Positions 1 to 64,000 of a stretch of 64,000 nt of DNA are shown here, piece after piece; positions within the stretch are counted from its first letter, which is position 1; each line of letters opens with the position of its first letter. Source of the stretch: Eledone cirrhosa (taxonomy: Eukaryota). The notes below the pieces were generated by a model. That model was not told where the DNA came from. It did not search any database and was given only the letters and a program-made list of their open reading frames with translations. The DNA lies in assembly GCA_964016885.1 (NCBI GenBank), contig OZ024745.1, positions 105,958,001 to 106,022,000 on the forward strand, given 5' to 3'. A program made the position numbers and the translations under genes.

Positions 1-1197
1 AACTATATAAATATGCCATGCGTTGATTGTCAGTCTGTATACCACATGGCTGAACACTAATTGGAATTTGTTAGTTATATAACCAGCGTCCATGAATTAC
101 ACATTTTTTTGATAGCATCTTTATGCCACATTGAATAAGTTACAGGATAGCTACATCTGATAGATGAGAAAGCCAATACAATTTTGGAAATTGTTACTCA
201 TGGAATTGTCGTTTCTTGAATTAGAAAAAAGGCCCAATTGTGTTAATTTTTAGTTATCACCAAATATATTTCAGACACATTCACTATATTATGTAATTAT
301 CTATGATTTCATATAGTTTCGCAAAGACTAGTGTGAAATAATAGACACATAGGGAAATATTGTGATTCTAGATACCTCGAATAAATAGTAAATTATTTGA
401 GTATTTTTACCAGGTAACGTTTTTAGGTTAGGAGTTCTTTTTCTTCCTTAGATTGTTTCAGAACGCGTTTGAATCATGGTTTCTAATTCAGGCACAAGGC
501 TAGTCGGGGGAAGGGAAACTCGATTAAATAGAATTCTAGAATTCAGTTCACTACTGATGCTATATTTTATCGGCATCGTAAGGATGAATGTCAAAACTAA
601 CGCAGTGTGATTTGAACTCAGAACATAAATGGGTGTGGTTATATGCAACAAAACATGTCAGATGCTTTACCAATTCTGATAATCTTTTGTTAAAGATTTT
701 TCAGCTCTACGTTTTCTACTTGCAATTGTGTTCATAAGTTGAATTAGAGAGCGACCTCAGTATGTACTGGTAATTATATCATTATAGCATTGCCAATTCA
801 CGTTCATGTCTAAACAAGTATATATGAACGATAGCTTGCTACGTGATAGTTCATGCGTCAAGTTTATTTTGTAGAGATCCATAGTTTAATAGGTATATTG
901 AGGTGAGTGTTCCTGGTTCAGATACAGAAAATGAGAAACTAAGATTACAGTGTATTATGAAATGATCTGAGAGAAGGAATTTCTCAACTGGTATGGATGT
1001 ATGGAAGGGATTGAATTAGTTGTAGGGAACTAAGTACACTATCAATTTGTTTTACCTTTTAACTTTAGTAAGATTTATAAAAGGAAAATATGAATAATGT
1101 ATCGATTAATGCTTTCACTGGAGCTGAAATGGAAATGCTTGGTTTCAAAGAATTTGTGGGTTAAGCACCAATAGGCACATAAATACACACCCATACC

Positions 1198-1240
<43 letters not shown>

Positions 1241-1243
<3 letters not shown>

Positions 1244-1400
1244 AGAATGTACGACCCCGAGACGTTTCGACGGCTATTTCTGGACTAAAGTAAGAATTTG
1301 TTTAGTCTGGTAAATAAATAGCCGAACTTTTCAAGGGTACTTCCTTATATGGAAAGATTGTAGTTGTCAAGGGGTGATCAAAATTTGTAACGGACACAGA
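1241..1400 (-). mobile_element. Family B-related copy with TTGAAAA core and damaged helix III
   Basis: Colinear with 63017-63160. Reverse complement reads accc-TTGAAAA-gttcggctattt...aaatagccgtc-GAAA-cgtctc-ggggt. Follows a (TA)n tract. Confidence 0.65.
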
Positions 1401-1929
1401 AAAGTCTAACATGGCAGTATTGCGGGGTGGGGATGGCTGAACTTGCCTTTAGAACGATAGGGGAGTGGGTAGAGGCGGTCAAGCGTAGAAGGTGAAATCT
1501 ACACACCAAATTCTAAGGAATGTGTATGAAAGTAGGCCAGAGGAAGTTGGCAAAAAATGGTATTATTAGAAAGTGGAGGAGGGACGTTATAGAAATAGTA
1601 AAACAAATGCGATTAGGGGACAAAGAAAATATATAATAAAAAAGAATATAATAAAAAATGAGAGAAAGATGAAACAGAAAGTAAGATTGGAAAGTGAGAA
1701 GTGAAATAACACAGCTGCTATATTTCGGCCAAAGCCACAGAATGAGTTGCTAGATGAGAATAATTGAAAAATTTAGAATTAAAAATTAATACCACATCTC
1801 TGGGGTCTAACACAGCTGCTATGAATAGTTAGTATAGCGTAATCGGCGAATGCTATCTGTAAGTTACTGGGGTGGGTACTGAGGTAAAGAGGCCCGATGC
1901 GCGTTCTTTATTGTTATCCATTTTGTAGA

Positions 1930-2011
<82 letters not shown>

Positions 2012-2659
2012 GAGAAAGAGAGAGGGTATGAGAAAAAAGGGAGAGTTGGTTGAGAAAGAAAGAAAGAAAGTTTAAGCAAAGAATCGCTGCTTTCAACATT
2101 AACGGGATCTTCTTAAACTAATAAATTCAATCTGTGAACGCAGAATTAAATATTTCGAGAAACATTGCAATCGAAGGAAAACAGGAAGACGATATTTTGG
2201 TTCGTGAAGACGTTCCCTGTAATGAACGTAAAAAAAGGCGAGGATAATACGTCGTTATGTGGATCGAGAAGAACAATTTCATGCAAAGACGAGACCAAGT
2301 TTACGATGTAAATGGAGTCGTTAGACTAATATTCTATTTAAAATAACCGAATGATTTCCAGCCCCGGAGTTTAAGAATTATGTAAATAAAATTGTAAACG
2401 AAAATGACAGGGGTTATTAAAATAGTTGTTTCTACTTTTGGCACAAGGCCAGCATACCCAGTACATTACTGGTACTTTATTTTATCGACCCCGTAAGGAT
2501 GAAAGGCAAAGTTAACCTCGACGAGATTTTAACTTTGCCTTAATAGTGATGATATAGGCCAGTACATACGTATGCGCCGATGGACATACACATACATATA
2601 CATACGCACACACAAATACACACGCACACACACACACACGCGCGTGTGTGTGTAAACCT

Positions 2660-3087
2660 TATGCATTTCTACAGTATTTTCACCAAACTTAAGACATAGG
2701 TTACTTATGTACTCCGGATGGTGATGGGCACTTTCATTTTTCCAGATATTGATTATAGGGCCTCCCGGCAGATAACCTTCTTTAATCACTTCCTTGGAGT
2801 CATAGACTGAAGCACTGCAGTGCAATGCAACAAAACGTCATAACTTCTGGAGTTCGCAACCAATTTTCACAAAACTTGACACATGGGCTACGTTTGTTCT
2901 ACAGATGAATGTGAACCCTCAGAATTGGCACATATTGAGTAGAGGACCCCTGGGGTCAGGAACCCCCTTTTGGAAAAAAGCCGATGATTTTGTAAAAGTA
3001 TAGTTTTCCAAGCAGCACTGAAGTATTGACATAAATGGTATACATAACTGGTATTTAATACCCGAGCAGCACCGGGTACCTCTGCTA

Positions 3088-3089
<2 letters not shown>
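2660..3089 (+). mobile_element. Probable Helitron 3' terminus (5' extent uncertain)
   Basis: cccgagcagcaccggg hairpin-like motif at 3061-3076, then CTAG|T at 3085-3089 adjoining (TA)n. Confidence 0.5.
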
Positions 3090-3132
<43 letters not shown>

Positions 3133-3185
3133 CATTTATATATATATATATATTTTTTCATTTATATATATATATATATATTTTC

Positions 3186-3270
<85 letters not shown>

Positions 3271-3578
3271 AGAGAAAAGGTGAAGTTGGAAATAGCCCGG
3301 AAAATATATTTAATATATTTTTGATTCGTCAAAGTGACATTATGAGGGTGACCAAATGAGAGTGACAATTCTTTTTAAAAAAAGTTTTATAAAGTATATG
3401 AGGAATTACCGGTTTCGATGTATTATTAAAATTAATCTTATCAAATGTTGAGTATTGAAATAAATATTAAAAAGAATTAATAGAAGTTAAAAACTAAGGA
3501 ATTAAAGTTAAAATCATATGTTTGAAGTAAATTTTCTTCCATCCTTCTTCCTCAAAATTTGGTGGTAAAATATGTGTG

Positions 3579-3669
<91 letters not shown>

Positions 3670-4132
3670 GTGTGTGCGTGTGTGTATGCTTGTGTATTTG
3701 TGTGTATAACACCAAATCCATAACAGTATATACTTTATGTGCTGTGATCAGGTATATCTACCCTGGGTTGGTCTCCCTAGCTACCGCCGCGCCGAGGTTT
3801 TTTCAAGAGGAGTGTGCAGTCTCTTTCGTAAATCTTCATTAGCGTAGAAAGTGTGTCTGTGTATGTGTGTGTGTGTGTGCGTATGTGTGTATGTGTATGT
3901 GTGTGAGACAGAGAGTGAGAGAGAGATATATTAGTGCGAACATTTATTTTTAGATAGTATTTAAATAAGACAAAATACACTTGACTTTGTATAAAAATGG
4001 CTTTCGATCGACAAAATTATCTATATAAAATAATATGTAAATACGGTTAATGTAATTAACCGTATAGTAGTGACTTGACAGAGCATTTAGGTACATAATG
4101 CTTTACGACAGAGGTGTGCATCATATTCCATT

Positions 4133-7957
<3,825 letters not shown>

Positions 7958-8244
7958 TGGCCCACCAATTGAATATGTTGCCCACCCCTGTTTTATAAGA
8001 AGAAATATAAAGGCATAACAGCCAAAGGGAAGCCAAAAGTGTTTGTTACTGTTACATTTTTTTGTTCTATATTGTTGTTTCTCATTTTTTTGGATAGTCA
8101 CCTGAAACCTAGAAGCGTGTGAGAGATTAATAGATTGAGAAAGTTGAATAATAATTTGACTCAGCATCACATGTACCCAACCATATGACTATAAGATATT
8201 CTATTTTTGTTATTAATTGCTTCTAACATTCTTAATGCTCAGTA

Positions 8245-8422
8245 TAATTATATCTACTTTTGGCACAAGGCCAGCAATTATCCTAGTGCATTACTGGTAC
8301 TTTATTTTATCGACTCCGTAAGGATAAAAGGCCAAGTTTACCTCGGCGGGATTTGAAAACAGACCGTAAAGGGCCGTAACACTATGCTGTAAAGCGTGGC
8401 GTCCGACCCTCTACCGATACTG
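8245..8422 (-). mobile_element. tRNA-derived SINE (same family)
   Basis: Reverse complement of the family consensus. A partial copy is also at ~2425-2530. Confidence 0.85.
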
Positions 8423-8833
8423 AATTAAAGGGACGAATTGGCTGGTTAGTTAGAGCCTTTCTAACTAAATGACATGGATATATTTTCTATTTCTCTGCAC
8501 CTCGAGTTCATAATTTCTGTGAGTCGTAGATAATCGTATTTGTTAGAGCGTCGGGAATGTTGTTTTGCGGTATCTGTCCCAGTTTTGGTCATTCTGAATT
8601 AAAATCCCGCCTCTATAACATTGAAGAGATTGCGACATGGTGGGACTGGGTTTTCAGGATGAAACCACATTAGACCACGCCCTTGAGATGCAACCTCGTT
8701 TGAAGACGGCTAAACCTATACAAGTGCAAGCCGTCACAAAAAATATAAGAAGTAAATCCGTATAATTTTGTGGGAAAACGTAAATAATTATTGATTTCAT
8801 TCCAGCCATGATCACGTCATTATTTCAGATACA

Positions 8834-9022
8834 GCGGTGGATTGTCATTATCAGTAGAGGGTTGGACACCATGCTTTCTAGCATAGTTAAGTCCCTTTAC
8901 GGTCTGAGTTCAAATCCTGCCGAGGTTAACTTTGCCTTTCATCCTTACGGGGTCGATAAAATGACGTACCAGTAATGCACTGAGATAATTGCTGGCCTTG
9001 TGTCAAAAGTAGAAACAATTAT
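8834..9022 (+). mobile_element. tRNA-derived SINE (same family)
   Basis: A-box-like head, B-box gagttcaaatcc, conserved central domain, gtagaaacaatt end. Confidence 0.88.
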
Positions 9023-10699
9023 AACAGATACAGTATTCTCAGACTATATGTCATTTATTATGTTAATTTTAGGCGGTATGGTGTGGTTTGAGATATGATG
9101 TTTTAGCTATTTCTAGCAGTGTGATTAACTACATTTTCTGCTCAATAACTATTTATATTTGAATAGAATTTTGCTTGGTCCTAGTTAATATTTCGGTGTT
9201 AACAGGATATGAACCGGTTTGTCTATTGTTTACTTAACCTGGTAAAGTCATGACTCGCCATCGGCTCAGTCAAGATTTGTCAAAATACTACAAACCCTAA
9301 TTCGATTGTCTGGTGCTGTATTAATTGATTTGCCCCATCATTGTTGAGATGCTGGTACTAACTAACCATGAGTTAGACTTGATCAAGTAGATATAGGATC
9401 AAATTCATTCTAGCCCTAATTTTTATTTAGATGATATATCTAAGATAACATTATCAAGGGTGGCATTTCTTTTTAAAGGCAGTAGAATATGTTGTTTTTT
9501 TTAGGGAGAATTGGCTCCTAATTATTGTATATATTGCGATCACATTAAGTTCCATTAATGGCTCGTATTTGTTTATTCATAAACACAAAGAGAAGTAAAA
9601 CATAATCTAAGTTTAAAAAACATTCTGTATTTATCAACATGATATAATTACAAAGGCATGTTAGGGGTGGAATTAACAAATACTGTAGTCACAATTCTGT
9701 CTTCAGCAATGCTGCAATTTCAAATAATAATAAAATTGAGCACTGCTTTGTTTAGTTCTTTTTTTATTATTACAAGAGTCAAGGCTATTATTATTTAAAA
9801 TCGTTTCAGCTTCTTATACATTTTTATTCCTTTGATGGTCTGGAAAACGTTAGTTTATTTGCTGATGTTATTGCTATTGTTGTTGTTGTTGTTGTTCATA
9901 CCATTATTAACTTTTTCATTTTATTTTTATTTGTTATTTTTTAATATAGTATTTTAAAGAAATATCTGTTGCATAATAATTATTGCGTAATTATTGGTTA
10001 ATATAGAGAGATATAACTGTAAAATCGATAGATTGGGAGACGGAATACATTGAGGAATTTAACCACAGGCATTTTTCCTCCGTGTTCATCTACGCCTTTC
10101 ATTCTTCCTAGATATGTAATATAAGTAACATACAAAGACTGGAATCAAGTACTGGGGTTGTGTTAATCGACTATGTGTTGAACCTATATCTGCAATTTGA
10201 AATTTCGTCTGAAGTTCTAGACAAGTTATTTTTATGGAAAACAGAAGAGCAGTTGCACATGCAGTAAATCTCTCTTCAAGCGATTGATGCTTCTTTAGGG
10301 AAGGACAAGGGTCGATGCAGCATGTTACCTGTTTTGTGACAGAATATACGGATCTGGAAGAAACACAGCAAGGAATAATGTCGAGCGCTTTACAAATTCG
10401 GTTATCTACAGCCCTGAACTGTTACATTATTTTATCACCATTTTGAAGGGATTTTTGATGCCTTCGATTACACAAAATGCATAAGGAAATATGTTTTGTG
10501 TGTTTGTAAGATTCGCAAGCAAAATTCTAATTTTTGCTTTCCCTGCATTTTTAAATATATCTTGATATATTTATATTATCAATTTGAATTATTCAAGTCT
10601 TACCAGTGCTTCTGTTGCTGTAACACATCTCATTTCTTCAGATGCCTGTAAATAAGTAATACAAAAATAAAAATGCATCATAGGGCAAGTTATAAATAA

Positions 10700-11400
10700 T
10701 CTACCCAAGTTTAACTACGATTGATTTATTGAGCAAGTTTACAGAGGACATCAACTCACATGCAGGAACAGGAAAAATTCATATTTCATTTGGAGCCACC
10801 TATTCCAAGGGAACAGTATCCCCAGCATTTTGCAGAGCATCCTTGATAGAACACCCCTTTTATGACCCAGGGGTCTCCACTGCAAACTAGCAGTTTGCTA
10901 TTACCGAAGAAACACATTGTTAGTCAATGTCACGTTCACTGGCAACGGATATCTCGCGTGAAACATTTTAGATCCATTTCATCCTTGTGCATGTTTAATG
11001 AGGAGAGCTCTTCCCCACGAACTGGCATGTATATTAAAATGATGCCTGCATTGACAAAATAGAAAAATCATATACTCCAAAAGGATCCCACAAACATATC
11101 AGATATAACAAAGGGCCGTCTTCATAAACCCTAGAACAACATTAGATACGTAGAGTGTTGCTTACAAACAACCACTCATTCGTTCGTCAGAGTTACCGCA
11201 GAAAGACCTGCTGTTGCTGAAAACCCGATACCACCACTATTTGATAAGAACCGTTTAATGGAGAGTCTTTAAACTACGTCACAGAAGAACTTCTCTATTT
11301 TCGTATTATTTATTTACAAGCATCTGAAGGCGTTCAATGTGTTTATGTCTATGACACCTCGGGTAATGCATCAATAACTCACATTTTATAATATATATTT
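10700..11400 (-). pseudogene. Possible highly decayed Helitron Pif1-family helicase fragment
   Basis: Weak motif relics occur in the expected order and spacing: IDA......*T (Walker A-like), SATAGLSAVTL (motif Ia-like), MHK.....RDI, FGNSKLLVCSGD (motif III-like). Confidence 0.35.
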
Positions 11401-11799
11401 TCTCAACAATCATAATGTCAATTTCCTTTCCTTTCATCTGTACTCACAGTTGCATTTATAGATATATGCACAACAAAACACATCTACACATAAATTATAT
11501 GTCTTAGCAGATAATCCTCAGGTTGTTGTATTTCTGCTAGGCAATGCAGTACATCTGTCATCTAGATATTGATATATAGGTGTATATATACATAATTTCC
11601 ATTCACTTCTTTCTCTCTCTTATGTAAACATATACATAAATCCTTTATGAATGTGTGTATGTTTGTCACATAATGTGTATGTATATGTATGCGCCCGACT
11701 GAAAAAAAAATATATATGTGTGTGTGAGTGTGTGCGTGAGTGTGTGTATGTGTGTGTATCTGGTGAGCAAATAATTGTATTTGTGTATATGTGTGTGCG

Positions 11800-11901
11800 A
11801 TCTTCTTCTTCTTCTTCTTCTTCTTCTTCTTCTTCTTCTTCTTCTTCTTCTTCTTCTTCTTCTTCTTCTTCTTCTTCTTCTTCTTCTTCTTCTTCTTCTT
11901 C
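11800..11901. repeat. (TTC)n microsatellite
   Basis: Directly visible. Confidence 0.97.
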
Positions 11902-13047
11902 TGTGAGAGAAGGTTAATGATGAATTAAAGTTATCATGAAACCGAACATGTGGTTCGAATGTTTGCGACAAAGGGAATTTTTCTCACCTCAATTGCTTCA
12001 CCCTCATTTTTATCCTCTTGTGATCTTCCTCCTACTATTTCTTCCTTCCTTCTCCTTCTTATTCCTTTAATAATTAAGTTTGTCCATTATCCTTCAGGGC
12101 TCGGTAAATAAGATGTACAGTGAGGGACAGGAGGAGTAATTAGATCGGCTCTTTGAATTCTGTTAGGTTTAATATATGCTTGTTTCAGCACCACCACCAC
12201 ACACTCTTTGGAAAATGTCAACGGAGTCTACTCGGTTGTAAGCATCTGGACTAGGTATCCTATTTGGATATACCTTCCTCTCTCAGACCAGTCTTGGGGG
12301 TTCCTGAAATGAGACATGAGCAATGTTTTCACTTCTGACACAGTGAAAAGTAAAATAAATGAGCCTACCAAATTATAAATGAGGTCAGCGCCCCCTCCCC
12401 CACTACCCTCCACGCTACACTTCACTCAACCTTTCAGACATTTTCCTCTCCAGAACAATACATAATTGTATTGAACGAGAGATGGTACCCGACTTTTGAT
12501 CTCAGTTTACTTTGAGCTCATTAATGAAAGACACCTTCTTTAACGAATCCCTTGTACCGTAAATTAACCGAAAGTAAAGTTTCAGAATACATATTTCCGA
12601 ACAGGCTTTGAAAAAAACAAAAAAGCAAAAAAAAACAAAAAAAAACAAAAAAAAAACAAAAACAAAAACACGGATTGAATGCTGTAGTCTGTATAATGTA
12701 GTATCAGATTGAGAATCAAAATAAAAATGTTTTCCTCATATCATTTATACTTAAACGACTACAATCGTATCAGAAAGAAATTCTTCAACAATTGATTTCG
12801 GAAATTGGGGCGATAAAGAAGGATATAAAATAATGTAATAATTATTGTTAACAATGAGATCGTTCTATTTATTAAGGGGGCACTAAATATCTCCTAAGTG
12901 CATATTCTTAAGAAAATTCGGTGTGTTTTATTCATTTGTGTAAGTTTGCCTATGCCTCGTTGTGTGATGGTAAAGCTGATGTCATGTACATGTCTATGTA
13001 TCTATCTATCCACACACCCACACACATATACATATATATATATATAT

Positions 13048-13102
<55 letters not shown>

Positions 13103-13133
13103 TACATATATGTTTATATATATATGTACGTAC

Positions 13134-13186
<53 letters not shown>

Positions 13187-13304
13187 TAGACATAGAATAT
13201 TCGAAAATATTCTGTATGTTTATAATAAACATTTTGAAGACCTAATCGCTATAGAATAGAATACGTCACGTATTACAATTAGATTCTCGATAAAAGCAAG
13301 GGAA

Positions 13305-13657
13305 GTAATCTACGCGTTTCATTCTTGTTAGAATTCATCAGGACTACATATCCAGTGCTTTTATCGAGAATGACACAGCTAGAGACTTATAGAATACTTA
13401 GCTGTGTACAGGAACTGGTTTGAAAGAGCGGTTGCCGGTCCGGCAGAAATTAGAAATTGGAATAAATGCTCTGAAATAGCGATATATATGTGAATATAGA
13501 CATAGAATATTCGAAAATATTCTGTATGTTTATAATAAACATTTTGAAGACCTAATCGCTATAGAATAGAATACGTCACGTATTACAATTAGATTCTCGA
13601 TAAAAGCAAGGGAAGTAATCTACGCGTTTCATTCTTGTTAGAATTCATCAGGACTAC
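13305..13657 (-). ncRNA. Two minus-strand copies of the same hammerhead (13305-13347 and 13615-13657)
   Basis: Exact reverse complement of 13928-13970. Confidence 0.9.
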
Positions 13658-13927
13658 ATATCCAGTGCTTTTATCGAGAATGACACAGCTAGAGACTTAT
13701 AGAATACTTAGCTGTGTACAGGAACTGGTTTGAAAGAGCGGTTGCCGGTCCGGCAGAAATTAGAAATTGGAATAAATGCTCTGAAATAGCGATATATATG
13801 TGAATATAGACATAGAATATTCGAAAATATTCTGTATGTTTATAATAAACATTTTGAAGACCTAATCGCTATAGAAAGTATTCTATAAGTCTCTAGCTGT
13901 GTCATTCTCGATAAAAGCACTGGATAT

Positions 13928-13970
13928 GTAGTCCTGATGAATTCTAACAAGAATGAAACGCGTAGATTAC
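13928..13970 (+). ncRNA. Type I hammerhead ribozyme, first of 15 plus-strand copies spaced 310 bp apart (last at 18268-18310)
   Basis: Helix I gtagtc/gattac; core CTGATGA 13934-13940; helix II attct/agaat with loop aaca; GAAA 13955-13958; palindromic helix III acgcgt; GUA cleavage triplet ending at 13964. A distal 16-bp stem pairs 13904-13919 with 13977-13992. Confidence 0.92.
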
Positions 13971-16900
13971 TTCCCTTGCTTTTATCGAGAATCTAATTGT
14001 AATACGTGACGTATTCTATTCTATAGCGATTAGGTCTTCAAAATGTTTATTATAAACATACAGAATATTTTCGAATATTCTATGTCTATATTCACATATA
14101 TATCGCTATTTCAGAGCATTTATTCCAATTTCTAATTTCTGCCGGACCGGCAACCGCTCTTTCAAACCAGTTCCTGTACACAGCTAAGTATTCTATAAGT
14201 CTCTAGCTGTGTCATTCTCGATAAAAGCACTGGATATGTAGTCCTGATGAATTCTAACAAGAATGAAACGCGTAGATTACTTCCCTTGCTTTTATCGAGA
14301 ATCTAATTGTAATACGTGACGTATTCTATTCTATAGCGATTAGGTCTTCAAAATGTTTATTATAAACATACAGAATATTTTCGAATATTCTATGTCTATA
14401 TTCACATATATATCGCTATTTCAGAGCATTTATTCCAATTTCTAATTTCTGCCGGACCGGCAACCGCTCTTTCAAACCAGTTCCTGTACACAGCTAAGTA
14501 TTCTATAAGTCTCTAGCTGTGTCATTCTCGATAAAAGCACTGGATATGTAGTCCTGATGAATTCTAACAAGAATGAAACGCGTAGATTACTTCCCTTGCT
14601 TTTATCGAGAATCTAATTGTAATACGTGACGTATTCTATTCTATAGCGATTAGGTCTTCAAAATGTTTATTATAAACATACAGAATATTTTCGAATATTC
14701 TATGTCTATATTCACATATATATCGCTATTTCAGAGCATTTATTCCAATTTCTAATTTCTGCCGGACCGGCAACCGCTCTTTCAAACCAGTTCCTGTACA
14801 CAGCTAAGTATTCTATAAGTCTCTAGCTGTGTCATTCTCGATAAAAGCACTGGATATGTAGTCCTGATGAATTCTAACAAGAATGAAACGCGTAGATTAC
14901 TTCCCTTGCTTTTATCGAGAATCTAATTGTAATACGTGACGTATTCTATTCTATAGCGATTAGGTCTTCAAAATGTTTATTATAAACATACAGAATATTT
15001 TCGAATATTCTATGTCTATATTCACATATATATCGCTATTTCAGAGCATTTATTCCAATTTCTAATTTCTGCCGGACCGGCAACCGCTCTTTCAAACCAG
15101 TTCCTGTACACAGCTAAGTATTCTATAAGTCTCTAGCTGTGTCATTCTCGATAAAAGCACTGGATATGTAGTCCTGATGAATTCTAACAAGAATGAAACG
15201 CGTAGATTACTTCCCTTGCTTTTATCGAGAATCTAATTGTAATACGTGACGTATTCTATTCTATAGCGATTAGGTCTTCAAAATGTTTATTATAAACATA
15301 CAGAATATTTTCGAATATTCTATGTCTATATTCACATATATATCGCTATTTCAGAGCATTTATTCCAATTTCTAATTTCTGCCGGACCGGCAACCGCTCT
15401 TTCAAACCAGTTCCTGTACACAGCTAAGTATTCTATAAGTCTCTAGCTGTGTCATTCTCGATAAAAGCACTGGATATGTAGTCCTGATGAATTCTAACAA
15501 GAATGAAACGCGTAGATTACTTCCCTTGCTTTTATCGAGAATCTAATTGTAATACGTGACGTATTCTATTCTATAGCGATTAGGTCTTCAAAATGTTTAT
15601 TATAAACATACAGAATATTTTCGAATATTCTATGTCTATATTCACATATATATCGCTATTTCAGAGCATTTATTCCAATTTCTAATTTCTGCCGGACCGG
15701 CAACCGCTCTTTCAAACCAGTTCCTGTACACAGCTAAGTATTCTATAAGTCTCTAGCTGTGTCATTCTCGATAAAAGCACTGGATATGTAGTCCTGATGA
15801 ATTCTAACAAGAATGAAACGCGTAGATTACTTCCCTTGCTTTTATCGAGAATCTAATTGTAATACGTGACGTATTCTATTCTATAGCGATTAGGTCTTCA
15901 AAATGTTTATTATAAACATACAGAATATTTTCGAATATTCTATGTCTATATTCACATATATATCGCTATTTCAGAGCATTTATTCCAATTTCTAATTTCT
16001 GCCGGACCGGCAACCGCTCTTTCAAACCAGTTCCTGTACACAGCTAAGTATTCTATAAGTCTCTAGCTGTGTCATTCTCGATAAAAGCACTGGATATGTA
16101 GTCCTGATGAATTCTAACAAGAATGAAACGCGTAGATTACTTCCCTTGCTTTTATCGAGAATCTAATTGTAATACGTGACGTATTCTATTCTATAGCGAT
16201 TAGGTCTTCAAAATGTTTATTATAAACATACAGAATATTTTCGAATATTCTATGTCTATATTCACATATATATCGCTATTTCAGAGCATTTATTCCAATT
16301 TCTAATTTCTGCCGGACCGGCAACCGCTCTTTCAAACCAGTTCCTGTACACAGCTAAGTATTCTATAAGTCTCTAGCTGTGTCATTCTCGATAAAAGCAC
16401 TGGATATGTAGTCCTGATGAATTCTAACAAGAATGAAACGCGTAGATTACTTCCCTTGCTTTTATCGAGAATCTAATTGTAATACGTGACGTATTCTATT
16501 CTATAGCGATTAGGTCTTCAAAATGTTTATTATAAACATACAGAATATTTTCGAATATTCTATGTCTATATTCACATATATATCGCTATTTCAGAGCATT
16601 TATTCCAATTTCTAATTTCTGCCGGACCGGCAACCGCTCTTTCAAACCAGTTCCTGTACACAGCTAAGTATTCTATAAGTCTCTAGCTGTGTCATTCTCG
16701 ATAAAAGCACTGGATATGTAGTCCTGATGAATTCTAACAAGAATGAAACGCGTAGATTACTTCCCTTGCTTTTATCGAGAATCTAATTGTAATACGTGAC
16801 GTATTCTATTCTATAGCGATTAGGTCTTCAAAATGTTTATTATAAACATACAGAATATTTTCGAATATTCTATGTCTATATTCACATATATATCGCTATT

Positions 16901-18463
16901 TCAGAGCATTTATTCCAATTTCTAATTTCTGCCGGACCGGCAACCGCTCTTTCAAACCAGTTCCTGTACACAGCTAAGTATTCTATAAGTCTCTAGCTGT
17001 GTCATTCTCGATAAAAGCACTGGATATGTAGTCCTGATGAATTCTAACAAGAATGAAACGCGTAGATTACTTCCCTTGCTTTTATCGAGAATCTAATTGT
17101 AATACGTGACGTATTCTATTCTATAGCGATTAGGTCTTCAAAATGTTTATTATAAACATACAGAATATTTTCGAATATTCTATGTCTATATTCACATATA
17201 TATCGCTATTTCAGAGCATTTATTCCAATTTCTAATTTCTGCCGGACCGGCAACCGCTCTTTCAAACCAGTTCCTGTACACAGCTAAGTATTCTATAAGT
17301 CTCTAGCTGTGTCATTCTCGATAAAAGCACTGGATATGTAGTCCTGATGAATTCTAACAAGAATGAAACGCGTAGATTACTTCCCTTGCTTTTATCGAGA
17401 ATCTAATTGTAATACGTGACGTATTCTATTCTATAGCGATTAGGTCTTCAAAATGTTTATTATAAACATACAGAATATTTTCGAATATTCTATGTCTATA
17501 TTCACATATATATCGCTATTTCAGAGCATTTATTCCAATTTCTAATTTCTGCCGGACCGGCAACCGCTCTTTCAAACCAGTTCCTGTACACAGCTAAGTA
17601 TTCTATAAGTCTCTAGCTGTGTCATTCTCGATAAAAGCACTGGATATGTAGTCCTGATGAATTCTAACAAGAATGAAACGCGTAGATTACTTCCCTTGCT
17701 TTTATCGAGAATCTAATTGTAATACGTGACGTATTCTATTCTATAGCGATTAGGTCTTCAAAATGTTTATTATAAACATACAGAATATTTTCGAATATTC
17801 TATGTCTATATTCACATATATATCGCTATTTCAGAGCATTTATTCCAATTTCTAATTTCTGCCGGACCGGCAACCGCTCTTTCAAACCAGTTCCTGTACA
17901 CAGCTAAGTATTCTATAAGTCTCTAGCTGTGTCATTCTCGATAAAAGCACTGGATATGTAGTCCTGATGAATTCTAACAAGAATGAAACGCGTAGATTAC
18001 TTCCCTTGCTTTTATCGAGAATCTAATTGTAATACGTGACGTATTCTATTCTATAGCGATTAGGTCTTCAAAATGTTTATTATAAACATACAGAATATTT
18101 TCGAATATTCTATGTCTATATTCACATATATATCGCTATTTCAGAGCATTTATTCCAATTTCTAATTTCTGCCGGACCGGCAACCGCTCTTTCAAACCAG
18201 TTCCTGTACACAGCTAAGTATTCTATAAGTCTCTAGCTGTGTCATTCTCGATAAAAGCACTGGATATGTAGTCCTGATGAATTCTAACAAGAATGAAACG
18301 CGTAGATTACTTCCCTTGCTTTTATCGAGAATCTAATTGTAATACGTGACGTATTCTATTCTATAGCGATTAGGTCTTCAAAATGTTTATTATAAACATA
18401 CAGAATATTTTCGAATATTCTATGTCTATATTCACATATATATCGCTATTTCAGAGCATTTAT

Positions 18464-18505
<42 letters not shown>

Positions 18506-19020
18506 TATATATAAATATATAATATTTATATATATAAATATTATATATGCATGTATGCAAAGATACATGCATATAAAAATATATATATTCATACATACAT
18601 GCATACATACATGCATCATATGTATGTCAGATGTGATGTTTCTGATACGAAATGAGATTTTCTCAATGAAACAATTAAACCATATTCTTCAAGAACTGTA
18701 GTGGGTAGCTTTACTCAAACGATGAAAACACCACCACCAAAACCATCAACACCACCAACAATGCCCCCCCCCCCCACCCAGCAGCAACAACAGCGAAAGA
18801 CAATGATACAAACATACCAAGACAAGAACAACAAAAATGCATCAAAGACAATGTAAAGGAAAATTAATTTATACAGTTATTTATTTTGTATTTGTGTCTA
18901 TGTGTATCTGCATGAGTGAGTATGAGAATATTTGTGTATGAAAGTGTCTCTTTTTTGTTTTAGTTGCTTCTGGTTTGTATATACATAATTATTCCAATTA
19001 TGTTTTAGACTATCGTTGTT

Positions 19021-19097
19021 ATTTTCTGATATTTTCTGATATTTTCTGATATTTTCTGATATTTTCTGATATTTTCTGATATTTTCTGATATTTTCA
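19021..19097. repeat. 10-bp minisatellite (attttctgat) x ~7.7
   Basis: Directly visible perfect tandem. Confidence 0.95.
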
Positions 19098-19215
19098 TTC
19101 TTTACGTTTTGTATTTTTCTTTACTCTAAATTATATATTTTATCAGAAAGCTATATTTTACATACATTCATATATCAACACACACACACATATTCATATG
19201 TATGTATGTTTGTGG

Positions 19216-19252
<37 letters not shown>

Positions 19253-19273
19253 TATATATATATGCACACACAT

Positions 19274-19336
<63 letters not shown>

Positions 19337-19369
19337 TAGATATATGCATAAGTACATGTGTGTGTGTGT

Positions 19370-19420
<51 letters not shown>

Positions 19421-20344
19421 GATATTTGTATGTGTGAATGTTTGTATGATAATAAGGATGAAGACGAGAAAATGAGTTTATTAGCAATGTTGGTAAAAGC
19501 AGTATGTATTGTAATGTTATTTTGCTGCGATGATTTGATAAATGAAACTTCTCGTTAGGGAAAAGATGCTCAAGATAAACATTAATACATAAAGCACTAT
19601 CTTGAATAAGTTCATGTAATTCTGTTTATCCTCATATTTACAATATCTATTTTTCAAATCTCGTCACAGTTATAGAAATTATGAAGAGTGCTTTAATTTT
19701 TTAAATGATATATAACTTTATGAAATTAAAATCAAATTAAATAAAACAAATTTCTCATTCCTGTATCTGATAATATATATATATAACCAATATCGATAAT
19801 ACATTAAATATTTACTATAATACCATAATACGCTGATAATATTTTCCTAGTGAAAACATATATATTACTTTGTTTTGTGAAACATTTATTTCATGAAGAA
19901 AACATAAATTATAATCATTATTTCACTGTAAAATGTCTTGAATATTTCTAACAGTGGCCAAATTATATTAACAAGATCATCCATCATATACCCGATTTAC
20001 TTAACTATTAGTTAAGTACTATTATGATCATTTGCGTTCGGGTACACAGATCTCAAATTTTATAGATTTCCAAAGCTCTTTAATACACCCGCTGTATTTG
20101 CACATTATATTTACCCCATCTTCAGCTGTTTAACGCTCCATTCAAAACACAGTCACACTCACAGACATATAAAAATACACACACACATATACTCACACAG
20201 ATTATACTGATAATACCAGCAGACAGGAGACCCAGGTATAGAACCTGAGCAAGTTAAACCTGTTTTGATAAAATCCATGATTTCCCCTGTCCTCGCTTGC
20301 AGATAAAGCTGCATCAATTGGAGATAGTTGCTTTGAATGAGACC

Positions 20345-20720
20345 CTGCGTCCGGAGCGAAAACCACACTGTTCATCATCTAGCTTGGACTCGACAATCTC
20401 CCTACGTCGCTATTCCAGACACTTAGCATAGACTTTACCGGGGAATCTTAACAAGGAGAACATTCTTTAATTGAACAACCGATAGCCATTGCTTACGTAC
20501 TTTTCCAGATATCCAGGTCACCCAATATACACGAATCAACCAGAAAATACCTTTCCTATTTAAAGCCTTTAACATCTCGAACTAAATTTCATCTTTTCCA
20601 GCGGCCTCACCATATTTTAACTCTTTAACTGCTCTTGTGATCTCAGCCCCTGTGACATATGTTGAATAGCTGCAATGAAAATCAGGGTTGCAAAAACTGA
20701 GACACTTGTCCTCCCAACGA
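20345..20720 (-). pseudogene. Decayed RTE-clade LINE ORF2 fragment (pre-RT and RT start)
   Basis: Manual translation gives AEITRAVKELKYGEAAGKDEI*FEMLKAL...WLIRV...W.SGKV...W and PGKVYAKCLE*R.REIVESKLDDEQCGFRSGR, with stops and a deletion. Confidence 0.85.
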
Positions 20721-20968
20721 TGCCTGCACAGTGGGATCATCCTCAATTTCTGAACGTTCTCGTTCTGTAGATTTATAGAATGATGGAATTATATCGTTCA
20801 GTTGTTCACCTATATTCCTTTCATGTATCAATTGTCTCTTTGGTAGAACTTATCAAATCTAAATTCCGTAAGCATAGGAACTAATTCTCGTGATCGAACC
20901 TCATTGTCTCTAAATATAAGCCTGTTCTCGATCAGGCTATTGCTTGCAACACTTTGTTAATCATCGTA

Positions 20969-21007
<39 letters not shown>

Positions 21008-21008
<1 letters not shown>

Positions 21009-21160
21009 CATCATCATCATCATCATCATCATCGTTTAACGTCTATCTTCCACGCTAGCATGGGTTTAGACGGAAGTTTCCTACTTGAGACAAGATTGGT
21101 CGGGTGACCCTGTCTCGCTCGTATAGGACTGTCTGGCAGGTTTTCTACGGCTGGATGGGG
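21008..21160 (-). mobile_element. Short retroposon 3' end with a (GAT)n tail; related copies at ~53958-54150 (minus) and ~60270-60343 (plus)
   Basis: Shared ccatgctagcatggaa...gacgttaaacgatgatgatg terminus. Confidence 0.65.
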
Positions 21161-21450
21161 TGGAGTGTCTACACGTCTCAATATAATTCATCTACACATC
21201 CTAATCATTCAATATCCTAACCAATTATCATACTAAAAATGCTGGTTGTTTTCTAATTTCACTTTGCCTTGCATTTTACTGACTCTTTAAGCTTCTTTAT
21301 GAAAATAACTTTTTTGTATTTTATATCATTAAAAATATTGCAATTAATATTTTCTCGTTTTTAACCATTTTTTATTTTCATCAAAAGTTTCTCACTTTCA
21401 TCTGTTTCAATTTTAATAATTTTCTTCCTTTTTCTATCTTTTTCTATTAG

Positions 21451-22450
21451 ACAAATGATGAGGAATGTACGGACAATGATTGTGAGCAATTCCAGCCTGC
21501 AGTAATTAAAACTGAATCTCTAAACAATGGACAGGTTACCACACCAAAAACCAGGTATCAACTGTTCACTGAGTCCAGGAAATCCCCTCCCCTTCAGTGG
21601 CGCCCGACACTCCAAAGAGCCGAAACAATAGACTCTACTACAAAAGGCTCATTTTCTGAGCTTCAATCACAGAAACGGAATTACGTGGAAAATTATCCGT
21701 GGCACCAGAATGGTTCGAGTCGAATGCGGTCTAATAGCATTTCAGCTGGGAGAATCAGGTATTCCGATCACAAACCTCACAGATCCCTTCCAGAGCAAAG
21801 CTTGTGTAGTCGTGTCAGTCCCCCTGTGCAGACCAAAAATGTAGCAACGAGTACCTCCCCGCCTCCTTATGACCCAAATGGTCCAATATCAGAATTGGAT
21901 ACTACACTAAGGAACTTTTCTTTTAACTCACCATTCTTTCATCCTCAGAGCCCACCAGTAAGTCCCTTGCCTAATTCTTCCCGATACCATATCCACTCTA
22001 AAGGAACGCAATGGACCCCATTACAGGTGTCTGCTATGACGAGGACCAGCCCAATACACATGCAGCAGAAGTGTCACAGGTCTCCCAGAAGTCCTGTGGC
22101 TGCTTCTCTGATGAGATCTCAGTCAGTCGCAATTCCAAGGAGTCCTTCGCCACAGTCTTTATTTAGAGTTTCATCTCAAGACTCCCAAAATAAACAAAGC
22201 CAACAGCAGCCACATGTTCACCACCACCACCATCACCATCACCATCACCATTATCAACAACACTTTCTCCAACAACCACAACAGCAACAGCAGCCACAAC
22301 CTCACCAGCACCAAAAACCACTGCCACAAACACAATACCAACATCACCAACAGCATTACCAACAACCACAGCAGCAAATTCAACAACTTCAACAACACTA
22401 TCAACTTCCACAACATCAACAACAACAACAGCAACAACAACAACATCAGC

Positions 22451-22487
<37 letters not shown>

Positions 22488-23102
22488 GCAACAACAGTCA
22501 CAACAAAAACAGCAACAACAACAACAACCACAACTACAACAACTTCCACATAAAATTAGAACTATACAGCAAGAAAACAGTCCTGTCTTTACTTTTCAAC
22601 AAAATACAGTTATTTCATCACCAAATTCCTCTTCCAGGCACCAATGGAATCAAGTGTCCCTTGTGCGATCTCAGACAATTTCAACATCAAGAAGTCCACT
22701 GAATTTGCCAGCCTGGAACCTCGTTCCTGAATACGCACGTCCAAAACCCTTTCCACCAACTCGGATAGGTACGCAACGCATTCTGTCAACAAACCAACCT
22801 CTGCCTAACAGCGGCCCTCAAAGTATATGTCCAGAAAGCTGTAAAGTTCCGGTTGTTCGACACTCTCTGTCAGTACAGAGTACTCCGCTGAACGCTACAC
22901 GCCTAATTCATACTGCATCTACGCCATGTGCTACTGCTTTCTCAGATAACGCCATGAACTTTGCTGGCAACCAAAAGTGGCGCATCAAACATATATCCTA
23001 TCCTTCTCCTGATTATAGTATGCTGCACAAGAAAAATTTGGAAACTGGATCATTAGTCGACCCAGCCGACAATGTCAGTGATGTCAGTGATGACGTTAAC
23101 AG
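21451..23102 (+). CDS. Large internal coding exon (about 550 codons; Ser/Pro-rich with polyH/polyQ tract), probable N-terminal extension of the MARCHF2/3-like E3 ligase
   Basis: Polypyrimidine tract and TAG acceptor end at 21450. The frame is open from 21451 (TNDEECTDNDCEQF...) into ORF 21685..23106. The donor AG|GTAAGG at 23102/23103 is phase 2, matching the phase-2 acceptor of the RING exon (AG+T = Ser). Confidence 0.8.
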
Positions 23103-23157
23103 GTAAGGTATATCTTATTTCCATTATTTATATTTATATAAAGGACCAGTAATATTA

Positions 23158-23552
23158 AAGTACCAGTAATGCATTGGGTAATTGCTTGCCTTGTGCCAAA
23201 AGTAAAAACAATTATTTATATTTATATAAGGGCGGTGGATTGGCAGTATCGGTAGAGGGTCGGGCGTCATGCTTTGACGCATAGAGTTACGGCCCTTGGA
23301 TTCTAAGTTCAAACCCTGCCGAGGTTAACTTTGCCTTTCATCCTTACGGGGTTGATAAAATAAAGTACCAGTAAATCACTGAGTAATTGCTGGCCTTGTG
23401 CCAAAAGTAGAAACAATTAGTTATATTTATATTTATATTTACGGGGTCAATAAAATAAAGTACCAGTAATGCACTGGGATCATTGCTGGATAAAATAAAG
23501 TACCAGTAATGCACTGGGATAATTGCTGGACTTGTACCAAAAGTAGAACTTA
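23158..23552 (+). mobile_element. SINE cluster just after the large exon (full copy 23231-23419 plus 3' fragments)
   Basis: Repeated taccagtaatgcactgg...ttgctggccttgtgccaaaagtagaaac blocks. Confidence 0.85.
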
Positions 23553-26500
23553 TTATTCTTATTTATACATTTATTCAGTAGGGTTTCGTTACAAACATTA
23601 ACTAACAGGGGAAATTGACGCAAGCATTAATACGTTGAATGATATACCTTGCGGTATTTGTCCAAAATCCTTGCGTTTCAAGTTCAGACCCGTCGTGACG
23701 TACTTTGGTGGTAGTCTTAATCCATCACCTAGCTTAAGACGGTTTGTTGCCATTAGAGATTCCACACTCTTGTAGGCATTTAAGACAGATCTATTTGATA
23801 ATGTTCTCTTCTCGCCCATTCCGTAGTTTCGGAGGTCTTAGAAAATGTCATGCTATTTCTTAAACTTTAAGAAAAAAAAAATATTAAAAGAATTTGAATA
23901 ACGTAAACATTAGTCTCCCACTTCTACTCTTCTCTTCGTCATTTTCATAAATGTCATTTTCGTCGATGTAATCATGTAATTAACCTCATGATGTTGACGA
24001 TTATAATGATGATCACCATCATTATCACCACTACAATTTTCATTGTCGTAAAGCTTGTTTCCTCCTACGGCAATGGGTTTAACCGGTCTGCAATAAAACA
24101 GGTCATAATTCGACACTATCACTTTACCACTCCCTCTATGAAGACCCGCAACTAGGTAACTAGCCTCACATTTCATTTATAATGCTGTGGTTTATGTCAT
24201 GCAACACACTCAACACCTCAGGAAAACACCATAGAACTGTAGCTAACAAACTACATGGAAGGTAGTTAGACCTATGTAATGAACTAAACTGACAATTCTA
24301 TCACTTGCAGTTTCCTGAATAAAGTACCACATGGATCTGTCCTATAAACCATTTATTTCAACCTGTATATGCATTGAATTTTCGTACCTCCTGTAATATG
24401 TACGCGCGGGGGCCTTATTTGCCTTAAAAATGTGAGGAGAACAAACCAACATTTCTTGATTCTTAAAGGAGCACGTTAGTCTTGTTTATGGTACCTTTCC
24501 AGGACCATATCACATCAGCAACATTTTACGCTAATTAAATTTTATATATTCAAAGGAAGTTCGGATATAAAGAAATAAGATTAAAAAGAATTTATTATAT
24601 CAAATAAACAAAAAAATAAAACATAGACGTTTGAAAAAGTGTGTGTGTGTGTGTAGGGGGGGGGGATTGTCCCTTGGTAACCCCTCCCCCCGAAACAAGG
24701 CCCCTGTGTACACGTCCTCATAGGCGTGACATTACAATCATATACCCCTATTATTCGGCAGAAACAGTTACACATGTATTCCAGATTTGCTCTACTCACC
24801 TAGAAACATGGACCCCCAAACAATAAATTAGACCCATCATACTCCATATCAGTTCCATCTGCGCCTCCACTCTCTCTGTAAAAGGCCACAATAATGTAGC
24901 ATGCAACATCATCACATGACGATGATGATGACAACGACAATAACGATGTATGTTATGATGTCTATGACTATATTGATGAGGATGTTTACGATAGTGATGA
25001 TAACAAGGCTAGTAAGAGGGAGGAGGTGAAAAACAATGATAGAATTGTTTATGAAGATGGTGAACGGTGATTACGAAGAGGGCGATGTCACAGTGTCACA
25101 GAAGGAAGATGAGGAAGAAAGTGGGGAAGTAGAAGGAATCTGTTTACATTCACATTTCTATTAATTGAAATTATATTGAGATGACAGAGGAAATATAGAT
25201 AGAAAATAAATGAAAGAGAGTAAGCGAGAGGTGGAGTGAGAAAGAGAAAGAATGATATTGTGGTTACAATTGAAGATATGATTATAATTTTTTCATACAT
25301 TGTTGCTATTCACTGCTTGAATCGGAGAATTGCAGAGATTTTACAACTAAAAAAGATCTGTGTTGCTAATGCCTTCAGCTGTGTTTGCCTTAGGCACAAA
25401 ATTTCATATTACTTGTTCTAATTGAAAGTTGACATTTCTCTCAGTATTCACTACATTGAATTATAAACAACATGCACACCTCTTATAAGATGCAAGCTAT
25501 AATATTCTATCTTAAACGGACAAAACAAAACGCAAGCATATGTTTATTTAATATTGTTTTTATTTCATTTAATTTATCTTCTTTACGTCCCAAAACCTTT
25601 TAGCTAGACTTTTAGCTAGACTTTTATTTTTATGTAATTCAGCGTTGTAATGATGAAATAAATGACGTATGTAAAATGTTCTATGCCGGTTTAAATTTAT
25701 TATCTAAACTATAATAAAGGGAGGAGTGCGGGACAGTGTCCAGAATATATTTTTTTTATCCCGTTTGTAAAATAAGTTGGATTACTTTGAATAAATAATG
25801 AATGAATATTACATAATTTATTTACTAAATTTCGTTATTCTTGGTTAAATATAAATAATTTTGTCGCTTATTTTCAGATTCACTTCTTTAAAATTTTCAA
25901 ATATCAACACTTCCGGTTAGCAATCGTTTTAATAAATAGTCATATATTTCTGTCACTAATTTTCTCCTAATGCAGTTTATATATAATATCGTCTATTTTT
26001 AATGTATCATGGATTACTTTACTGATTACATAAGAGAGTGTAACCCAGTCTTCGTTCAATTTCTGTGTATATTGTCAATTACGATTTTATTTGATGTATC
26101 ATATCTACATGTATATATACTTTCATATAATATCAATATATACACTACACATGCTAGCAGAAAACCACGCGAAGGGTGGTTTACCTGCTAGTTTATTTAA
26201 TAGAGAGAGTACTTTCCATGACACTTTTCAGAGTTTCATACACTGATAGGAGAGTGTGGAAAAGGTTTTTTTTTTCATATCGGAGACGTGACGCGTATGT
26301 TTTTAACAGTGTGGGCTCTGCCGAAGGCACACAAAGGTTATCTAATATTGTTAAATCGTGCAAGAGTCATGGCATTTACTAATGCTTCAACAGATTAAGT
26401 CTACTTACTGCTTACATATATATTTGTGATGAAGATGTAGCTACAAAGATGCTATTTCCCATAAGTAGCCACTTTAAATAAAAAAAAAGTGAAATCTGGT

Positions 26501-26860
26501 ATTAACGAGGACCGATGAAGATGATGGTTGCGCAAACGATTATGAAAGAAAAGTATATATAGGTTATTTTTAAAGTTTATATTAAATCTGGTTGAAAATA
26601 GCTTCGTTTTTACACATTTCCAACGATTGTATCACAAATTTGTCGCATTTTAAATGATGAAAATGATGAGTATGTTTGTGCAAATCAGAATTGAGCAAAT
26701 ACCAAAGAATATTCTTATAAAGAAAATATTTTCAATTTTTGTTCACAACTTTTATCAATCGATGAAAGATTGAAACGAACACACACACACACACACACAC
26801 ACATACACACACACACACACGCACATATATTATGTATATATATATATATATATATATATA

Positions 26861-27047
26861 GGAACGAGTAGGACCCCGACGGCCGAGCTCGAGCCGTTTC
26901 AACGGCTAATCTCCAGAATTAGCCGTCGAAACGGCTTGAGCTCGGCCGTCGGCGTCCTACTCGTTCCTATTACCCACTCTACTACCCTAAGTATTGAGTA
27001 ATTTGGTGCGTTATGGTCCACCTGGTTCCTTACCACATTTCCTTCGT

Positions 27048-27080
<33 letters not shown>

Positions 27081-27215
27081 TCCAGAATTAGCCGTCAAAA
27101 CGGCTTGAGCTCAGCCGTCGGGGTCCTACTCGTTCCTATTACCCACTCTACTACCCTAAGTATTGAGTACTTTGGTGCGTTATGGTCCACCTGGTTCCTT
27201 ACCACATTTCCTTCG

Positions 27216-27218
<3 letters not shown>
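26861..27218. mobile_element. Family B: palindromic copy (26861-27050) plus a direct 5'-truncated copy (~27079-27218)
   Basis: Near-identical to 63363-63503. Only the 3' half of the hammerhead is present (GAAA, helix III, GUC). Both copies end at ccttcgttat followed by (TA)n. Confidence 0.85.
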
Positions 27219-27252
<34 letters not shown>

Positions 27253-27658
27253 AGAGAAGTGACACACGAGTTGATGTATATATAATAGTAAAAAAAGAAA
27301 AAAAAAACAGTAGAAAATGCTATTACATACTATATGTTTACATACATATATATATAGAGAAAAGTTCACATTTTTGTTTATCGTTTTCTCTCTTTCTCTC
27401 TTGGTGTTGGCAATAACAATAATAGTGAGAGAAGCAGAGAAGAATCAGTTCGTTATTAAACCATGTAAACCGAGTTATATTTTTCCATATTCTTATTAAT
27501 ATACAATTTAATTTCATTATACACTTCCGTCGCATGAAGAAGCCCATAGGCTGCAACCGGTACGAAAATACGGAAATTTTCTTTTTTGTAAATAAATGTC
27601 TTGCTGTTATTTTATGAGAAAATCTCTCTAGCATTTTCTGCTGTTTATATATACATAC

Positions 27659-27693
<35 letters not shown>

Positions 27694-27760
27694 TGTAGGT
27701 GAAATTTTTTTGTAGTACAATAAATCTTGTTTTATTGTAGTACAATTTGATCTTATATAT

Positions 27761-27836
<76 letters not shown>

Positions 27837-27902
27837 TATATATAGGCAAAATTATTAATGAAAGAGTTACAAGCCGTTAAAACATCTTTTACTGTAACTT
27901 TT

Positions 27903-27952
<50 letters not shown>

Positions 27953-28185
27953 GATAGATAGAAGATGAATTAAAGATTAATTATAGGTGGTTCCACTAAG
28001 AAATCTCCCCCATACGAAACCATGGTAGAGAGATCTATATATAACCGAGGTCAGATAGAATACTTTTTTTCTATCTTGCTTGTACACCCATAATTAGAGT
28101 TTTCTCTCACTTAATTTTAATATATATATATATAATAATGAAATGACAGGAGGCTGGATTTGTGTAAATCCTTGAAAGGTTTATT

Positions 28186-28243
28186 ATACTATGATCATTT
28201 CAATGACCGGGTTCCGTATGAATACGGTGATATCATCAGGTAT
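28186..28243 (-). ncRNA. Type I hammerhead with AUA cleavage triplet in a (TA)n-flanked ~220-bp insert (~28134-28351)
   Basis: Reverse complement reads atac-CTGATGA-t atcaccg...cggtcat t-GAAA-tgatca-TA-gtat. Helix III is the palindrome atgatcat. Confidence 0.75.
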
Positions 28244-28434
28244 TCGAAATATAATAAGTGAATGTAATAGATAAAATCGATGGGGGTTGAAAATCAAGGG
28301 CCCGAGGGCGACCGCCATCCAGCATCTTCTACATTTGCCGGTCGCGCTTTTCATATATATATATATATGAAAAGATTCAGGACACCGACGGCTGAGCTCC
28401 GGCCGTTTCGACAGCTTGATCAGAAATCTGTCTC

Positions 28435-28519
<85 letters not shown>

Positions 28520-31500
28520 TGTCGTTCAGTGAGATCGAACCCTCAATCACGAGGTTGCGATGCCACAAAGCCATACAATTTCGTTTTCCACCGAGTCATA
28601 AAGCAATTATTGCATGTTGTAACAGTAGTTTCTTCAAATGTCATTGCAACCTGATATTCTACAACAGAAAATGTGATTTGTTGCTGATTGCTAGAGAGTT
28701 ATTTGTCAAGGTGATCAGTCACTTTTGTGTCTGCTATCTGCTATCTACAAACTGTACACACCCCAAATAGCGTTCATCAGTACTTTGTAATTTTCTCTCT
28801 CTCTCTCTCAATCACTCAGTCACTAGAATTATTGGAATATTTATTATCAGTTATATTATGTTCAATTACCTGTGAATATTAATAAATACATAAATAAGTA
28901 ATTAACGGTAATAACGATAAAACTGATTAATTAAGGCTGAGCAAGGGCTAAACAACAATAGCGAGACCAAAGTTAAGGTCACACTAAAGATACATTAATA
29001 TGGCAAATCTTTGCAGTTGCAACTTCATTGGGGGTAACATGTTGGTCGTAGTAAATCGGTAGATGGGTTTGTATATCTGTGAAGTTAATGTCATCATATG
29101 TTCTTCACAACTAGAAATAGCAGGCAAATATCCCTCAAGATACATCATACAATCACGAACAACGAAGCATATCAGTCCTGGATACACTATACCTGTTCAG
29201 AGACGGCATATCTTTGATCTAAAATCTCCATTATTAGATCAAACGAGCTACTAAAAGCAAAATCAACAATACTAAAAGAGTATGACTGTGGTGGTAGTAG
29301 TAGTGGAAGTATTGCTTTAGTTTCTATTGATCTTCATGACGAGCAATAATTTATTCAACCAGGTGAATTATTAATAGAGAAGTACGTGTACATTTAAATA
29401 AGCGTGACACATAAAAATAAGGCGGCACTTTTGAATTACAGGTACAATCTACAGAAGGTATGAGAGAAAGAGAGAGGATTTGATGACAAAGTGACAAAGA
29501 AAGAGAATAAAGAAGAATTGAGCCCAGTACTGGACTGGTAATTATTTATTATACGTGAAAAGGTGAAAAAAACAGCTAACCCCAACAAGATTTCAACTCA
29601 AGGTGCAGGCAAAAGGAACGAACACAACAAAACGTTCTGCCAATTTGTGTCCTTGGGTGGTATGAGTTCTGAAAAGATGTTTTCATATTTTTCTGTTAGT
29701 CCTCAATGATTAGATTTTTAATGAATGTTATATGAATCGTGATTATCCTGTCTGTTTTATTTTCAGGACTAGCTTACTCGTGACTGCCTTATACAGCGCG
29801 TCATATGTAATGATATCAGGAAGTGCTACGAAGGAAGATTTCGCTGATATTCCTTGTATGTTGAGTGACTAGGTAGAGGCTGCTCCAAAATTGGTATCAT
29901 AGAATAGTATAATATTGATGAAGAAAAATATAAATTACATATGTTTCAGCAGAAAAAAATTTAACAGCTATGAATTTGCAGTGATATACTCATTACACTG
30001 AGCATTTGATTTCACAACGCAAAGAACCACGAAGAAAGACTGCAACGTATATCATAGAACGCTTTAAACATTTCACCCTTCCACTAGCTGGACGAGAAAT
30101 CTATTTATCAACCCTGTAACGAGGAAATGTAAATTTGATCTCGGTGGTTATTGCAATCAGAACGCAAGTAACCGAAAATAAATGCCGCAAAGTATTTCGT
30201 TTATCGCTCTAACGCTTATTTCAATTTGCCACCTGAAAAATAAAATAGTTGAACGGGGTGGTCACGACTGAAAAGCCATTTATCATCGGTCTCCTTCACC
30301 AGAACTGATTGAGAGCACAAGAACAACAGCATTATTATTTTGTCAGTTACTTTATAAACGTTCGCAGGTATTTGTGTTTGACACTGAGAGATCTGGCAGA
30401 GCGAGAGAATGGCTTAATTGTCCAAAGCAGGAAATAACGAACGTGAGCTCATGAATTTTGTTTTACTGAAGGAAGCTTGCTCTGAAATGAGATTATCTCA
30501 TCAAAATGTATCGGTTAAATCCTTTTTGAAGTGTTACAACACATGATCTCTTGTTTGAGCTGAGGTTTATTATCTGATTCTAATCGTATTACCACAAATG
30601 ATTTAAGTTGGCTTCTCCAGTTGTATGGATAATGATTCTGCTGGTTGTAACGATGATGATGATTGTGATAAGAGATGTAGTAATAGTAGCGTTGGTAGTA
30701 GAAGTGATAGAGTGGAAGGGAATATAATGGCTATGATAGTAGTTCTAATAGTAAGAGTGGTACAGTGTGAGGGTGGGAGTGGTTTGTTGATGGTTATGAT
30801 TGTGACGGTAACGATGGACGTAATTGTATTTGGATAGTGCTAGGTAATATAAAGACTGTATTAATGGTGATGCTTTTTGTTGTTGTGGTTACTGTTATTT
30901 TTGTTGTTGTGGTTACTGTTATTTTTCTTGTTGTTGGTTGTTGGGTGGTACTGGCTATGATGATGATATTGATGTTGATGATGACGATAGTGATGAAGAT
31001 GACGATGGTGATGATGATGATGACAACGTGATGCTGCAACTGCTGATGGTGATGATGGTCATATAGACGGTATCAAAAATGGAATTCGTATAAGAAGCAA
31101 CTCTTGTATTAATTTAGCCTGTTGGCAGATTTCATTCAGCATGGTTGCAGGCTTATAGAATCCAGCATTTGCGTTGGCTAGGAGTTTTACTTGTTCTGTG
31201 AATAACGAAATGGAAGAAAACACTCGTTTCTTGCTTTTTTTTTTGCTTCTTTCTACATCACTTCACTTCCTTTCTTTCTGCCTGCGTTCTTTCCTGAAAA
31301 ATGTTATACTCTATAACTTCTCCATTCTCGTCACTCTCATTCTCAATCTCTCTGGAATGTTATCCCTTTCTATCTCACCCTTAAAATAACAACTTTCCTT
31401 CAATACTGCACGCTCCATCTGATCATCCATTTATCTACTTATTCATACATTTACTTACTGCAACCTATTTCGTATGACGCTTTATATATTTGTAGCATGT

Positions 31501-32885
31501 TGGGACACCACGTAGAGAATCCCTCTTTTCTCGGATGCTACCGGTATTTCCTTTCTTTTCTGTACAAAATACCTGAACCCTTGTAATGTCTGACGTACGC
31601 TTGCAGCATCTGTAATAGATCTTAGACTGATATCCCAAGCTCTATGAATAAAATTACGCAACAGTGTAGGAGCCTGCCAAATGAATAGTAACTGTAAAGA
31701 ACTATAAAGCAATGGTCTAGCTTTGCATCACGCTGATTCTGCCAGAGAATTATGTTAAAAGCATGTCTCTATGAAATAGTCATATGCATATTAAATTCTG
31801 GATAGGAAGTACAGTTGATCAATGTGATGAATACTCATTTCAAGATAGCCATGTGGAGTTTAGGACGGTACTTAATGAAGCAAGAGTCAAACAACATTTG
31901 TGGTGTCAGGGAATCTCCTTGCAATATTCCAGATTTATATGAATTTTGTAAGAATATAAGAAACCAATATCAAGGTTTAGTATCATATTTCTTTTTTTAT
32001 TTTAGAATGCTGCTTTTCATTAATCCTATAATCAGTGGCAATAATTCATACATCTCCTTGATCCAAAGATCAACTTTTACGGTACACACTGATACACCTT
32101 TCTTATTGGTTATCAAAACAGCGTGTATTGTTTTTCCTTCTGTTTACAGTCTTCAAACACATGTTTGTGTATCAGAAACTGTATTTTACAGCTGTATGAG
32201 CCTCTTCTGCAAATCTTTTGTTTTTTCGAGTAGATGTTTCGTATTTATTGTATGTATATATGTATGTATATCTCGGGTCACTCTTGAGTGCTACTGGTAA
32301 CATGTAACCCAGTACAATCTGTCGCATGGTCGGGTCGTCGGCGACTAAACTGGCAACTTCACCAAGTTGGTGAGGAGGGGGATTTTGGACACCCTGCAGA
32401 ACAAAAATCAAAACCTGACAAAGGGCGGAAGAACTCATAAGAGTCAACGGCCATCCAAAAGTGTGTAAATATGTATTTAGACATGTACATCTGTATGTAT
32501 ATGCGCGGGGACATAGAAATAGTCGGGCTGGACACCCGATCACGCGGTTAAACTACTGGGAGTGAAGGACTCCTAGATTTTGTCAGGGCATACTTCAGGA
32601 GAAGGCAACTCAGGAAATTGGGATAACTCCGATATAAAACCTGCGGCTCAGTAGTTACCGATGATGTTGATCTTTTCTTCTTTTCGGGTTATATCTACTG
32701 TCGTTCAGAGAGTGGGATTGACTCAATGCTCAGTGCACTTTAAAAAATATCTTCACGCACAGGCATTGCACGATAGAATTAATTAATAATGATTAATAAT
32801 GGTATATCGTGCAATGGCCATACTCGATAACGAGGGGGCAGCCATCATGTATGTATGTATGTATGTATGTATGTATGTATGTATG

Positions 32886-32916
<31 letters not shown>

Positions 32917-34083
32917 TGACTAACAGTAACCACGAACTTGTCAAGCTTGCTACTCCATTCGCCCAGGCATATAACACGTCATGTTCTCAGCAAGATCTTA
33001 ATTTACCTTCTTAATTAGTTTTAATGTTAAAGTCTTGTATATGTTAAACAGGGATGCAATTGACCAATAGTCTTTAAGGTCATCAGTTTCTGATGTCTTG
33101 TATAATAATTACTTTATGGCGTGGGCAGGTTGTTATTTTCTCCATTATTATTACAGGTTTCGGTCGTATGTGGTGTTGCCTTAAGATTTTTGATTGTGTC
33201 CATTCCAAGAAATGTCCAATTGCTTTCTCTCCCTGTTTTACTTCCAGCGAGGTATCATCATACTCTTGAGGTGCTACATAACTTGATATTTAATTTGTGG
33301 TTCGCATCGATTCTTTTATATTACAAGGTTCTTCTAAGTTCCATATTTTCTTGCTGCGTTACAATGTTTCTTTACACAGGGAGATTCTCTACTTCTATTG
33401 TTTATCATTTCATAGTCTAAACATTTCCTTTTGTTTGAGATGAATAATTCTTTACTTAAATCTATGTATTTTCCATCATTTATGGTTCTGTTTTAATCGG
33501 TATTTCACTTGGGATTTAAAGAGCAAGGCTGGCCTGAATGTTCAGCTTACTGTGTAACTATATTTTATTCTGGGGTGACCTATGTGTCCATATTTTGGGA
33601 GTCATATGTGCGATGTATCTTGTTGGATTCTATTTTGCTGTATTTTTTCTGAAAACGCGTTCTATTTATTTTGATTCAACTTTATTTTTCTGTTTCATAT
33701 TTCAACGCCTGCAGCCCAGTTTACTAAATGCTCTGTAGAGTACATTTCTTTATGTTTCTGTTTAATACCATTATAGCTATTTTGGTTATTTGCTCTGTAA
33801 TTATTTCTAACGCTCAGTTAGCTTGTTTGATTAAAACTATAATTTCACGTTGTATGATATTTGCTGCTTTGTCGTTTGTCAAACTTTTTACGGACTTTAT
33901 AGCTTCGATCTGTTAGTTTAATTTTCTCCATCATATATTCTTAGTCACTGCATTCATTCATTTGATTTGGCACTAATTGGTTTTCCATATAATTATGGCA
34001 ACAAGAACAGCAATAACAAAAGCAACAATAACGACAACGACAACAATAATAATAACATTAATACAAATATACATGAATAATAA

Positions 34084-34410
34084 TAATTGTTTCTACTTTA
34101 GGCACAAGGCCAGTAATTACCCAGTGCATTACTGGTACTTTATTTTATCGACCCCGTAAGGATGAAAGGCAAAGTTTACCTCGGTGGGATTTGAACTCAG
34201 GCGATAAAGAAATACATTAATAATAATAATTGTTTCTACTTTTGGCACAAGGCCAGCAATTATCCCAGTGTATTACTGGTACTTTATTTTATCGACCCCG
34301 TAAGGATGAAAGGCAAAGTTAACCTCGGCGGGATTTGAACTCAGACCATAAAGGGACGTAACTGTGCTGCAAAGCATGGCGTCCGACCCTCTACCGATAC
34401 TGCCAATCCA
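34084..34410 (-). mobile_element. Two tandem SINE copies (one 5'-truncated, one full length)
   Basis: Reverse complement of the family consensus occurs twice. Confidence 0.87.
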
Positions 34411-36214
34411 GGCACAAGACCAACAATTTTTGGGGAGGGGATAGATTAGACAATAACAAGCCTGAAATTGTCCAACGTATACCTCTTGTTCTCGTCTTTT
34501 CTCATCGGTGTTACTACGCCCTGGCTCACAGAACTCGGAATACTTCCAGTTGCAGTAGACCGCTTCGAGTAAACCGGAGAGTAAGTCTGGCATATCTACG
34601 TAAAACACGTAAGGCAGACCATCAACCCAGGTGATTTGCGTCTCAAAAAGCCGACCAGTGCATCCCGAATTTCGGCTTAAGTTATCGACCTTTCGCAACA
34701 CTCAGCATCGGCTTGGGAGGGTCACGGAAGGCCGTCGAGGTAGCAAATGGATTCCGCCACCGTCTTCAGCCCCCACCCTCCCCTTACAATCAAGCAAATT
34801 GCTGGTGAAAGGCCGCACACATCTGCTTGGAACCGATCAGCACTATTATGTATGCAATCAGCCGATGTATACTTTAGATAATATTATATATTCTCAAGAG
34901 TTCTAGTGAGTGACAGAAGAGAGATACACAATCTTGACAAAGGGCAATAATCCAGAAATAATATTGTCGATTGTTTCTCTCTGTAAAATTCACGAATACC
35001 TTTACGTATCCGCTATGTTAGAGCGAAAAGCCAAATTCTAATTTTGTTTTTAATATTTTATTGCTTTTAATTTAATGTCCCACATTCAACATACTTTTAG
35101 TTTGACACTTCCCCATATCCTTCCATGAAATATTTTTGGAAAATAGATTAAGCTGTTTATCATATTACAAGCATTTTCCCTTCAACAATAGCAACATTTG
35201 TAATGCTGAATAAGACTAAAATAGACATGTTTTTCTGTCCATTGATGATATCGAATTCAAATCAAGCCCATTATCAACCTGGCAAAGGATATATAACTGC
35301 AGGCAGTTAAATTGACCTCATGGCCATTATTTAGATAGCTGCTTACAAATTTGGGGAAATATCTTCATCCCCGCAATAAAGAAAATGTGTTCCACAAGAA
35401 TAGAAACTTGAATGTTTGTGAGACTTGTTTTTAAACATTTTACAATCCAAGATTTCAGCTTAAATCGGTTCATTTATATCAGTAATATAAATCATTTCAA
35501 TTTTGGGACATATTATTTAAGATATTTACTTTATAATTGCTATTTTTTTCATGTTATTCCATACGTAACACTCTAGCCTCCTCCAAAAAAAAAAAACAAA
35601 TTGTAATCCAAATTATGCAAACATCCATATTTTTCATTTCATTGAAATGATCAATAGATTCCCCCTCCTCCCATCTTTTGCTACTTTATATTTCTATACA
35701 TTCAGTCTTTTTTCGGAGATGTCCTTCTATATAAATAACCTATTAATAGAAGATATCAACCCAGCTTCAAGAGATTCAATGGTCAATGATTCTTGAGCTC
35801 TTAAATGTAGGAACATAATGAATTAAGCCAGTGAATTATGCCAGAAAAGTCACCATGAATACCTCATTGTTACCAGCATGCATTCCAACCAAATTTCGAG
35901 AAAGATTATCATAGTTTACAGGGTTGCAATATATATTTTGGTTTTCTTAATAATAATTGTTGAACGCAAGTTTTATGAAAAGGCATAATTCCTGCATCGT
36001 CATTGCATTCATATTATCAGACATCTTACGGCTTTTTGCATGTTAAAACTTTTTCTAAAAATAGCATGCCGTATGCTTGCTTTGATTTACATTTGATAAA
36101 TTCATGAAAAAAAACGAGATAAATCCCCCAAAATACTTTTCTATAAGATTTTGTTTCCGCTATAACACTCTTTCGTTCTTTTATTTCTGCTTCATGTGCC
36201 TTTTACTTTGTATA

Positions 36215-36660
36215 TTATTGATTAAATTCAGAGGATATTTCCTCCCAATAAATATTATTTTCATCTTTCCTAGTCTGCGATTCCTTGTTATTGATATTAA
36301 GACTATTGTGCATATTTACATATTTACTTAGATAAATTGAATGGAATGTTGGTGAGTTCGTTGGTTTGAAATATATATATTTGTTACTAGTTTCGTGTTT
36401 GTTTCAATTACCAGCATATCTAAGAAGGGGAGTTTATCACTACTGGACTCGTTAGTGAACTTGCTATGAGGGCTTATTTCATTGATCAAGTTTTGAAAAT
36501 TGTTCCTATTATTGTCGGTAGGTTGCTTAATCGAACATGAAGTCATTTCTTCTATAAAATAAACCGAGGACTATCATACACAAAACCAAAAAACACTTTT
36601 TCCTGTTATGAGTAATTTGACTTTTTTTTCAATAATCTAATAATTCAAGGAAAGATATCT
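36215..36660 (-). pseudogene. Decayed Penelope-like element reverse transcriptase fragment (RT C-terminus/thumb)
   Basis: INEISPHSKFTNESSSDKLPFLDMLVIETNTKLVTNIY matches the PLE pattern LN.LHP.IKFT.E....LPFLD.L......L.TDIY.KPT. After a deletion, ICTIV....RNRRL.......RKYP..LI also matches PLE ORFs. Confidence 0.8.
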
Positions 36661-36761
36661 GTAAGAATCTATTAACTTTGTACATAAAGAATAAGTTAGG
36701 GAATTTAGATGCCTACATCTCATTTACTTTAGCAGACATATGTAATTACTCCACCTCAGCC

Positions 36762-36818
<57 letters not shown>

Positions 36819-37293
36819 CGCGCAAGTGTGTATGTGTGTGTCTATATGCGCGCGCGTGTGTGTGTAAAGGTGCGTGGCTTAGTGGTTAGATCATTGAAGT
36901 CACAATCTGAGGTTGTGAGTTAAATTCATGGACTGGGTGATGCGTTGTGTCCTTATGTAAATCACTTTATATTCACATTGCCCCAGATCATTCCACCGCA
37001 AAAAAATGTATTGCGCCGTCACAGGTGCCAAGTTGTATCGACCTTTCCCTTATTCCTGGGCAACATCGGTAGCATGGAGAGGGGCGTCTGTTATGCATCG
37101 TTGACTGCTAGTTTTACACGAAAACACTTTGCACGGGTATGTGCCTCAGAGAGGATCATTCTAGTCGTTTGGCTCTTCCCCATCCGTTTTATGCCATGTT
37201 ATGTTTCATTATGGCAACTGAAAAGTTAAATGAAAAGTTAAATGAAAAGTTAAATGAAAAGTTAAAATAAATGTCAATATTCAAATCGATGCA

Positions 37294-37437
37294 TTGGCAG
37301 TATCGGTAGAGGGTCGGACGCCATGCTTTCCAACATAGTTACGTCTCTTTACGGTCTGAGTTCAAATCCTGCCGAGGTTAATTTTGTCTTTACTGGGTAA
37401 TTGCTGACCTTGAGCTAAAAGTAGAAACAATTATTAT
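37294..37437 (+). mobile_element. SINE copy with an internal deletion
   Basis: Head, B-box and tail are present; the central domain is missing. Confidence 0.8.
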
Positions 37438-37768
37438 TTTAATGTGATGTTTGTTTTTCCAATTTAATATTTGATATATAGATCCTAAATACATAGTGTT
37501 TATTTTTCTTTGTGTAAGGTGCAATAAAGGATAATATAAATATATAAGAAACTGGTGCCTGTAATACCATTTGTGATATCTTTATTCGTCGCATTTATTA
37601 ACTGTAATTAAATGGTGGGATTCAATCGTAACATACATACGAACACGCACACACAAACATACACACTCCCTCTCTCTCACACACATATATATATATATAT
37701 ATAAACAAGGTGTCCCAAAAATGTATACACACTTCAGCAGTATTCTAATCAAAGTGTGTATATATTTT

Positions 37769-37872
<104 letters not shown>

Positions 37873-39313
37873 AATGAATATTATTTTTTATTATTTCATT
37901 TTTTTTTTTTGATATATCACATGTGTTGTGTGGCTTTCTGTGAGGCGTCTCGACTGAGACATTCTTTCAACATCGTTACTTTTCATCAGAATATTTTCTC
38001 TGTAATTGCTGCCGTGACTACTCTGGTGTTTCGTATTTTGGTGGCGGATTTAAACTAGTTCTTGATTAAAAAAATGTATATTGGATTTGAAGTGTTTGTT
38101 TGTTCAAAATAATGTTTTCATACCGAAGGATTCCTTGTGAATTAGCGCAAGAATTAGAAATAACCCCCTGAATCCACGGACACGTACATTACTATAATCT
38201 GGTGCAGATACTTACTTTCGGCTGTTACAATCGTATTTACTTTATATAATTCCTTCGTTTATTTTGATGATATACATATTTGCATCTGTTTTCATTAAGT
38301 CTCTGACAGTATCTCAGTGTATATTGTTATTTTCAATTTATCGTGGAGATACATGTTTTGTTTGTGAAAAGAATATTTTGCTATTGATTTTAATTCGCAA
38401 TTTCTTAATTACCATAATCTTCACAATTTCTATTTCTAGAATTTCCTCTACTTAAATATTTCTCATACTCCCTTTTATTGATATTTTCTTGTTCACATCA
38501 TTATTTTTTTTTATCTCCGTACTCTTCTGGTTATTATTTGGAGGGAGGGGTCGCAGGGTTCTGTTGGCATTAGGTTTTATAGTGTGTTGTTATTTGCCTT
38601 GTTTGCGTTGCACGTGTTAATTCTATATCCTTGGTTTAGGTTCTGTTTACATTTTATTGTTGTTGATGTTGTCGTTGTTGTACGTTTCATGTTCATCATT
38701 TATGTTTTCCTTTCTTTCTTTTATGTCTTCCATTTTGATTTTTAATATTTTCGCACATTTTATCTAATCTATTAAGTTCTAACGTTACTTTTTGTCCTAG
38801 ATAATTTCCCTTCCAATTTCCAAACTCCGTTTCGCCATACTCTCATATAAAGAATAGAATATCGATTTATAACCACTATTATTTTATTTGCAAACACCAG
38901 ATGTAATGTCCTGTTCATTTTCTTGATTGTCATAATTTTCTTCGGGTCCATGTTTATTTGTTTCTGCGAATGTTGAATGTTTGCAAGCAACACGTTATTT
39001 TACTCATTAAAGTCTTGCAAGCAATCCTCCTTTAACATTAGGCTAGATTATACGATGTTTTCATTTTTATAATGGAGACCGAATCAGGCTGGTGCTGCTA
39101 TAATACCTGTTCCATTAGGTTATATACAGGTGATATCCGAATGTTCGCCAATACAGACATTTATAATACATCAATTGTGTGCAGTAAAGGTGAAGGAATT
39201 TAAGAAGTATGACTTACTGAGATATCCTTCAAAGTTCATGTACTGCCTTCGTTGTTTTGGACAACAATCGTAGTGATTCTTTCTCTGCACATACTCCTAC
39301 CCTATATATATAA

Positions 39314-39356
<43 letters not shown>

Positions 39357-39536
39357 ATAACAAGGTATCGTTTAAGGTGATCCGGTTAGAGGTTGTGAGT
39401 ACGCTGTGTTGAGAATAGTTTTAACGTACGGCGTTATTTGACTCAACAAGAAGTTTCCTTAGTCGGGTGACTGGTTTAAGTCAGTTCCGAGGCAGGTGGT
39501 TCTATATCCTTGGTTTAGGTTCTGTTATATACACAC

Positions 39537-39649
39537 CATTATTCTGATGATTTGATCAGGCATAGACAGTATTTAAGGTCGAGTGATGTAACTTCTAGCG
39601 ATCATCGGCTTTTAGACTCACCTGATTAAAGAAACAATTGTTAACACTG
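39537..39649 (+). ncRNA. Type I hammerhead with a long helix II insertion in a (TA)n-flanked ~340-bp insert (~39355-39697)
   Basis: CTGATGA 39544-39550; 10-bp helix II tttgatcagg/cctgattaaa; GAAA 39631-39634; palindrome acaattgt; GUU site. Helix I cattatt/aacactg has two mismatches. Confidence 0.75.
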
Positions 39650-40321
39650 TAAATAAACCCTTTTGTACAGTCGACCATGTTATTCTTCATTCTTATACTA
39701 TATATATATATATATATATTCCCAGGATTTTGATCCTGCATTGATTTCCATATTTTTGGTAAGTTTTGTGCTTTTTAACAAAGCATTTTGGTAACTCTAT
39801 CGTTACCATATTTCTGATGTCAGACCCAACCCAGAATTTTCAATTGACCTCTAAAATAATTAAGACGCTCGACAGCGTATGTAAAATAAACTTGCTAACT
39901 TTTAAGCTGGTGTTTGGAACATATCTTACATATGATTAATTATGACAGGTTTTTACATAATTATAAAAAAAATGTAAAACATTTTGTTCATATTTTTCTT
40001 TTATCCTTTGCATGTTTGATTTTTCCTGTTTTCTGCTTAGATTTTCATATTCTCATGTGAGTAGGTCCGATATGTATTATTTCGCTTATTATAGGGATAA
40101 TGAAATTTGTGTCTATTTTTATCAGGTCTTCCATGACCATGTTGCGGTATTAATCATTGTTCTTATTCTGTGGTTTTACTTTAGCCTTTGAAGTTACTTT
40201 CATTGCCAGGTATTGCTGAGGTCTTACCGTGCGTGTATGTATGTGTACTGATGTTGTTCTTGATATTATTTAACCTGTGGGCAACGAGGATCGAGCAAGA
40301 CTGAGCAATGTTATTTTATCA

Positions 40322-40503
40322 TTGGTAGTATTGGTAGAGGGTCGGACGCCATGCTTTGAAGCATAGAGCTACCTCCCTGTATGATCTGAGTTCAAATCCC
40401 GCCGAGGTTAACTTTGACTTTCATCCTTACGGGGTCGATAAAATAAAGTACCAGTAATGCACTGAGTAATTGCTGGCATTGTGCCAAAAGTAGAAACAGT
40501 TAT
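40322..40503 (+). mobile_element. tRNA-derived SINE (same family)
   Basis: Matches the family consensus over ~180 bp. Confidence 0.88.
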
Positions 40504-41048
40504 TTTATCATGACCATCTACCTGACTATTTCCTTTGACGTGGCCTACCTCCTACTAGATTTTATCTAAGAATATACAGCTGGAAACTATTAAACCTACA
40601 GGCCTATCGAGATGGAGTGGGTACTCCATGTGATTTTGCTAATTACTACACATATATATGTATATGTATATATATATGTATTATGTGTGCGGTTCACCAA
40701 AAAGAGGTGATTTACCAAATGTACTTGATTTAAAATAATAAATTCTTAGGTATATATAATCGGCTACAATTCCTTTAAGCTGGAATTCCAGAGTGGTTGC
40801 CGTCAAATGACTGAAGCATTTAAATCAATAAAGAATGTTCGTCATAGTTGAAGTAAAACTACGTACTGTGTAATATGTGCTGTTGAATTAAACATGTTCT
40901 AACAAAATGTGTTTTATCTAGTGAGGAATATGTCCCTGGCATGCTGTGAAGTATGTATGGTACTTATATTTTGTTTATGCTCGTTACAATCATATCCAGA
41001 GCACTAAATTTGATTGTCCCCATTTCTTCAATCATATTCATTACTATA

Positions 41049-41415
41049 AGGCGGTGGATTGGCATAATCGGTGGAGCTTTGCGACATAGAGTTACGGACA
41101 TTCACGTTCTGAGTTCAAATCCCGCCGATGTTAATTTTGCCTTTCATTCTTGCTAGTCGATAAAATAAAGTAACAGTAAGACACTGGGTCGATTTAATCG
41201 ACTTTCTCCTCACCTCAAAATTGTTGGCCTGGTGCCTAAATCAGAAACCATTATTACGAGGGTTGGACGCCATGCTTTGACGCATAGAGTTACGGTCCTT
41301 GCCATTCTGAGTTCAAATCCCGCCGAGGTTAACTTTGCCTTTCCACCTTTCGGGGTCGATAAAATAAAGTACCAGTAATACTTGCTGGCCTTGTGCGAAA
41401 AGTAGAGACAATTAT
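41049..41415 (+). mobile_element. Two adjacent SINE copies (longer-tail and short-tail subfamilies)
   Basis: Two B-boxes gagttcaaatcccgccga, each followed by the central domain. Confidence 0.8.
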
Positions 41416-42064
41416 TACATGTTACTTGGAAATATATTTACATTACGCTCATTTCTATTCTTCGTTTCATTGTGACTATAGGAGATTCGATGAAAGGGCG
41501 GGGGACAATATTACTTATCGAAAGCCCAATCCTCATCAAGTTTGTAACTATAATTTGAAGAAAGACTGTAGGTGGGTGGAGCGGTCAGTCTTCTATTAGC
41601 GGATACATTATCGGACGCCCTCTGCTGATGATGCACATTTCTTTCACTCTTAGTTGGATCGCATGCTGTAAACGAAACGTACAGATTGTACAATATATTA
41701 CTATAGATATTTCTCTATATAAAATGTCTGAAACAATGACTTCGATATTCTGATATCTCTCAAAACTAACTTTGTTTTTATTATCTTTTTCTAATAGAGG
41801 TTGGTAGTGTGTTAATGCAGGCTAAGTGGCAGAAAAGTGAATTAAAATTTTTAGTCACTTTTATGTTCAAAACATGTGATGTGTTCATTTTTATTTCATA
41901 TTTCTGTATTCGATAAAATAACTACCAACCATGTACTAGCTTTGGTCTCATCGGTTGTTTTCTCACCAAAATTTGCAAACATGTACCTTTATAAGAAATG
42001 TTTATTATCTTTTGATGTTATCAAACCATTATACTGTGTGTTTCTATTTTCTTTCCTGTTGCAG

Positions 42065-42269
42065 TAGTAGCAGTGATGCATCTATATGTCGTATTTGTCA
42101 TGAAGGAGAGAGTACAGCCAAACTAATTTCGCCTTGTTATTGTACTGGATCAATGGGAAAGCTTCATGTAACATGTTTGGAACGATGGCTTGGATCTTCT
42201 TATATGAACAGGTGTGAAATTTGTGGTTACGAATACATTGTGTTACGGCAGCCAAAGCCATTCATTGAG
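42065..42269 (+). CDS. MARCHF2/3-like: RING-CH (C4HC3) exon of a MARCH-family membrane E3 ubiquitin ligase, MARCHF2/3-like
   Basis: Translation CRICHEG...SPCYCTGSMGKLHVTCLERWL...CEICGYEY is a canonical RING-CH. Acceptor ttgcag ends at 42064; donor GAG|GTAAGT starts at 42270 (phase 0). Confidence 0.95.
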
Positions 42270-42309
42270 GTAAGTTAACATTAATTTTAACACTAGTTAT
42301 TACTCATTT

Positions 42310-43200
42310 GGATTGGCAGTATAGGTGGTGGGTCGGACGCCATGCTTTCCAGCGGAGTTACGTCCCTTTACGATCTGAGTTCAAATCCCGCCGAGGTTGA
42401 CTTTACCTTTCATCCTTACGGGGTCGATCAAATAAAGTACCAGTAATGCACTGGTAATTGCTGGCCTTGTGCCAATAGTAGAAACAATTATTAATACGTC
42501 AAGGGCGGTGAATTGGCAGTATCAGTAGAGGGTCAGACATGTTTCCAGCATAGAGTTACGTCCCTTTACAATCTGAGTTCAAATCCAGCCGAGGTTAACT
42601 TTGCCTTTCATCCATACGAGGTCGATAAAATAAAGTACCAGTAATACACTGTGATAATTGCTGGCCTTGTGCCAAAAGTAGAAACAATTATTAATACGGC
42701 GGTGGATTGGCAGTATCAGTAGAGGGTCGGACGCCATGCTTTGCAGCATAGAGTTTTTGCCCTTTATGGTCTGAGTTCAAATCCCGCCGAGGTTAATTTT
42801 ACCTTTCATCCTTACGGGGGCGATAAAATAAAGTACCAGTAATGCACTGGGATAATTGCTGGCCTTGTGCCAAAAGTAGAAACAATTATTAATACGGTGG
42901 TGGATTGGCAGTATCGGTAGAGCATCAGACACCATGCTCTGCAGCATAGAGTTTTTGCCCTTTATGGTCTGAGTTCAAATCCCGCCGAGGTTAATTTTGC
43001 CTTTCATCCTTACGGGACCGATAAAATAAAGTACCAGTAATGCACTGGAATAATTTCTGACCTTGTGCCAAAAGTAGAAACAATTATTAACACGGCCTTT
43101 TATGTCCTGAGTTCAAATCCCGCCGAGGTTAGTTTTGCCTTTCATCTTAACGGGATCGATGGAATTTTACCGATTTCCCTCTCCCAAAATTGCTGGTCTT
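42310..43200 (+). mobile_element. Head-to-tail cluster of 4-5 copies of the same tRNA-derived SINE
   Basis: Repeated ggcggtggattggcagtatc...gagttcaaatccc...gtagaaacaattattaatac units with a period of roughly 190-200 bp. Confidence 0.9.

Positions 43201-64000: not shown

Follow-up and report, generated by a model that had tools for sequence, protein, structure and literature searches.

Non-LTR retrozymes of coral, mussel and axolotl are among the closest described systems. According to the main text of Cervera and de la Pena 2020 (PMC7229834), they share with the family reported here tandem low-GC units of 150-450 bp, one type I hammerhead per unit, a self-paired monomer and target duplications of more than 4 bp. 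In addition, the base of helix II carries a U.U mismatch both in HHR_Amex2 and in a variant of our family (287A>T). The same text proposes that the circles are copied by the reverse transcriptase (RT) of a Penelope-like element (PLE) or a LINE. Cleavage and circles were demonstrated in that study, whereas here both are predicted from sequence; its main text neither uses the word 'inverted' nor analyses insertion ends or haplotypes, whereas the family described here is inserted head-to-head with two fixed ends. For vertebrates, Li, Clavereau and Pollet 2026 (bioRxiv 10.64898/2026.07.22.740005) concluded that retrozymes are non-autonomous PLE derivatives. Our conclusion is alike in tying a non-autonomous retrozyme to PLEs, but theirs is based on co-occurrence and pLTR similarity, favours local tandem amplification and is presented without the terms 'tail' or 'haplotype', whereas we found no pLTR homologue in the 50 GIY-YIG loci read (of 10,595 candidates), yet an insertion footprint of the PLE type.

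Features listed for PLEs are a 5'-truncated copy in inverted orientation, a tail of 30-40 bp at one of the ends and a bias for (TA)n (Craig 2021, PMC8557442). One PLE protein was shown to nick each strand of AT-rich DNA and to start reverse transcription at two neighbouring internal sites, which delimit the tail; in vitro, the Poseidon ribozyme is dispensable (Frangieh 2024, PMC11167929). Our family resembles EN+ PLEs (Poseidon PAc, PMC11167929; Neptune/Naiad, PMC8557442) in the inverted 5'-truncated copy, the 30-40-nt tail at one end, the AT-rich or (TA)n target and a type I hammerhead upstream of the ends. Unlike them, it has no ORF and forms whole-unit multimers, not partial tandems. Chlamys PLEs such as MRC1 are likewise non-autonomous and recently active, with multicopy head-to-tail insertions (Craig 2021, PMC8557442).

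Here we analysed a 64,000-nucleotide stretch of Eledone cirrhosa DNA (the window). From its sequence, the array it contains probably represents a non-LTR retrozyme that is young and non-autonomous and relies on the RT/GIY-YIG protein of a PLE for its mobilisation. PLE copying of a small RNA circle into a chromosome has been proposed before, and we found no report of it having been seen in genomes. While the hypothesis that PLE enzymes copy animal retrozyme circles was so far based on co-occurrence and pLTR similarity, this family bears the footprint of a PLE enzyme in its insertions (two mapped start sites, target motif, inversion and target duplication). In addition, the insertions record a bottleneck of a single molecule, together with selection acting on RNA structure. 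The hypothesis can now be put as a defined in vitro question: a 310-nt substrate, predicted starts at ~130 and ~165, (TA)n as target, and proteins of this same genome as candidates. On this view, satellite-like arrays could arise complete in a single step.

The array and its hammerheads

The array consists of one 310-nt unit throughout (Table 1). An earlier note on this DNA had listed 15 plus and 2 minus hammerheads at an exact 310-nt period in identical units; our recount agrees, with 0 mismatches and intact cores in 17 of 17 cases. The head-to-head arms, the two different fixed ends, the (TA)n setting and the genome-wide unit family go beyond that note. With 310 bp and a GC content of ~34%, the unit lies within the retrozyme range (150-450 bp, GC below 50%). 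No reading frame of at least 150 aa overlaps the array, which is non-coding, and the ORF check did not reveal the RT and GIY-YIG ORF of an autonomous PLE at the array.

Table 1. Features of the array and of its first plus-strand hammerhead (window positions)
Feature	Position	Strand	Remarks
Left target flank	13026..13182	.	(TA)n-rich
Whole array	13183..18469		exact 310-nt period
Short inverted arm	13183..13876	-	694 bp (2.24 units) with 2 cores; breaks 5' at unit position 55 and ends 3' at 128 (proposed first priming site, adjoins the unit's internal AU tract)
Head-to-head arm junction	13876..13876	.	1-nt microhomology
Long arm	13876..18469	+	4,594 bp, 14.82 identical units, 15 CUGAUGA cores; breaks 5' at unit position 222 and ends 3' at 165 (proposed second priming site)
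First plus-strand hammerhead with extension	13904..13992	+	covariation with older relatives
16-bp stem extending helix I	13904..13919 with 13977..13992		
Helix I, GUAGUC/GAUUAC	13928..13933 with 13965..13970		
Hammerhead core	13934..13940		
Helix II	13941..13954		
GAAA	13955..13958		
Helix III, palindrome ACGCGU	13958..13963		predicted cut after 13964
Cut-to-cut monomer	13965..14274	+	310 nt, predicted circular RNA
35-nt 'tail'	18435..18469	+	unit positions 131-165, at the right end only
Right target flank	18470..18548	.	(TA)n-rich

A type I hammerhead is found in every unit. Compared with the canonical metazoan form (6-bp helix I, 4-bp helix II, 1-2-bp helix III and a palindromic loop; Cervera 2014), it has the conserved core, a 6-bp helix I, a 4-bp helix II and a short palindromic helix III, together with an internal loop UAU/U and a loop 2 of UAACAA, the candidate partners for the loop 1-loop 2 tertiary contact of that form. 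The palindrome in helix III and the 16-bp stem beyond helix I, both proposed in the earlier note, are confirmed (Table 1), while its hairpin gccgg/ccggc folds instead as UGCCG-GAC-CGGCA. The Rfam hammerhead check suggested there did not reach the gathering score for any family within the array (best Hammerhead_HH9, 23 versus 52 bits, E 0.003), and the sole match in the whole window at that score was tRNA-like. The hammerhead matched on the plus strand only and not, as expected of viroid-like RNAs, in both polarities. Among eight related units, 16 of the 34 predicted pairs showed two-sided changes, that is, covariation with older relatives. The monomer is predicted to be highly self-paired, both as a linear (-73.9 kcal/mol, z -4.4; none of 100 shuffles equally good) and as a circular molecule (z -5.6).

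Insertion geometry across the genome

Pattern searches located 16,711 units in at least 980 insertions. This young dispersed family amounts to ~5 Mb of nearly identical sequence and is therefore probably still active. Two arms in head-to-head orientation were found in 50 of 59 insertions and a single arm in the other 9. All 49 complete two-armed insertions were head-to-head, with one arm ending within unit positions 126-139 and its partner within 154-172 (49/49; L054 was left out of this count). The modal pair 130/165, found exactly in 19 of the 49, leaves a 35-nt 'tail'. Most loci had been chosen via one end, so that only the other was free to vary; loci collected blind to the ends followed the same rule in 8 of 9 two-armed cases of one set and in 4 of 5 loci missed by the end patterns. 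Outer ends adjoined (TA)n in 95 of 99 cases. Flank duplications of 12-60 nt accompanied 7 of 52 insertions versus 22 of 2,652 mismatched controls; a first count was discarded, as boundary bases confounded it (26% in controls). At the window locus, a target duplication is unreadable in flanks of pure (TA)n. The earlier note's assignment to the non-LTR retrozymes is supported by every feature that can be tested in sequence: 310-bp units, hammerheads, absence of coding capacity, duplications longer than 4 bp and a self-paired monomer.

Arms differ in length, reach up to 45 whole units each and are joined by microhomology or a short insert. Exact unit counts are those of the assembly, and perfect arrays and inversions might be artefacts of assembly or polishing (fold-back chimeras, collapsed or expanded repeats). 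We regard this as scarcely credible: arms are unequal in length and end position, junctions carry microhomology or inserts, loci have private haplotypes, singletons and flanking target duplications, and older families, 75-82% identical, have the same insertion geometry. The array in the window, too, is unlikely to be an assembly expansion, since dozens of loci show this geometry, each with haplotypes of its own.

The geometry points to PLEs as the enzyme source. Two RT/GIY-YIG-coding PLE copies of the same genome (L165 and L156) show the same head-to-head, two-end, (TA)n arrangement. L1-type twin priming was set aside, since under it a poly(A) 3' end and only a single fixed end would be expected. 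Regarding an autonomous partner, not one of the 50 GIY-YIG loci read (9 clusters; 150 scored from 10,595 candidates) had this unit for a pLTR, and 30 ends of older families were followed without any of them leading into a PLE ORF of its own. Unit-like matches in L151, L122 and L167 were separate insertions rather than partner PLEs, and L192, considered as a longer pLTR, was an older-family fragment adjoining an unrelated repeat family.

We propose the following cycle. Arrays would be transcribed, and the hammerheads, probably acting as dimers via the palindromic helix III, would release 310-nt monomers from the RNA (among predicted dimers of vertebrate retrozymes, 1 of 9 cleaved; Li 2026, bioRxiv 10.64898/2026.07.22.740005). 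By analogy to other retrozymes, a host ligase would circularise them. The PLE protein would then nick the two strands at staggered positions in a target that is (TA)n or AT-rich; here the target bias and the 12-60-nt duplications are observed and the enzyme is putative. Each target 3' end would prime reverse transcription on the same RNA, at unit positions ~130 and ~165. The end positions are observed, and priming there is suggested by the in vitro work on Poseidon. Both cDNAs would circle the template for a variable number of turns, to which haplotype fixation points, stop at scattered points and be joined head-to-head; the junctions observed have microhomology or a short insert.

Haplotypes and the nature of the template

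Within an insertion, private variants were present in every unit of both arms. In 45 insertions we found 22 fixed haplotypes, 16 of them seen once, and the arms agreed in 31 of 32 cases (11% by chance). Sporadic changes amounted to ~2.6 per 10 kb of array. Alongside 95 fixed-variant calls, 2 sporadic variants were shared in register and 34 were unshared (L035, L038 and L101 were left out of the register test, L192 and L188 out of alignment A1). These data lend indirect support to the earlier note's proposal that a 310-nt circle was recently reverse-transcribed in rolling-circle mode: array-private variants are fixed in all units of both arms, 514 cleavage junctions are read through in 49 insertions, and 5' breaks do not pile up at the cut site (3 of 100 within 10 nt versus 6.5 expected).

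Alternatively, a PLE could have inserted linear multimeric transcripts, followed by local growth and homogenisation through unequal crossover or gene conversion, with no circle involved. This local step corresponds to the satellite route in Li 2026. L220 and L070 each have a variant confined to a single unit, the same one in both arms; this accords with a multimeric template or with conversion between the arms, and not with a monomer circle. Segmental variant repeats in three long arrays and the main use of unprocessed RNA by Poseidon in vitro (Frangieh 2024, PMC11167929) point in the same direction, as does the over-representation of 5' breaks immediately 3' of the cut site (35 of 100 at unit positions 1-62 versus 20 expected; Rayleigh p ~0.005). 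Such breaks could reflect run-off at a cut 5' end with later trimming, instead of a pause at the long stem. But the other 65 of 100 breaks fall within positions 63-310, inherited in-register heterogeneity is rare (2 versus 34), and 16 private haplotypes fixed over both inverted arms of arrays with so few sporadic changes would require a one-unit bottleneck at nearly every insertion. We consider linear templates unlikely, although they deserve more weight than the other alternatives. Partly shared variants in L116+17, L107 and L108b, some at fixed unit offsets, show later local expansion.

Only 2 of 23 fixed (inherited) variants break a predicted pair, versus 27 of 55 sporadic ones (Fisher p 0.0007), a statistical signal that inherited variants may be filtered by the need of the RNA to fold. 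The U.U mismatch variant is the commonest. In the proposed PLE-driven cycle, every round would depend on the folding of the single RNA molecule it passes through, and pair-breaking variants would be removed in this way. The points against a retrozyme mobilised by a PLE are the lack of an autonomous partner among the loci read, the cleavage of no more than 1 of 9 predicted dimers in Li 2026, the dispensable ribozyme and preferred unprocessed RNA of Poseidon in vitro, the L220/L070 pattern, the local expansions, the breaks at 1-62 and the single-armed insertions.

Closed circles in public sequencing runs

At least 73% of the unit's sampled words were present in 20 public runs (17 studies, 18 organism labels). 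Among the listed runs with unit words none was an RNA run, a 26-nt motif had no exact match in JGI metagenome and IMG/VR contigs, and a Hi-C run (X23), in which 0 of the 12.8 million reads matched the unit, counts as no test. Given the spread over these 20 runs and the closed circles described below, the 310-nt circle might also be a free, transmissible viroid-like RNA of many organisms, repeatedly written into this genome by a PLE RT, but this seems quite doubtful, and the run matches are explained more simply by trace carry-over, ingested material or related host species.

In all three contig runs examined, which carry different organism labels and have no recorded library type, the unit forms a single closed 310-nt circle (340-nt contig) without branches or loose ends. 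Such contigs would also suit an extrachromosomal DNA monomer circle as template, copied by rolling-circle DNA synthesis and captured at (TA)n breaks with the hammerhead as a passenger; uniform arrays with private variants would likewise result. This model is very unlikely, since it leaves unexplained why ribozyme-sense 3' ends always face outward, at two fixed sites 35 nt apart, and why single-strand base pairs are spared. The three circles differ from the window array at 0, 0 and 1 positions, although the array's hammerhead haplotype occurs in only ~15% of the genome's units (2,528 of 16,711).

The array and its ribozyme

The array had been proposed to hold 15 plus-strand and 2 minus-strand hammerhead cores, and it matched one 310-nt unit exactly throughout. 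With unit positions counted from the predicted cut (13965 is position 1), we found an intact ribozyme core together with helices I and II of 6 and 4 bp and a helix III formed by the palindrome ACGCGU, the hammerhead being extended by a 16-bp stem. This layout agrees with the canonical metazoan type I hammerhead in the consulted part of Cervera 2014 (PMC4209133). In the Rfam search that the earlier note had suggested, the best match, to HH9, lay below threshold. Predicted folding of the monomer was far better than that of shuffled sequences (linear z -4.4, circular z -5.6). Identity as a non-LTR retrozyme, as also proposed, was borne out by every sequence feature open to testing. The class is defined in the consulted part of Cervera and de la Pena 2020 (PMC7229834), which proposes copying of circles by Penelope-like elements (PLEs) or LINEs; the further invertebrate retrozymes listed in its supplement may include this family or a relative.

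Features of the window
Feature	Position	Strand	Details
Array, plus arm	13876-18469	+	14.82 units, 15 hammerhead cores, 0 mismatches to one 310-nt unit
Array, minus arm	13183-13876	-	2.24 units, 2 hammerhead cores, 0 mismatches to the same 310-nt unit
Open frame	21451-23106	+	551 codons, Gln/Ser/Pro-rich, 3 kb from array; no Pfam match
Repeat of ~150-200 bp	26860-27216		two partial copies, each with (TA)n end, one partly inverted; further copies in several fetched loci
Single type I hammerhead	28130-28350	-	core 28239, short (TA)n-flanked element; copies in locus L156 ~91% identical
Decayed PLE reverse-transcriptase fragment	36202-36501	-	31-42% identity to PLE frames of the genome
tRNA-like match	48238-48308	+	36 bits, several pairs broken; probably SINE head or pseudogene
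Second hammerhead tandem	51096-52575		unit ~446-466 bp; cores 51744, 52210 (minus), 52296 (plus); fold-back inversion near 52250; TA-rich DNA at end
Assembly gap	58022-58221		200 N
Single type I hammerhead	61820-62262	-	core 61932, short (TA)n-flanked element

Copies in the genome and their architecture

In the 3.0-Gb genome, pattern searches detected a 21-nt stretch of the unit 16,711 times without mismatch, the array's 43-nt hammerhead 2,528 times, and 980 junctions between position 165 and (TA)n (versus 0 matches for reversed-pattern controls). Since the insertions read average 10.5 units, the copy count suggests roughly 1,600 insertions genome-wide. The loci read besides the window all lie within the first 120 Mb of one contig, C1. 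Interspersed repeats in the window are probably similar to octopod ones.

In 50 of the 59 insertions read, two arms stand head to head with their ribozyme-sense 3' ends facing outward; nine are single-armed. All 49 complete two-armed insertions end at 126-139 on one side and at 154-172 on the other, 19 of them with the exact pair 130/165. Since most loci were picked by one end, only the opposite end tests this rule; the pattern was seen in 8/9 loci picked without regard to ends and in 4/5 missed by the end patterns. Outer ends adjoined (TA)n in 95 of 99 cases. Flank duplications of 12-60 nt, visible where the rhythm of the target is interrupted, occurred in 7/52 insertions versus 22/2,652 controls. 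The 50 central junctions comprised 26 with microhomology, 6 blunt and 18 with 1-21 inserted bases, and at least 2 nt of microhomology was present in 18 of the 32 insert-free ones (18% expected by chance). Older families (867 ends, 75-82% identity) end at the equivalent site, are frequently inverted and lie in (TA)n.

Template and RNA structure

Among 45 insertions with at least two full units (426 units), we identified 22 haplotypes that are fixed throughout the full units, 16 of them occurring once. Haplotypes agreed between arms in 31/32 cases versus 11% by chance, and singleton variants numbered 2.6 per 10 kb. Because a new variant originates in one unit, its fixation in the two arms requires repeated copying of a template one unit long. 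The arms read through 514 cleavage junctions, and 5' breaks did not pile up within 10 nt of the cut (3/100 versus 6.5 expected). However, three observations speak against a pure monomer-circle route and indicate multimer templates and later local expansion in a minority of insertions: two variants, in loci L220 and L070, are common to both arms in a single unit and in register, although such sharing was absent for 34 others; nine variants in five insertions are partly shared, some at fixed unit offsets; and 5' breaks are overrepresented at positions 1-62 (35/100, p ~0.005). One array (L116+L117, G000:C1:97461510-97475588) has an arm of 45 units in which shared variants are interspersed, several of them recurring at a 27-unit offset, and is becoming a satellite through local duplication.

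A predicted pair was broken by 2/23 fixed versus 27/55 sporadic variants (Fisher p 0.0007), a comparison based on a single predicted structure and on unpolarised variants from related lineages. One of these two fixed variants, a U.U mismatch at the helix II base, is present also in axolotl HHR_Amex2. Invariant core bases were hit by no fixed variant, but by the singleton 283A>G. Among eight natural copies, 16/34 pairs had two-sided changes versus at most 4 in slid controls; the structure was derived from that alignment and is thereby favoured. With these caveats, the signal suggests selection on the RNA structure of the unit. Several older families show U3-A8 core covariation, as do PLE hammerheads in the consulted part of Cervera 2014.

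Between 73 and 100% of sampled words were present in 20 public sequencing runs (17 studies, 18 coded organism labels). In contigs of runs X1, X3 and X7, the unit appears as a single record of 340 nt that closes into a 310-nt loop without loose ends, with 0, 0 and 1 differences from the array at depths of 26, 34 and 10. It resembles a trace-level single haplotype, since a host genome with its many haplotypes and ends should give branching; the loop may be a free circle, a low-coverage collapsed tandem or carry-over.

Penelope-like elements and neighbouring features

The PLE features given in the consulted part of Craig 2021 (PMC8557442) include a 5'-truncated copy in inverted orientation, a tail of 30-40 bp on one side and a bias towards (TA)n. 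The portion of Frangieh 2024 (PMC11167929) consulted describes a purified Poseidon protein that nicks and extends each strand of AT-rich DNA; its reverse transcription begins from two neighbouring internal sites, which bound the tail. Judged from sequence, the family appears to behave as a non-autonomous PLE, and two-site, target-primed, rolling-circle reverse transcription of the monomer circle by a PLE protein is its likely mechanism. A PLE origin of retrozymes is argued in the part of Li 2026 consulted from co-occurrence and similarity to PLE terminal repeats (pLTRs). Retrozyme class and PLE hypothesis are already published, while the genomic footprint apparently is not: the literature searched, which covered few subscription journals, yielded no paper on retrozyme insertions with inversion and tail, nor on fixed haplotypes.

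The genome is PLE-rich, with 10,595 GIY-YIG candidates (150/150 of those scored were above cut-off). In one copy, an open frame of 938 aa matches RT and GIY-YIG and has a Cys-rich linker resembling that of Neptune. The coding copies L165 and L156 lie head to head in (TA)n with tails of ~30 and ~60 nt, respectively. The 310-nt unit served as pLTR at none of the 50 GIY-YIG loci read, and a specific partner PLE was not found among them. Young Neptune-like families (L151:4509-7322, minus strand; L152, L156, L160; L154, L155, L157, L165) are candidate sources of the enzyme. Their pLTRs carry hammerheads ~125-145 nt upstream of their (TA)n-abutting ends, with palindromic helix III and, in some, a U3-A8 core.

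The second hammerhead tandem of the window has relatives in loci L161, L162 and L145 (73-96% identity) and is probably another, older retrozyme family of the same geometry. The 551-codon frame is likely a host exon, and the array may therefore be intronic or gene-proximal.
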